Source: an uncultured Nitrososphaerota archaeon (GTDB lineage: Archaea; Thermoproteota; Nitrososphaeria; Nitrososphaerales; Gagatemarchaeaceae). Taken from it: a stretch of 64,000 nucleotides of DNA. How positions within the stretch are numbered: position 1 is the first letter of the stretch; the number at the start of each line of letters is the position of its first letter. Shown in pieces: positions 1 to 64,000 of this stretch. Below the pieces are notes generated by a model that ran no database searches, had not been told where the DNA came from, and was given only the letters and a program-made list of their open reading frames with translations. The stretch is from assembly GCA_963718895.1 (NCBI GenBank), contig CAVRAG010000008.1, positions 128,001 through 192,000 of the forward strand, in the 5' to 3' direction. The position numbers and the translations under genes are program-made.

Positions 1-1566
1 GAGGAGTAAAGGCCTGAGCGGGAGTAGTATTCCCTTGATTCAGGTTGGCTTCTTGTCATTTCTTCTGAATCCAAGTAAGGGGGATTGCCAATCACCACAT
101 CAAACCCACCATCTCGGATGACTGATGGGAACGCTTCCTGCCAGACGAGCGCGTTCTCGTCGACGGAAGGGTCCGAAATGAGCGAGTTTCCCAGCCGGAT
201 GTTCTTGCTCAAGAATGGCAAGATTGTCCTTTGTTCGAGAATTTGAATCAAGAGGTTGAGTTGGGCAAGTTGGACGGCTTTGGGATCCAAGTCAACTCCG
301 TGAACAGATTTGTCGAGGAGTGCTGCCTTTTGGGCCATTCCTGAAACCTTGTATTGGTTTTCGAGAAATGAGAATGCCTTGATCAAGAACGAGCCTGAAC
401 CGCAAGCCATGTCGAGAACTGTTGGAGGCTCGGTCGCAGAGTGCGAGTCCAACAGATTGCCGATTGTATTTCTTACAATGAAATCAACGATGTATGTTGG
501 CGTGTAGTAACTCCCCATCTTCTTTCGCTGGGCATAGCTCTCAACAATCGCAGTTTTTTTCTTGAACTTCTTGAGCATGAAACCTAAGTATTCCTCGTAA
601 ATGCTCCCAAGGACGTCAGCGTCTATTGCGGCGAAATCATACTCATACTCTTCGGGACCATCGTAAAGTTCCTCGACTATCTGATTGAGCGAGTGGTCAT
701 CTATTGTAAGTCTGTCGCAAAGGTGTTTTGCGAAGAGATTGCTATCGTAGTTAGCATCGAACTGAGAAAACAATCCGACAAGTAGTTCGTAGAAGGGCCT
801 CCCAGACGCGAATTACTTTCCAGTCTCTCCACTGAGCCCTGAGCGTCTGGGGTTCCAATCGTTTGTCTTCAGCGACGCGAATGAAGATTAGCCTGTCCAG
901 AATCCGCTGAACGCTTTCGTCAAGATTCTGACTGTCTACGAGAGTACTCATGTTGGTTTTGTTCGAGGAGATGGATCTCGTGAGTATCCGCCTCCATTTC
1001 ACGAGGTCGTCAAAGAGTTGTTCTACAACCGGAGTAACTTGAATCCTCTTCCTTTGGTGGCCCCAGGAAATGGCTCTGATATCGATCTCATCTGCTTGGA
1101 AGCTATCCTTGCTGAGGAGCCAGAGGTCGTCGAAGCGAGGAACGAATTCATCGTATCTGAGTTGAACAAAGAGCTTGTCAGCTGTTCGTTGTGATTTCCA
1201 ATCAGCGTTGTATACTCTAATCTCTTTGAAGTTCGACAAAACTGCCCACGTGGTTGATTTAAGCCACGAATAGTTGATTGCTTGCTTCGCGTGGTCGACC
1301 TCAAGGTTCTCGGTTAGTGCTTTGGCTTCAAAAAAGAACTTCGGTATTCCGTCAATTCGAAATCCGTAGTCGACTCTCTTTCTTGCGATTGTTTCCTCAG
1401 CACTGACTTCAGCGGAATCTTCAATGTTCCAGTTGAGCGCCCGGAAGAGGGGGAGCAGGAAGTCCTTCTTTGTTTGTTCTTCGTTGAAATTTGAAACAGC
1501 GCCCATGTCGACGTACTTCTGGACGAGAACCTCAACTTGATCGCGTGATTCTTTCTTGGAGAACGT
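1..1566 (-). CDS. Type IIG (Eco57I-like) restriction endonuclease / N6-adenine methyltransferase fusion; one frameshift near 800-820; truncated by window edge
   Basis: N-terminal HsdR_N-type PD-(D/E)xK region (RVDYGF..FFEAK..QAINY). The shifted frame reads YYTPTYIVDFIV, VLDMACGSGSFL (motif I) and GFDVVIGNPPY (motif IV). In-frame extension upstream of ATG 1506 to a possible ACG at 1566. Confidence 0.85.
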
Positions 1567-1694
1567 GAGGTATCAACGGTTAGGTAGGCTTCGTTGGGGA
1601 TTTATCCATTGAGTAATAGCCTACGGTCAGCTGCGGGGACGGAATCGGGAACCGGTCGTGGCGTTGTTAGTGGCGTAGGCAAGGAGGGAAATCT

Positions 1695-1916
1695 TCAGTA
1701 GCTGTGTTCCCAGCGATGTCCGTAGAAGTCCTTCTTTCCACGGAACTCCTTGTAGCATACCTGACAGACGAAGCGGGCAGACTTTGGATGGCTTTCACAA
1801 CCCGAAATGAAGATCTTACCTCCGGGATATGCAGTGACCTCACAACCGCAGAGTTCCACCTTCCTCTTTCCTAGACCTCTGAATTTCCATTCGGGCTTGG
1901 ACTTGGCCTGAAGCAA
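1695..1916 (-). CDS. Small protein with C-terminal C2H2 zinc finger
   Basis: FVCQVCYKEFRGKKDFYGHRWEH matches the C-x2-C-x3-F-x8-H-x3-H pattern. Confidence 0.55.
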   Translation of the reverse strand: MLQAKSKPEWKFRGLGKRKVELCGCEVTAYPGGKIFISGCESHPKSARFVCQVCYKEFRGKKDFYGHRWEHSY

Positions 1917-2048
1917 CAGTGGTTGGGCTGCATAGCTGTGATTTAAGCTGTGTATCGAAGCGTGCCATTGAGAGTGAGGGGAGCAGAACCGAAGACTCCT
2001 GACGAAAAGAGTGCGAGAAAAACCAAGAGGTTTGTCTCGTAGTGCGGA

Positions 2049-2073
2049 GCGCGGGGGGCGAAGCCCACCGCGC
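2049..2073. repeat. GC-rich hairpin with GCGAAGC mini-hairpin loop
   Basis: GCGCGG-G-GGGC-GAA-GCCC-A-CCGCGC, just downstream of the integrase stop. Confidence 0.7.
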
Positions 2074-2085
2074 AGCTATCTTGGC

Positions 2086-3190
2086 TCAGTGAACTAGTTG
2101 GTCTGTAAGTAGTTTGGTGAGTTTCATTATCTGGTCTTTGAGTTCTGCGTTCTCTCTCTTCAGGTCGTCGAGGTCGCTTGCTTGCCTGAACGGTTCTCTT
2201 GGTTCGTCGGGTTCTATTGGACTCGCTATGGAAAGGTAGGGCGCAAGGTATCTGTCATATTCTTTGACGAGTTCGGAGTAGTCCTCTAGGGTGTATGTGC
2301 TTGCATTGTGTCCGTGGGTCTGTCTGTCGCCCATGAGGTAATCCCAAGAGTTCACGGGCATCGCCGTCTTCCCTGCGATGGTATGGAATCTCTTCCGAAG
2401 GTAGTGGCTTGTCAACCGCACTCCAAATCTGGACAGGGCGAGCTTCGTGATGTCTCGCCACAGAGTCTCATGGTTGGGGAACGGTGAAGACTTGTTGGCT
2501 GATTCACAGTAACGCCTTAACCAGTCTGCAAAGGTTCTGGGAATGATGCAAATGTGATCGTTTCTGGCCTTGGTCTGGGCGGCTTTGACATGGAGAAGGG
2601 TGTATCGCTCGTCGAAGTCCTCCCACTGGGTTGTAGCTGACGTTGGAGCAAAGGGAAGTAACCCGTTCGCCGGCGTAGGCCTGAAAGTCCATGATAGCAT
2701 GGTGCTCATGGTCGAAGCATGTCGTAGATTGCCTTGAGAATCCCGGGGCTAATCTTGCGGGTCGAATGAGTGAAGGTCGTGTTAAACGATGCTTGGAGAG
2801 GACAGCGGTTCGCCTTGAATATGCCTTTCACTGTCGCTCCGTATATCGTGTGGCTTGTCGTCGGTTTCTCGGAAACGAAGAGCAGGAGCTTGTTATCGGT
2901 CGTGAAGTCATCGTCCTTGTGCTCTCTGCGAGTCTGAGCAATGAGGTCTGATACGGCGGTCGGGGTGATTGGTCTTCCGATAAAGTCGAGAAGTATCTAA
3001 TGGACGCTAGACTGTGGCGGCGGGTGAACCGAGATAGGAAGCCGTTGTTTCGCTTCTTCTGGGCCACGGTTGCGAAGTAGACCTCCATGGCCTTGTCCAG
3101 AGCCAGAATGCAGTGAAGCCTGTGGGACTCTTGGTCTCGCTTTGACCCGCTTGGGCGCTTCCGGGTCTGCTTTACGCCTCTACGCTCCAC
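2086..3190 (-). CDS. Tyrosine recombinase/integrase, broken by about 3 frameshifts (pseudogene or sequencing errors)
   Basis: Motifs across frames: DFQAYAGERVTSL (catalytic Arg), TKARNDH (Lys), SHYLRKRF (HxxR-like), YLMGD..HNASTY (Tyr). Confidence 0.75.
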
Positions 3191-3241
3191 GGCGTTATAC
3201 GAATTATGTTCATTAACCCTGACAGGAGCACGTCCGAACGC

Positions 3242-4687
3242 ATGTCCGAGAGCAAGCAGGAAGGCATCACGGTCAAGAAGAGAGAGGACTTCGACGAGTG
3301 GTACACGCAGGCGATAATCAAATCAGAGTTCGCAGACTACAGCCCCGTCTCCGGATGCCTGGTCTACCGGCCGTCGGGATATGCCATCTGGGAGCGGATA
3401 CGCGACGCGACCGACGTCGAGTTCAAGAAGGCAGGGATCCAGAACGCATACTTCCCCCTCTTCATCCCCGAGCGCCTCCTCAGGAAGGAGCAGGAGCACG
3501 TGAAGGGGTTCGCCCCGGAGGTCGCCTGGGTCACCGAGGCGGGCGACTCCAAGCTCGAGGAGAGGCTGGCGATCCGGCCCACCTCGGAGACGATAATTTA
3601 CGAGGTAGTGAGGAGGTGGATCAGGTCCTGGAGGGACCTCCCGCTCAGGCTCAACCTCTGGAACAACGTGGTCAGGTGGGAGTTCAAGCACCCCACGCCG
3701 TTCCTGCGGGGGAGGGAGTTCCTCTGGAACGAGGGGCACACGATGTTCGCGACCCGCGACGAGGCCGACGCCGAGCGGGACCAGATAATGGGGATATACA
3801 GGAAGATAACCGAGGAGCTCCTCGCCCTGCCCGGCCTGATGGGCAAGAAGACGGACAGCGAGAAGTTCGCTGGGGCGCTCGCGAGCTACAGCATCGAGCA
3901 CGTCATGCCGAACGGGAAGGCGATACAGGGCCCGGACTTCCATTCGGACGGCCAAAACTTCGCCAAGGCCTTCGACCTGGGCTTCGTCGACCAGAAGGGC
4001 GAGAGGCAGCTCGTCTGGCAGAACACCTGGGCAATCACGACCAGGGAGATCGGGGTGATGATAGCCACCCACGGCGACGACAAGGGACCGATACTGCCCC
4101 CGAAGGTCGCGCCCATCCAGGCCGTGATCGTGCCCATAGTCAACGAGCAGACGAGGTCGGCCGTCCTTGAGGTCGCGGACAGGATGCGCGAGGACCTAGC
4201 GGCGTCGTTCTCGGTCAAAGTCGACGAGAGGGACTACATCACGCCCGGGAGGAAGTTCAACGAGTGGGAGCTCAGGGGAGTGCCGCTCCGAATCGAGGTC
4301 GGACCCAGGGACATAGCCCAGAACCAGGCGGTCCTCGCTAGGCGGGACACCGGAGCGAAGCGGCCGGTGAAGATACCGGAGCTGAGGGCCGAGGTCGGGA
4401 AGGAGCTGGACGAGATACAGGCGAACCTGCTCGCAAGGGCCCGGGCCTCGCTCGCTGCGAACGTCCACGCTGCGGAGACTTACGACGAGCTCAAGACGCT
4501 CATTACCTCCGTCGGCGGGGTGATCCAGGCCCCCTGGTGCGGCTCGGCCGCGTGCGAGGAGAAGGTGAAGCAGGAGACCGGCGCCAAGGTGATCAACATC
4601 CCCCTGGAGGAGGAGAGTGTCGCAAGTCCGTGCATCGCCTGCGGGGCGGCGGGGCAGATGATCGCCAACTTCGCAAAGTCTTACTGA
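3242..4687 (+). CDS. proS: Prolyl-tRNA synthetase (archaeal/eukaryotic type)
   Basis: KKREDFDEWY, IRPTSET, RWEFKHPTPFLRGREFLWNEGHT, C-terminal Zn-binding domain ending FAKSY. Confidence 0.97.
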   Translation: MSESKQEGITVKKREDFDEWYTQAIIKSEFADYSPVSGCLVYRPSGYAIWERIRDATDVEFKKAGIQNAYFPLFIPERLLRKEQEHVKGFAPEVAWVTEAGDSKLEERLAIRPTSETIIYEVVRRWIRSWRDLPLRLNLWNNVVRWEFKHPTPFLRGREFLWNEGHTMFATRDEADAERDQIMGIYRKITEELLALPGLMGKKTDSEKFAGALASYSIEHVMPNGKAIQGPDFHSDGQNFAKAFDLGFVDQKGERQLVWQNTWAITTREIGVMIATHGDDKGPILPPKVAPIQAVIVPIVNEQTRSAVLEVADRMREDLAASFSVKVDERDYITPGRKFNEWELRGVPLRIEVGPRDIAQNQAVLARRDTGAKRPVKIPELRAEVGKELDEIQANLLARARASLAANVHAAETYDELKTLITSVGGVIQAPWCGSAACEEKVKQETGAKVINIPLEEESVASPCIACGAAGQMIANFAKSY

Positions 4688-4689
4688 GC

Positions 4690-5592
4690 CTAGGCCGTGG
4701 CGACCGTCACGGCCGACGAGTAGAGGCGCCGCGCGACCTGGTCCACGCTCCTCGGCAGGTCGACCTTCCCGAGTGCTATCGAGGTCAGGGAGAGCGATGA
4801 GGCGGCTATCCCGAAGCAGCAGGACCAGAGGAAGTCCCTCGACCGCAGGAAGCACGTGACGAGCGACCCCGCGAAGATGTCACCTGCGCCCGTGCTGTCC
4901 ATCACCTTCACGCTCGGGACCTCGACCTTCATTATCCTGGTGCCGTCGAGGATCATCGCAGGGTTCCCGCCTCTCGTTATGACCGCCTTCCGGATCTTCT
5001 TCGAGGAGAGCTTCTCGAAGGCCTCGGTGGGGAGCGTCTTGCCGGTGATCGCCTCGCACTCTGCCGTGTCCATCTTCAGTGCGTCGATGTTCCCCATCAC
5101 CTTCTCGTTGTACCACGGGCTCATGCCGACCTTGCCCGTGGAGTCGAAGCTTCTCACGTAACCCTGCGGGTCCAGGAAGCAAAAGTCCGACCTCCGGCGC
5201 ACCTCGTCGAAGACCGGCTGCGGGATCTCGTTGGCCAGGGGGCTTATCAGGGCGGCGTTGTAGTGAGTGTCGGCGACCTGATCGATCCCGATGTCCTCGC
5301 ACCTTTCGAGGAGGTACAGCACCCTCTCGTCCTCCTTCACGACCAGCTTGAACCGCGTCGTCTTCTTCGTCATGCTCTTGTCGACCGCCTTGAGCTGGAG
5401 TCCGTTCCGGGAGAGCCAGACTAGCTGCTCGTCGGGGAAGTCGATCCCAATCTTCGTCAGCGCCGTGACATCGAGCCCGAATCGTGCGCACAGGAGCCCC
5501 GCGTAGGAGGGCGGACCTCCCACGGACGAGATCGTCCTCATCGGGAGTTCGATCCTGTCTATGGTCATGAATCCGGCGACAAGGACGTTCAT
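4690..5592 (-). CDS. PfkB/ribokinase-family carbohydrate kinase
   Basis: GGPPSY N-terminal motif and DSTGAGDIF signature. Confidence 0.9.
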   Translation of the reverse strand: MNVLVAGFMTIDRIELPMRTISSVGGPPSYAGLLCARFGLDVTALTKIGIDFPDEQLVWLSRNGLQLKAVDKSMTKKTTRFKLVVKEDERVLYLLERCEDIGIDQVADTHYNAALISPLANEIPQPVFDEVRRRSDFCFLDPQGYVRSFDSTGKVGMSPWYNEKVMGNIDALKMDTAECEAITGKTLPTEAFEKLSSKKIRKAVITRGGNPAMILDGTRIMKVEVPSVKVMDSTGAGDIFAGSLVTCFLRSRDFLWSCCFGIAASSLSLTSIALGKVDLPRSVDQVARRLYSSAVTVATA

Positions 5593-5782
5593 CGCAGGTC
5601 CACAGCGTACAAATTCGAGATTATCTAAGATTTTGCGCGATAGTTAAACACTCATTCCGCCCGCTCCCTTCCTCTTGCGTTCGTGACGAGGATTTGAGGC
5701 TCCCAAACTGCTGGCGCATCCGGCCGTCTTCTCGATGGTTCCGGCAAAGGGATGGGTTTCGGTTCATGCGAGAGGTTCGTGG

Positions 5783-6566
5783 TTACTTCGTCGCCGGTAG
5801 ACCGACCTTCTGTTGACTCGGCCCTGGCACGCTTCCTCCTCTGGGTGTTCCTGCCGCTTCGGTGGCGATAATCTTCCGAAGGATCTTGCACTGTTTGCCT
5901 ATGGTGACTTCTCCGACGCCGACCATATCCGCTACAGCCGTCTGGGTCAGCGTCTGGCCATCCTTCAAAGACGCGAGGTACAGAGCAGAAGCGGCGATCG
6001 CCAAGGGTCGCGGGCCACCCGTGATCCCCGCCTTCGCGGCCCTCGACAGAATCTCGCGGGCGTCCGCCTCCACGTCCGGGCGGGCCCCCACGCTAGAAGC
6101 CACCCTCGACAGGTACTCAACGGGTTCGGAGATGGGGATTCTCCAGGCCGAGCCCCGTGACCAGCAGCCTGTAGCACCGCCAGATGTCATCTCTGGGCAC
6201 GCCGCTGGCCGCGACCGCGTCGTCGAGTGTAACTGGGACCTCCCTCTCTCTGCAGGCCGCGTAGAGCGACGAAACCTCTATCTCCAGATTCGTCCATCCT
6301 TTTGTGAGACCTCGATCCATAGCTCTTGCGCGTACACTGGCAGCTTCGTCCGCTACGGCGTCGGGGACCGAGAGCGGCTCGCGACGCTTATGCAGTCCTC
6401 CAGGCGTCATCCTCAAGCTCCGACCCCTCAACTCGGGCTCGCTGCCCCAATAGATCAGTGTCTTCACCTTCTTCGGCCTTGACTGTGCCATGACCGTCAC
6501 CAACTCCTTTTCAGCGCGCCAGCCCCGATCCACCGACATAGGGATCGACGGCGGTTGCCTCGTCAC
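5783..6566 (-). pseudogene. tfb: Divergent TFB paralogue (two cyclin folds), frameshifted near 6145, zinc ribbon not recognisable
   Basis: SLYAACREREVPVTLDD; VEYLSRVAS...GPRPLAIAASALYLAS..LTQTAVADMVGVGEVTI. Confidence 0.7.
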
Positions 6567-7059
6567 CCAGCGAGAGGACCGAGTTACCTATCTTGGGGCA
6601 CCCCCCAAGCGCGATGCAGGGGACACGAATTTCGGCACACGCGTGGCGAGCCTCCGAAGTGACCGGTTGTCCAGACGCGATGCTCGGCAGAAAGGGAAGG
6701 GAAGGAGGCCCCTCGCCTAGGAACGACCTGAGCATGATATCCGAACGGCAGAATTCCTAGTTAAGCGGGACGTAACATGTGCACACAGACTGACTCGATT
6801 TGCACCCGTCGCTGGGAAGGGAGGCGTCTGCGCGTGAGGTGCTGTTCGGCGAGGAAGCCCCGATCGATCGTGCTGGCGTGTGCCTCCGTTTCTGAAGTAT
6901 CTTATGGCGATGTTCTGGGAGCGTCGCTGGCCGCTTCGCCCTCAAGCTGACAGGACCAAGCCCAGGGCATCGGTTGACGACCGTAGCTTCCGTCGAGGTG
7001 CGATCCCGCCCCTGAGCAGAAAGAGGGGTTGCCCAGGGTCTCCGGGAAGGGCTTCCCCG

Positions 7060-8721
7060 TCAGACCGGTACCGGGGCGTTCATCTCGTCGGTCCTCTCCA
7101 TCCCCTTCTTCGGGTGGAAGTCGACCGGCTTCCTCATGACGATGTTGTCGACGCGGAGTATCATCGAGGCCGCCTCGGTCGCCGCGAGGACCACCTGCCT
7201 CTTCACGCTTAGCGGCTCGAGGACCTGCTCCTTCTTCATGTCCTTCACCTTCCCGTCGGAAGATATCCCGTAGTACCTGCCTCCCTCGGCGTGCCTCGCC
7301 CGGAGCTCCGCGGCGGTGTTTATCCTGTCCATCCCCGCGTTCTCTGCCAGGGTCACGGGGATCACCTCGAGCGCCTCGGCGAACTTCTCGGCGGCGAGCT
7401 GGCCCCTGCCTTCGAGGCCCTCCGACCACTTCTGGACCTGATAGGCGGCCTCGGCCTCGGCTGCCCCTCCTCCCGCCACCAGGGCGGGCTCCTGGAGGAC
7501 GTCCTTGGCGACCATGAGCGCGTCGTGGATCGAGCGCTCGCCCTCTTCGATGACGCGCTTCGAGCCTCCCCTGATGAGTATGGTGACCGCCTTGGGGTCC
7601 CGGCAGCCCTCGATGAAGAGCAGCTTGTCGTTGTCGAGGGTCTTCTCCTCGACCACGTCGGCGTAGCCCAGGTCCTCCGGCCTGAGGTCGTCGAAGTTGT
7701 CGACGATCCTCGCGCCGACGGCCTTGGCCGTCCTCGGCATCTCGTACTCGTAGGCCTTCTGGACCGCGTTGATCCCGGCCCTCGACAGGAGGCTCTGGGC
7801 GATCTCGTCGATCTCCTTCTGGCAGATGACCATCGTCGCGCCCGAGGCCTTGACCTTGTTGACCATGTCCCTGAACATCCGCGTCTCCTCGTCGAGGAAC
7901 TTTGTGAGCTTCGAGGCGTCCCGTATCGTGATCATGTTGTTGAAGGTGGTCGACTCGATGGTGAAGGGGACGTTGAGGATCGCTATCTTCGCCTTCTCGA
8001 TCCTCCTCGGCATGTTCGGGTGGACCAGCTTCTGGTCGAGGACGACCCCGCGGATGAACTTCGTGTCAGAGATCGCCCCGCCGGCCTTCTTCTCCACCTT
8101 GATGTTCTTCATGTCGACTAGGTACCTTCCGTCCTTCTCCTGGGCGACGTGGAGGACCGCATCCGCGACGGCCTCGGCGAGGACGCCCGAGTAGCTGGCG
8201 ACGACCTTCGATTGCATGCTGGTCTTGGCGGTCCTGACCAGCGCCTCCCTGTCGTGCGCAGGGACGGCGAACGAGGCCCCCTCGATCACTTCGGTGGCCT
8301 TCTTGGCGGCCTTGGCGAAGCCGCTCACTATCACCACGGGGTGGAGCCCCTTCTTGAGGAGCTCCTCGGCCTTCTCGAGGAGCGCGCCGGCCAGGACGAC
8401 AGCCGAGGTCGTGCCGTCGCCGACGACGGTGTCCGTGGCCTTGGAGAGCTCGATGAGTATCTTCGCCGCGGGGTGCTGGACCTGCATCTCCTTGAGCATC
8501 GTCGCGCCGTCGTTGGTTATCGTTATGACCCCCTCGTATGAGACGAGCATCTTGTCCATGCCGTGCGGGCCCAGGGAGGTCCGGACGACCGCGGCTATCA
8601 TGACCGCCGCGTGGATGTTGTGCGCGCGGGCCTGGTCCCCCTTGGACTGGGTCGCCTCATCGGTGAGTATCTGCACAGGCTGTTCCTTTGAGCTGACCGC
8701 AGGGACGGGTCCGATTGACAC
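7060..8721 (-). CDS. ths: Thermosome (group II chaperonin) subunit
   Basis: TSLGPHGMDKML, ITNDGAT, GDGTTS, GGGAAE motifs. Confidence 0.96.
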   Translation of the reverse strand: MSIGPVPAVSSKEQPVQILTDEATQSKGDQARAHNIHAAVMIAAVVRTSLGPHGMDKMLVSYEGVITITNDGATMLKEMQVQHPAAKILIELSKATDTVVGDGTTSAVVLAGALLEKAEELLKKGLHPVVIVSGFAKAAKKATEVIEGASFAVPAHDREALVRTAKTSMQSKVVASYSGVLAEAVADAVLHVAQEKDGRYLVDMKNIKVEKKAGGAISDTKFIRGVVLDQKLVHPNMPRRIEKAKIAILNVPFTIESTTFNNMITIRDASKLTKFLDEETRMFRDMVNKVKASGATMVICQKEIDEIAQSLLSRAGINAVQKAYEYEMPRTAKAVGARIVDNFDDLRPEDLGYADVVEEKTLDNDKLLFIEGCRDPKAVTILIRGGSKRVIEEGERSIHDALMVAKDVLQEPALVAGGGAAEAEAAYQVQKWSEGLEGRGQLAAEKFAEALEVIPVTLAENAGMDRINTAAELRARHAEGGRYYGISSDGKVKDMKKEQVLEPLSVKRQVVLAATEAASMILRVDNIVMRKPVDFHPKKGMERTDEMNAPVPV

Positions 8722-8853
8722 CTACCAGTTCCCCTTTGGGAGCGGCCTGATTCGTCGATATTTAGAACTTTCCGCACGAGAGGGCCTCCCGCGGGGCCTC
8801 GGGCGGGCCGCGCGCACTCAACCTTTTAAGCCACCCATGGGGGCGGTCAAGTT

Positions 8854-9129
8854 ATGACCAAGAAGAGGAGGAGTCGAGGACGCGCCAAGGGCGGAAAGGG
8901 GAGCTCGTCCGTCGTCTCGTGCAGTAACTGCGGATCGCACGTACCGAGGGACAAGGCAAAGAAGGTGACGACTAGACTGAGCTTGGTCGAACCACAGCTC
9001 GCAAGGGAGCTGAGGGCGGCGGGCGCGTACATTGCAGCTCCGACCACGGTTAAGTACTACTGCGTATCTTGTGCTGTGCACTACGGCATCGTCAACGTGA
9101 GAGCAAAGGCAGAACGCAGGTTCAGCTAG
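8854..9129 (+). CDS. rps26e: 30S ribosomal protein S26e
   Basis: MTKKRRSRGR, CSNCG..VPRDKAKK, YCVSCAVHYGIVNVR. Confidence 0.96.
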   Translation: MTKKRRSRGRAKGGKGSSSVVSCSNCGSHVPRDKAKKVTTRLSLVEPQLARELRAAGAYIAAPTTVKYYCVSCAVHYGIVNVRAKAERRFS

Positions 9130-9150
9130 ACACAATCGGACAAGAATTGC

Positions 9151-9170
9151 AGGAGAGACCGTTCTCTCCT
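9151..9170 (+). terminator. Perfect hairpin downstream of rps26e (terminator-like or element boundary)
   Basis: AGGAGAG-ACCGTT-CTCTCCT. Confidence 0.45.
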
Positions 9171-9232
9171 CAGCCTCCCATCCTCTAACATTGGTGCTTA
9201 AACACGGCGTCGAGGTGATTCTCCAGATAGGG

Positions 9233-10048
9233 ATGGAAGGAACTGAGAACCCATGCCGCACTGCCCGACAGCCGAAAGCCGAGCAAGCGAGAAAAGTGGT
9301 CACTCCCGCCGACAAAGAAATCCTCAGACGCATTTCAAGAATTAGGGACGCAGACTTCAGTTGCTAGGTTCTTCAGAGTTTCCAGACGGACTCTCACGCG
9401 ATGGACCGAGGAGCTTGGGCTGCATCCCGAACTTAGACCGGAAATCCCGATAGGCCAGACTTCTCTCTGGTTTGCTCACGGATCCCTCAATCAGAGTTAG
9501 GACAGAATTGCCCAGTGGATAGTCGATGAGGCGTCGATAACTGTGGCCTACAAGCCTGCGATATGATACCACCTCTCTCTTGGTGGTAGGTGCAATGAAC
9601 GATTACGGCGCGATGGAGGCAATAGCGCAAATCGAGTCTAGGGGCCACCATGTATGTCTGGACCGAGTCTCGAAGAAGGCAAGGCTTCCGACGCATGTCA
9701 TCAGAGTTCAAGGAGTGAGAGCGTACAGTCTTCTTGGCTTGATTATCGAGGAACTCACCGGCTTGAAGGCCTTGAAGCAAAAGCGGCTCTTTCCTTCTTT
9801 CCGCCTCAGGGATTCAGTCAAAGGGAAACTTGACCACTGACGTTTACATGACGGACGTGTGGAGACAATTTGCGAGACAGTCTACGGAGGCTTGGAACAA
9901 GAAAAGAAGAGTCAAACTAACTTCTCAGCAAATCGAAGACTTGGTTGAAGCATGGATCCAGAACAGAACCACCCGAGCTCGGCGGGGCCTGTACCAGGCA
10001 ACCGCACCGCTGAATGTGCAGGACATCCCTACTTCAGCGACGCCGTGA
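9233..10048 (+). pseudogene. Degenerate HTH + single-motif LAGLIDADG-like endonuclease, multiple frameshifts
   Basis: AT-richer insert. Frame-hopping gives an HTH (LGTQTSVARFFRVSRRTLTRW), then RIAQWIVDEASITV...LVVGAMND...HVIRVQGVRAYSLLGLIIEELTGLK..EAKAALSF, which resembles LAGLIDADG topology. Confidence 0.5.
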
Positions 10049-10604
10049 CCCTCGCGACCCGCTCGGCGAACGTGATCAACGCCAGCGCCGCGACCACGAT
10101 AACGCCCCACGGCAGCAGGTCGAGCAGCCCGGCGACTGCGATGACTATCAAACGCTCGGACCTCTCCCCTATGCCCACGCCCGCGAGGTTCACCGAGAGC
10201 GCGTCCGCCTTTGCCCGGGTGTAGCTCACGAGCAGGCTCGCCGCGAGCGCCAGGAAGACGAGGAAGGGCGCCGTCGAGTTCCCGAGGAGTATCCCGAGGT
10301 AGATCGATGTCTCGCCCACCCGGTCCATGGTCGAGTCGAGGAAGGCGCCCCGCCTGCTGACCCTGCCGGTCGCCCTGGCGACCGCCCCGTCGACGATGTC
10401 GAGGAGCCCGGAGACGAGGACCATCAGCCCGCCCAGGACGTCGTAGATGGGGTGCCCGGTCGAGAAGAGCACCGCGGCGAGGAGCGAGAAGAACAGGCCG
10501 GTCGCGGTCCATGCGGTCGGGGAAGGCATCACCCTCGCCGCGCCGCGCCCCACCCGGAGGGAGCCGCTGCTGAGCCTTCCCCTCAGCTTGTCGAGCACGC
10601 GCAT
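10029..10604 (-). CDS. CDP-alcohol phosphatidyltransferase (archaetidylinositol phosphate synthase-like)
   Basis: DIVDGAVAR...GAFLDSTMDR signature. Confidence 0.92.
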   Translation of the reverse strand: MRVLDKLRGRLSSGSLRVGRGAARVMPSPTAWTATGLFFSLLAAVLFSTGHPIYDVLGGLMVLVSGLLDIVDGAVARATGRVSRRGAFLDSTMDRVGETSIYLGILLGNSTAPFLVFLALAASLLVSYTRAKADALSVNLAGVGIGERSERLIVIAVAGLLDLLPWGVIVVAALALITFAERVARVTASLK

Positions 10605-10705
10605 CCTCCGCCCTGTGTTCGTATTAGAGCTCTTCCCGGGGTGCCCCGTGGCCGTCGAGACCGCAAGATTCTAAACATGGTCCCGGTGAGAGAGGCCGGT
10701 TCCAG

Positions 10706-10912
10706 ATGGGCAAGATTGACAAGGGGATCTCGTGCTCGGTCACCGGCTGCACCAACCCGGGGCAGAGGTCGATAAGCAGAAGCCAGATCGCGGGGTCGGG
10801 CCTCACCGCCGGCGGCGAGGGGAGGAGGGTCTACCTCTGCCACGAGCACTACAAGGCCTGGAAGAAGTCCACAAAGAAGGACAGGGACCTAGAGAGAGCC
10901 CGGTGGGGCTAG
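10706..10912 (+). CDS. Small Cys/His putative zinc-binding hypothetical protein
   Basis: CSVTGC...YLCHEHY; host-like codon usage; directly upstream of thrS. Confidence 0.75.
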   Translation: MGKIDKGISCSVTGCTNPGQRSISRSQIAGSGLTAGGEGRRVYLCHEHYKAWKKSTKKDRDLERARWG

Positions 10913-10928
10913 GGCCGGCGGCGATTCC

Positions 10929-12641
10929 ATGCGCATACTCCAGCAGCACCTAGACTTCATCGAGTACGAGCCCAGGGAGAAGGAGATCTCCTCGGCCGAG
11001 GAGGCGGAGAAGAAGAGGTACCGCTACGACGAGATCGTCGTGCTCTTCACCTCGGTCGAGCAGGGGGACGACGACGGGGTGGCCAAGAAGGCCATCGAGG
11101 GGACCAAGGACTTCCTGGGGAAGCTCAAGGTCAACAGGATAATCATCTACCCCTACGCCCACCTCAGCCAGAACCTGGCGCGGCCCAAGGACGCGCTCGA
11201 GGTCCTGAAGGCGATGGAGAGGTACGCCAACGGGATGGGGATGGAGACGTACAGGGCGCCCTTCGGGTGGAACAAGGCCTTCCAGATCAAGGTAAAGGGC
11301 CACCCCCTGGCCGAGCAGTCGAGGGTCTACTCGGCAGAAGCGGCGGCTGAGGTCGTCCAGCAACCGGTCAAGGTCTCGACCGAGCGGAAGCCCGAGCTGA
11401 CCGAGGAGCAGATGCTCGCCCGCGTGAAGAAGTCAGACTTCGCCACCCTTCCGGAGACCGACCACAGGGTCATCGGGGAGAGGCTCGACCTCTTCAGCTT
11501 CCAGGAGATGTCGCCGGGGATGGTCTACTGGCACGACAAGGGCGTGACGCTGAGGAACCTGCTCATCGAGTTCATCAGGGGAGAGCTCAAGAAGAACAAC
11601 TACCTCGAGATAAGCACCCCCGCGCTCGCCAACACCATCCTCTGGAGGGTGAGCGGCCACTGGGACCACTACAAGGACAACATGTTCCTCACGTACCTGG
11701 GCGACGACGAGTTCGGGCTCAAGCCGATGAACTGTCCTTCGACCTTCCTCTTCTACAAGACCCGGAGGTGGTCCTTCAGGGACCTGCCGCTCAGGGTCGC
11801 CGACTTCGACCAGCTCTACCGGAACGAGCTCAGCGGGGTGGCCAGCGGGCTGTTCAGGGTGAAGGTCCTGACCCAGGACGACGCCCACATCTTCGTGATG
11901 GAGGACCAGGTGGAGAGCGAGATCAAGGGCCTCGTGGACCTGATGGCGAAGATGTACGGCGTGTTCAAGCTCGAGTTCAAGCTTCGGATCTCGACGATGC
12001 CCGACGACCACATCGGGACCAAGGAGCAGTGGGACGGAGCGACGGACATCCTCAAGCGGGTCGTGCTCGCCAAGGGGCTGGCCTACGAGGTCAAGGAGAA
12101 GGAGGGCGCATTCTACGGCCCGAAGATCGACGTCGACATCAAGGACTCGCTCGGGAGGGAGTGGCAGTGCTGCACAATCCAGCTGGACTTCCAGATGCCG
12201 AAGCGGTTCAGGCTCACCTACGTGGGCTCCGACGGCAAGGACCACATCCCGATCGTAATCCACAGGACGATATACGGGACGCTCGAGAGGTTCATCGGCA
12301 TCATCACCGAGCACTACCAGGGGAAGTTCCCCGTCTGGGTATCGCCGGTCCAGGTGAGGGTCCTCCCGGTCTCGGACGACAACAAGGGATACGCTGGGGA
12401 GGTGGCGGCCGTCCTGAGGGAGGCTGGGATCAGGGTCGAGACCGACTTCGACAGTGGGACCGTGGGCGGGAAGATAAGGAACGCCCAGCTGCAGAAGATC
12501 CCCTACATGCTGATCATCGGCGGCAAGGAGCAGGAGGCCCGGACCATATCCGTCAGGGCGAGGGACGGCGAGGTGAGGTACGGGGTGAAGGCGGACGAAT
12601 TCATCGCAGAACTAAGGCAGAAGATAGCTTCCTTCGCCTAG
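10929..12641 (+). CDS. thrS: Threonyl-tRNA synthetase with archaeal N-terminal editing domain
   Basis: IYPYAHLS and APFGWNKAF editing domain; LKPMNCP, GAFYGPKID, IHRTIYGTLERF. Confidence 0.97.
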   Translation: MRILQQHLDFIEYEPREKEISSAEEAEKKRYRYDEIVVLFTSVEQGDDDGVAKKAIEGTKDFLGKLKVNRIIIYPYAHLSQNLARPKDALEVLKAMERYANGMGMETYRAPFGWNKAFQIKVKGHPLAEQSRVYSAEAAAEVVQQPVKVSTERKPELTEEQMLARVKKSDFATLPETDHRVIGERLDLFSFQEMSPGMVYWHDKGVTLRNLLIEFIRGELKKNNYLEISTPALANTILWRVSGHWDHYKDNMFLTYLGDDEFGLKPMNCPSTFLFYKTRRWSFRDLPLRVADFDQLYRNELSGVASGLFRVKVLTQDDAHIFVMEDQVESEIKGLVDLMAKMYGVFKLEFKLRISTMPDDHIGTKEQWDGATDILKRVVLAKGLAYEVKEKEGAFYGPKIDVDIKDSLGREWQCCTIQLDFQMPKRFRLTYVGSDGKDHIPIVIHRTIYGTLERFIGIITEHYQGKFPVWVSPVQVRVLPVSDDNKGYAGEVAAVLREAGIRVETDFDSGTVGGKIRNAQLQKIPYMLIIGGKEQEARTISVRARDGEVRYGVKADEFIAELRQKIASFA

Positions 12642-13069
12642 GCAGGGGCCTTCTTCCCCGGCTTCCTCTGTTCGGCGAAGTACTCCTTGAGCGGCTCCCA
12701 GTAGGACTCCGGCCAGCCCGAGGTGTACTCGGAGACCTGTTCAGCGGGGACCTGCGAGTGCACCATCCTGAGCTCTGTCCCTCCCTTCTTGGGCGTCAGC
12801 GTCAGCTCGAGCCGCGAGCGGGGATAGCCCTCGGGCCACTCGGTCGTCTCCCACTCCTGGACGATCTTCTTCCCATTGACCAGCTCGACGTTCTTGCCCG
12901 AGATGTACCTGTCCCAGGCCTTGAACTCTGCGCCAACCCTCCCGTTGGTCGTGGCGGGGGACCCCGTGAACGCGCTGTGCTTCTTGGCGTCGAGGAGCGC
13001 GTCGTAGACGTCCTCGGGGCTGGCCTCGATGAAGACCGTCTGCTCTATCTTGCCGAACTTGAGCTTCAA
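12638..13069 (-). CDS. SRPBCC/AHA1-like domain protein
   Basis: ASPEDVYDAL...KKIVQEW...GWPESYWEPLK. Confidence 0.85.
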   Translation of the reverse strand: MKLKFGKIEQTVFIEASPEDVYDALLDAKKHSAFTGSPATTNGRVGAEFKAWDRYISGKNVELVNGKKIVQEWETTEWPEGYPRSRLELTLTPKKGGTELRMVHSQVPAEQVSEYTSGWPESYWEPLKEYFAEQRKPGKKAPA

Positions 13070-13117
13070 ATCGACGACGGAGCCGCGTCGTGGCTAAAGT
13101 GCTTTTCGGGGGCTCGG

Positions 13118-14015
13118 TCACACCAGGAGCGGCTCGACCTGGTCGATCCAGTGCCGCGCCATCTCCTCCCTCGTCGCGATCCAGACGTCGTCGAACCCCC
13201 TGACGTACTCGAGGAACCTCCTCAGGGCCACGATGCGGCCGGCCCGCCCCGTGACGCGGGCGTGCAGCCCCACCGACATCATCTTGGGCTTTGACTTGGA
13301 CTCCTCGCGGAGCACGTCGAAGGAGTCCTTCAGGTAGACGAAGAAGTCGGAGGAGTTGCTGAAGCGGTGCATCGGGGATTGAAAGTGGAAGTCGTTAACG
13401 TCGGGGGTGTAGGGGAGGATCGAGCATGCCGCCGGGCGCGCTCCTGTACGGGAGGTCGTCGTTGTAGGCGTCAGAGTCGTAGATGAAGTTCCCCATCTCC
13501 TTGACTATCCTGAGGGTGTTCTCGCTGGGCTCCCTCGCGTAGAAGCCCACGGGCTTCTTCCCCGTGAGCTCCTCGATGATCGCGACGGACCGTGCGATCG
13601 CGTCCTTCTCCTGCTCGTAGGTGTAGCGGTAGTGCTCGGTCCACGCCAGGCCGTGGTCGGCGATCTCGTGGCCCGCCTTGGAGATCGCGTCGGTCGCCGG
13701 CCTGTTCGCCCTGAGGGCGAGTGCGGTCGCGAAGAAGGTCGCCTTGGCGTCGTACTTCTTGAGCGTCTCGAGAATCCTCCAGACCCCGACCCGCGAGCCG
13801 TACTCGTAGGCCGACTCGTTCCCGACGTCGCGAAGCTTCATGTCGACCGGGAGGAACTCCCCGATTCCCTCGACCATCCCGTCCGTGGGCACCGAGTGCT
13901 CGGCCCCCTCCTCGAAGTTCACCACTATCGAGAGGGCGAGGCGCCTTCCGCCCGGCCACGAGAAGTGGAACTTCTTGTTCCCGTAGCCGACGAGGTCCCG
14001 GGCTGGCTCGGACAT
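13118..14015 (-). CDS. Polysaccharide deacetylase family protein (PuuE allantoinase-like); extra base at 13421
   Basis: RDLVGYG..WPGGRRLALSIVVNFEEG, YEYGSRVGVWR, YDSDAYNDDLPY, MMSVGLHARVTGR. Confidence 0.85.
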
Positions 14016-14054
14016 GGACGCGGCGGACGGGGAGAGCGTGATAAAGGTTCGCTA

Positions 14055-17000
14055 TCAGGACCAGAAGGCGTCGAGCGTGGTCGACCCGAGGATCTCGTCG
14101 AAGCTGAATCCCAGCGAGTCGAGCATCTGGTCGAACATCGAGCTGGCGTACTCGAGGTACTTGTCTACGTCGACCTCGTCGACCCTCGCCAGGGAGACCG
14201 GCTTCACGTTGGGAGGGGTCTTGGTCTTCACGAAGGAGATGATGTCGCCCGCCTTGATCTCCCTTCCCCTGTCGTGGAGAAGTTGCGCCGCTCGCACGTG
14301 CTGCGGGGTCGTCCCGGAGTAGCCCGAGATAGCCTTCCCTATCATGACGTTGAACGAGAGCTCGTCGAGGGAGATCTCCTTGTTCCTCAGGCTCGAGACC
14401 ATCTTCGTCAGCAGGGCCTTGGTCTCCCTCCTGGCCCGCTCGAAGTCCTCGGGCGCGTAGACGGTGCCCAGTATCGCGAGGCACTCGTAGAAGGCCTTCT
14501 TGAGGAACTCGGGGGTCTGGCTGTTGTGCAGCAAGGAGGGAAGGTTTCCGGCGACGAACCTCTCGGATCCAGGGACGGAAAAGTCGTACATCATGCAGGA
14601 GCCGGGGACACGTTCCACTGACGTGACCTCATCGTAGGACGCGTCTTGGTTGTTTATCATGTCTCGAATGCTCGAGAGCAACGCCGACTCGGTTGGATCG
14701 GCGTAGCGACCGAGGGCCGCGATGGTCTGGTTGTACTCTTTCAAGAGGCTCAGGTTGAAGCTCCGCGTGTCGTGCATCTTGATGTGCCGGAATCTGCTCA
14801 TCCCGAGTCTCCTTAGGATGCTCATCTTGACCTCAATCAGCCCTCCGGTCGACACGGGAATCAACTCCTTATTTCGAGGACCGTTCGCGGGTACCTTCTG
14901 GAATCTAGGCTGGAGAAATCCGACAGACTCTTGGAATCTTCGTCGGCTGGATGTGCCGATGATGCTCAGCTGGTAGTAGTAGATCTTGAAGTGAGAGTTG
15001 TAACAGGTTCTGAACCGACAATCGATATCAAAGTAGGTCAGAAGATAAGCTGTCTGCTCCATGAGAAGACGGCTCTCCGACGCTATGCTGATCTTCTTCC
15101 CCTCGCCGCTGAATCCGTCGCCAGAGAAAAGCCCTCGAAGGTAGGATCTGACAACGTTCAGGGGGGCGGAGAAGATGAAATCTGGAACGCGTTTGCTCGG
15201 GCTCTTCCCTCCGCACTCCGATCTGAACAACTCCGCATAGAGAATCGGCAGGTAGAATGAGCGGTCGCGAGCATCTCTCAGGGGGTTGATGCTCCACCCA
15301 AAGGTTCTCGCCCACGCGGACGTCAAGGCCTCGCAAACCTCTGGGTTCACCGCTTCACTCTGCGATATGGTGTTAGAGCGAGACCCCGAGCGCGACGCCG
15401 TCGAGCCCTCGGCGGTGAATAGTCCAAACAAGAGTCCCACGTCTTCCGTGACCGGAATGAACCTCTTGATTGGAGTCCCGGTCGTGGCGTGTGGTTTCGC
15501 TGAGTAGAGGAGCCCGTCCCGTTCTTTGGTGCAGTCTATCATCTGGCTCACGTCGAGGGTCAAGGGCCTTCCTGAGTCAGGGATGAACCTGGCTCCGACG
15601 AGTATGTCCCCTTCCCGGACTTCCCTCGTCGCCTTGCAGAAAAGTCTACCAAACTTGTCAGTGAAGAAGATGCTGTGGTCGCCAGAAAGTCTCAGGAACC
15701 TGCCCTTGCTAGTTCGCAGTGCGTAGACCTCTTGGACATTGTGAGCCACGGCATCATCTATGACGGTCCAACTCGAAACCAGTTTGTCACTTATGGTAGG
15801 TAATTCGACTCGACTGCCCCTCCCAAACGCACGATAGACCTCCTCCACATTCGTGAAGGTAGCTATTCCATCGACTCGAGCGAGAATGGGCGTATCTCCG
15901 CTTACGGACTTCTTGCCCGTCAAACCTTTGATATCGGCCGTTCCGTCCTGGAGGACCCCAAAGTAGTTCTTCTTCCTCTCGCTGAAAGCGACGTAGCGGT
16001 AGCTCTTGTCGACATCGAGCTCGACGCCGAGCTCGTGCTCTGCCCACCTAGTCAGCTCTTCAATCTTTGTCTTGTCGGGATTTTCGACAAAAAGACTGTC
16101 CGTGTCAGAATAAATCACGGAGATCCCGTCCTGCCTGCACTTCTCTATGGTCTTGGTTATCGCATACCTCCCGTAGGCCGCGGTCGCCTCGGCGACGGGG
16201 AGGCAGTAAAGGGCGAACGTCTCAAATCCCATCACGCCGTAGGACTGACCGACGGGGACGAACCTGCCATTCCTGCCCGCCAAGACCGTGTGGTTGCGCT
16301 CTGTCGTGACACAATAGACGGTCCCCTCGTAGGGGACCCTCTTCACGTACTTGTGCCTAGAGTCCCCTGCATAGGTTAGTTTCGAGCTCACGTTCTTGAA
16401 GACGACCCTGTAGATTCTCTCCTTCTGGTCGTATACGAGCTTCGTCTTGGCCCCAAGGAGGCTCTGCAGGACAACCATCTCCTTCGCCAGCTCTAGGCTC
16501 TTCGTAGAGTACTTCTTGTCCCTCGAGGAACCATCTCCCTTGTAGCAAGACGCGAAGAAGGACTCCATGAGTCTCCTGGAGCCGAAGACGAACTTGGGGA
16601 TGCGCTTGGAATCGGAATGGTGCTCTTGAGCGTCGCTCGAGTAACAGTTCTTGAGCATCCACCTGTGCAGTATGTTGTTTGACACTCTGTAGTACTTCTC
16701 ATCGCTGGAATCAGAACGGGGTCTCAGCCCAAGCTGGGTGATGACTCGCTTTATCTCGGCTCTGTAGGGACCCCCCATCGAGTTGCCTTTGCCGAAGCTC
16801 TGGGTGATCACGATGCCAGAACTCTTCCCCCGGTGTCCGCCTCCCGAGTAGTATCTTGGCTCGGTCGTGATCAGGCTCCCTTCCGAGACGAACCAGCCAC
16901 AGAGCGAGGCGAAGGCCTCTGCGTCGTAACGCGCCGGGACCTTCGAGTATCTCGGCGTTCCCAACGATATGAATCCTCTCGACTGCTCGATCGAGTCCAT

Positions 17001-19302
17001 GTCGTCTTCGGAGACTCGCGATGCAGGCAGGCGGTAGTGAGAGCGAATGGAGGGGTCTATCTTGCTTCTGTTCTTGTTGACGCTTCCGAACTCTGTTATC
17101 TTCTCTCTCAGATCAGGCGGTAGTCTCCTGAACCAATTTGAGAGGCGCTCCCCCCTCGGCGGGTAGATGTTGGCAAGCGCGTTGAGTTCTCTCGATGTCT
17201 CCAGCAGTGAGATCCTCTCCGGCCGTGCCGATTCCTTGATACCGTCAGCGAGTTTGGGAACAGCGACGTTCGTCCGCTTGAAGACCTCCTCGGCCGTCAG
17301 GAAGGTGGCACGCAGGTTCGGTCTAGCCTTCTTGTCCTGCACTAGCATCCGGTGGTTCGGTGTGACGGCTAGGTCTACGAACCTCCTGTCATTGAAATGG
17401 TAGAGCTCTCCATGGTAGGGAAACTGTTGTACCTCGACTACGGTGTCTATCTCCGTGCCCAGCGTGTCAGGGTTTACGTTGACTACCTTGTCCCCGACCT
17501 TGACATCCCTGACGTTACGGATCCCGCTAGGCGTGACTAGGTACGTGTCGGGCGTGAAGCAAGCGTTCAGGATCACTTTCAGGCCCTGGGAGACGACGCC
17601 GTAGAGCTCTCTCTCGTCCTGGGTCAGTGACCTGTCCTTCGCCAGGTGCTTGTAGTGACCAACCCTCAGATCGCGCAGAGACCCCGTCACGAGGCTCTCG
17701 ATGCCGGACCTCTTCGTGCAGACCCAGTTGTCGGTGTCGGGGACCCTGTTCGTCCTGCACTCCTCGTGGGGGCAGTTCACGGTCTCGTATGAGAGGTTGT
17801 GGACCTTGATGATGCTGGGGTACAGGCTCGCGAAGTCCAGGACAGAGACCCCGAAGTGAACACCTGGCGTCGGCTCGATCACGAGCCCGCCCTTGTACTT
17901 CTTGCCCTTGATTATCGCCTCGGACGAGGCGCCGCCCTTCTGCGCGAGCTCGTCCTGGCGCGGGATGATCGCACCCATCCGCCTGTGCTCGTAGAACAGC
18001 ATCGACCTGATCCAGTTGGAGACCCCAAGCCTGGCGACGTCGTTCATCGGCATCTTCGCGATGCGCGCTATGACCAGGAGAATCTTCATCATGAGCGAGG
18101 AGTTCTGGCTCGTGAGCTCGTAGGTTAGCTGGGAGTCGTTGAGACAGTAGTTGGCAAGCTCGAGCAGGGGGAGGTCGCCGACGTTCCCCTCGAACTCTAT
18201 CTTCGATTTGTTCAGGACGGCCTCCGATATGCCGTTCAGCGTGTGCTCGCTGTACCTGTTGCTGTAGACGTAGACCTGTATCGAGCGGTTGTTGAAGAAG
18301 CGGTAGAGGTCGATGTGGACCCCGTGCCTGAGCGAGGCCTCCTGGCGCATGAGGTATATCGGGATCTCCCCTTCCTTGAGGCCGAGCCTCTCGGCCCTGT
18401 GGACGAGGTACCTGAGGTCGAAGTCGTCGCCGTTGAAGGTTATCAGGAACGGATAGTCCATTATCTTGGAGAACGCGGCCCTGATCATTGTCGCTTCGTC
18501 CGGGAAGACGACGGGGGTGTAGGAGGTCTTGGCCCCCTGGAGGGAGGTGTCACCTTCGCGGGCGATCAGATAGACGAGCGACTCGGCGTCGTTGTGGAGC
18601 GATATCGCTATCACCTCGCGGTCTGCCTTCTCCGGGTCGGGTATCCTGGACTCCTCGTTCGCGACCTCTATGTCCAGGGCTATCCTCTTGAAGGCGCACA
18701 GAGGCTGACTTAGGAGCTCGGCCCACTCCCGGATGAACCTCGTCTGCTCCCCGGTGTTCTTGGCCAGTATCTGCTCGAGTGAGCGAGCGACCAGCTCCGG
18801 AATCTCCTTCTCGAGGGGGGAGATCAGGCCGCCGCGGATGGCGTAGTACGTCCCGACTCTGAGGTTCCTGTCGTAGACGTAGTTCTCGTAGTACTTGATG
18901 TCAGCTTCCCACGCCCGGATGTCGTCCCGTATGCTCTTGCCGGGGGCTCCGCCTCCGATGGCGAGAGGGTCCGTCGCGGTCGATCTTCCTGACGGTGAGC
19001 GTGGAGTCCGTGAGCAGGTCCAGCCGCTGGACGTCCTCTATGGCGACCACGTCGCCTCTAGACCTGAGCTGGCTGACCTCTTCCATCGGCAGCTTCGAAT
19101 AGCAATAGGGTCGATGTCCCGTGTTGTCCTCCCACCTCCAGACCCTGTCGAGCCTGGGGTCGTAGAACTTCAGGACCGCGAGCTTCTTGTCCCCGTCGTA
19201 GGTCGCCGAGACCAGGAGCCCTTCCTCGAGGTCCGTGACCGGTACGAGGAGCTTCGAGAGCTTCTCCTCGAGGTCGCGCGGTTCTTTAAGTGGGGTTAGC
19301 AA
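14055..19302 (-). CDS. polB: Family B DNA polymerase (PolB1 type) with two inteins; extra base at 18981
   Basis: Exonuclease TFNGDDFD; motif A DFASLYPS; motif B KVILNA|SYG; motif C YSDTDS; KKNYFG. Confidence 0.95.
14523..15908 (-). mobile_element. Intein 2 in PolB (462 aa, Ser...His-Asn, +1 Ser) with LAGLIDADG endonuclease
   Basis: KGLTGKK|SVSGDTPIL...MYDFSVPGSERFVAGNLPSLLHN|SQTPEF; motifs LFGLFTAEGS and YLRGLFSGDGF; AT-richer than exteins. Confidence 0.93.
16245..17561 (-). mobile_element. Intein 1 in PolB (439 aa, Cys...Gly-Gln, +1 Ser) with LAGLIDADG endonuclease
   Basis: KVILNA|CFTPDT...VTPNHR...VYCVTTERNHTVLAGRNGRFVPVGQ|SYGVMG; motifs LCGWFVSEGS and FASCYKGDGS. Confidence 0.93.
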
Positions 19303-19458
19303 TCTGGCATCTCACCGGGAGCGGAGTTCCCCGCGACCCGCTGTGGGGATTTATAGTTGGTGGAGGCCGCCGCTGAAAGGAACATCCGCGAGTGGGGCGG
19401 GGAGCTGCGAGGTCCGGACCTACCACATTTATATTCAGACTGAGTTTCGGCTGGCGAC

Positions 19459-19818
19459 GTGAAGCCCGAACAGTCCATCCTGGCGAGGATCCCGATGATC
19501 CTCTTCTTCGTCACCGGGGTCTTCTGGGCGGGCATCATCGCGACCGGAGGGGGAGCGCTCCTGGGCTGGGCCGTGCTGAGCTGCTTCGCCAGCGGGATCT
19601 TCCTGGTCATGTGGGCATCGAACTGGATAACGAGGCCGCTCGCGTCTGCGAGCTCGGTCTTCGGAGTCGCCCTGACGCTCTACCAGCTCTTCGTGGCGCT
19701 GACGGCGCTCGGGAACGGCGCGTCGACCTTTGCAGTAATCTCGGCACCTCTGTTCGCGGTCTTCACGGCAATCTACGCCTATTTGTTCTACTCGTGCACC
19801 TGGCGTACCAAGGCCTAG
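19459..19818 (+). CDS. Hypothetical membrane protein (about 4 TM)
   Basis: Hydrophobic segments, host-like codon usage, upstream TATA-like TTTATA. Confidence 0.7.
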   Translation: MKPEQSILARIPMILFFVTGVFWAGIIATGGGALLGWAVLSCFASGIFLVMWASNWITRPLASASSVFGVALTLYQLFVALTALGNGASTFAVISAPLFAVFTAIYAYLFYSCTWRTKA

Positions 19819-20024
19819 CCGGCTCGCACGCCCCTCGACCACGTGGATCCTCCGGAGGGAGAGGGTGCTATGAGCGCCTGTCGTGAAGACCCCGAGGAGG
19901 ACCCTCGTATCGAAGACGGGGCCGGGCCTAGCGCGAGGTACACTTTTGGTGCCAATTCATGCTCTGTTCTTACATTTGAGAATCGACAAAGGACGTAAAT
20001 AGTCACTCTTGGGTCCCCGGAGGT

Positions 20025-20327
20025 ATGGCACTAACAGATCCGCTTCAATGGGTCGTGATCGCCGTCGTCGCGATCGTGTTCCTCATGTACGGTCCGAAGA
20101 AGATCCCTGAGCTCGCAAAGTCGATAGGGCTCGCGCGGAAAGAGTTCAACGACGCCTCCGCGGCTGGGGCGGCCAAACCCGCGACGGCCCCGACCGCCGC
20201 TGCCGCACCGACCATCGCAGCCTCGGGCGATCCTTTGATCGACACCGCAAGGAAGCTGGGAGTCACAACCCAAGGGAAGACGCGCGAAGAGATATCGAAC
20301 GAGATCGTCAACTCGGTCCACAAGTAG
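20025..20327 (+). CDS. tatA: Twin-arginine translocase TatA/E subunit
   Basis: TM helix followed by YGPKKIPELAKSIGLARKEF. Confidence 0.9.
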   Translation: MALTDPLQWVVIAVVAIVFLMYGPKKIPELAKSIGLARKEFNDASAAGAAKPATAPTAAAAPTIAASGDPLIDTARKLGVTTQGKTREEISNEIVNSVHK

Positions 20328-20400
20328 ATCCCGGCGGACGCCCCCGCCTGGGAGATCTGCACACACCTTAAATGACGACCACGGGAGGCGGCGTCCACGA

Positions 20401-21461
20401 ATGGATCTGGAAGAGAAGATCACGCTCGTGAAACGGCCGCCGACCGAAGAGGTCGTGACGGAGCAAGAGCTGCGCACTCTTTTCGAGACCAAGGAGCACC
20501 CCAAACACTACATAGGACTCGAGGTCTCGGGGATCCTGAACCTCGGGTCCCTCGTGGTCAACGGCTTCAAGGTGAACGACTTCATAAAGGCAGGCATGGA
20601 CTGCACCGTCTTCCTGGCCGACTGGCACAGCTACATCAACAACAAGTGGGGAGGGGACTGGGAGAAGATCGGGCGCGTCGCAAAGGAGTACTACGCCGAC
20701 GCGTTCAGGTTCCTGTGCCCAGGGGTCGAGATCAAGTACGGGAGCGAGCTCTACAGCGGAAATGACGAGTACTGGAGGAACCTCCTGAGGGTCTCGAAGC
20801 AGATCAGCCTCGAGAGGGACGTGCGGTGCCTGACGATAATGGGAAGGACCACGAAGGAGAAGCTCGACGTCGCCCAGTACCTCTATCCCCCCATGCAGGC
20901 GACCGACATATGGGCCATGGACCTCGACGTCGTCCAGGCCGGGATGGACCAGCGGAAGGTCCACATGCTCGCAAGAGAGGTCTTCCCTTCGCTCGGGTGG
21001 AAGAAGCCGGTGGCCGTCCACCACCACATACTCGCGGGGCTGGGGGAGCCGAGGACCTCTGGCATCGACGAAGACGCGACCGCGGACAGGGTAATCTCGA
21101 GCAAGATGAGCAAGTCGAAACCGGACAGCGCCATATTCATCCATGACAGCCCGGAGGAGATCGCGAGAAAGGTCTCGAAGGCGTGGTGCCCCGAGAAGGT
21201 CGTCGACGGCAACCCGGTCCTCGAGTTTACCCGCTACATCGTCTTCCACGAGAGGACGTCGCTCCTGATCGAGAGGCCCGAGAAGTACGGGGGGAACGTC
21301 ACCTACACCCTCTGCTCCGACCTCGAGAGTGACTACGCGGCCGGCAAGCTTCACCCAAACGACCTCAAAAAGTCCGTCTCCGCGAGCTGGCGGAGATACT
21401 CGGACCCGTGAGAGAGCACTTCAGAGGAAGAGAGATAACAAAGGAAATCATGACCGCCTAG
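20401..21461 (+). CDS. tyrS: Tyrosyl-tRNA synthetase; frameshift near 21385 in the C-terminal tail
   Basis: YIGLEVSG, YLYPPMQATDI, GMDQRKVH, KMSKS. Confidence 0.95.
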
Positions 21462-21472
21462 GTCGAAGAAAC

Positions 21473-22583
21473 ATGGGATTCATACCGATAAACAAACCAG
21501 TCCTCGGCGAGGGGGAGAAGAGGGCGGTCAGAGAGGTCCTAGACAGCGGCATCCTCACCGACGCTAGCTTCGAGGGCGGGAAGTACGTCAGGGAGTTCGA
21601 GAGGAAGCTCGCGTCCCACGTCGGAGTGAAGCACGCGATCGCGGTCAACTCGGGTACGGCGTCCCTCCAGACCTCGCTGATGGCTTTCAACGTCAGGCCC
21701 GGGGACGAAGTGATAATCCCGGCCTTCACCTTCGAAGCGACCGCGAACGTCGTCCTGGCCTGCAACGCCAAGCCGGTCTTCGCCGACATCCAGTCGGACT
21801 ACACGATCGACCCCCAGGACGTCAGGAGGAAGATAACGAAGAACACCAAGGCCATCATCCCGGTGCATCTCTACGGATACTCGGTCGACCTCGACGAGAT
21901 CAAGGAGATGGCCCAGGCGCACTCAATCAGGGTGATAGAGGACGCGGCGGAGTCTTTGGGGGCCGAGTACAAGGGGAGGCAGATCGGGCAGACGGACGAC
22001 ACCGGTTGCTTCAGCCTCTATGCGACCAAGGTGATAACGTCGGGGGAGGGGGGAGCGATCACAACCAACGACGACGGGCTCGCCGAGAAGCTCCGGATGA
22101 TGCGGAACCATGGGATGAAGGAAGGTTACGACACGAGGATACTCGGGTACAACTTCAGGCTGCCGGAGGTAGCCGCCGCGATCGCCTCGCGTCCAGATGG
22201 ACAGGCTCCCCGAGTTCATCCGGGCGAGGAGGAGGAACGCCGCCGTCCTCACCGAGTCCATCGCCGGCCTGAGGGGGGTGGCCATGCGCCAGACCAAGAC
22301 CGACAGAAAGCACATCTGGTACCTGTACACGCTTCAGGTGGAGAGGGAGAGGGACAAGGTGAACGAGCGGCTCAGAGCGAAGGGCGTCGGCTCCTCGATC
22401 TACTGGAAGACCCCCGTGAACAGGATGAAGCTCTACGACGACCTTGGCTACGCTGATGACAAGCTGCCCGGCGTCTACGACGCGGTCGACCACGTGCTCT
22501 CGCTGCCGGTCCATCCCGAAGTGACAGAGGAGCAGATTGGGTACATCGCCGGCGAGCTCAGGGCAGCCCTCGCCAGGGACTAG
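21473..22583 (+). CDS. DegT/DnrJ/EryC1/StrS sugar aminotransferase; frameshift near 22190
   Basis: VNSGTASL, IIPVHLYG, IEDAAESLG, FSLYATKVITSGEGG, LSLPVHP. Confidence 0.92.
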
Positions 22584-22602
22584 CCGGGGCTCGGCGAAGG
22601 AC

Positions 22603-23343
22603 GTGAGCGTCGTCGTAGTCGTCCCGACCTACAACGAGAAGGAGAACATCGGGCCGCTCTTCGAAAGGCTCGCCGCCATCAGGCCGACGCTCGGCGCCGA
22701 CCTGCACCTGCTGTTCGTCGACGACGGAAGCCCCGACGGGACCGGCGCGGAGATATCCAAGCTCGTGAGTGGACACGACTACGTGCACCTGCTCGAGAGG
22801 GAGGGCAAGATGGGACTGGGCACCGCTTACATCGACGGGTTCCGTCGCGCCATCGAGTGGCTCGACCCTGCCGTCTTCGTCCAGATGGACTCGGACCTTC
22901 AGCATCCGCCGGAGAGGGTGAAGCCACTCGTGGACGCGGTCAGGGAGGGCGCGGACGTCGCTGTCGGATCCAGGTACATAGAGGGAGGGTCCTTCGAAGG
23001 GCTCAAGGGGAGCAGGAAGATGGTGAGCAGGGGGGCGAACTGGCTCGCGAGGGCCGTGCTGGGGCTGCCGATCCACGACACTACGACCGGGTTCAAGGCG
23101 CTCAACCGGAGGGCGGTCGACGCGATCCTCGGTGTCAAGCTCTACTCCTCCGGGTTCATATTCCAGGTCGAGTCGCTCTACGTCTTCAAGCAGAACGGGA
23201 TGAAGATGGTCGAGATCCCGTTCGTCTTCGACCTGAGGGAGAGGGGGACCTCCAAGATGTCGGAGAAGGAGGAGTGGGAGTTCTTCCGGAGCGTCCTCTC
23301 AATGAGGTTCAGGGACTACAAGAAGCCAGGCTCGAAGGCCTGA
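22603..23343 (+). CDS. GT2 polyprenol-phosphate mannosyltransferase (DPM1-like)
   Basis: VVPTYNEKENI, VDDGSPDGT, MDSDLQHPPE, RERGTSKM. Confidence 0.92.
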   Translation: MSVVVVVPTYNEKENIGPLFERLAAIRPTLGADLHLLFVDDGSPDGTGAEISKLVSGHDYVHLLEREGKMGLGTAYIDGFRRAIEWLDPAVFVQMDSDLQHPPERVKPLVDAVREGADVAVGSRYIEGGSFEGLKGSRKMVSRGANWLARAVLGLPIHDTTTGFKALNRRAVDAILGVKLYSSGFIFQVESLYVFKQNGMKMVEIPFVFDLRERGTSKMSEKEEWEFFRSVLSMRFRDYKKPGSKA

Positions 23344-23347
23344 GATC

Positions 23348-23605
23348 TCAGGCGGTCTTGTTCTCGGTGGCCGGTGGTGCCGCCGCGGGCGGGGGCTGCG
23401 GGGCCTCCGCTATCGGCTCCGGGGGAGGCGTCGTGGCCATGGTCCAGCCTATCCAGGCCAGGATTCCGAGGAGTATGACCACCGCGAGGAAGGCCGTGAC
23501 CTCCAGGGTGATACTCGAGAAGAAGTAGAGCAGCAGGCCGTAGACAATTATCCCAAGAATGCTTCCGCCCAGAATCGCACCGCCGAGCGCCCTATCGTTG
23601 GCCAT
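23348..23605 (-). CDS. Small two-TM hypothetical membrane protein
   Basis: Two hydrophobic helices then WIGWTMATTPPPEPI. Confidence 0.8.
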   Translation of the reverse strand: MANDRALGGAILGGSILGIIVYGLLLYFFSSITLEVTAFLAVVILLGILAWIGWTMATTPPPEPIAEAPQPPPAAAPPATENKTA

Positions 23606-23722
23606 GTCGTCAGCCGAACTCCCCTGAGAGTCAGATTTAACGTTTTATTCCTTCGGATGTCTCGGCCGGGAAAAGAGACAGCAAGACAGAAATAGAAGGA
23701 TGGAGAGAGCGAAGTCGAAAAC

Positions 23723-23905
23723 ATGTCCGGTACAGCAGAAGAACAGGTCAAGGTCTTCCAAAGCTCGATATACGAGTGTGTCAGGTGCGGGACCAAGACC
23801 AGCCAGGAGGAGCTAAGCAACCTCCCCGAAGTGAAGTGCATCTGCGGATACAGGGTCTTCCGGAAGGTAAGACCGAGCGTCGTCAAGCAGATCAAGGCGA
23901 TCTAG
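23723..23905 (+). CDS. rpoP: RNA polymerase subunit P (Rpo12)
   Basis: YECVRCG...KCICGYRVFRKVRP..KAI. Confidence 0.9.
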   Translation: MSGTAEEQVKVFQSSIYECVRCGTKTSQEELSNLPEVKCICGYRVFRKVRPSVVKQIKAI

Positions 23906-24005
23906 GGCCTAGAGCCAGGTCCCCCGAAGGGAAGGGCGTGGGCATCCGCGGGCGAATCGAAGAAGAGATTTAAGACCATGGTCCAGGGCTTTTTCCCCGC
24001 AGCTC

Positions 24006-25505
24006 TTGTCAGACATTGAGAAGGCGGTCGCCAGGAACCCGGTATCGCCGCCGAAGGCCGCGACCTACGAGGAGGTGATGAACCTCGCCGCGCGAAGGGG
24101 CTATTTCTTCAGGTCCGCCGACTCGTACCCGAACGTACCGGCAGGTTTCTGGGACTACGGCCCCCTGGGCGTGCTGTTTAGGAACAGGTACGTCGACCTC
24201 TGGAGGAGGAGGCTCGTCAAGGCGGACGAGATGGTAGAGATAGACACGGCCCAGATACTCCCGAAGGCGGTCTTCGTCGCCTCCGGGCACCTCGCCAGCT
24301 TCAGCGACCCCGTCGTGGAGTGCTCCAACTGCCACGCGATCTACAGGGCGGACAAGCTCATCGAGGAGAAGATCAGGCGCGCGGTCCCCGAGGGGCTGCA
24401 GGACGCGGAGTACGACTCGCTCCTGACGGAGAACGCGGTCGTCTGCAGCAACTGCAAGAGGCCGCTCGCAGGGACCAGGCGGTTCAACATGATGTTCAGG
24501 GTCGGGATCGGGCCGCTGGGGGAGGAGGCATACCTCCGCCCAGAGACGTGCCAGGGCATATTCGTCGACGCCCCCTTCCTGTTCAAGACCCAGCGTATCA
24601 AGCTCCCGAAGGGATTCGCCCAGCTGGGCAAGAGCTTCAGGAACGAGATCGCCCCCCGCCAGGGGATACTGAGGCAGCGGGAGTTCTACCAGGCAGAGAT
24701 AGAGGTCCTCTTCAACCCACAGAGGGTCGACATGCCGAGGTTCGACGTGGCCCTCGGCTACAGCCTCAACATCTCCGAGGGAGAGTCCGAGGCGGCCCCT
24801 GTCACGGTCTCGGAGGCGATAGCGGCCGGGACCATACCCAACAAGCTAATCGGGTACTACCTCTACCTCATCCAGAGCTTCTACGAGAGCGCCGGGCTAC
24901 CTAGCGCGGGAATACGGCTCCGGAAGCTGGGCGAGAAGGAGAGGGCGTTCTACTCAGCGGTGGCGTTCGACCTCGAGGTGAAGACCACGGTGGGATGGCT
25001 GGAGCTCGTCGCGTGCAACTACAGGACCGACTACGACTTCAAGCGGCACGCCGAGGTGAGCAAGAGCGACTACTCCGTCGAGGACGAGGGCAAGAAGGTC
25101 GTCCCCCACGTCTTCGAGCTCTCGATGGGGATCGACAGGAGCCTCTACGCCCTGCTCGAGAGCGCCTACAGGGTCGATGAATCGAGGACCTTCCTCGCGA
25201 TCAAGCCCGGGCTAGCGCCGGTGCAGGTGGGGGTCTTCCCTCTGGTGTCCAAGGACGGGCTCCCGGAGAAGGCGTCGGAGATCTATGCGGCGCTGCGCAC
25301 GGAGATGGACGTCACCTACGACGAAGGGGGTTCGATAGGGAGGAGGTACGCCCGGTCGGACGAGGCCGGCATCCCGTTCTGCGTCACCGTCGACCGCGAG
25401 ACCCTGGAACAGGGGACGGTCACGGTCCGCATCCGGGACTCCAAGCACCAGGAGAAGGTGAAGGTCGCTGACCTCTCGGCCTGGCTCAGGTTCCGACTGG
25501 CCTAG
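24006..25505 (+). CDS. glyS: Glycyl-tRNA synthetase (homodimeric type)
   Basis: DYGPLG, YLRPETCQG, GKSFRNEI, REFYQAE, SIGRRYAR. Confidence 0.95.
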   Translation: MSDIEKAVARNPVSPPKAATYEEVMNLAARRGYFFRSADSYPNVPAGFWDYGPLGVLFRNRYVDLWRRRLVKADEMVEIDTAQILPKAVFVASGHLASFSDPVVECSNCHAIYRADKLIEEKIRRAVPEGLQDAEYDSLLTENAVVCSNCKRPLAGTRRFNMMFRVGIGPLGEEAYLRPETCQGIFVDAPFLFKTQRIKLPKGFAQLGKSFRNEIAPRQGILRQREFYQAEIEVLFNPQRVDMPRFDVALGYSLNISEGESEAAPVTVSEAIAAGTIPNKLIGYYLYLIQSFYESAGLPSAGIRLRKLGEKERAFYSAVAFDLEVKTTVGWLELVACNYRTDYDFKRHAEVSKSDYSVEDEGKKVVPHVFELSMGIDRSLYALLESAYRVDESRTFLAIKPGLAPVQVGVFPLVSKDGLPEKASEIYAALRTEMDVTYDEGGSIGRRYARSDEAGIPFCVTVDRETLEQGTVTVRIRDSKHQEKVKVADLSAWLRFRLA

Positions 25506-26321
25506 AAGACGAGCGCGAGAAGTGCCAGCGAGCCTGCGGCTCCGGCGACCGTCGCGATAAGGTTCACGATGTTGTTGTCGACGCTGGAGAGGCCCGATTG
25601 CTGCTTGGTCTCCTCGTTGCAGTGGTAGAAGTGCTCCGAGGGCTTTCCGCAGACGACGCAGACGGCCTTTCGTTGCAGCGTGGCGCCGACGACGCTGTCC
25701 ATGACCGAACCGATGACCCCGCCCGCCACGGCGACCACGAAGATCTCGAGAGGGGAGGCCGCGTCTATGACGCCGACCGTCGCCGCTATCGCCCCGATCA
25801 CCGAAGACGCGATCAGTGTGCCCAGAAGGCCGAGCCCGGTTACGCCGCCCAGACATCCCGGGCGACACCCGCAGGCTGGGCCGCGTTATCAGGCGGGGCT
25901 GCGACCGGCTCAGGAGACCAAGCTCGGTCGCGACCGTGTCCGATGCGGCGGCCGACATCGCACCCAGGTAAGCCACGGCGAAGACAGATCCACCGAAGAC
26001 CAGCTCGGTCAGTCCGAATACGGCCGCAAGGCCGCCGTTGGCCAGGATGTTCGGCCAGTTCCTGGCGCCCCCCTTCTCCTGGGCAGACCCGATGCTCTTC
26101 TTGTACTCGTACTTGAACCAGGTGAAGCCGACGCCGAGTATGAAGAAGGATGCGATTATCAGGAACCACCTCCAGCCTCCTCCCAGGAAGATGGCATAGC
26201 CCACGGCGACGCTCGCCAGGAAGCCTCCCCTGTCGAGGGCCCTGGCCCGTATGGCCACTAGGGCGAAGACCACGACGATGAGAAGCTCTCCCAGAGCCAG
26301 CATTACGTCCACCGGGAGCAA
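25502..26321 (-). CDS. DUF92/TMEM19-family membrane protein; frameshift near 25850
   Basis: GGARNWPNILANG, SDTVATELG, PGMSGGVT, DSVVGATLQ, DNNIVN. Confidence 0.88.
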
Positions 26322-26400
26322 TAGGGTCGGTGGCGCGTCCCTTCGATGTCTCTAAAAGGATTCCTCGGGGGTCACGGGTGCGGCCTGACGTGGGACAGGA

Positions 26401-27099
26401 CTACCTGAGCTCGGTCAGCGCCTTGAGCGATGAGATGATCTCATCCTCGTTGGCCGCGTTGGAGAGGGCGAAGATCAGCCCCTCCTTCTTGGCGAGCTCT
26501 ATGGCGAGCGGGTCGGTCTGGGTCGGGCCGTGGATTATCACCATCCTGGGCTTGAGCTGGGAGACCCTGACGGCGACCAGGGGACTCCTCCCAGCGCCCA
26601 CCTTGGTGAAAATGATGGCCCTCTCGGTCGTGGCCCCGAAGATCCTGTAGAAGTCGTAGCCCGAGAGCGCATAGATCGTCTTGATGCTGTCCACGACGGT
26701 GTAGCCGTACAGGCTCGTGCGGTCAGGGTCGCCGGAGAGGACCGTCCCCTTCACCGCCGCGAGCAGCGCGGCGGCCGAGATGGGACGAGTGAACTCGCTT
26801 ATGGCGAGTATCGCGGAGCTCTTCTCGGGGGTGAGAAGCCTCGACGCGACTCTCCCCTGGGCCTCGTCGAGTGCGACCAGGGCCTCGATGTACTTCCTCA
26901 CGAACATGACCCCCGGAGAGGGACGCCTGCCGCTCTCGTAGTCGCTCAGGACGGATGGAGAGAGCTTAAGGGCCCTCGCCAGCTGGACCTGTTTGACCGA
27001 GAGCTTCTCGCGCCAAACCCTCAGAGCCCTTCCAGGGTCCGGACTCGCCACCACCTCCCCTGCTATCTTGATCAGCGATTCCTGGCGGCTCGATTCCAA
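26401..27099 (-). CDS. HTH (XRE) transcriptional regulator with DRTGG-like C-terminal domain
   Basis: KIAGEVV..PGRALRVWR..SPSVLSDYESGRR; FTKVGAGRSPLVAVRV. Confidence 0.88.
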   Translation of the reverse strand: MESSRQESLIKIAGEVVASPDPGRALRVWREKLSVKQVQLARALKLSPSVLSDYESGRRPSPGVMFVRKYIEALVALDEAQGRVASRLLTPEKSSAILAISEFTRPISAAALLAAVKGTVLSGDPDRTSLYGYTVVDSIKTIYALSGYDFYRIFGATTERAIIFTKVGAGRSPLVAVRVSQLKPRMVIIHGPTQTDPLAIELAKKEGLIFALSNAANEDEIISSLKALTELR

Positions 27100-27176
27100 G
27101 GTGCATGTTGTTTAGCGAACATGCTTTAAACATTTGCCGAACTTGGCAGCCGGCGGTCCGGCCCGCATGGCGCCGC

Positions 27177-27407
27177 TCACTTGACCTGGTCGAGGAGTCT
27201 TCTGAGCTCGGGGAGCATCTCTATCGGGAGCGAGACTCCCTTTTTCGTGGGTCCGGTGTACCTGACGCCCGTGAGGAAGAGCCTGATATCGACCCGCTTC
27301 TTGCCGTCGCGCCCGTCGAAAGTCGAGACTCTGACGACCGAAGAGTCCGTGAGCTTCACCTCGCCTATCGGCGTCGACTTGAATGATGATGTCTCTTCCT
27401 CGCTCAA
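27177..27407 (-). CDS. PC4/YdbC-like ssDNA-binding protein
   Basis: RVSTFDG..KKRVDIRLF....TGPTKKGVSLP matches the PC4 signature; TTG start after a TATA-like element. Confidence 0.85.
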   Translation of the reverse strand: MSEEETSSFKSTPIGEVKLTDSSVVRVSTFDGRDGKKRVDIRLFLTGVRYTGPTKKGVSLPIEMLPELRRLLDQVK

Positions 27408-27454
27408 CTGTGACGGCGACAAGCCGGGGAGGCCTGCGATATACTTTGCGCGAG

Positions 27455-28919
27455 TCACCGGCTCAGGGTGGGCACGAGCCTCCCGTCGAAGAACCGCCTG
27501 GTTATCCCGCTCGGAGGGGCGTCGAACTCGTCGACCGTCACGACCACGGGGAGGTTGTTGACGGCGTGGCCGAGCACAAGGCACATGCGGGGTGGAAGGG
27601 TCCTCACTATCGACTTCACCGTGTCCGTGTCGACCATCGAGGCCTGGGCCACCAGGTTCAGGTCGGCCTCGCTGGAGAAGTTGTAGAGGAAGATGTTGTC
27701 CGCCTGACGGTAGATCTCCTGCTTGATGGCGTCGGGCTGGTTGGTCACGAACGTCGTGAAGACCCCGAAGTGCCTCATCCTAGTGATCAGGTCCTCCCAG
27801 TAGGTCTCCCGGAGGTAGAGGTGCGCCTCCTCGGAGAGCAGAAAGACCGGCGGGATGGCCCTCTGTTCGAGCAGCTCGACGAGCTTGGAGAGCAGAAGCT
27901 CGACGGTCATCTTCCTGTTGAGCGGCGAGACCCTGCTGAGCGAGATCGACGAGCGCGCCTCCGTCGGGGTGCGAAGCGAAGAACTCGTCGAGACGGAACG
28001 CCTGCTCCGAGTCGGTGAAGAGTCCAGAGTTCGAGAGCGTATAGAAGCGCGCGTTCAGGGCGTCCCGCACGAACTCGTTGCATCTCCACTGCTGGATGTA
28101 CGTCCCGAGCGACTCCATCGAGAGGTCGTGCTTGGACTCCATCCCTTCCCAGATCCGCATGAACTCCCGCAGCGTCGTTCCCGGCATCTCGAGCGAGTGC
28201 TGGAGGAGGGAGGTGACCGCCCGGAGCCCCGCGCCACCGAGGCTGAACTTCAGGTCTCTTGCGGGCTTCCTTACGACGACCTTGTCGGCCACCCCGGTCT
28301 TCGTGCCGTCGGCCGTCAGGCCTATGGAGCCGTACTCGTCGTTGAGGTCGAATATTATGCAGTAGGCGCCGTGCTCGAGAAGGCCCCTCACCATCATCTT
28401 GGCGAGGTGCGACTTGCCGGACTCCTTCCTCCCTGTGATGATGGTTATCCTTCCGTCGAGGGCCTCGGCCGTCACTGAGAAGGAGGAGGCCCTGCCCGAC
28501 TTGCCTATCTTGATCTTCCGTAGGCCCCGGTTGCCCGCCGAATCGAGGATGTCGTTCACGTTTTGCCTCGTTATCTTCGAGGTGGTCCGTGAGGGTATCC
28601 AGTCGATCCGGGGGCTGTGCCGGCCGTGTTCCACGCTTCCCCTCGCCTTGCACTGCAGGAGCCTCATGTCGCGAATCTCCCTGGAGATGCTCCCGACGTC
28701 GGCCGGGTCCTCCGTAACGCCCTGGACCGACGAGAGGAGAACCTCCTCTCTCGCGACCTCTTCCATTATGCCGTCCACGTCCAGGTAGTTCTCGTCGATT
28801 ACCTGGAGGACAAGGCTCCTGTCCTTCTCAGTGACCATGAGATAGTCCCCCATCCTCACGTCCTCCGTCTGCGACGCGACCACGAGGATGTTCGGGCCTT
28901 CCTTCCTTAGAATCTTCAT
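27455..28919 (-). CDS. herA: HerA-family helicase/ATPase (HAS barrel); extra base at 27947
   Basis: Walker A GRKESGKS, IFDLNDEY, EEAHLY, RMRHFG..VTNQP. Confidence 0.88.
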
Positions 28920-28925
28920 CTCCGC

Positions 28926-29921
28926 TCAACCCGAGTTGCTCAGTCCGCCCAGCGTGATGCGCCGCAGCCCGAACGACCTCAGGCTCTTCAGCGAGTACCT
29001 GTCGGTGATGTACGCCTTGAGCGCCATGTCCTCGGACCTCGCGAAGACAGAGAGATGGTGCGCCACCCGAAGAGATTCGGGGTATCCGACGGTGAACGAG
29101 TCGTTGGAGAGAAGGGAGCCCAGTACCTGCGGGATGCGCCCGCGGCTCCGGGCGAGGTCGAGCCTGAAGACGAGCCCGTCCCTCGAGAACTTGGCGAGGA
29201 GTGTGTGCACCGGAGCGTCGTCGACCGACGAGTACGCCGGCCCCGCGGCTCTTGAGACCAGGGCGGATAGCCTGTTGGAAGATATGATCGCGCTCGACTT
29301 GGAGAAGCCTATCAGCGATGACTCCGATCCGTCGTCCCTGAACAGCGCCTCCGGGTACGAGTCGAGAGGGTGCTTCAGCGAACCGTCGGCCATCACAAGC
29401 ATCCTCCCGGGGAAGGATAGAAGGGAGGCCGAGATCCTCTTCTCGACAGTGTTCCGGATGATCCTCTCGGCTATGAGGTGGTCGGAGAGAGCGACTCTTA
29501 GCTCGTATCCCTCAAGCTTCGTCGGCAGCCCCAGCGACCCTGACGGGGAGAGGTGGACGACGATCGGGCCGATTCTGAAGTAACCCTGCACCGATCCCTG
29601 CGAGGCGAAGCAGACTGCGGCTCGGACCGCGTAGACCGCCCCGTCGGAGGTCTCTCCCAAGAGGATGCAGGACGAGTCCGTCGATGCTATTGTCACGGTC
29701 TCGGCCACGGGAACTATCGGTAGCGCCTCGCCCTCCAGGGAACCCTCCCACTCATCGAACGGGTACGAGTCTCTCCCGTCCATGTTGAACATGAAACGTC
29801 TCCCTACGAGCCGCTCGTGAATCACCTCCGCCGACGTCTGGAACTGCTCCCTGAACTCGGTTGCGAGCACGCTCAGGGCTTCCATGCTGACCACGGTGGC
29901 GACCTTCAGTTGAGTGTTCAT
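28926..29921 (-). CDS. nurA: NurA-family nuclease
   Basis: IASTDSS, MADGSL, IGFSKSS, GYPESLRVAHH; adjacent to herA. Confidence 0.8.
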   Translation of the reverse strand: MNTQLKVATVVSMEALSVLATEFREQFQTSAEVIHERLVGRRFMFNMDGRDSYPFDEWEGSLEGEALPIVPVAETVTIASTDSSCILLGETSDGAVYAVRAAVCFASQGSVQGYFRIGPIVVHLSPSGSLGLPTKLEGYELRVALSDHLIAERIIRNTVEKRISASLLSFPGRMLVMADGSLKHPLDSYPEALFRDDGSESSLIGFSKSSAIISSNRLSALVSRAAGPAYSSVDDAPVHTLLAKFSRDGLVFRLDLARSRGRIPQVLGSLLSNDSFTVGYPESLRVAHHLSVFARSEDMALKAYITDRYSLKSLRSFGLRRITLGGLSNSG

Positions 29922-30042
29922 GTTGCGCAACATGGGTAGGGCACGCTTGATTAATAAGTATTGCGCAACATGCGCTTGCGCAACATGGCGTTTCGGCTTC
30001 AAGCTTGATGAGTCTTAAATACGGCCGCCAAGATGCGCAACA
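29919..30042. promoter_or_regulatory. Array of TTGCGCAACATG operator-like repeats over divergent promoters
   Basis: Perfect palindrome CATGTTGCGCAACATG at 29919-29934; copies at 29961-29972 and 29976-29987; partial TGCGCAACA at 30034-30042; TATA-like boxes at about 29951-29958 and 30014-30020. Confidence 0.75.
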
Positions 30043-30064
30043 GGAACAACAGGGAGAGCCCGGT

Positions 30065-30493
30065 TTGTCTAGCGATCAGCAGCCGCCCTCGGTGACGGTG
30101 AAACTGAAGAGGGGTGCGTGGGAGATAGAGATTACCTCGCCGGCTGACAAGGTCCAGCAGGCGGTCGAGAGCGTCATCGCCGGGATGGCGTCGAAGGAGC
30201 AGGTGGCGATCTCCGGCTCGGAGGCTGGCGGCGAAGAGGGCGGGGAGAAGCGTTTCGAGACTTGCAGGGGCCTGATCCAGGTCATGTGGACGGAGGGCTG
30301 GTTCGGGACTCAGCGGTCGCTCTCGGAGGTCCACGAGGAGATGGCCAGAAGGGGGTATCACTACGACCGCACGGCGGTCTCGCACGCTCTCGTCGACCTC
30401 GTGCGAGAGGGGACCCTATTCAGGGATGGCACCATGAGGAACTACAGGTACGTCCAAAAGTATCCCTCGAAGCCTCAGACCGGCGGGGTCTGA
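30065..30493 (+). CDS. Small protein: N-terminal beta-hairpin/helix domain + winged-HTH
   Basis: VKLKRGAWEIEI..; WFGTQRSLSEVHEEMARRGYHYDRTAVSHALVDLVREG. Confidence 0.8.
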   Translation: MSSDQQPPSVTVKLKRGAWEIEITSPADKVQQAVESVIAGMASKEQVAISGSEAGGEEGGEKRFETCRGLIQVMWTEGWFGTQRSLSEVHEEMARRGYHYDRTAVSHALVDLVREGTLFRDGTMRNYRYVQKYPSKPQTGGV

Positions 30494-31002
30494 GTTCCCT
30501 TGGGGAACTTCTTCTGGAGTTGTGTGTGGAGCCAGTGAATTCCTGTCGTCGTGGCTCTGTACCTTCCGGCGCCGTCCGACTCCCTCCGCTCGACCGCGCC
30601 GACCTTGTTGAGTTCGGAGAGGCGAGACCCAATAGTCTTGGGGTTGAGCGACGTCGCCGTCTCGAGCTCCGAGACACTCATGTCCTCCCCGGCTCCCTTG
30701 CCTGAGAGGTGGGCGGCCCTGCCGGCGACAAGCTGCAGGAGTATCACGTCCTTGTCGCTGAGTTTCCTGTCCTGGACCCAGACCCGCGGCCCCTCCTCGG
30801 TGAAGCGTATGTAGTCCTTGAACATCTGGACGAGGTCGTTCAGTGAGTAGTTGACCGAGATGCTCTTGGCCAGGTCGATGTTGGGAATCTCTTTGCTGAT
30901 GAACTCGTGGAGCGAGCGGAAGACGACCTCCGGGGATCCGGAGAACTCGACCTTCACGTCGCCGTAGGCCACGGAGACGGAGAGCGGCTTTTCACTGGAC
31001 AA
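30475..31002 (-). CDS. Small protein: N-terminal beta-hairpin/helix domain + winged-HTH
   Basis: VSVAYGDVKVEFSG..; MSVSELETATSLNPKTIGSRLSEL. Confidence 0.8.
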   Translation of the reverse strand: MSSEKPLSVSVAYGDVKVEFSGSPEVVFRSLHEFISKEIPNIDLAKSISVNYSLNDLVQMFKDYIRFTEEGPRVWVQDRKLSDKDVILLQLVAGRAAHLSGKGAGEDMSVSELETATSLNPKTIGSRLSELNKVGAVERRESDGAGRYRATTTGIHWLHTQLQKKFPKGTQTPPV

Positions 31003-31044
31003 TGGCTAGGGATACCTCGTTCTGACGAGCAGTTCTGAGTCGGC

Positions 31045-31575
31045 TTAAATGTTTGCCGAGCTCGCTAGCTCAGAAGGAGGCTCCTCTGTCTCGGGGAGGA
31101 CGAGGACCTGCGAGGGCATCATCGAGGTCGACGTGGTGTACACGTATTCCCCGCCTTCACTCTTGAACCGTCGAATCTTCGAGGACTTTGCAAGTCTGAG
31201 GAGCGCGACAGCCACGGACTGCTTCGGGTAGTTCAGTCCGTACGACTGGAGGGCGTCTCTGACCTCCAGCAGTTTCCGAGGGTTCTTCCCCCACTGGTCC
31301 GCGAAGAACTTCGAGATGATGTCGCTGAGCGAATCTCCCTTCTCGACCGCAATGCTGGGAAGCTCGGCAGGGGAACGGACCTCGGACGATTGGGGGGCCG
31401 ACATCGGCTCTATGGGAGCGATGGCGTGCCTGACCTCGCTCCGACCCTCTGGGAACTTGCTCGCGATCTCCGGGATGAGCGCGATGGCCTCCCTGATCTG
31501 GCCCATGTCGGCCTCAATCTCGGCTTCGTTCTGGCCCGACCTGACTCTGATCTTGATTCGGTCCGAAGACAACAT
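31045..31575 (-). CDS. Small protein: N-terminal beta-hairpin/helix domain + winged-HTH
   Basis: IKIRVRSGQNEAEIEA..; PRKLLEVRDALQSYGLNYPKQSVAVALLRL. Confidence 0.8.
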   Translation of the reverse strand: MLSSDRIKIRVRSGQNEAEIEADMGQIREAIALIPEIASKFPEGRSEVRHAIAPIEPMSAPQSSEVRSPAELPSIAVEKGDSLSDIISKFFADQWGKNPRKLLEVRDALQSYGLNYPKQSVAVALLRLAKSSKIRRFKSEGGEYVYTTSTSMMPSQVLVLPETEEPPSELASSANI

Positions 31576-31620
31576 GGCTCGGCGGGGCCTCTGGGCTTGT
31601 AAGCTTTTTGGGGCTGGTTC

Positions 31621-33528
31621 TCAGTTCTGGGGTGCACCCCTCTGCGCCGAGATCCGCTCTCTAAGCAAGCGACCCACCACTTGCCCGTCGACACGACCCC
31701 TGGCCGTCTTCATCACCTCCCCCATGAGGACGCTGAAGGACCGCTCGCCCTTCTCCGCGATGAGCGTCCGATTCTCCTGGACGACCCTGTCGATTATCGT
31801 CTTCAGCTCGGCCTCGTCTAGCCTCGTCAGACCCAGCCTCTCTACCGCGTCCTGGACGCTGCCGGCCTCGCCCCCGCAGACGAGTCTCAGGACGTCTATC
31901 GCGGCCTCCTTAGAGAAGTCGCCCCTGTCTATGGAGCCAAGGACCTCCTCAAGTCGGCCCTCCGAGAGCTTCGACTCGTCCAGGCCTTCTCTCGAGAGCC
32001 TCACGGGCATCTCGACCAAGACCGAGGCGATCACGGACCGATCCAGTCCCAGCTTCGAGGCCAGCCTCTCAAAGACAGGCGCCTCGCCAGAGTCGTAGAG
32101 CTGGAGCGAGAGCTCAGGACTGAGTGAGTACCTCTCGGCGTAGAACTTGACCTTCTCCTCCCACGGCACGGGAATCAACTGGCGGAGCCGGTCCAGCTGG
32201 GTACCGGTCACAAGTATCTCGGGTATGTCGGTCTCGGGATACATCCTCGCCGCACCTGGCCGAGGCCTCAGATACCTCGTCTCCCCGTCTTCGGTCGCGG
32301 CCCGTGTCTCCTTGGGGACCCCCTTGAGGGCCGCCACCAGCCTCTCGACCACGAGTCCGGCGACGACCTCTGTCCGGTCCTCCGGGCCTGCGACGAGGAT
32401 GAGTGCGGCCTTCCCGTCGGAGCGCGTGAGCCTCCGGAGTTCGGACTCCTCTCCCTCGGTGATCTTCTGCTTGCGGAACTCGTCTGAGTGGATTATCCCG
32501 CCGAGCGAGTTGGTCCTCGCGATCTCGGCCAGTTCCTTTCCCAGCCTGATCCCGGGGAACGGCTCGAAGCCGACCAGCCCTGCGAGCCCGTCGACCGCGA
32601 CGCAGACGACTCTTCCTCCTCCCTTGACGATCTTCGCGAGGACGCTCGAGGAAGGTGAACCGAAGACGGACGTCACGTCGCTCGTCCGAGAGGTTACGGA
32701 GATGATGCCCCGCCCTCGCATCTCTTCCGCGACGCGAATCAGGCCCATCTGTCGCAGCCCTTCGTAGCGCACGACCTTGGCGATGAGGTTGAGTTTCTGC
32801 ACGCCCTTCACCTCGACGACCTCCCCTCCCATGACGGAGACGTTGAGGTCCTGGCGGATGGTGCCCAGGCCGCGGGCGACGCGCCCAGTCGAACGAAGCG
32901 CCCGGCCAAGCTGCAGCGCCGCGCTCTCCACGTCCTCGGGGTAGCCGACCATCGGGTCCAGAGCGATCTCCACGAGCGGCACGCCGAGCCTGTCCAGGGC
33001 GAACTGTCTAGACTCGGCATCCTCGCCGAGGATCCGCGAGGCGTCCTCCTCTACGGTGATGCTCTGCACGCCCACGGCTTTTCCGTCGAACGAGAGCCGC
33101 CCGCCCAGCGCTACGACCGACGTGCGCTGGAAGCCCGAGGTGTTCGACCCGTCGATGACCAGCTTCCTCATCACGTGGAGCTCCTCCACCACCTTCGCCT
33201 CGAGCATGAGCGAGATCAGGAGCGTCGTCTCAAGGGCATCCACGTTCATCCTGTGGGGCGGCTCCTCGTCGGCCTCCACGAGGCAGGAGGACTCGGGGTT
33301 CCACCGGTACCTGTTGGCCTTTCCCTTGTTGAACTCAAAGACGGCCGCTGGGTCTATCCGCCCGAGCTCGCTCTGGCTCGGCCGCAGCCTGCGCTCGAAC
33401 GAGAGCGGGAGCTCTTCTGACTTTATGGTCGGGCAAGAGCAGAAGAGCTTGGTACTCGTCCCAAGTTGCTGGTGTATCTCGATGCCGACCTTCATTCCGC
33501 ACGCCGAAGGGTCGAAGGGAAGGCTCAT
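31621..33528 (-). CDS. gatE: Glu-tRNA(Gln) amidotransferase subunit E
   Basis: KVGIEIHQQL, CLVEADEEPPH, IDGSNTSGFQRT, RPRPGAARMYPETD. Confidence 0.96.
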   Translation of the reverse strand: MSLPFDPSACGMKVGIEIHQQLGTSTKLFCSCPTIKSEELPLSFERRLRPSQSELGRIDPAAVFEFNKGKANRYRWNPESSCLVEADEEPPHRMNVDALETTLLISLMLEAKVVEELHVMRKLVIDGSNTSGFQRTSVVALGGRLSFDGKAVGVQSITVEEDASRILGEDAESRQFALDRLGVPLVEIALDPMVGYPEDVESAALQLGRALRSTGRVARGLGTIRQDLNVSVMGGEVVEVKGVQKLNLIAKVVRYEGLRQMGLIRVAEEMRGRGIISVTSRTSDVTSVFGSPSSSVLAKIVKGGGRVVCVAVDGLAGLVGFEPFPGIRLGKELAEIARTNSLGGIIHSDEFRKQKITEGEESELRRLTRSDGKAALILVAGPEDRTEVVAGLVVERLVAALKGVPKETRAATEDGETRYLRPRPGAARMYPETDIPEILVTGTQLDRLRQLIPVPWEEKVKFYAERYSLSPELSLQLYDSGEAPVFERLASKLGLDRSVIASVLVEMPVRLSREGLDESKLSEGRLEEVLGSIDRGDFSKEAAIDVLRLVCGGEAGSVQDAVERLGLTRLDEAELKTIIDRVVQENRTLIAEKGERSFSVLMGEVMKTARGRVDGQVVGRLLRERISAQRGAPQN

Positions 33529-34844
33529 GCCGGCCTGCTCGGGAGTGACCTCTCCGTGATCTCGCCCGCGAGGTTCGCCTGCATCATCCCCTTCCTCTCC
33601 TCCGCCGACCCGGCGTTCGCCAGGACCCACATCATCTTGGCCAGTGCCGTCTCTCCGAGCATGTCCTCGAGAGGGACGACGCCAGCGTCGAGCAGGTCTC
33701 TCCCGGTGTCGTAGACGTTCATGTCGACGCGCCCCCAGACGCACTGCGAGGTCATGCAGACGAGCCCGCCGGCCTCGGTGAATCCCTTGATCGCCGCCAC
33801 ATTCTTGGCGTTGATGTGCCCGAGACCTGTCCCCTCGACCACGAGACCCTTGATTCGGCTTCCCAGGATTGCCTCCAAGTACCCCGTTTGCATCGACGGA
33901 AAGAATTTGAGGAGTGCCGCACCCCCGTCGAACCCCGGCCTCGCCGTGAATGGGCCCGTGCCCCGCTTTGGCAGAGCCGGGGAGACAAGTTCAAGGCCCG
34001 ACCTGGACCAGTGCGCCACAGGCTGGACCCCAACGGACTGGAAGGCGTCCCTCGCGCTCGTGTGATTCTTCCGGACCCTCGTTCCCGAGTGGATCGCGAG
34101 CAACTCGTCGCTCGTATCGGCGTGCATCACGACGTACACCCCTGAGAACTCGGCTGAGACGGCCAAGGTCACGGCGCCTATCAGGTTCAGGTAGGCGTCC
34201 GACGAGGGGCGGTCCGATGAGCGCTGCGAACCGACCACGAAGACCGGTACAGGGACTCTCTGGAGAGCGAAGCTCAGAGCGGCGCTCGTGTACCCCATGA
34301 CGTCCGTGCCCGTGGTTATAACCACGCCCCGGGCGCCCCTGGCCACGCATTCGGAGACCTTTATCGCGATCCTCTCCCAGTGTTCGGGTTCCAGGTTCTC
34401 ACTGTAGACGCTCAGGACTATCTCCGGGGAGATCCTTGCTATGTCGGAGAGCTCCGGCATCAGGGAGTACAGGTCCTCAGCCGATATGGCGGCCCTCACA
34501 GCTCCGGTCCTGTAGTCGACCCGGCTGGCGATCGTCCCTCCAGTACCCAGAATCGAGACCAGGGGAAGGCTTCCGTCTGCCTTCGGCGGGCTTGAGGTGA
34601 ACGAGGGCCGCTCTCCTTCGGCAACCCTGCGGACTCCCGAGATCCTGGAGACGCCTATCCCGACGTTGTAACCGCTCTTCAGTTTGATCACGACGTGCAG
34701 ATCATCCTCGTTCTGATACCTTGGGACGAGCGTGCCCTTGACCGCTTCCCCGCCGATGTTCAGCTCGACGAGGTCGCCAATCTTGACCCCGGCCCCCTCC
34801 AAGAGCCTGAGGGCGGGGCCGCGATACCCAGTAAGATCGTCCAT
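33525..34844 (-). CDS. gatD: Glu-tRNA(Gln) amidotransferase subunit D
   Basis: KLKSGYNVG, TGGTIASRVDY, GSQRSSDRPSSD. Confidence 0.96.
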   Translation of the reverse strand: MDDLTGYRGPALRLLEGAGVKIGDLVELNIGGEAVKGTLVPRYQNEDDLHVVIKLKSGYNVGIGVSRISGVRRVAEGERPSFTSSPPKADGSLPLVSILGTGGTIASRVDYRTGAVRAAISAEDLYSLMPELSDIARISPEIVLSVYSENLEPEHWERIAIKVSECVARGARGVVITTGTDVMGYTSAALSFALQRVPVPVFVVGSQRSSDRPSSDAYLNLIGAVTLAVSAEFSGVYVVMHADTSDELLAIHSGTRVRKNHTSARDAFQSVGVQPVAHWSRSGLELVSPALPKRGTGPFTARPGFDGGAALLKFFPSMQTGYLEAILGSRIKGLVVEGTGLGHINAKNVAAIKGFTEAGGLVCMTSQCVWGRVDMNVYDTGRDLLDAGVVPLEDMLGETALAKMMWVLANAGSAEERKGMMQANLAGEITERSLPSRPA

Positions 34845-34968
34845 GGAGATGGCGGTCTCCCCTCGTGGAGATAAAGCCTTGGCATCTTGGTCAGGACCCG
34901 CTGTCGTATGCACGGCAGAATAATGTGAGCAAAATAATTAATATAGCGAATAATGCATTTCGAATATT

Positions 34969-35826
34969 ATGAGTAAGACCCAAGGTTACGCCCACCCGGA
35001 GGTCCTCGTGGAAACGAGCTGGTTGTTCGAGCATCTAAGAGACAAGGGCGTGCGCGTCGCCGAGGTCGACTACGACCCGGCGGCCAACTACGCCGTGGGT
35101 CACATCCCCGGCGCGGTCCTCTTCGACTGGAAGAAAGACATCAACGACCCTCTCAGAAGAGATCTGCTGAGCAGGGAGCGGTTCGAGACGCTCCTCGGGG
35201 GGGCGGGGATCGGCAGGGACACCTGGGTCGTCCTGTACGGCGACTTCAACAACTGGTTCGCGACCTTTGCCTTCTGGGTCTTCAAGTACTACGGCGTGGA
35301 CAACGTTAGACTGCTCAACGGCGGGAGGAAGAAGTGGCTCCTCGAGGACAGGCCGGTGACCAAGGAAGTCCCGGCCTACCCCAAGACCAGCTTCAAGGCC
35401 TCCAACGCTAACCAGAGGCTGAGGGTCTACAGAGAGGACGTCCTCAAGGGGCTCGGCAAGAAGGACAGGGTCCTCGTGGACGTGAGGGGCCCGAAGGAGT
35501 TCAGCGGCGAAGTGCTCGCCCCTCCCGAGTACCCGACGGAGCACGCCCAGCGCGGAGGGCACATACCCGATGCCAGGAACATACCATGGGCACAGACGGT
35601 GAACGACGCGGACGGGACCTTCAAGACCAAGGAGGAGATAGCTGCCCTGTACGCGCAGAAGGGCGTCACGCGGGACAAGGAAGTCATCACCTACTGCAGG
35701 ATAGGAGAGAGGTCGTCACACAGCTGGTTCGTACTGACCTATCTGCTGGGGTACCCTCGCGTCAGGAACTACGACGGCTCCTGGACGGAATGGGGAAACT
35801 CAGTCGGGACGCCCATCGAGAGGTAA
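34969..35826 (+). CDS. Tandem-domain rhodanese / thiosulfate sulfurtransferase
   Basis: GHIPGA, YCRIGERSS active-site loop, NYDGSWTEWG. Confidence 0.93.
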   Translation: MSKTQGYAHPEVLVETSWLFEHLRDKGVRVAEVDYDPAANYAVGHIPGAVLFDWKKDINDPLRRDLLSRERFETLLGGAGIGRDTWVVLYGDFNNWFATFAFWVFKYYGVDNVRLLNGGRKKWLLEDRPVTKEVPAYPKTSFKASNANQRLRVYREDVLKGLGKKDRVLVDVRGPKEFSGEVLAPPEYPTEHAQRGGHIPDARNIPWAQTVNDADGTFKTKEEIAALYAQKGVTRDKEVITYCRIGERSSHSWFVLTYLLGYPRVRNYDGSWTEWGNSVGTPIER

Positions 35827-35865
35827 GGGTGCCGGGGTCCGGGGTTCCCTGCAGGCTCAGAGAGC

Positions 35866-36531
35866 TCAGCGACTCTTCTTGACGATGAAGTGGAAGAGGC
35901 GCCCTTCCTTGCGTGTCTCGACCAGTTCGTTGTGGGTGCGCTCGGTCCAGGCCGTGAGCTCGACCTCTGACGTGACGTCGTCGGACACGAGGTGAACGAC
36001 CGTGCCGACCTCGGACCGCGCGATCAGGTCGTCCAGCTTCACCAGGGTCCCGGCACACTCGGAGCCGATCTCGTACATCTCGATGTCGGGGAACTCGGCG
36101 AAGCACCTGACGCCGAGCTCCCCTATCTTGCGCTCCAGCACGGCCCTGGCTCCCGCGAAGCCGAGGAGGGCACCCGACTCCTCTCCCCATCTGAGCGGGG
36201 CGACTTTGACGAACCAGCCCCGCCCGTAGTGGTCGTGGTTGAGGAGCCTGGGATTCTCCTTGAGCGCGGAGTTGACCTCGACGATCCGGCCAGTCAGCGG
36301 CGCCTTCACCGTGTCGAAGTGGCGCGGACCTTCGACCCAGCCTAGGCTCGTCCCGCGAGCGACCATCGTCCCTGGCTCCTTGAACGAGACCGAGGTGAAG
36401 GGACCGCTGATCCACGCAAGGACCGCGTCGATCCCGACGGAGACTAGCCCTCCTTCTACCCTAGCCCAGACGTCCCTCTCCGGGTCGTAGAGCACGTCGT
36501 CGGCGAAGAGGCACCCACCGATCGCTCGCAC
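35866..36531 (-). CDS. GcvH/lipoyl-like domain fused to TusA-like sulfur carrier
   Basis: VWARVEG..VGID...APLTGRIVEVN...HYGRGWF (GcvH fold), then EIGSECAG...VHLVSDD....ELTAW...HFIVKK (TusA fold). Confidence 0.8.
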   Translation of the reverse strand: MRAIGGCLFADDVLYDPERDVWARVEGGLVSVGIDAVLAWISGPFTSVSFKEPGTMVARGTSLGWVEGPRHFDTVKAPLTGRIVEVNSALKENPRLLNHDHYGRGWFVKVAPLRWGEESGALLGFAGARAVLERKIGELGVRCFAEFPDIEMYEIGSECAGTLVKLDDLIARSEVGTVVHLVSDDVTSEVELTAWTERTHNELVETRKEGRLFHFIVKKSR

Positions 36532-36556
36532 GCACGCACGCCGTGTTTTCCAGATT

Positions 36557-38161
36557 TTAACTCAGCGGCTTGGACACGTAGGGGCCGTAAGACTCGTACC
36601 CGAACCTCCTGTAGTAGTTCCTCGTCCCGACGGCGCTGGTGACCAGGAGGCGCCTAGCCCCGAACCTCTCGCGGGCGACCTTCTCCATCTCGGTCAATAG
36701 CGCCGCGCCTAGCCCCCTGTGCTGCCAGGCGTCCTCGTTCCTGGCCCCGACGGAGACGACCTTCCCGTAGACCTTGAGCTCCCGGACGACGCAGGAGTCC
36801 TTCATCTCCTTCCTGTGAGCCAGACCGGAGGGTGACCTCATCCGGATGAAGCCGGCGATCCGTCCGGACTCAGGGTTCTCGAATGAGGCGAAGACTTCGG
36901 TCCCGCCCGATGCGGCGTACTCCTGGGTGACCAGTTCGGGCTCGGAGGAACCCTGATCGAGGGGCGAGTCGAGCGCCACCTCCCGGCACCTGATGCACCC
37001 GCAGCTGTACCCCAGTTCCTTCATTCGACGGAGGACGAGCTCCCTCAGGTTCCCAGCGTCCGCCCCTCCGCGGATGTCCTTCTCCGGGATCTCGCGCATA
37101 ATCCTCATGATCCTGTGCCAGCGGGGGACGTGCCTCTTCATCTCAGCGAGAAGCTCGACCACCTCATCGAGGGTGTAGGGCCTGTACAGTCCGGCCTCGG
37201 CCCACCTCGCCAGGGCGGTCTCCCTGACGACGAGCGTCGGGTAGAGCTTCGTCATGTCTGGGCGGAACCGCTCGTCCTCGAAGAGAGCGCGCATGTCTTC
37301 CAGGTCGTACTGTGGGTTGGAACCGGGAAGACCGGGCATCATGTGGGCGCAGATCTTGAGGCCCGCGTCCCTCGCCACCTGGAAGGCTTCGACCGAGTCC
37401 TGGACATTGTGCCCGCGGTTGCTCTTCTCCAGCGGCCCGTCGTGGAGGCTCTGCACCCCGATCTCAAGCCTTGTGACGCCGTAGGAGAGCATCAGGTCGA
37501 TGTGCTCCGGCTTGCACCAGTCGGGCTTGGATTCTATCGTCAGCCCGACGCACCTGCTGGACGCGGCCTCGTTGATGCGCTGGGCCTCCTCCAGGGTTCC
37601 CGACCTGAAGCCGTTCAGCCCGTCGTAGACGCTCTTGACGAAGGGAAGCTGGTAGTCCGTGGGAAGGGCGATGAACGTGCCACCCTCGATTATCGCTTCG
37701 ACCTTTGAGGTTTCGTGCCCCTTCTCATAGTACTTCCTCAGCGAGCGCCTGGCCTGGAGGTACGGGTCGTAGTTCAGTCCTCGGGCTATCCTCTGACTAG
37801 GGCCGTCGGGCATGTAGCTCTGCGGCGTCCCGATGCGCGGGCCGCCCGGGCAGAAGACGCACGTGCCGTGGGGACAGCTGAACGGTGCCGAGAAGACCGT
37901 GACTATGATTATCCCCGAGGCGCTCCTCCTCGGGTGGATCCGAAGCAGCTCGCCCCACCTTCCCCTCTCCGATTCGGGGAGGGCAAGCAGGATCGCTGAG
38001 TTCGAGATGAAGGTTGAAAGGTGGTACTTTATCGCAGCGTCTCGCTTTGCTCGTTCCAGGCGGGGCCTCCCTTCAATCTGGCCCGCCACTATCAGTCCGG
38101 CGATTTCTTTGAGAGCGGCCTGCTCGGAGTCCGAGTACTCTCGCTCTAGGTACGCTGCCAA
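36557..38161 (-). CDS. elp3: Elp3 tRNA uridine(34) acetyltransferase (radical SAM + GNAT)
   Basis: CPHGTCVFCPGG, TPQSY, CIRCRE, WQHRGLG, GTRNYYRRFGY. Confidence 0.95.
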   Translation of the reverse strand: MAAYLEREYSDSEQAALKEIAGLIVAGQIEGRPRLERAKRDAAIKYHLSTFISNSAILLALPESERGRWGELLRIHPRRSASGIIIVTVFSAPFSCPHGTCVFCPGGPRIGTPQSYMPDGPSQRIARGLNYDPYLQARRSLRKYYEKGHETSKVEAIIEGGTFIALPTDYQLPFVKSVYDGLNGFRSGTLEEAQRINEAASSRCVGLTIESKPDWCKPEHIDLMLSYGVTRLEIGVQSLHDGPLEKSNRGHNVQDSVEAFQVARDAGLKICAHMMPGLPGSNPQYDLEDMRALFEDERFRPDMTKLYPTLVVRETALARWAEAGLYRPYTLDEVVELLAEMKRHVPRWHRIMRIMREIPEKDIRGGADAGNLRELVLRRMKELGYSCGCIRCREVALDSPLDQGSSEPELVTQEYAASGGTEVFASFENPESGRIAGFIRMRSPSGLAHRKEMKDSCVVRELKVYGKVVSVGARNEDAWQHRGLGAALLTEMEKVARERFGARRLLVTSAVGTRNYYRRFGYESYGPYVSKPLS

Positions 38162-38313
38162 TTCTGGCCTGGCTTTCGCTTCAGGGTGAATCTCTTGATG
38201 TAAGTCTTGCGGTTCCTAATCTTTGGAATAGCGCCCTTGCGCGGCTTTCCCTCGATTTTCGGCGTCTGGCCTCTAACCTTCCCTGCCTTGGTAAGACTTC
38301 CGTGGGTTGGCGT
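38146..38313 (-). CDS. rps30e: 30S ribosomal protein S30e (missed by the ORF track; ACG at the start position)
   Basis: Manual translation (M)PTHGSLTKAGKVRGQTPKIEGKPRKGAIPKIRNRKTYIKRFTLKRKPGQNWQRT; GGTG SD-like element upstream. Confidence 0.93.
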   Translation of the reverse strand, partial: TPTHGSLTKAGKVRGQTPKIEGKPRKGAIPKIRNRKTYIKRFTLKRKPGQNWQRT

Positions 38314-38450
38314 TCTTCTTGCACCTGCTTGTTCACCGTGAAAGCGGGGTGTATATAGTCCTAACTCCTCTCGGACCTGGATCTCCTCTGAGTCTGGTCA
38401 TCATGGACCCATCCGTTCCGGTATCCGATCGCCGAAACGCGGGACGTGGG

Positions 38451-38810
38451 TCAGAAGCTGATGCAGAGATCCGCCTTCAGCATCATCTGGCCGAGCTCCT
38501 TTCGTGAGGCCACGGCGAACTCACCCGCGAGCTGGCTCCGGTCGATCCCCTCTTCGTTCAGCGACTCTTCCTCGACGTAGAACTTCTTGCCGTCCGCCGA
38601 AGGGAAGAAATCGAGAAACTTGACGGCGTAGGATCTGTCGACGCCCTTGAGCGCGCACCTTGCACCCTTGCCCAGGAAGGCTATCGTCACCCGGTGGTGG
38701 TCCTCGGCCCGGACCAGACCGCCCGCGACCCTGAGGCCCTCGACGAAGTAGGTGCTCCCCACGGGGGCCCTGAGGAACGAGACGAAGATGTTCTTAGCCA
38801 ATCTCAACAC
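38451..38810 (-). CDS. DsrF/TusC-like protein
   Basis: RAPVGSTYFVEGLR, YVEEESLNEEGI; in operon with DsrE/H-like genes. Confidence 0.78.
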   Translation of the reverse strand: MLRLAKNIFVSFLRAPVGSTYFVEGLRVAGGLVRAEDHHRVTIAFLGKGARCALKGVDRSYAVKFLDFFPSADGKKFYVEEESLNEEGIDRSQLAGEFAVASRKELGQMMLKADLCISF

Positions 38811-38812
38811 CC

Positions 38813-39073
38813 CTAGAGGAAGCAGAGCACTCGCTCCTTCTCCATGAGCTCCACGAGCCGATCGTATCCTATCGACTCGACGCCCGCGGGAATCGAGCCT
38901 GTAAGACCCCTCCTCGTGACGTCATCCCTCACGACATAGATCTTACCCTGCATCCCGTCCTTGCAGGCCAGGTAGACCGCATCCTGGAGTAGGACGACGC
39001 GCGCCTCTGGATCGCTCGCTGCGTAAGCGAGGCCGACCGCCGCAAATGGCTCATCCATCAGGTAGATCGTCAA
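38813..39073 (-). CDS. DsrH/TusB-like protein
   Basis: VVLLQDAVY, YVVRDDVTRRGL, IGYDRLVELM. Confidence 0.8.
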   Translation of the reverse strand: MTIYLMDEPFAAVGLAYAASDPEARVVLLQDAVYLACKDGMQGKIYVVRDDVTRRGLTGSIPAGVESIGYDRLVELMEKERVLCFL

Positions 39074-39086
39074 TGCCCATTCTCTC

Positions 39087-39446
39087 CTACAGGGTGAGCA
39101 GCCTGTCACATTGGCTAGCCATCGCAGCCACCGTGGGAACTCCCACGATCTTGACCCCTTCGTAGAAGTCTGCGCCTTCGCTCAGCCCTCTGTTGTAGCT
39201 GCACGTCTCACAGGCGTAGATGGTCGCGCCCTTGGCCACGAGCGCCTTGAAGTAGTCCATGGGCAGCTTCTCCATCATGGGGAAGACCTGCGTGCCGAGC
39301 GCGTTGTAGATGCCATCGAGGAAGAGGAAGAACGAGACCTTGTCGGTCCTGTCGATGGCCGCATCCGCGATGCGGCAAGCGGTCTCCCAACGCTGGGTCT
39401 GATAGGGCCCTCCCGTGAGGATGATGCCGAAGTTCGCCATGCTCAT
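39087..39446 (-). CDS. DsrE/TusD-like sulfur relay protein
   Basis: GPY, FLFLDGIY, ACETCSYNRGL with conserved Cys. Confidence 0.82.
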   Translation of the reverse strand: MSMANFGIILTGGPYQTQRWETACRIADAAIDRTDKVSFFLFLDGIYNALGTQVFPMMEKLPMDYFKALVAKGATIYACETCSYNRGLSEGADFYEGVKIVGVPTVAAMASQCDRLLTL

Positions 39447-39609
39447 AGTTCGGAATTCGATGAATAGTTAAGCATATCCCGTTACCTGGCGCACACCACG
39501 CACCCACCGGGCTGCCAGCGTTCTCCCTGACGCTGTCTCTTCGGCGCCCAGCGGCGTACGATTCCCCCCGTCCGCGCGGCCAAGACTTAATACCTCGACG
39601 GGCACACTT

Positions 39610-40287
39610 TTGTCCGTGCAATCATTCGGAACGAACATGGAAGACAAGAGCACGGAGCAGGGCTTCCAGTTCATTTTCAAGTGCGAGATATGCGGCGCCA
39701 GCTATGAGTCCGCGTTCGTGGCTTCGCAGGCGGCGCGGGAGAAGGCGATATTCAACGACGTTTCAAGGTTCGGAGGGATGTTCACCAACAAGGCCTCTCT
39801 CGCGAGTGCGCTCGGAGGACAAGCGTACCAGACCCCGGAGTGGAACAAGGAGCGCGGCGCGGCTCTCCAAAAAGCCACGGCCGAGGCGATGACGCATTTC
39901 CACCAGTGCCCCAAGTGTCACAAGTACGTCTGCGACAACGACTGGAGGAGCGACGTCTCGCTCTGCTCGATCGACGCAGCCGAGGTCAAACCCGCCGCGT
40001 CCCCCCAGAGTCAGTGGGCGGTGCCGGCGGTCTGCCCCAAGTGCGGCCAGCCGACCGGCGGCGGCAAGTTCTGCAACAACTGCGGAGCGCCCCTCGGACC
40101 GGTGAAGTGCGCTGCGTGCGGGGTCGAGAACGCCCCTGGGGCCAAGTTCTGCAGCGGATGCGGGGCCAAGCTCTGGCACGCGTCCCCGGAAATCCTTAAA
40201 GCGCATCCGGGGCGCTTCCCTCACGCGTGCAGCGTTCCGAGATACGGCGCGCCATCAAGGACCACAACCTCAGCATGCTCGGCGTGA
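39610..40287 (+). CDS. Double zinc ribbon protein; true stop probably near 40175
   Basis: STEQGFQFIFKCEICG; repeated CxxC..KFCxxCG ribbons; tail runs through the next gene's promoter and start. Confidence 0.8.
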   Translation: MSVQSFGTNMEDKSTEQGFQFIFKCEICGASYESAFVASQAAREKAIFNDVSRFGGMFTNKASLASALGGQAYQTPEWNKERGAALQKATAEAMTHFHQCPKCHKYVCDNDWRSDVSLCSIDAAEVKPAASPQSQWAVPAVCPKCGQPTGGGKFCNNCGAPLGPVKCAACGVENAPGAKFCSGCGAKLWHASPEILKAHPGRFPHACSVPRYGAPSRTTTSACSA

Positions 40288-41567
40288 GCTACGTCGATTT
40301 CACAGGGACGGCGAGAATGAAGCCCGCGACGAGCGGGGAGCTCGATGTCATGCTCGACGAAGGAATCAAGACCTCAAGGGCCAATTTCGCATACAGCCAC
40401 AACGACGGGCCCGTGCGCGGCGCTTCCATGAACATCTCCCAGGGGGACGTCGCCGTCGTGGCCGACCCCGAGACGTTCGTGATCCCGAGCTACACCTCCG
40501 GGGTGGGCCGGTTCCTGGGCGACGTCCATGAGAAGGACGGGACCGTCTCGAAGCTCTGCACGAGGAGCTTCTTTCGGAGGGTTCTGGAGCAGGCAGCTTC
40601 CAAGGGCTACAGGTTCGCTGTCGGCTTCGAGGGCGAGTTCCACCTCGTCAGGCGCGAGGAGGGTAGGGTCGTCAAGGCCGACAACTTCTACACCCACAGC
40701 CAGGAGGGTTTCAACGTGCACCATGTCTTCGTCACGGACCTCGTCGCCGCGCTACGCTCCGTCGAGATCGACACCATCAAGGGGCACGTCGAGGGCGGAC
40801 GAGGTCAGCTCGAGTTCGACATCAGGCACCACGAGGGTATCAAACCGGCGGACGACATCGTATACTTCAAAGACGCTACGAAGGCGATAGCCCGGAAGCA
40901 CGGCTACATCGCCTCATTCATGCCGAAGATTGGCCACGACTGGTGGGGGAACGGGATGCACCTCCACATGAGCCTCGTCAACGCGTCGGGGAAGAACCTC
41001 TTCGACGACCCGAAGGACGGAAGGATGGGACTAAGCCCCACGGCCTACGGGTTCATCGGCGGGATCATCGAGCACCTCCCGGCGCTCTCCGCCATCGCTG
41101 CTCCGATGCCCAACTCCTACAAGCGCATCCTGCCGGGAAAGTGGAACGCCGACGCCGCCGTCTACGGCGCAGGGGCGAGGGGCGCAGCCGTGAGAGTACC
41201 GGACGAGAGGGGAAAAGCTGCGCGCATCGAGTGCCGGTTTCCCGACGGGACGATGAACCCCTACCTGACCCTGGGGTCGATACTCGCCTGCGGGCTGGAC
41301 GGCGTCGAGAGGAAGCTCGACCCCGGGGCGCCGCTCGACGTCGACCTCTCGTTCATGAGCGATCGCGAAATCAGGAAGAAGGGGCTCACGCTCATGCCCC
41401 GCTCGCTCTCCGAGGCCATCTCTGAGCTCTCCAGGGACGACCTCCTCCGCACGACCATGGGCGAAGTGATGTTCGAGGAGTACATCATCAACAAGGAGCA
41501 GGAGGTGGCCCAGATGGCCGACAAGGTCACGCAGTACGAAGTAGACAACATGCTCGACCTGTTCTGA
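40227..41567 (+). CDS. Glutamine synthetase-like gamma-glutamyl ligase
   Basis: GFEGEF, EGGRGQLE, FMPK..GNGMHLHMSL, NSYKRI, RIECRFPDGTMNPYL. Confidence 0.9.
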   Translation: MQRSEIRRAIKDHNLSMLGVSYVDFTGTARMKPATSGELDVMLDEGIKTSRANFAYSHNDGPVRGASMNISQGDVAVVADPETFVIPSYTSGVGRFLGDVHEKDGTVSKLCTRSFFRRVLEQAASKGYRFAVGFEGEFHLVRREEGRVVKADNFYTHSQEGFNVHHVFVTDLVAALRSVEIDTIKGHVEGGRGQLEFDIRHHEGIKPADDIVYFKDATKAIARKHGYIASFMPKIGHDWWGNGMHLHMSLVNASGKNLFDDPKDGRMGLSPTAYGFIGGIIEHLPALSAIAAPMPNSYKRILPGKWNADAAVYGAGARGAAVRVPDERGKAARIECRFPDGTMNPYLTLGSILACGLDGVERKLDPGAPLDVDLSFMSDREIRKKGLTLMPRSLSEAISELSRDDLLRTTMGEVMFEEYIINKEQEVAQMADKVTQYEVDNMLDLF

Positions 41568-41621
41568 GTCGGGGGACCCTCCGGCAAGCCATATTAGCAC
41601 GCCAGCGCCCGGGAAGCCGAT

Positions 41622-42791
41622 TTGAAGCTGGACTTCTCGGCCTACCCGATAATAGACCATCACTGCCACCCGTGGGCGGAGAGCACGAAGGAGATAACGA
41701 AGGAGTCTTTCGTCAACCTCATGAACATGGGGGGCCTCTCGCCGGAAGAGGCGAGAGACCCGGAGAACGTCGTCCACTCCGAGTTCACACCAATGGGCCG
41801 CCAGATAATGCACCTGATGGCGGAGTTCCTTGGGTGCAGCCCGAAGCTCTCGGACATCATCGAGGCGAGGAATCGGAGGGCAGGGAAGAACTACTGGGAG
41901 TACTGCGGAGAGCTCTTCTACGACGCCGGCATCGAGGGACTCTTCGTCGACGACGGCTACTCCGAGGTCTCCGTCGGCAGCGGACTCGCCCGGAACAACC
42001 TCGACGAATTCGAGAAGTCGCTCGCCGTCCCCATGAGGAGGGTCGCCCGCGTAGAGCCGAGGTTCCAGACGGCGGTCGACGAGTCCAGCGGCTTCGAGGA
42101 TTTCTTGGACAGGTTTGACAGATCGCTCGAAGACGCCGCGAAGGGGCAGCACGCTATCGCATTCAAGTCCGTGATCGCCTACAGGAGCGGCCTCCACATC
42201 GAGAAGCCCACCGACGAGGAGGTCAGGAAGGACTACGAGCGATCGAAGGCGACGAGGGCGAGGGACGTCAAGCACATCCGAGACTGGTACGTCAGGCACG
42301 TCATCTCCAGGTGCAGGGAGCTCGGCACGGCATTCCACATACACGCGGGGATGGGCGACATCGACGTGGTCTTCGACAGGTGCAACCCGATGCAACTCTA
42401 CGGGTTGCTGAAGGACCCGGAGACCTGGAAGACCAAGGTCTTCCTTGTCCACGGTGGCTACCCGTTCTCCCAGGAGGCGGCCTTCTACGCGAACGCGCTG
42501 AAGAACGTCTACGTCGACCTCTCCGAGATGATACCCTTCGCAAGCGTCCCGGGCGCCATCGAGAAGACCACACAGATCCTCGACATGGCTCCGCCTGCGA
42601 GAGTCGTCTTCGGCTCGGACGGCGTCGTCATCCCTGAGATACACTGGGCCGGCGCCAAGATCGGGAGGCGCGTCCTGGAGGAGTCTCTGGCGACTTTCGT
42701 GAGGACCGGCGTCTACGACGAGGACGAGGCGCACCAGGCCGCTAAGCTCATCCTCGCCGAGAACTCGAGGCGCGTCTACAGGCCCTGGTGA
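41622..42791 (+). CDS. Amidohydrolase (FluG/NodGS N-terminal-like)
   Basis: IIDHHCH, FKSVIAYRSGL, HIHAGMGD, LVHGGYPF, FGSDG. Confidence 0.88.
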   Translation: MKLDFSAYPIIDHHCHPWAESTKEITKESFVNLMNMGGLSPEEARDPENVVHSEFTPMGRQIMHLMAEFLGCSPKLSDIIEARNRRAGKNYWEYCGELFYDAGIEGLFVDDGYSEVSVGSGLARNNLDEFEKSLAVPMRRVARVEPRFQTAVDESSGFEDFLDRFDRSLEDAAKGQHAIAFKSVIAYRSGLHIEKPTDEEVRKDYERSKATRARDVKHIRDWYVRHVISRCRELGTAFHIHAGMGDIDVVFDRCNPMQLYGLLKDPETWKTKVFLVHGGYPFSQEAAFYANALKNVYVDLSEMIPFASVPGAIEKTTQILDMAPPARVVFGSDGVVIPEIHWAGAKIGRRVLEESLATFVRTGVYDEDEAHQAAKLILAENSRRVYRPW

Positions 42792-42795
42792 AGCC

Positions 42796-44136
42796 TCACA
42801 TCCCCGTAAAGCCGCGGACCGCGGAGTCGGGGATCCGGCCCTTCTCGACGTCGCCGATGGCGCGCTCGAGGATCTCTGAACCGGCGTCCAGCTCCTCCTG
42901 GGTTATGACGAGAGGAGGCGTCAGCTCCATCACGTTCCCGTCGTCACCGACGAAGACCGTGATGAGCCCGAGCTCCCAGGCCCGGTAGACTATCTTGGCC
43001 GTCTCCCTCCGCGCGGGGGTCTTCTTCTTGCGGTCCTTGACGAACTCGATTCCGAGGAGGAGCCCTTCGCCTCTGACGTCGCCGATGAGCGGGTGGTCCC
43101 TCATCATCTCCACAAGCCTCTTCTTGAACGACCTTCCGATCCTCGCAGCCCTCTCTGCGAGCCGGTCTCTTTCGATGATGTCGATGGTGGCCATGCCCGC
43201 AGCGGCTCCGATGGCGTTCCCCACGAGGGTGGAGTATGCGAACCCTTTCGGGAAGAGGTCCTCCCTGGCTGCCAGCGCGCCGACAGGCATCCCGGATGCT
43301 ATCGACTTTCCAAGGGCAACGGCATCCGGGACGGTCCTGGTGTGGTCCACGCCGAACATCTTCCCCGTCCTTCCGAACCCGATCTTCACCTCGTCGGCGA
43401 CGAGCGCTATGCCGAACTTGTCCGCCGTCCTCCTGAGCAACGGGAGATACTCCTTCGGGGGTATGACGTCCCCGGAGTCGCTCTGCATCGCCTCGACCAT
43501 CATGAACGCGGTATCCTCGGGCGGGCAGACGTGCTTGAAGAGCTGCTCCTCGATGAAGCCGCTTGCGCAGTAGACCCCGCAGCTCGGGTACTCGAGGCCA
43601 TACGGGCACCTGTAGCAGTAGGCGTAGGGGACCTTGGAGACCATGCTGGGGACGCGGTATCTGGCCGTGGACATGATCCCGCCCATCGCCAATCCCGCGA
43701 GGTCAATCCCGTGCATCCCGCCGAAGAACGTGACCGATCTCTCGCGCTTCGTGGCGACTGGGAACAGCTTGTAGGCTGCGGCGCAGGCGTCTGTCCCCGA
43801 ATGGCCGAACCAGACGCGCTTGTCGAAGCGACCCGGCGTCATCGCGATGAGCCGCTCGGCGAACCTAATCGTGGTCTCGCTCGGGAAGGTCCCCCCGGGA
43901 AGACCGGCGGAGAGAGCGACCTCCTGCTTCACTGCCTCGACCACCTCGGGGTTGGAAAACCCGACCCCAGCGACCGTCCAACCGGCGTTGAAATCGATGT
44001 AGTCTCTCCCTTCGATGTCGGTCACGGTGCAGCCGTGCGCCTCCTTCACTATGAGGGGATAGAACATCACCCTGGTCGGGGCCGCGACCGACCTGTCCAG
44101 CCGCGCGAGCGCCTTCTCCGCCCTGGTCGCTTTCAC
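42796..44136 (-). CDS. Class III PLP aminotransferase (GabT-like)
   Basis: YIDFNAG, SGTDA, DEVKIGFGRTG, LGKSIASG, DVRGEGLLLGIE. Confidence 0.92.
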   Translation of the reverse strand: MKATRAEKALARLDRSVAAPTRVMFYPLIVKEAHGCTVTDIEGRDYIDFNAGWTVAGVGFSNPEVVEAVKQEVALSAGLPGGTFPSETTIRFAERLIAMTPGRFDKRVWFGHSGTDACAAAYKLFPVATKRERSVTFFGGMHGIDLAGLAMGGIMSTARYRVPSMVSKVPYAYCYRCPYGLEYPSCGVYCASGFIEEQLFKHVCPPEDTAFMMVEAMQSDSGDVIPPKEYLPLLRRTADKFGIALVADEVKIGFGRTGKMFGVDHTRTVPDAVALGKSIASGMPVGALAAREDLFPKGFAYSTLVGNAIGAAAGMATIDIIERDRLAERAARIGRSFKKRLVEMMRDHPLIGDVRGEGLLLGIEFVKDRKKKTPARRETAKIVYRAWELGLITVFVGDDGNVMELTPPLVITQEELDAGSEILERAIGDVEKGRIPDSAVRGFTGM

Positions 44137-44172
44137 GGCCTCGGCCGAGCGCGCCGCAAATAGATAAGGTTC

Positions 44173-45802
44173 TCAGTAGGTGGCCACGGACCCCTGCCTT
44201 CTGGCGTCAGCCGCGCCCCTCAGCTCACCTCGTCTCCCGACGAGGACGGCGTGAACACCCCCGAAGTACACATCATAGCCGGGTTTCAGTTGTACGTAGT
44301 TCGGCGTCTCCGACTCGAAGCCCATCTGCCTGAGGCGCCTCCTTACCACCACCCCTATCCTGCTCTCCATGCGTATCGCGCCTGTGCCCTGGTAGTGCAT
44401 CCGGGGCGCGTCCACGGCCTCCTGGATGTCGAGGGAGTGGTCCACCACGTTCAGTATCGTCTGGAGGGTCGCCGTCACTATCCGAGGCCCACCGGCGCTC
44501 CCTGCGACGACGTACGGCTCGCCCTCTCGCAGGAGGAGGGTCGGCGCCATGTTGCTCAGGGGCCGCTTCCCCGGCGCGATCGAGTTCGCAGCGCCCGGAC
44601 TCGGGTTGAAGTCATGCATGGTGTCGTTGAGACAGAACCCGGTCCCAGGAGGCGTCACTCCCGACCCGAAGTAGCACTCAATCGATTCGGTGATCGCGGC
44701 GACGTTCCCTTCCCCGTCGACCGCGCTGAGGTGGGTCGTCTGGCTTCCGGCGCCTCTTCCTAGCCGATCCTCCCCTTTCCCCCCGTCCGAACCACAGCTT
44801 TGCCGCGTAGTCCTTCGACGAGAGGGCGGCAACGTCGGAGGTCGAGAAGCCCGGGTCTGACACATCCCTCTTGAGAGAGGGCCATATCACAGAGATCGCC
44901 TTCGCCATCGCGGCTATCGTCTCTGCGGTGTTCAGGCCGGTCCCCGAGATGTCCATGTTCTCCAGGATGTTGAGCAGCTGGACGATCGCCAACCCGCCCA
45001 TGCTCGGCGGCGGCATCGTGCACACATCGAAGCCCCTGTAGCTGCCCGTGACCGGGCGCCTGACCTTCACCTCGTATCGTGCAAGATCGGACTCGTCGAA
45101 CAGGCCACCGTTCTTCGACATATCCCGGACGACCGCCCTGGCGAGCGAGCCTTGGTAGAACGCGTCTTTGCCCTCGCGGCCTATCAGTTCCAGAGAGTTT
45201 GCCAGGTCTGCGCTCACCTTCCGCTCGCCCGTCCTGTAGGTCCGGCCCTGGCTCAGCCAGTTCCTCCCGGTCTCAGGGAACCTCCTGAGCTTGAGCGCCG
45301 CGTTGTCAACGTTGTTCGACATGATGTATCCGAGCAGGCGGCTCACTGCAAAGCCCCTCCTCGCGTATTCGATGGCTGGCGACGCGACGTCTCTGAACTT
45401 CAGTCGGCCGTAGTTCTCGAGCGCGAAGGTGAGTCCGGCCACCGTGCCGGGCACGCCAGCGGCCCTGTACCCCAGGCTGTTGGCGAACCCCTCGGGCTCT
45501 CCCTCTGCGTCCAGGACGAACATGTCCGGCCTTGCGGCTCGCGGTGCGACCTCGCGATAGTCAACGTAGAAGGCCTCTTCGTCCTTGAGTCGCACCAGGA
45601 GGAAGCCTCCGCCCCCTATCCCCGAGAACGCAGGTGCGACGACCCCGAGCGCCAGGCTGGTCGCGACGGCTGCGTCGACGGCGTTGCCTCCGGCCTTCAT
45701 CGCATTGACACCCGCCGCCGAGGCGAGCGGATGCGCTGAGGAGACGACGCCTCTTGTTCCCTTCGCGGAGGACCTCACACATCGCCGCGGCACGGGCCGC
45801 AT
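44173..45802 (-). CDS. ggt: Gamma-glutamyltransferase; frameshift near 44765
   Basis: GGNAVDAAVA, SGIGGGGF, TTHLSAVD (catalytic Thr), PGKRPLSNMAP, GSAGG. Confidence 0.92.
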
Positions 45803-45964
45803 TAAAAAATATGCGGCGGGAACCGGGACTGCGACGTTGACCCGTCCACTTTGCTGAAGCGCAGCCTAACACTTGCACAGTTGGGCGATAACCGCCTTTT
45901 CGAAACGACGCTCATGCGGGGGCAATACGTTCATATATCGCGCCGCGGATGTATTGCCGATAAG

Positions 45965-47581
45965 TTGCAGAATCCGACGAAGTATTTTGCAAGAGATGCG
46001 ACCGGGCTCGTGAGGGAGTTCGGTGCACTAGACACACTTCTCTTCGCTTCGGTGATGGTCTTCGCGCTTGTCTTCACGACGACGCAGTTCGCGTGGTTCT
46101 ACGGCAACACTCTGGGCGCGAACCTAACGCTCACGCTGCTTGTCGCGGCGATACCGTTCGTCTTCCTCATGCTCGCATACTGGGCCATCGGGATCACCAT
46201 GCCGAGGTCGGGCAACGACTACATCTGGATAGGACGAATCTTCCACCCCTCCATTGGTTTCGCCTGGGCCCTTTTCTACATGGTAATCGTCTTCATAGTC
46301 GCCTACGTAGGCGAGGTCAGCCCGTTCGCATACGCAATCTCTGCGTCGCTGACGATCCTCGGTCTGCAGTCTAGCTCATCAAGTCTGACCAACCTGGGTA
46401 CATTCCTCGGCGGCTCTCTCGGCACGCTCGAGCTGGCGAGCCTGTTCACTATAATCTTCGGGGTCTTTGCCCTCTTCGGGACGCGTCTGATCAAGGGCAT
46501 CCTCTATGTCACCTGGCTCGCGGCGATCATAGGGATTGGGCTCATGTGGTACATCCTAGGCTCGACCAGCACCTCGACGTTCATCAGCAACTGGAACGCG
46601 TTCCTCTCCAACACATGCTCGAGCTGCTCCTATCAGGCGCTCCAGACCGCCGGCTCGGCGGGCATGCCAGCCCTCTCAACGGGCTTCGGGGGCGTGATTC
46701 TTGCCCTGCCGCTCGCGTTCCTGTTTCTCTTCGGTGGGAACTACGCCAACGGCTTCGCCGGCGAGATCAAGAACGTCAAGAAGGCCATACCCATAGCGCT
46801 CTTCCTCTCACTCATCTTCGGCATCCTCTACTGGTCGGTCACTTCGACCCTCACGCTCAACACCGTGGGCAGCACCTGGATGACCATCATAGGACACGCC
46901 TGGGATGGCAGCGGCGTTAGCAGCACCGCCTATCCGCTGGCGTACGCCCCATCCCAGCCCCTGCTCCTTGCGGTCGCGGCCTATCCCAACAACGCGCTCA
47001 TCACGGTGATGTTCATCACCTACATCCTCGGCTCCATAGGGGCGCTTTTCACCTACTTCTGGATACCCAGCAAGTACTTCTTCGCGTGGTCATTCGACAG
47101 GGTGCTCCCTACCAAGTTCGCGGACATCAGCCACCGATTCCACACAGCATACCTCTCAGTCCTCGTGATAGTCATCTTGGGCATCGTCCTCTCCTACGTG
47201 TACGCCTATCTGGGATACTCGGTCTACTTCACCATGGGGAGCGTGCTCTGGGGCGCTGCCTACGTGGTACCGGGACTCGCCCTCGCGGCGTTCCCGTTCC
47301 TCAAGAAGGACCTCTTCGCCCAGGCCCCAGGCTGGGTGGCGAAGAAGGTCGCAGGAATCCCCATCGTGACCATCATAGGCATTATCGTGACGGTCGGGTT
47401 CGCCTACGTCGCGGGTGTCGCCTACAACAACCCCGCAATCGGAACGGCCGACGCTTTCAGCGAAGAACTGGCGGTGGGGCTGATAGTGGCAGGCTTCGCG
47501 ATCTACTTCTTGAGCGCGTTCTACCACAAGGGCAAGGGGATGGACCTCGGCATGGCGCTTAAGGAAATCCCGCCAGAGTAG
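45965..47581 (+). CDS. APC-superfamily amino acid/polyamine permease
   Basis: FARDATGLVRE, MPRSGNDY, GEIKNVK, FAWSFDRVLP, KEIPPE; about 12 TM. Confidence 0.88.
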   Translation: MQNPTKYFARDATGLVREFGALDTLLFASVMVFALVFTTTQFAWFYGNTLGANLTLTLLVAAIPFVFLMLAYWAIGITMPRSGNDYIWIGRIFHPSIGFAWALFYMVIVFIVAYVGEVSPFAYAISASLTILGLQSSSSSLTNLGTFLGGSLGTLELASLFTIIFGVFALFGTRLIKGILYVTWLAAIIGIGLMWYILGSTSTSTFISNWNAFLSNTCSSCSYQALQTAGSAGMPALSTGFGGVILALPLAFLFLFGGNYANGFAGEIKNVKKAIPIALFLSLIFGILYWSVTSTLTLNTVGSTWMTIIGHAWDGSGVSSTAYPLAYAPSQPLLLAVAAYPNNALITVMFITYILGSIGALFTYFWIPSKYFFAWSFDRVLPTKFADISHRFHTAYLSVLVIVILGIVLSYVYAYLGYSVYFTMGSVLWGAAYVVPGLALAAFPFLKKDLFAQAPGWVAKKVAGIPIVTIIGIIVTVGFAYVAGVAYNNPAIGTADAFSEELAVGLIVAGFAIYFLSAFYHKGKGMDLGMALKEIPPE

Positions 47582-47603
47582 AAGACCAGAGACCCCTGTG
47601 AGC

Positions 47604-48269
47604 TCACATCAGTAGCGCCACGGGGCGCGTTATCCCGGCCGTCCCGCCGGCGAGCGCGATCGGCGTCCCGACGAAGAGAAAGTCTTTGCCGACGAGCTTG
47701 TCCAGGTTGTTAAGGTTCTCGAAGATAACGACGTCCTTCGGTAGCAGCGTCTTGTGGGCCTCGAAGGGAGCATGGTCCGGCCCCGGCGCGTCAATCCCCA
47801 CCGCCTCGACCCCGAGGGCAGTGAGGTACTCCGCTGCTTCCCTCGTGATGTCAGGATGCTCCATCCAGTCGGGCGTGGTGTTCTTCGAAGTGTAGTCCAA
47901 GTGGAACAGCACGATCCAGCCCTTGCCTACCTCGCCTGCGTGCCCCGAAGCCTTGATTGCCTTCTCGACGTCGACCTTCCTGATCTGGAACCGCCTTGGT
48001 TTTTTGGAGAAGTCGAGGACGACCCCGTGGCCAACGTAGTGCGAGAGCGGCATCTTGTCGACCGGCGTTCCTCCCGCCACCATGTGCACCGGCGCGTCGA
48101 CGTGTGTCGAGACGTGCTCCACAAAGGACCAGACGTATGACTCGTACCCGTTGTCCCTTATAGTGGTGAAGGTCGTCCGAAGGGGCTGTGGGTATCCCGG
48201 GTAGACAGGGGTGTTCATGCTCGTCATCGGTACCGCGAGATCGATTATCTTCTTGAACGGAAGACTCAA
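47604..48269 (-). CDS. Cyclase family protein (kynurenine formamidase-like)
   Basis: IIDLAVP, PVYPG, HVSTHVDAPVH, GIDAPGPD, ENLNNL. Confidence 0.88.
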   Translation of the reverse strand: MSLPFKKIIDLAVPMTSMNTPVYPGYPQPLRTTFTTIRDNGYESYVWSFVEHVSTHVDAPVHMVAGGTPVDKMPLSHYVGHGVVLDFSKKPRRFQIRKVDVEKAIKASGHAGEVGKGWIVLFHLDYTSKNTTPDWMEHPDITREAAEYLTALGVEAVGIDAPGPDHAPFEAHKTLLPKDVVIFENLNNLDKLVGKDFLFVGTPIALAGGTAGITRPVALLM

Positions 48270-48349
48270 GGTCGTTCTCCCCCTCGAGGACGGACCGGCT
48301 CGTAAAAACCTTTCCAGAGTCGTCAGGTCCGTAGGCCGTTCCAGGGACC

Positions 48350-49168
48350 TCAGATCCGGATGTATCGACCAGAGGGGTCCCTCTGGAGCAGTCCGAACTC
48401 GTCGAGGCAGTCCTTCAAGGCATCGGAGTCGAGGACGGCCCCATCCCGGCACAGCAGGTTCTTCCCGAACGAGCAGGACCCGCAGATTCCGATGCCGCAC
48501 TTCATGCCCCTCTCGAGGCTCGCCTCGAAGTCGACTCCAGCCCTGACCGAGATGTCGTAGAGCTTCCTCATCATGACCTCCGGACCGCAGGTGTAGACCC
48601 TCGAGACCTTCCTCTCCGCTATCAGGCCCTCGGCGAGGTCGGTCGCAAAACCCGCGTGCCCGTAGGACCCGTCGTCGGTCGTGAGGTGAACGTTCTTCTT
48701 CCTGACCACCCTCTGCATCTGCCTCTCGAAGAGCAGGTCCGCCTTGGTCCTGCCTCCTATGACCACGGCCACCTTGCTCCCGGCCCTCACCAGCGCCCTG
48801 GCCAGGGGGAGCATCGGAGCGAGCCCTGTCCCGCCCCCCACGAGAAGGGCGCTGCACCTCTCCACGGTGAAGGGGCGCCCGTAGGGCCCCCTGATTCCGA
48901 TGAGGTCTCCGCGCTTCGCCCGCACGAGCTCGTTGGACCCCGGACCCCACGGTTTTACCGTCACCGAGCAGACCCCCTGCTCGTCGTAGTCCGAGAGGCT
49001 CATCGGGAACTCGTCGTACCCGGGCTCCCAGACCATGACGAACTGGCCGGGCTTCGCGGACGAGCATCCTTCGTCCTTGAAGTAGACGCTGGTTATGCTG
49101 CGGTTCTCCCTCACGTTCCTGATGACCCGCCTGACGCGCGTCCTCTCAGAACCTATGTCCAAGTCCAA
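48350..49168 (-). CDS. pyrK: Dihydroorotate dehydrogenase electron transfer subunit
   Basis: PGQFVMVW, RGPYG, GGGTGLAP, CGPEVMM, MKCGIGICGSC. Confidence 0.93.
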   Translation of the reverse strand: MDLDIGSERTRVRRVIRNVRENRSITSVYFKDEGCSSAKPGQFVMVWEPGYDEFPMSLSDYDEQGVCSVTVKPWGPGSNELVRAKRGDLIGIRGPYGRPFTVERCSALLVGGGTGLAPMLPLARALVRAGSKVAVVIGGRTKADLLFERQMQRVVRKKNVHLTTDDGSYGHAGFATDLAEGLIAERKVSRVYTCGPEVMMRKLYDISVRAGVDFEASLERGMKCGIGICGSCSFGKNLLCRDGAVLDSDALKDCLDEFGLLQRDPSGRYIRI

Positions 49169-50059
49169 CCATCTCCTGCACCTTCCTGTACCCCTTGCGT
49201 TTCATGTACTGCTCGATCCCCCGGTTGACCTTGTGGAAGACGCCGTATCCCTCGTAGAGCGCGGTCCCCACCTCGACGGCGCCGGCGCCAGCGAGGATGA
49301 GTTCGACCGCATGCTCCCAGGTCGAGACCCCGCCGCAGCCTATGATCGGTACCTTGAGGTTCTCGAACAGCTCGTATATCCGCGCGACCGCTATCGGCCT
49401 GATGCCGGCTCCCGAGAGGCCGCCGTACTTGTGGGCGAGCGTCGGTCTCCCGGTCTCGACCTCGATGGCCATCGCCGCCATCGTGTTGATGGCCGTGATC
49501 CCGTCGGCCCCGGAGTCCACAGCCGCCCGGGCGACCTCGAGCGTCCTGTGGGTGTTCGCCGACAGCTTGGCGAAGACGGGCTTCTGGGTCCTTGAGCGGA
49601 CCGCCTTCACGACCGTGGCGACGACCTCGGGGTCGTGGCCGATCTCGGTCCCCACGCCTTCGACGTGCGGGCAGCTCAGGTTGAGCTCGTACGCCAGGAA
49701 CTCGTTGCCGTCAAGTATCTCCACGACGCGCCCGAACTCCACGGGCCCTCCCCCAAATATCGAGACGACCAGGGGAAGGCGACGCCCCCTGACCGAAGAG
49801 AGCTCTTCCGAGAAGGCGCGGGCTCCAGGGTTGGCGAGGCCCACGGCGTTCAGGAGGCCGCTGTCGGTTGCCACCAGCGTGGGGTTCCTGTACCCCTCCC
49901 TGGGCTCGAGCCCTATGGACTTTGAGACCGCGCCCCCGCGCCGGATTCGACGGCGCGGGTGAGGGTCTTCACCGTGACCCCGGCTATCCCAGATGCGAGC
50001 ATCAGCGGGTTCTCGAACCTGATCCCCGCGAAAGAGACCCGCAGCGATGTGCCGACCAA
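49146..50059 (-). CDS. pyrD: Dihydroorotate dehydrogenase class 1B; frameshift near 49935
   Basis: NPLMLASG, NAVGLANPG, ELNLSCPH, GGLSG, IIGCGG. Confidence 0.93.
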
Positions 50060-50129
50060 CGGGCGATACGCCGAATCGCTACCAAGATAACCTTTAAGCC
50101 GATGGCGCGACGCCAAGGGACGTAGCGCC

Positions 50130-51269
50130 TTGTCCGACGATCCAGTCTTGTTCGAGACCGAGGCCGGTCTCGTGCTCATGCAGGGGACGAAGGTCCTCGC
50201 CACGGAAAGGAGGAGCCAGGTCCGAGCCCAGGGTATCGCGAAGATCGGAGAGAGAGCGAGGGCCGAGGGGATGGAATCGATACAGGCGATGGACGCCGAG
50301 GCTTCGCAGGAACTCAGGAAGCTCGGGTTCAGCGTGACCATTCTGACAGAACCCGAGCTCAACGAGCTCAACAGCCGGAAGATCGCGATCATCGTGGCGG
50401 CGGGGCTAGCGCCCGGAGAGCAGGAAGCCCTCGACCTCGTCAGGCAGGGAGCCCTGGAGGCGGCCGAGCGGAAGATCAGCACCGAATCCTCGCGGGAGGA
50501 CCTGCAGCTCGTCCACGGAATCCAGGCGCTCGACGAGCTCGACCGGTTCCTCAACATCACCTCCGAGCGCGTCGCGGAGTGGTACAGCCTGCACTTTCCG
50601 GAGCTCCAGCAGATGATAGGCGACAACGTCGCCCTCTGCAAGGTCATCGTCGAGAACGGGTCGAGGAGCCAGTTCACGGAGGCGAAGCTGGAGGGGAAGG
50701 GCTTCAGCGACAAGAAGATCGAGGCAATCATCACCGCGGCCGAGAGGTCGAAGGGCGGCACCGTCACGGAGAGGGACATGGGGCGGATCGTCGGGCTCGC
50801 GAACGTCGCGCTCGCGGTCTCAGGGGACAGGGACAAGCTCGCCGAGTACGTCGAGTCGACGATGAAGCGGATCGCCCCGAATACCACAAGCGTCGCCGGC
50901 GCCACGATAGGGGCCCGGCTCATCGCAAAGGCGGGGGGTCTGGACAGGCTGGCGAGGCTGCCGGCGAGCACCATCCAGGTCCTCGGCGCCGAGAAGGCCC
51001 TCTTCAGGGCGCTCAGGACGGGCGCGAGGCCTCCGAAGCACGGGATACTCTTCCAGCACGACGCGGTGCACAGCGCGCCGAAGTGGCAGCGGGGAAAGAT
51101 AGCGAGGGCGCTCGCGAACAAGATCGCCATAGCGGCGAGGATAGACTTCTACAGGGGCGAGAAGGAGGAGGCGCTCACCGGTACGCTCGAGAAGAGGCTG
51201 GACGAGATCAGGGTAAAGTATAAGGAGCCAAGGGAGACCGTCGAGCCGAAAAGATCGTTACAGAGATGA
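50130..51269 (+). CDS. nop5: C/D box RNP protein Nop5 (Nop56/58)
   Basis: EWYSLHFPEL, PASTIQVLGAEKALF, PKHGILF, RGKIARALANK. Confidence 0.95.
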   Translation: MSDDPVLFETEAGLVLMQGTKVLATERRSQVRAQGIAKIGERARAEGMESIQAMDAEASQELRKLGFSVTILTEPELNELNSRKIAIIVAAGLAPGEQEALDLVRQGALEAAERKISTESSREDLQLVHGIQALDELDRFLNITSERVAEWYSLHFPELQQMIGDNVALCKVIVENGSRSQFTEAKLEGKGFSDKKIEAIITAAERSKGGTVTERDMGRIVGLANVALAVSGDRDKLAEYVESTMKRIAPNTTSVAGATIGARLIAKAGGLDRLARLPASTIQVLGAEKALFRALRTGARPPKHGILFQHDAVHSAPKWQRGKIARALANKIAIAARIDFYRGEKEEALTGTLEKRLDEIRVKYKEPRETVEPKRSLQR

Positions 51270-51928
51270 CAAACGTCCTCGTTATGGCAAGGGGCGGAAG
51301 GGAAGAGGTTTTTACAAGGAACCTCGTTCCGGGCAACAGGACGTACGGCGAAGACCTTATCAGAATAGAAGGGACTGAGTTCAGAGCCTGGGACCCGTTC
51401 AGGTCCAAGCTCGGGGGCGCGATCCTCAAGGGTCTACCCCAGGACGTGATACGCCCAGGCGACAAGGTGCTCTACCTGGGGACCTCCACGGGGACCACCC
51501 CTTCGCACGTCTCAGACATTGTGGGCCCGAGGGGGCTGCTCATCGGGGTCGAGTTCGCTCCCCGCGTCGGGAGGGAGTTCGTGGAGAACGTCGCCAGGGT
51601 CAGGCGGAACGTCGTCCCCTACATAGCAGACGCCCGCGAGGCCGAGAGGTTCGCGTCCTTCGGAAAGGTGGACGTCGTCTACTGCGACATCGCGCAGCAG
51701 GACCAGACCGAGATAGCCATCGAGAACTGCCGGAGGAACCTCAAGAAGGGAGGCAGGCTCATCCTGATAGTGAAGTCCAGAAGCATCGACGTCCTGAGAG
51801 AGCCCAGGGACGTCTTCCGCCAGGAGGGAGAGAGGCTTACGAAGGCGGGCTTCGGGGTCGAGAGGATCATCGAGCTGAGTCCCTTCGACAAGGACCACGC
51901 CCTGATATCTGCGGTGTTCGCCGGCTAG
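51266..51928 (+). CDS. flpA: Fibrillarin-like 2'-O-methyltransferase
   Basis: YGE, WDPFRSKL, VLYLG..GTTPSHVSD, LSPFDKDH. Confidence 0.96.
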   Translation: MTNVLVMARGGREEVFTRNLVPGNRTYGEDLIRIEGTEFRAWDPFRSKLGGAILKGLPQDVIRPGDKVLYLGTSTGTTPSHVSDIVGPRGLLIGVEFAPRVGREFVENVARVRRNVVPYIADAREAERFASFGKVDVVYCDIAQQDQTEIAIENCRRNLKKGGRLILIVKSRSIDVLREPRDVFRQEGERLTKAGFGVERIIELSPFDKDHALISAVFAG

Positions 51929-52604
51929 GGGATGAGCGTCGAGGCGAGGATCCGGTCCCAGGTCTTCCAGCTTCTCCTTGCGAACGACGGGATGGCGCCC
52001 TCCCTCTCCACCCACCTCCTGAGGTAGGTTATCGTCTCGCCGTCCGAGGGATATCCTGAACCGAACTCCCCGTGTTCCGTTCGGAGGAGTTCGACAGCTC
52101 TGTCCCGTTCGACCTTCGCCACTATCGAGGCGGCAGAGACCACCACGTAGTTCTTGTCCGCCCTGTGCTCGGCGACTATTCTAGGCTTGCACGACATCAA
52201 ATCCCCCAACTCTCTCGTGAACCTCATCGGGTTCGTGTCAGGGGCATCGACGTACACCTCCTCCGGGTTCATGAGGTCTATTATCTTCGCCATGTGGAGA
52301 GCTTCAAGAAAGTTGAGGCGTCGATATTTTTTGCCCACCCTAACGTATCGGTCGATCTCCTCCGGTTCCGCATACGAGACCTGGACAGACTCGCACAACT
52401 CGACTATCTCAGGGTACATTGATTCTCTTTCGGTTGACGAGAGGGCCTTCGAGTCCTTCACTCCGAGCTCCTTCAGCAGTTTCAGCGATTGATACTTTAT
52501 GGAAACTCCAGCTACAACTAGGGGCCCAAGTACAGAACCTTTCGGGGAGCGGATTTCTCAACGCGCTCTCTCCCAGCTTCATCGACCCCTCCAACGAGCC
52601 TTAT
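51925..52604 (-). CDS. rnhB: Ribonuclease HII; exons 52604-52570 and 52540-51925; ATA start; 216 aa when spliced
   Basis: Spliced N-terminus (M)RLVGGVDEAGRGSVLGPLVVAG..LGVKDSKAL; AEHRAD, VSAASIVAKVERD, GSGYPSD, RRSW. Confidence 0.9.
52541..52569 (-). other. Candidate 29-nt bulge-helix-bulge (EndA-type) intron in rnhB mRNA
   Basis: Minus strand GAAGC-UGGG-[AG^A]-GAGCG-loop12-CGCUC-CCCG-[AA^A]-GGUUC: 4-bp central helix and two 3-nt bulges; excision restores GCT GGG AGA GGT TCT (A-G-R-G-S). Confidence 0.85.
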
Positions 52605-53627
52605 TTGACGATCACCCGCTTTTCACCCTGAACCTTGCGCCAATTAGAGTTTACCTTTTCGACGAGGCCAAGCCGGGCCATCTCTGTAAGCCTTCTCGCG
52701 ATGGTTTTCTGGTCCCTGCTAAGCATAACAGAGATCTCGTAAGGTCGGCGCGGAACGATGAGCACGTCCAAGATTCTGGACTTCTCCAAGGAGATGACGA
52801 CGCTCCTCTGGTCGGTCCTGATCCAGTAGTATGTGCTTCTAACCTTGTACACTTCAATCTGTTCTCTTCTGCGCAGGTCGGAAAGAACTTGGTAAGCCCT
52901 CGCATCGCCCCTTTCGATGCTCTTTGCAACCTCATGCGTGGTCATAGGCGCGAAGAGAGCCCCTAGAACCAATGGCGGGAGAGAGTCGCGCTGGTAGTGT
53001 CGTTGTTTATAGGAGTCGAGCATTGCAAGGAATTTCGCGTGCTTCTTGGAATGTAACTCGGTTATGCCAATGCGTTGAAGTTTCTCCAGATTCTCTCGAC
53101 CAGAGATGAGGTAATTCCTCCCTGAAACCTCATACAGGAAAGACACCTCGTAGTGCCGCAGGATTCGTTCGACGAAGTTCATTCGCTTGCCTTCCGCGAT
53201 TCGCAGACACCTCGTATGACTACTTTTGGAGGTCTTTGATGTTCCCCTCCCCTGCAAAAAAGCCTTGGAGCAAGCCTTGATAGTTTGAGGGAGCTTTGCG
53301 CGCGAGTCTAACTGTCTTCTTCCAATCCCGGACTAACTCAACATCTGCGACTCTGTAGATATAATAAGGCACATTTGCTCTCCTATCGACATACGTTCGG
53401 TAACGGACATCGGCTACGGGTCGAACGAAGTCAGTGAAGACCGAGGGACGATAGACGTAGATTCGAGGAGAGTTGCGTGGTCGAAATCGCGCCCAGAGCG
53501 CTTCGTGGAAGAAGCGTACAAGGAACGGATCGTTGTTGGTGAAGGTAACTTCACTGGAAGATCTCTTGTCGCCTTCCGCGGTCCATAGCCCAACAATCCG
53601 GGCAAGATCGAGGTCCGAATCGCTCAT
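52601..53627 (-). mobile_element. Free-standing double-motif LAGLIDADG homing endonuclease with two C-terminal wHTH-like repeats; one frameshift near 53235
   Basis: LARIVGLWTAEGD..VTFTNND and LLQGFFAGEGNI motifs; no Hint domain; AT-rich; stop TAA overlaps the rnhB ATA start. Confidence 0.85.
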
Positions 53628-53852
53628 GAACCAGAAGGATGTGGAAGTATATCAGCATCCCTACTCGCAAGGCCCTGCGGCAGAATCAGCTATTGCTTGT
53701 TCGTGATGGGCCAACCAAGTTCAATAAGCATATACCGAATTCGAGTTGTACAGAGTTGTTATTGTGAGCGTACAACCTTTCGAGAATCAAGTGCACGGCA
53801 AGCGGGCTCAAAAACTGATTCTTGTCGCAAGGCTTACTCGCAACGATCCACC

Positions 53853-54413
53853 CTAGGTCTGCTGCGGAGGAAGAACCGCGAGTATCTGCCTCGCCAGCGA
53901 TTCGGGCAGACCCTCCCTGTTGTGAAGCGTGACTTCGGTCATCTCCTTGCCGGGGAGCCCCCTGAACTCGTCGACAAGAGGGTCCCTGATCTTGTCGTGG
54001 ACGACCGCGAGGATCGGCTTGCCGGACCTGAGGCATGCCTCGGCCGCCCTCTTGAACTCCGGGCTGGTGAGCTCCATCGGACCCACCTCGTCGATGGCGA
54101 TCAGGTCAGCCATCTTCGAGGCCCCGGCGAGCGACACCGCCCCTACCTCGACCAGACCCTTGAGGTCGACCCTGTACCTCCCGACCCGCGGTCCGAGTAT
54201 GCCCTCGGACGAGGCGAGCCTACCCTCCACTCCGCTCATCAAGTCCAGTATCGTGAAGCCCGTCCGCTCCCTCCCCTTCCGTCTCTCCTTGGTGAGGCAC
54301 CCGCCGACCCCGTAGCCGCGCGACCTCACCAGGTAGATGACCTTGGAGACCACGGTGGACTTGCCTATCCCAGGGGGACCGGTCAGGAGCCACGCGCGCA
54401 CAGGGGAGGACAA
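53853..54413 (-). CDS. THEP1/NTPase_1-family nucleoside triphosphatase
   Basis: LTGPPGIGKST, RVGRYRVD, IDEVGPMEL. Confidence 0.92.
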   Translation of the reverse strand: MSSPVRAWLLTGPPGIGKSTVVSKVIYLVRSRGYGVGGCLTKERRKGRERTGFTILDLMSGVEGRLASSEGILGPRVGRYRVDLKGLVEVGAVSLAGASKMADLIAIDEVGPMELTSPEFKRAAEACLRSGKPILAVVHDKIRDPLVDEFRGLPGKEMTEVTLHNREGLPESLARQILAVLPPQQT

Positions 54414-54467
54414 TGTCAGGAGTCCAATTCTGCTCCGCTTAAATGCTTCACGACGAGGCGGTCCCGC

Positions 54468-55619
54468 GTGCTTCCGAAGCTCGAGGTCATCCGGGAGGGA
54501 CGGACCGAGCTCTACGTCCCCTCGCAGAGCCTCGCCGGGACCCCTCCCGCAACCCACCCGGTGTTCTTCAATCCAGCCGCGAGGACGAACAGAGACATCT
54601 CAGTCGCGGTCGCCGCGGTGACCAGACCGGGGACCTACCTTGATGTCCTCGCCGCGGCCGGGGCGCGCGGGATCAGAGTCGCAAACGAGTCCAACTCGAA
54701 GACGCACGTCACGCTCGTCGACTTTAGCGGACCGTCCCTCGCCGTGGCGAGGAAGAGCATCAGGAGGAACCGGCTCCATGAGCGGTGCGTCGTGGTTCAC
54801 GAAGAGGCGAACAAGTTTCTCGTCTCGCGGTTCGAGCGGCCCGAGAAGTTCGATGCCATCGACCTGGACCCCTTCGGGTCACCCGCTCCGTTCGTTCTCG
54901 CGGCCACGATGGCGGCGGCGGACGGGGGCGTCCTCTCGGTGACGGCGACCGACGCAGCCGTCCTCTGCGGCGTCTATCCGGCCGTCTCGGTCCGCCGCTA
55001 CGGCGCTCTGGCGGTGAGGAGCGAGTTCGTCCACGAGACCGGTCTCCGGATCCTGCTGGGTTACGCGGCCCGGATGGGCGGGGTCAACGACATCGGGATA
55101 GAGCCGATAGCGGCCCACAGCACCCTGCACTACCTCCGGGTCCTCCTCAGGATCAAGAGGGGGGCGGCGAGAGCAGACGAGTCAGTCGGGAGGCTCGGCT
55201 ATGTCACGCAGTGCAACGGATGCGGCTGGAGGGCGTCGGGGCCCATCCCATTAGACCGGTGCCCTCATTGCCGCCTCCGAGTCCGGTCTGCGGGCCCACT
55301 CTGGACGGGGAAGCTCGTCGACGAGCAGATAGCCTTCGAGGCCTCTGGCTTCTGCGAGGAGGCGGGCTGGAAAGAGGCCGCGGCCATCCTTCGGTCGTTG
55401 AAGGGCCTTGACGACTTCCCGACCTTCAGCTACTCCCCCGAGCGGGTCTGCTCGCGACTCAGGATACCCTCGGTCCCCACACGCGGTGCGATCGATGCCC
55501 TCGTCGGTTCAGGGTTCAGTGCGGCACGGCAGCCCTTTGAGGAGAACGGAATCAAGACCAGTGCGAGCTACGCGGAGTTCGTCCGTGCCCTGCGCACGGC
55601 ATCAGGTACGTCTGCCTAG
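54468..55619 (+). CDS. trm1: tRNA (guanine26-N2)-dimethyltransferase
   Basis: VFFNPAARTNRD, GARGIR, IDLDPFGSP, VTATD, GPLWTG. Confidence 0.93.
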   Translation: MLPKLEVIREGRTELYVPSQSLAGTPPATHPVFFNPAARTNRDISVAVAAVTRPGTYLDVLAAAGARGIRVANESNSKTHVTLVDFSGPSLAVARKSIRRNRLHERCVVVHEEANKFLVSRFERPEKFDAIDLDPFGSPAPFVLAATMAAADGGVLSVTATDAAVLCGVYPAVSVRRYGALAVRSEFVHETGLRILLGYAARMGGVNDIGIEPIAAHSTLHYLRVLLRIKRGAARADESVGRLGYVTQCNGCGWRASGPIPLDRCPHCRLRVRSAGPLWTGKLVDEQIAFEASGFCEEAGWKEAAAILRSLKGLDDFPTFSYSPERVCSRLRIPSVPTRGAIDALVGSGFSAARQPFEENGIKTSASYAEFVRALRTASGTSA

Positions 55620-56198
55620 GCAGAGGAGATACATCTCAGAGCTGGCGTTGCGGCTCGCATGGGGCTTCATGATCGCCACGAAGTTGTACCTGCGCCGCGC
55701 TTCCGCCTCCGCCTCGGCGAAACGCTCGCCCTGAAAGACCTTGAACATCGCGTTACCGCCCGCCTTCAGGAGGGAGTCTCCGATGGTGATGGACGTGATC
55801 GTGAGGTCAATCTGACGGTACTGGTCAAGGTCCCAGGCGCCTGAAATCTTGGGGGAGAGATCCGAGAGCAGGACGTCGGCAGGCCGCTTGATCAGCTCCT
55901 TCACCGTCTCAGCCAGCTTCGGGTCGTTGATGTCCATCTTGAGCGTATGGGTGTTGTCCATCTCGATCTTTATCGGGGAGAGGTCGACGCCGACCACAAT
56001 CCCCGTGCTCCCCACGGCCTGCGAGGCGACCTGAAGCCATCCGCCGGGGGCCGCCCCAAGGTCGATGACCCTGTCACCCGGCTTGATCAGCCTGTACTTC
56101 TTGATTGCCTCGAGGAGCTTGTACGCAGCGCGGCTCTCGTACCCCTCCTCCCTCGCCCGCTTCCGGTAGTAGTCCCTGCGCGCTTCGTCGAGCCTCAA
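55602..56198 (-). CDS. rlmE: 23S rRNA Um2552 methyltransferase RlmE/FtsJ
   Basis: YESRAAYKL, DLGAAPGGW, LSDLSP, KPHASRNASSE. Confidence 0.94.
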   Translation of the reverse strand: MRLDEARRDYYRKRAREEGYESRAAYKLLEAIKKYRLIKPGDRVIDLGAAPGGWLQVASQAVGSTGIVVGVDLSPIKIEMDNTHTLKMDINDPKLAETVKELIKRPADVLLSDLSPKISGAWDLDQYRQIDLTITSITIGDSLLKAGGNAMFKVFQGERFAEAEAEARRRYNFVAIMKPHASRNASSEMYLLCLGRRT

Positions 56199-56204
56199 TC
56201 TTGA

Positions 56205-56702
56205 CTACGCAACTTGCGCGACGGCCACCATCACCAGCGAGTCCCTGTGCTCCTTGAGGACCCACGGCCCGATCAGGGGGCACGTGAACGGGTTGACCTC
56301 GGTCGTCACCGAGCACTTGCCCTCCACCGGGCAGACTATGCACGGCGCGGACTCCATCGATGAGATGTTCGCTGGCAGTCGGAGCGGGGTCAGCTTGTAG
56401 GTCCATCTCCCGTCGTCAAGGACCTTCACCCTCTTGATCATGCCGCGTTTTTCGAGCCTGATGGCGAGCCTGGACCCGTCCCTGCTGGTGAGTCCCAGCT
56501 CCTTCCAGATCTCGCTCTGGAGAACTCCATCCTTGCCCCTCTCGACGACCAGCTTGTAGACCCTTGAAGTCAGATCGACGAGCTCCTCCTCCGTCTTCTC
56601 GGTGAGGCCGGTCGATCGCGGCGGCTTCGGAGCTGCCTCCTTCTCCACCTTCGGCGGTTTCTCGCCCTTCGGCTGCTGTTTTGCGGTCTTCTTCTTTTCC
56701 AT
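56205..56702 (-). CDS. TFE beta / RPC34-like transcription factor (wHTH + Fe-S)
   Basis: wHTH GVLQSEIWKELGL..RLEKRGMI plus PCIVCP....C...PFTCP cysteine cluster; adjacent to tfb. Confidence 0.8.
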   Translation of the reverse strand: MEKKKTAKQQPKGEKPPKVEKEAAPKPPRSTGLTEKTEEELVDLTSRVYKLVVERGKDGVLQSEIWKELGLTSRDGSRLAIRLEKRGMIKRVKVLDDGRWTYKLTPLRLPANISSMESAPCIVCPVEGKCSVTTEVNPFTCPLIGPWVLKEHRDSLVMVAVAQVA

Positions 56703-57647
56703 TTATTGTGCCGGCCCCATTTTTTGCCTGATTATGTAGTTATCGAGTAGCTCCCGGCAGCGGTTCCTGACGGTCACTTCTGTCACTTCAGCGAACTCTG
56801 CGATCTCCCTCTGCGGCAGGTGTTCGCCGCGCATCACGCACGACATGTAGACGTACGCGGCCGCCAGACCTGCGGGGGCCTTCCCGCTCGAGATCTTCGA
56901 GTCGTTGGTCGACCGAGAGAGGTAAAGAGCTAGGTGCTCGACCCTCGGATCTATCTTCGCGAGGTTCACGAGCTTGGAGATGTGCTTCTCCACAGAGGGC
57001 GGTGGAACGTAGTCCTTCTCGACATCCTTCAGGATGAGCCTGAAGTACTTCGCTGCGGCGCCCTTCTCTATCCCGGCGGCCCTCGCGACCTCCTTCAGCG
57101 TGCGGCTGACACCGCACTTCCTGCAGGCGAGCAGCACGACGGCCGCTGTCATACCCATGATCGACTTGCTCTTGGCGACCTTCAACCGGACGGATGTGCG
57201 ATAGATGTGGGCGGCCGTCTCGGCGACGTTCTTCGGCAGGGAGAGGTTGTCGCAGACCTCGGTTATCTTGGCGAGGACTATCGAGAGGCCGCGCTCCTGG
57301 CTGTTGCTCGTCCTTATCCTGCTCTGCCACTTCTTCATCTTCTCGACCGTTGCGCGCATGGCCGGGTCAAGGTACTTGCCATGCGAGTCGCGCATGTCCA
57401 TGCTTATGTCGGTCGAGAGCCCGAGGTCGTGAAGCGTAAGGGTAGTCGGGGAGCCGACGCGGACCCGCCTGTTCTTCTCCTCAAGGTCTACCGCCTTCCA
57501 CTCGGGGCCCTCGTCTTCGCGTGCGTTCGTGACCGACCCGCAATGAGGGCAGACCTGCTCCCCCCTCTCAGCGTCGCCGATCAGCTTGTTCCCGCAATCG
57601 AGGCAGTAGATACTGAAAAGACCCTCTTCCGCTCTTGTTTCCCACAT
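56703..57647 (-). CDS. tfb: Transcription initiation factor IIB
   Basis: Zn ribbon CLDC..CPHCG, GPEW, LHDLGLST, two cyclin repeats, VTEVTVRNR. Confidence 0.95.
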   Translation of the reverse strand: MWETRAEEGLFSIYCLDCGNKLIGDAERGEQVCPHCGSVTNAREDEGPEWKAVDLEEKNRRVRVGSPTTLTLHDLGLSTDISMDMRDSHGKYLDPAMRATVEKMKKWQSRIRTSNSQERGLSIVLAKITEVCDNLSLPKNVAETAAHIYRTSVRLKVAKSKSIMGMTAAVVLLACRKCGVSRTLKEVARAAGIEKGAAAKYFRLILKDVEKDYVPPPSVEKHISKLVNLAKIDPRVEHLALYLSRSTNDSKISSGKAPAGLAAAYVYMSCVMRGEHLPQREIAEFAEVTEVTVRNRCRELLDNYIIRQKMGPAQ

Positions 57648-57658
57648 GGGTGTCTGCC

Positions 57659-57880
57659 TTACCCGGAGACGTATACCTTCTGTCCCTTGGTCCCGAACTT
57701 TGACGATCCGGGTATCGCTGAGGCGTAGGGTTTCGAGATCGGGCCCATGAGCTCCATCACCTTCGCGGCGTTCCTCCCCTTCGAGTCGACCAGGACCGTG
57801 CCTGAAGCTATCTCGGTCTCAAGACGAAGGATTATGCGCCCACTGCGGGCGGTGTGAAGAACTTCCCCAACCTCGCGCAT
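57659..57880 (-). CDS. gar1: H/ACA RNP protein Gar1
   Basis: GEVLH..SGRII, KVMELMGPISKPYA; tfb-gar1-srp19-rps8e synteny. Confidence 0.85.
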   Translation of the reverse strand: MREVGEVLHTARSGRIILRLETEIASGTVLVDSKGRNAAKVMELMGPISKPYASAIPGSSKFGTKGQKVYVSG

Positions 57881-57898
57881 TTGTAAACAACGGAAAGT

Positions 57899-58220
57899 CT
57901 AAGACTTACCTTTAAGCTTTCCTTGAGCCGCGGCCTTCTCACCCTTGACCTTGGAGAGCTCCCGCGCTATGCGGACTAGTGTAGGCTGCTTCTTGTCTGC
58001 TTTCTTGATGGAGACGTAGCCGGACACCCGCGAGGACACGGACGGATACCGCGCCGCTTGAGGCTCGGGGTCGAGGTTCAGGCGTCTGCATGCGAGCGTC
58101 GAGCTCCTCGAGGGTGGGGGAACGGGAACAGGAGTTCAACGGCACGCGCCTGCCCTCGGAGCGCTTCCGCTCAGAGTCCAGGTAGTCCAGCCAGACTACC
58201 ACGCGATCGTACGATTTCAA
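57899..58220 (-). CDS. srp19: Signal recognition particle protein SRP19; extra base at 58100
   Basis: VWLDYLDS..KRSEGRRVP...PTLEEL, then ACRRLNL..RYP..SGYV in the shifted frame. Confidence 0.88.
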
Positions 58221-58222
58221 TG

Positions 58223-58606
58223 CTACTTGATCAGGACCGCGTTGACGACGCCGTCGTCGCTGGGCCTGGACGTCACCTTTGCCTCGCCGAGTTCGGTCTC
58301 AATCGTCGCGCCCTTCGTTATCACGCCCCTGCGCTCGTACTCCCTGTTGGCCCGGTTGGCCGTAACCCGTACGATCTTGCTCTTGGAGGTCTTTCCAGAC
58401 GAAGGATCAAAGACGTTGGCCTCGCTGGCAGAGCGAAGCCCGAACGAGAGCGTGCCTCCTCTTGTCCGCTTCGGCGATCTCACGGTCTCTCCTACCACCG
58501 GCTCGAACGGATAATCGTCGGCCTCGAAGGCCCTGCGCGACCTGTTCGGTCTCCGCTTTCCGCCGCTCAGCTTCTTCTTCCTGAGGTTCTCTACTGCCTT
58601 GACCAT
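58223..58606 (-). CDS. rps8e: 30S ribosomal protein S8e
   Basis: LSGGK, RTRGG, RRGVITKGATIET, VTSRP..DGVVNAV. Confidence 0.95.
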   Translation of the reverse strand: MVKAVENLRKKKLSGGKRRPNRSRRAFEADDYPFEPVVGETVRSPKRTRGGTLSFGLRSASEANVFDPSSGKTSKSKIVRVTANRANREYERRGVITKGATIETELGEAKVTSRPSDDGVVNAVLIK

Positions 58607-58733
58607 GATGAAATCCCTGACCGGCGCCCCCAAGGTGGTGTTAAGGCTTTCTCTATGAGCTGCTTCCGGGCCTTCGGTGGGCGACCCTAGTCTCGTCGGT
58701 CTCTCGTGAGAACTGGGGTTTTCGGAGCCACGG

Positions 58734-59258
58734 CTACCTGAGTATCATCGTTCTTCTCTCGAGCTGGCGCTTCATCGAGGGCACGTCAGTGCTCAGGCCG
58801 AAGTACTCGGCGAACTCCGGCGTGGTGCTGTAGAACTTGGAACGCCCCTTCCGCACCCACACCAGGAACCCGACCTCCTCGAGGTCCCTGAGGTGCTCGT
58901 ACACGGTCGAACTCCTCCTCGCGGCGAGGTCGGAGCCCGAGATGGGCTGGAAATAGGCGATGAACGAGAGCGTCCGGAGCGCGGCCTTGGAGAGGAGGGG
59001 CTTGGTAGCGAACCTGCGGGCGACGCTCGTGTACTCGGCCTTGAGCTGCATTGCGAACCTCGGTCCTGGGTACTCGACGATCTCGACCGCTGAGAGGGCC
59101 GACTTGAGGCTCACTGCTATCGCCTTGGCCTCGTCGACCACCCGCTTCTTCGAGGTTATCCCGGCGGCGGCCGCGAGCTGCTCGGCATCGAGGGCGCGCC
59201 CCGAGGAGTAGAGAGCGGCCTCTATCCTTGCGCGGACGTCCTTCCCCGTTTCGCTCAA
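58734..59258 (-). CDS. scpB: SMC-Scp complex subunit ScpB
   Basis: IEAALY, LSKAALRTLSFIAYFQPI, TTPEFAEYFG. Confidence 0.92.
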   Translation of the reverse strand: MSETGKDVRARIEAALYSSGRALDAEQLAAAAGITSKKRVVDEAKAIAVSLKSALSAVEIVEYPGPRFAMQLKAEYTSVARRFATKPLLSKAALRTLSFIAYFQPISGSDLAARRSSTVYEHLRDLEEVGFLVWVRKGRSKFYSTTPEFAEYFGLSTDVPSMKRQLERRTMILR

Positions 59259-59259
59259 G

Positions 59260-59914
59260 CTAGCCCACCAGGATCACGAGGAAGTCTTCTTCTCCGTCCT
59301 GCTCGAGGACCACCTCGCCTCCGCTGGCGGAGAAGAGGAGGAGGATGAGCGTCCTCGCGGCCTCGACGATCGGCATCCCTCGTATCAACTCTGAGAACTT
59401 CAATCTGCCGAGCCCGCCTATCCTGTCGCGAAGGATGGCCTTGAAGGCCTGCAGGTTCGAGAGGATCGTGATGAGATACTCCTCGGGGTTCGGAGGCGGC
59501 GAGTCTTCGAGGAGCGACGTCGAGATCGGTGCTCTCCTCTCTCTCCTGCACAACAATCTCTTCGAGGATTCGTGCGAGCGCGTCAAAGAGCTCGTCGACG
59601 GTGGTGGAGTAGATCTCGTACCTGAACGGCATCACGACAATCTGCGGCGGCTGTGTCGAGTCGATGATCTTCCTCTCGCGCTGGAGCCTCTCGAAGAGGA
59701 AGAGCGACTCCACCTTGAACCTGTATATCGTCGCCGAGGTGAGCGCCGCCGTCCCTGCCACCCGGAGGTCCATTATCTCCGACTTCATAATGGCCTGCAG
59801 GAAGAGGTCGAGCAGCTCGGTGATGTGTATCTCCCAGGGGCTCTTCCTCTTGGCGGCCCTTGGGTCGATGAGCAGGTTTAGCGGCGGCCTCGCGAGCGAC
59901 TCGTCTTCAACCAC
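59260..59914 (-). CDS. scpA: Kleisin ScpA; extra base at 59527
   Basis: PWEIHITEL, DLRVAG, LLLLFSA..GEVVLEQ; between smc and scpB. Confidence 0.85.
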
Positions 59915-62900
59915 TCTTTACCTCGACCTCCAGCTTCGAGCGGACGATCCTCGAGATGCCTCCGACCGCGTAGACCCCGTAGGTCACGTTGCTCTGGGCC
60001 ACCATGGTGTCCTTGAGCGAGACGACCATGATCTGGGCTCCGGCGGACCGCCCCCGGAAGAACTCGGCCAGATTCTTCGAGTTGTTCTGGTCGAGGTTCT
60101 GGTCGATCTCGTCGAACAGGTAGAACGGGTGCGGGTTGACCTTCTGGATCGCGAGGATCAGAGCGACGGCGGTCACGGACTTCTCTCCGCCAGACATGGA
60201 CGACGACTCCCAGTCTCCCTTCCCGCGGAAGTTACCCATGAGGAATATGCCCCCGGTGAACGCGTCGTCGGCGTTCTCCAGCTCCAGCCTGCCCTCGCCG
60301 TTTGTGAGCCTCTTGAAGGTCGCCGCGAACTCCGTGTTGATGGTCTCGAACGCAGACATGAAGACCTTCTTCTTCTCGGAGTCTATGTTCTCGATGAAGC
60401 GCACGATCGAGGTCCTCTCCCGCTCGAGCTCGTTGATGCGCTCCGAGAGGTGCCTGTAGTTGTCGTAGATTGCGGCGTACTCGCGCTCCGCGCTCTTGTT
60501 GACGAACTTCCCGAGGGCCTCGAACTCGAACTCCACCTGGGACAGCATCTGCTCGGAGCCCTCGAAGACCTCGAGGACATCGTCATAGCCATAGAAGCGC
60601 AACTGGCTGAGGTACTGGTCGACCTTCTCCTGCGTCGCGCCTGCCGCCTGCTGAAGAGAGAATATCTCCCGCTCTGTGCTGCTGGTGGACCTTTCAGCGG
60701 CGTTCCGCTCCTCCTCAAGCCTCTTGATCTTCGTGTTGAACTCGGCTATCACGGGCTGGCTGTTGCTCGACGACGAGAGGACCTTCTGAAGCTGAGCATC
60801 CAGGTCGATGAACCTCTTGTTGAGCTCGCCCTAACTCTCTCCTCCCGTTCTGGATGAAGAGCCTGTCGTCCTCGTACTTGAGCTCGGCGTTCTCGAGGTC
60901 GACCCTCACCCTCTGGTAGCTCGGCTCGAGCATCTCCTCGAGGTTCGACCTCTCCCGCGAATAGGAGAGGTGGACGTCCGAGACCCGGGAGCTCAGCTCG
61001 TTGAGCTGCAGGGTCAGGTCGCTCCTCGCACCCTCGAGCTCGATGAGCATCCTGTCGAGCTCGAGCGCGTCCCATTCCTTGAGGCCTGACTTCGAGGGAC
61101 CTCGCCTCTGCAGAGAGCGAGTCCCTCCTTGTCACGAGGGTCTGCTGTCGGCGCGTATACCTGTCTACGATCTTCTGCTGGTTGTCCCTGTCCTGCTTCT
61201 GGGATCGGAAGACCGCCCTGTATCTCTTGGTGAGTCGGGAGATGGTCTCAGCCTCTGCACCCATCGCCGCGACGGATGCGATCTTCTTGACCCTGTCCTT
61301 GCTCAGAACGCGACCGTCGGCCTCGAGGTTGGAGAGTACCTGCTTGCGCTTCTCAATCGCGGCCTTTAGCGCTCCCACGGCGCTCTCCACCTCGCCGATG
61401 TCCTCGATGTCCTCGAGACCCTGGAGGATGTTCGAGACGACGTCGTGCAGACCGTAGGCGAACGCCCTTCCTCCCAGCTCGAACACCTCCCCGTTGGGCG
61501 TCACAGTCCTGAATCCCTCGGAGGCCAGGACGTAGGCGATGGCCTCCGACTCGACCAGTACCGTGTCCCCGGCGATGAAGTTGACGAGGCCGCGGTATTG
61601 TCTGTCCGCCCTGAGGACCCCCGCCAGCGGCCCGATGACGCCGGCGGACCTCTCGACATCCATCGCGGGGGTCGACGAGACCTCTGAGAGCGGGATGACT
61701 GCGAACGACTTGATGTTGAGCCTCTTACCGGCCTTGATGACCGCCGTCATGGCGCGCACGTCGTCTACTAGGAACGCGTTCATCCACCGGTCCATCACCG
61801 CGGCGCACGCCCGGGAATACTGCGCCGGATAGCCGATTATCTGGTTGAGCACGCCGATGTACCCGTTGACCCCACCCTCCTCGCAGAGCTCTCTGAGACG
61901 CGAGTGTCCTATCCGGTCTCCCGAGAGCTCGTCGGTGAGCTCCTTCTTGACCTCGGTGAGCGCGACCTCACCTGAAGCCTTCTCAAGGACGCGGCCCGCG
62001 ACGTCGATGCTCCGGCCCAGGTCCGTCCGCCGCTTCTCCAGCTGCGTGAGGTTCTGGTCTATCTCGCCGAGCTCGTGGGCTGTCTTGGCCTGCAGGTCGA
62101 ACAGCTGCTTCGTGTTCGAGTCGAGCTTCTCCAGCAGCTCCCCGAAGTTCTTCAGTTTCAGATCAAGCTCGTCGAGCCTCTTCTTCTCGACGCTGAGGTT
62201 GGCGTTGACCACGTTCGCTTCGGAGTCGAGAGGAGATAGGCTTTGGTTGATCTCCGCCATCTTCTCCGCCGTCCTGTCGTTCTGCTTCCTCTTCTTCTCC
62301 ATGGTCGCCCTGAGCACCTCCTCTGCCTCCCTCACGTCCTCGAGCTGCGCCGCGACCTCCTTCCGTTTGGCCTCCAGCTTCTCCTCAGTCGAGCTCAGCG
62401 TCTCGACGGCAGATGTGGATGCCGTGATTGTCTTCTTCTTCTCGTTTAGGAGGACCCTGAGCGTGGGGATCGACTCTGTCTCGAGACGGCCCATGCTCTC
62501 CTCTCGCCTCTGCATCTCCGCTGTAAGCTGATCGAGCTTTATCTTGGTGGACTCCCTTTCGTCCCTCAGGAGGGTGGGCCCTTCGCCCCCTCCCTGGACG
62601 ACCTCGGTGATGAACTTCTCGCGTTCCTCCCCGACCGAGAGGATCCTAGCCTCGAACCCCTCCTTCCTCCTCCGGACTTCGTCGAGCTTCAGGAGCATCT
62701 CCTCCTCCTGTTTCCTGGTCGAGCCGAGCCTCTCGCGCAGTTCGGCTATCTTGCGCGAGGTCTGTACCGCGGTGAGCCACGCCACCTGCCCCTCGAGCTG
62801 GGAGTAGCGGACCAGGTCGTTCCTCTGCTCCTCGAGCCTCTCGAGCTGCGACTTCATCTCGCCCGTCCTCGCGAGCTCGATCTGGAGCTTCGTGTCGGCC

Positions 62901-63482
62901 TGATAGAGCTGCTTCTGCGCCTCGGCCTTCTTCTCGTCGAACCGCGCTATGCCGACGACCTCCTCGATCATCTTCCTCTTCTCGTCCGGGGTCTGGTCCG
63001 CCACCCTCGTCGCGGCTCCCTGTGGGATTATGTTGAGCCCGCTCGGGAGAGAGGCCCGAGACCTCGAGCAGGTCGGAGATCTCGCCCTTGGTGGTCTTCT
63101 TGCCGTTGAGGAAGTAGACGTTCTCGCCGTTGCTCCGGAGCTCCCTGGACACCGTGACGAGGTCGGTGTCGATGGGGATTTTCCGGTCAACGTTGTCGAA
63201 CTGTATCGTTGCTCGGCAGCTGGTCGGGCGCTCCTCCGAGTAGGCGGACTCCTCCCTCTCCTTCTTGGGGTCGTAGATGAGACCGGAGAGTCTGCCCTGC
63301 GCGGCCCTGAGCACTCGCGGGGAGTTCTCGCCCAGGGCGAAGAGTATCGCGTCCGCGATGTTCGACTTGCCGCTGCCGTTGGGGCCCGTCACGACGTTGA
63401 GCCCCTGCTCGAAGGCTATGGTCAGAGTCTTGGGGCCAAACGACTTGAAACCCTTAACCTCCAGCCTTCGAATAAAACCCAT
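59907..63482 (-). CDS. smc: Chromosome segregation protein SMC; frameshifts near 63044, 61093 and 60830
   Basis: GFKSF, GPNGSGKSN, coiled coils, hinge, MSGGEKS, FDEIDQNLD. Confidence 0.95.
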
Positions 63483-63648
63483 TCTTAGAAGCTCCAGTGA
63501 CATCTCGCACCGATATTATGCGATATAAGCATATCAAGGGCTGGACGTGAGGGAACCGCGCAGACCCCCCTGGGCGGAATGGCAGGGACGGAGGCGCGGA
63601 CCAGAGAACTTGCCGCGGTTCCGGAGTTTCGCTGAAACTTCTGTGATT

Positions 63649-64000
63649 CTACGCCGGCGTACCGCACTTGGTGCAGAACTTGGCACCGGGCCTGAGCGTG
63701 TTGCCGCAACTCCTGCAGAAGCTCGCACCGGCCACCGCAGGGACGGGAACGACGGGCGGGGGCGCCATCACCGCCGGCGCGGGAGCAGGCGCAGCGACCG
63801 GCTTATTCACAAGGGCGGCCGAGGGCTTGGGCTGCGGCGCCTCGCGCGTTATCACTATGTAGTCGCCGACTCCCATCACGCGGTCCATGGTGACCTGGGC
63901 CTCCGAGTTATCGTTCGCGAGCACGATCAGCACCACAGTGCCGTCCAGGCCGAAGGCGACGTCCTTGGCCTTGCCAAACGCCTTCCCCGAGACCTCGACG
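63649..64000 (-). CDS. PRC-barrel + C-terminal zinc ribbon protein (5' truncated)
   Basis: GKAFGKAKDVAF..VMGVGDYIVI; CRSCG..AKFCTKCG. Confidence 0.75.
   Translation of the reverse strand, partial: VEVSGKAFGKAKDVAFGLDGTVVLIVLANDNSEAQVTMDRVMGVGDYIVITREAPQPKPSAALVNKPVAAPAPAPAVMAPPPVVPVPAVAGASFCRSCGNTLRPGAKFCTKCGTPA

What the first reader, a model, noticed from the sequence alone, without database searches (positions are those of the whole stretch)
52541..52569. Candidate tRNA-type (bulge-helix-bulge) micro-intron in the RNase HII active-site codons
Seen: rnhB reads ...GAT GAA GCT GGG AG|AGAGCGCGTTGAGAAATCCGCTCCCCGAA|A GGT TCT GTA CTT GGG CCC. The 29-nt insert shifts the frame and gives a stop after 28 codons. 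The pre-mRNA folds into a canonical BHB: central helix UGGG/CCCG, 3-nt bulges AGA and AAA, 5-bp intron stem GAGCG/CGCUC, and outer exon-exon helix GAAGC/GGUUC with one mismatch. Cutting after the second nucleotide of each bulge (the EndA rule) restores D-E-A-G-R-G-S-V-L-G-P exactly, giving a 216-aa RNase HII. Established: archaeal EndA/RtcB splice BHB introns in tRNA and rRNA, and the well-documented protein-coding case is crenarchaeal cbf5. I know of no BHB intron described in rnhB. Inference: ribonucleotide excision repair here depends on the tRNA splicing machinery.
Basis: partly seen in the sequence, partly recalled or inferred. Interest (0 to 1): 0.95.

Follow-up and report, generated by a model that had tools for sequence, protein, structure and literature searches.

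The report
Mobile tRNA-type mini-intron in rnhB
A 29-base insert that breaks the active-site codons of an archaeal DNA-repair gene has the shape that the cell's tRNA-splicing enzymes cut out, recurs at the same codon in many distant archaea beside a homing-endonuclease gene, and so looks like a mobile intron in a protein-coding gene, which is very rare in archaea.

Summary
The only RNase HII gene of this genome (minus strand, 51925-52604) is interrupted at 52541-52569 by 29 nt inside the Arg codon of D-E-A-G-R-G. The insert can fold into a 3-nt bulge / 4-bp helix / 3-nt bulge motif, and cutting after the second nucleotide of each bulge restores the frame.

It is not an artefact or a dead gene. 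The same 29-nt insert sits in 8 of 401 genomes searched in the order, all in one genus. Exon 2 evolves at dN/dS 0.06-0.24, like intronless alleles.

It is frameshifted here and intact in one relative. Searching with that protein found 94 loci in other archaea, including DPANN lineages, with rnhB immediately downstream. Eighty unique sequences carry unrelated 20-46-nt inserts at the same motif. In 70 of 80 a strict bulge-helix-bulge restores A/S-G-R/K-G/S/A, against 13 of 4000 shuffled controls. Three cut registers occur, and the central helix shows many compensatory pairs.

Best reading: an EndA/RtcB-spliced intron belonging to a homing-endonuclease cassette. No RNA data exist, so splicing is inferred. 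The start codon in this window is unresolved.

The parts
52541..52569 (-). 29-nt bulge-helix-bulge micro-intron. It runs from the third nucleotide of bulge 1 to the second nucleotide of bulge 2.
   Evidence: The same length and position occur in 8 genomes. A public contig bridges it.
52570..52604 (-). rnhB exon 1, holding the catalytic Asp-Glu codons (52583-52578) and the first two bases of the Arg codon. The 5' limit is uncertain, because the only start candidate is ATA at 52604-52602.
51925..52540 (-). rnhB exon 2: the last base of the Arg codon, 204 codons and the stop codon.
   Evidence: dN/dS is 0.06-0.24.
52572..52575 (-). Central helix, 5' (exonic) strand, UGGG.
   Evidence: 100% of cells paired in 8 genomes; compensatory pair types across 53 register-8 sequences.
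52543..52546 (-). Central helix, 3' (intronic) strand, CCCG.
52569..52571 (-). Bulge 1, AGA. The predicted 5' cut lies between 52570 and 52569.
   Evidence: AG is invariant and the third base is A or U.
52540..52542 (-). Bulge 2, AAA. The predicted 3' cut lies between 52541 and 52540.
   Evidence: the first two bases vary (AA, UG, CG) and the last is always A.
52547..52568 (-). Intron hairpin: GAGCG/CGCUC stem plus an extension and a loop.
   Evidence: G017 and G009 keep the stem in another register, with a G-C to A-U change (read).
52611..52616 (-). GGTGAT, a Shine-Dalgarno-like hexamer 6 nt upstream of the ATA codon.
   Evidence: Conserved in 8 of 8 genus genomes. Its role is inferred.
52601..53257 (-). 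C-terminal piece of the LAGLIDADG + winged-helix gene: second LAGLIDADG motif and two wHTH domains. Its TAA stop overlaps the ATA codon of rnhB.
   Evidence: matches residues 128-349 of the intact G006 protein.
53220..53627 (-). N-terminal piece of the same gene (first LAGLIDADG motif), separated from the rest by a frameshift.
   Evidence: matches residues 3-157, with one TAG.

Best explanation
The 29 nt are an archaeal bulge-helix-bulge intron in the pre-mRNA of the genome's only RNase HII gene.

Proposed mechanism. The transcript folds so that the last exon-1 bases (UGGG) pair with the 3' end of the intron (CCCG). A 3-nt bulge lies on each side, and the rest of the intron forms a hairpin. 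The two-subunit splicing endonuclease EndA cuts after the second nucleotide of each bulge, and RtcB joins the exons. This recreates the Arg codon AGA and the catalytic motif D-E-A-G-R-G.

Wider context. The intron is one half of a mobile cassette. The other half is a LAGLIDADG + double winged-helix endonuclease gene inserted directly upstream of rnhB. That gene has decayed in this window. I infer that the enzyme cuts intronless rnhB at the DEAGRG-coding site. Repair from an occupied allele would then copy both the intron and the nearby endonuclease gene. The intron would split the target, protecting the carrier while leaving RNase HII functional. This resembles 'collaborative homing', but uses the host's tRNA-splicing machinery.

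What is shown: the anatomy, the conservation, the selection on exon 2, the covariation, the association with the endonuclease gene, and the presence of the splicing enzymes. What is inferred: splicing itself, the endonuclease's activity and target, and homing.
For: Within the genus:
- The insert has the same length and site in 8 of 401 genomes searched in the order, all in one genus, one hit each, with 0 control hits.
- Predicted exonic bulge bases are invariant and predicted intronic ones vary.
- The central helix is paired in 100% of cells.
- All seven complete intron-bearing copies keep an open exon 2: 204 codons in six, and G020 runs on past its usual stop. The eighth, G006, is cut by a contig end.
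- dN/dS among intron-bearing pairs is 0.06-0.24, against 0.13-0.25 for other pairs. This includes sister pairs in which both members carry the insert: G000-G010 0.089, G019-G020 0.105, G016-G017 0.130.
- There is one rnhB in the genome.
- The genome has two EndA paralogues, each with the N and C domains, one closest to crenarchaeal-type chains. It also has RtcB.
- ARAGORN predicts intron-containing tRNA genes.

Across archaea:
- The upstream protein occurs in exactly the same 8 of 41 relatives, and only at this locus.
- It has 374 homologues of about 340 aa.
- It occurs in 13 of 201 genomes of another phylum, each time with rnhB just downstream and an insert at the same codon.
- Of 101 loci holding the protein, 94 have rnhB next to it.
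- There are 80 unique insert-bearing sequences, with inserts of 20-46 nt and length classes mod 3 of 41, 17 and 12.
- The best strict BHB, chosen without regard to frame, restores A/S-G-R/K-G/S/A in 59 of 80. Some strict BHB does so in 70 of 80. Shuffled inserts give 4 and 13 of 4000.
- Three cut registers (7, 8 and 10 exon bases after the D-E codons) all obey the same rule.
- Central-helix pair types in register 8 include C-G, U-A, G-C, A-U and wobble pairs.
- A motif-plus-gap pattern that catches only part of the known sequence variants matches 17 of 201 genomes. Eleven of these had no endonuclease homologue at E <= 1e-10, so splicing cannot depend on that protein.

The endonuclease:
- The model has pLDDT 91.6.
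- Its best fold matches include I-DmoI, I-Tsp061I, E-DreI, the bI3 maturase and WhiA.
- Glu is invariant in both motifs across the 15 aligned sequences.
- Its distribution is patchy, and intron-bearing alleles are interspersed with intronless ones on the rnhB tree, where at least 3 changes are forced.
Against: - No RNA data exist. No listed run holding this stretch is RNA, so no spliced junction or excised intron has been seen.
- The single-sequence fold is not more stable than shuffles and prefers a 3-bp central helix. RNAalifold on the 8 genus sequences also draws a 3-bp helix with a 4-nt bulge.
- Within the genus, covariation is not significant: one pair changes on both sides, and 54 of 500 shuffles reach the observed score.
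- The outer helix is weak. It has one C-G pair followed by an obligatory G.G mismatch, so the motif is closer to a relaxed form.
- Exon 1 in this window has no canonical start codon.
- In 10 of 80 unique sequences, no strict BHB gives the right product.
- The pair-type table was tallied on sequences already selected for four pairs.
- The homing model is untested. Two loci carry the endonuclease gene next to an insert-less rnhB (L172, L174).
- The endonuclease gene is broken in 7 of 8 genus genomes.
Confidence: 0.85

Rival explanations
1. Pseudogene. The 29 nt are a disabling insertion, the upstream gene destroyed the start codon, and rnhB is dead in these genomes.
For: Exon 1 has no canonical start codon in this window. 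The upstream cassette separates rnhB from its former start, and decayed remnants of that start are visible in relatives. The assembly holds other broken genes, such as cbf5.
Against: Exon 2 is open in all seven complete intron-bearing copies (204 codons in six), with dN/dS 0.06-0.24, equal to intronless alleles. The insert keeps exactly 29 nt and its helix bases while synonymous sites are near saturation (dS 0.5-1.9 in 19 of 21 intron-bearing pairs, above 2 in the two others). There is no second rnhB. The same arrangement occurs in 80 unique sequences from distant lineages.
Confidence: 0.03
2. Translational recoding. Ribosomes bypass (hop over) the insert, or shift frame, as in phage T4 gene 60, with no RNA splicing.
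For: The insert is short and forms a hairpin, like some known bypass elements (recalled from memory). No RNA data exclude it.
Against: There are no matching take-off and landing codons. The codon before the 3' junction is AAA, UGA or CGA, against AGA at the 5' side. Inserts range from 20 to 46 nt in three registers. What is conserved is a 3-4-3 bulge-helix-bulge geometry with exon-intron compensatory pairs, which bypassing does not need.
Confidence: 0.03
3. The intron is removed, but not by EndA. The neighbouring LAGLIDADG/winged-helix protein would act as a maturase or RNA nuclease, or another RNase would do the job.
For: Fold matches include the bI3 LAGLIDADG maturase and the SelB winged helices that bind an RNA hairpin. 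The protein is always adjacent.
Against: The protein is frameshifted, truncated or mostly deleted in 7 of 8 genus genomes, while the intron and exon 2 stay conserved. Eleven of 17 pattern-positive genomes in another phylum have the insert without a detectable homologue. The conserved geometry is exactly EndA's substrate.
Confidence: 0.05
4. Assembly or sequencing artefact in an indel-prone assembly.
For: The genome is only 80.5% complete in 11 contigs, and cbf5 is broken by several shifts of about 1 nt.
Against: A 29-nt block is not an indel error. It is present in 8 separate genomes, some in many small contigs. It is also present in a 151-nt contig of another public run, with no differences.
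Confidence: 0.01

Closest known systems
BHB intron in cbf5 pre-mRNA of Crenarchaeota (Aeropyrum, Sulfolobus)
   Same: A short intron in a protein-coding gene that is removed through a BHB-like structure by EndA. It has been gained and lost among related lineages, and it is easily mistaken for a frameshift (PMC2738675, passages read).
   Different: The gene is different (rnhB, inside the catalytic motif) and so are the lineages (Nitrososphaerota-labelled genomes and DPANN lineages). It is tied to an adjacent LAGLIDADG gene. The 2009 paper states that no pre-mRNA splicing had been confirmed for genes other than cbf5. In this genome, cbf5 shows no such insert.
Archaeal rRNA/tRNA BHB introns that encode LAGLIDADG homing endonucleases (I-DmoI, I-Tsp061I)
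   Same: A BHB intron is paired with a monomeric, double-motif LAGLIDADG enzyme. The model of the neighbouring protein matches I-DmoI chains (TM-score 0.54-0.65 normalised by target length) and I-Tsp061I (0.56).
   Different: Here the endonuclease gene lies outside the intron, upstream of the host gene's start. It carries two extra winged-helix domains. The intron is only 20-46 nt long and sits in an mRNA.
Collaborative (trans) homing of free-standing endonucleases and ORF-less group I introns in phages
   Same: A free-standing endonuclease gene and an ORF-less intron converge on one conserved target site, with the intron interrupting the target (PMC3984707, passages read).
   Different: The intron is not self-splicing and depends on host EndA/RtcB. 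The hosts are archaea rather than phages. Cleavage of the intronless site has not been shown here.
IRE1/RtcB splicing of HAC1/XBP1 mRNA in eukaryotes
   Same: Non-spliceosomal mRNA splicing by an endonuclease plus an RtcB-type ligase changes the reading frame (the role of RtcB in XBP-1 splicing is stated in the PMC8718801 abstract listed; the rest is recalled).
   Different: The endonuclease and the RNA motif are different. That system is regulatory and stress-induced, not a mobile element.
WhiA (bacterial LAGLIDADG + HTH regulator)
   Same: It is the top Foldseek match (3hyi) and shares the LAGLIDADG core plus a C-terminal helix-turn-helix architecture.
   Different: I recall WhiA as catalytically inactive. 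In this family a Glu is invariant in both motifs, the distribution is patchy and the copies are often decayed, as expected of a selfish nuclease.

Membership tests
Archaeal bulge-helix-bulge (EndA-type) intron | Two 3-nt bulges on opposite strands, separated by a 4-bp helix | tested here: met
   The window has UGGG/CCCG with bulges AGA and AAA. The helix is 100% paired in 8 genomes. A strict 3-4-3 motif in the frame-restoring register occurs in 70 of 80 unique sequences, against 13 of 4000 shuffles. The energy-based folds prefer a 3-bp variant.
Archaeal bulge-helix-bulge (EndA-type) intron | Flanking helices h (exon-exon) and h' (within the intron) | tested here: inconclusive
   The inner helix is strong: 5 bp plus an extension here, and 3-11 bp elsewhere. 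The outer helix is one C-G pair followed by a G.G mismatch fixed by the codons. RNAalifold proposes a longer exon-exon helix further out. This fits a relaxed form.
Archaeal bulge-helix-bulge (EndA-type) intron | Cuts at symmetric positions in the two bulges give a functional joined RNA | tested here: met
   Applying the rule 'cut after the second bulge nucleotide' (recalled from memory) restores D-E-A-G-R-G here. It gives A/S-G-R/K-G/S/A in three different registers elsewhere. This is an in-silico test only.
Archaeal bulge-helix-bulge (EndA-type) intron | Actual cleavage by EndA and ligation by RtcB; spliced RNA present | not testable with these tools
   No RNA run holds the stretch.
Archaeal bulge-helix-bulge (EndA-type) intron | Host encodes the splicing endonuclease and the ligase | tested here: met
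   There are two EndA paralogues with both domains, whose best solved relatives are archaeal splicing endonucleases. RtcB matches at E 2e-169.
LAGLIDADG homing endonuclease (the upstream gene) | Two LAGLIDADG motifs with conserved acidic residues and the alpha-beta-beta-alpha-beta-beta-alpha core fold | tested here: met
   Glu is invariant in both motifs in 15 sequences. The model has pLDDT 91.6. Foldseek matches I-DmoI, I-Tsp061I and E-DreI. The Pfam LAGLIDADG_3 match is only just below its cut-off, 21.7 against 22.5 bits. The copy in this window is frameshifted.
LAGLIDADG homing endonuclease (the upstream gene) | Site-specific cleavage of the empty allele, and mobility | not testable with these tools
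   Support is indirect only. The distribution is patchy (8 of 41, 13 of 201). Copies are often decayed. Occupied and empty alleles are interspersed on the tree.
RNase HII (host gene) | Match to the family profile and to solved archaeal enzymes over the full length | tested here: met
   PF01351, E 7e-40, profile positions 9-198. The 1io2/2dff chains align from residue 12, E 1e-40. Profile positions 1-8 correspond to exon 1.

The most novel reading that the evidence does not exclude
A two-part selfish element is spread across at least two archaeal phyla. It consists of a free-standing LAGLIDADG/winged-helix endonuclease gene and a 20-46-nt intron spliced by the host's tRNA-splicing enzymes. It homes into the catalytic DEAGRG codons of rnhB. 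The intron protects the carrier's own target site and often outlives the nuclease gene. [quoted passage not shown] Many 'frameshifted' rnhB genes in archaeal genome bins would then be intact genes.
Probability: 0.6. Interest if true: 0.9.

Novelty: new variant of a known kind. Interest (0 to 1): 0.85.

Why it matters
According to the 2009 paper I read, protein-coding genes with tRNA-type introns were confirmed in archaea only for cbf5. My six literature searches found nothing on rnhB.

This case adds a second gene, with comparative support from 80 unique sequences in several lineages. It shows the intron sliding between three registers while still obeying the EndA cutting rule.

It also links such an intron to a homing endonuclease encoded outside it. 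That offers a concrete route by which BHB introns could enter and spread in protein-coding genes.

It makes an essential genome-maintenance enzyme depend on the tRNA-splicing machinery.

In practice, gene callers will mark these rnhB genes as frameshifted or missing, which lowers completeness estimates and distorts metabolic reconstructions.

The element is small and well defined, so it can be tested directly in vitro.

Tried and rejected
RNA evidence. The look-up of sequencing runs listed no RNA holder for window 51900-53900. This says nothing about expression. The DNA contigs laid cover only parts of the stretch. Only X6 record 7 bridges the insert.

Rfam and ARAGORN on the window found nothing.

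A second, large intron. I considered whether the whole LAGLIDADG gene lies in a second BHB intron that would supply an upstream ATG. Relatives G019 and G017 keep an ATG-bearing remnant of the old rnhB 5' end upstream of the cassette. However, the remnants differ between genomes, have lost the ATG in G016 and G009, and I saw none in G010 or G020, with only a doubtful trace in the window. I dropped the idea without a formal fold test.

Genus-only covariation is too weak to count. The evidence comes from the wider set.

cbf5 as a positive control. In this genome it is broken by shifts of about 1 nt, not by inserts, so it says nothing about mRNA splicing here.

Sequence search of the upstream protein against solved structures gave only one chance-level hit. 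The fold search was needed.

I did not build a covariance model or run a genome-wide search for further interrupted genes. The indel-prone assembly would produce many false candidates.

Complex prediction, the protein-atlas search, the search of protein representatives and the phage/plasmid collections were not used.

Of the 101 loci holding the endonuclease, 7 gave no rnhB match. Six of these end within about 170 nt after the endonuclease gene. L105, which has a truncated endonuclease gene, has about 1.1 kb downstream and still no match.

Supplementary files of papers were not opened. Lists of predicted archaeal mRNA introns in the supplements of the papers cited in PMC2738675 might mention rnhB.
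Full report
THE OBSERVATION

The gene lies on the minus strand. Read 5' to 3', it goes GAT GAA GCT GGG AG, then 29 nt (52569 down to 52541), then A GGT TCT GTA CTT GGG CCC.

Downstream of the insert, 51925-52539 translates into 204 residues and a stop. That product matches Pfam RNase_HII from profile position 9 (E 7e-40). It also matches solved archaeal RNase HII chains from their residue 12 (E about 1e-40).

The frame upstream of the insert reads ...RLVGGVDEAG. The insert therefore splits the Arg codon of the D-E-A-G-R-G motif, leaving the two N-terminal acidic residues in a short first exon. I recall these as catalytic.

A scanner I wrote for the 3-4-3 bulge-helix-bulge geometry recovers this site, with the last exon base at 52570 and an intron of 29 nt.

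IS IT MORE THAN CHANCE?

The fold alone is not. The minimum-free-energy structure of 66 nt is no more stable than shuffles (z 0.79). It draws a 3-bp central helix instead of the 4-bp one.

BHB-like motifs are also common. With four central pairs, at least four inner pairs and at least one outer pair, 838 occur in the two strands of the window. What is improbable is that the motif falls in the one register that restores the frame. That chance is about 1.8e-4 per position and length.

The decisive evidence is comparative.

THE SAME INSERT IN RELATIVES

The window's genome (3.13 Mb, 11 contigs, 80.5% complete) has a single RNase HII match.

Among 41 related genomes, seven copies of rnhB have the same 29-nt insert at the same codon. 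The other copies in the genus, and all copies outside it, read D-E-A-G-R-G without interruption.

A pattern built on the insert hits 8 of 401 genomes of the order. All 8 belong to one genus (8 of its 23 genomes searched, counting the window's own), with one hit each and no hit of the reversed control pattern.

In the alignment of the eight:
- The first two bases of bulge 1 (AG, predicted exonic) never vary, while the third is A or U.
- The first two bases of bulge 2 vary (AA, UG, CG), while the last (predicted exonic, completing AGA) is always A.
- The central helix is paired in every sequence.
- The intron hairpin is kept, in two genomes through a shifted register with a G-C to A-U exchange (my reading).

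Formal covariation within the genus is nevertheless weak: one pair changes on both sides, and 54 of 500 shuffles reach the observed score. RNAalifold prefers a 3-bp helix with a 4-nt bulge.

A 151-nt contig from another public run covers 52467-52617 without a difference. The insert is therefore not an assembly artefact.

THE GENE IS ALIVE

Exon 2 is open in all seven complete intron-bearing copies. It is 204 codons long in six. G020 runs on past the usual stop and holds two N, so I cut it to 190 codons. The eighth copy, G006, is cut by a contig end and was left out of the tree and of the dN/dS calculation.

Pairwise dN/dS (Nei-Gojobori) among intron-bearing copies is 0.06-0.24. Among the other pairs compared it is 0.13-0.25. 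Sister pairs in which both members carry the insert give 0.089, 0.105 and 0.130, at dS 0.5-1.2.

A gene whose frame had been broken since before these splits would not show this pattern. The frame must be restored in the RNA or during translation.

THE MACHINERY

The genome encodes two splicing-endonuclease paralogues (185 and 181 aa), each with the N- and C-terminal domains.
- One is closest to chains 3p1z_B, 3ajv_B, 2cv8_A and 2zyz_B, which I recall as crenarchaeal enzymes.
- The other is more divergent.

RtcB is also present.

A two-subunit EndA is the type reported as conserved in TACK archaea, including Thaumarchaeota, and able to cut relaxed motifs (PMC5829648, abstract and passages). 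Record titles of close relatives name Nitrososphaerota/Thaumarchaeota.

ARAGORN predicts introns in 27 of 44 tRNA genes. Several of those predictions are implausibly long.

Directly upstream of rnhB lie two overlapping ORFs (53220-53627 and 52601-53257, minus strand). They carry a weak LAGLIDADG_3 match and a TrmB-type winged helix.

In relatives they form a single gene, which is intact only in G006 (349 codons). In the seven other genomes it is frameshifted, interrupted by a stop, or mostly deleted.

The gene occurs in exactly the eight insert-bearing genomes among the 41 searched, and nowhere else in them.

An AlphaFold model built on 15 homologues (pLDDT 91.6) matches I-DmoI, I-Tsp061I, E-DreI, the bI3 maturase and WhiA over its first 200 or so residues. 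Its tail matches SelB winged helices. A Glu is invariant in both LAGLIDADG motifs.

In intronless relatives, the NTPase gene that lies upstream of the cassette here is followed directly by an ATG-started rnhB.

A WIDESPREAD CASSETTE

The protein has 374 homologues at E <= 0.001. Most are about 340 aa long, and several come from records named as DPANN archaea.

In the phylum of a genome whose record title reads Aenigmatarchaeota, 13 of 201 genomes have it. In all 13, rnhB follows immediately and carries an insert at the same motif.

A metagenome scan added 80 loci. Of 101 loci in all, 94 have rnhB next to the endonuclease gene. Six of the seven others are cut by contig ends.

After removing duplicates, 80 sequences carry inserts of 20-46 nt that are unrelated in sequence to the one in the window. 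Two loci (L172, L174) have none.

I scored every possible pair of cut sites for a strict 3-4-3 motif without regard to frame.
- The top-scoring motif gives exactly A/S-G-R/K-G/S/A in 59 of 80.
- Some strict motif does so in 70 of 80.
- With the inserts shuffled, the figures are 4 and 13 of 4000.

The cuts fall in three registers: 7, 8 or 10 exon bases after the D-E codons (8, 53 and 8 sequences). One further insert lies two codons upstream. The intron has thus slid along the codons, yet the same rule still predicts the right product.

Insert lengths fall in all three classes modulo 3 (41, 17, 12), so the inserts are not translated.

In register 8, the outermost and innermost central pairs occur as C-G, U-A, G-C, A-U and wobble pairs. 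They track the third bases of the Ala and Gly codons. That table was made on sequences already selected for pairing, so the shuffle test is the unbiased measure.

A motif-plus-gap pattern that catches only part of the known sequence variants matches 17 of the 201 genomes, with no control hits. Eleven of them had no endonuclease homologue at E <= 1e-10. The intron therefore persists without the protein.

MECHANISM

The simplest account is an EndA/RtcB-spliced intron.

Ribosomal bypassing does not explain the conserved bulge-helix-bulge geometry, the exon-intron compensatory pairs, or the lack of matching take-off and landing codons.

A maturase role for the neighbouring protein is contradicted by its decay in 7 of 8 genomes and its absence from 11 of 17 pattern-positive genomes.

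For the element as a whole, I propose homing. The endonuclease would cut the conserved DEAGRG-coding site of empty alleles. Repair would copy the intron and the gene about 35 nt upstream of it. The intron would split the site in carriers.

This parallels the collaborative homing described for free-standing endonucleases and ORF-less group I introns in phages (PMC3984707, passages).

Support is indirect:
- The distribution is patchy.
- Occupied and empty alleles are interspersed on the rnhB tree, with at least three changes forced by well-supported branches. G006 was left out of that tree.
- Nuclease genes are decaying next to conserved introns.

Two loci with the nuclease gene but no intron (L172, L174) need an explanation, perhaps a resistant target sequence.

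OPEN POINT: THE START CODON

In the window, the exon-1 frame has no ATG, GTG or TTG between an in-frame TGA and the D-E codons.

The only candidate is ATA (52604-52602). It lies 6 nt after GGTGAT and overlaps the TAA stop of the upstream ORF.

In 28 unique loci elsewhere, a canonical start overlaps a TGA stop at exactly this place. In 6 of the 8 genus genomes an in-frame TTG lies 40 nt before the stop.

Eleven unique loci have no canonical start at all.

G010 has one extra A here, which puts the ATA out of frame. Both G010 and the window's genome are in few contigs with low completeness. Together with the broken cbf5, this suggests indel-prone assemblies, but I could not verify that.

NOVELTY

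Passages of PMC2738675 state that, as of 2009, splicing of archaeal pre-mRNA had been confirmed only for cbf5, with other cases predicted.

My searches combining bulge-helix-bulge, RNase HII/rnhB, homing endonuclease, DPANN and protein-coding introns found no paper on this element. A 2026 review of non-canonical splicing does not mention archaeal mRNA introns in the passages I saw. The library lacks most subscription journals, and I did not open supplements.

I rate this a new variant of a known kind. The splicing chemistry and the nuclease family are known. What appears new is the host gene, the placement of the nuclease gene outside a micro-intron, and the spread across phyla.

Noticed in passing
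G000:C7:484104-485047 (outside the window), minus strand: The genome's cbf5 homologue is split into at least four frame pieces by shifts of about 1 nt, with no inserts. Either the assembly is prone to indel errors or the gene is decaying. It holds no BHB-type insert, unlike crenarchaeal cbf5.
   Followed up: partly
window 52601-53627, minus strand: The LAGLIDADG/winged-helix gene is cut in two by a frameshift near 53220-53257. Relatives align through this point with one base fewer.
   Followed up: partly
L006 (G019), L008 (G017), L007 (G016), L010 (G009), upstream of the LAGLIDADG gene; possibly window ~53770-53800: Decaying remnants of the original rnhB 5' end lie between the NTPase gene and the cassette. 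G019 and G017 still have the ATG and a few codons. These form a partial direct repeat of exon 1.
   Followed up: partly
L108: One metagenome locus has a 24-nt insert two codons further upstream, between the Glu and Ala codons. It too has a strict BHB that restores the motif.
   Followed up: partly
L160, L168, L170, L090: The endonuclease ORF runs in frame into rnhB exon 1 without a stop (about 350 open codons). After splicing, a fused endonuclease-RNase HII protein is conceivable.
   Followed up: no
L172, L174: The endonuclease gene is present, but rnhB has no insert. The Arg codon is CGT, and L174 reads D-D-A-A-R-G. These may be cleavage-resistant targets.
   Followed up: no
Phylum of G401: G410, G422, G444, G452, G454, G479, G487, G497, G503, G548, G579: These genomes have an insert-bearing rnhB but no endonuclease homologue at E <= 1e-10. 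In that sample, more genomes carry the intron than carry a detectable nuclease gene.
   Followed up: partly
window 53697-55619 (+) and 53853-54557 (-): The listed 640-aa ORF overlaps the NTPase-like gene on the other strand at its 5' end. Only its later part looks like a real gene. I read that part by eye as a Trm1-type methyltransferase and did not test it.
   Followed up: no
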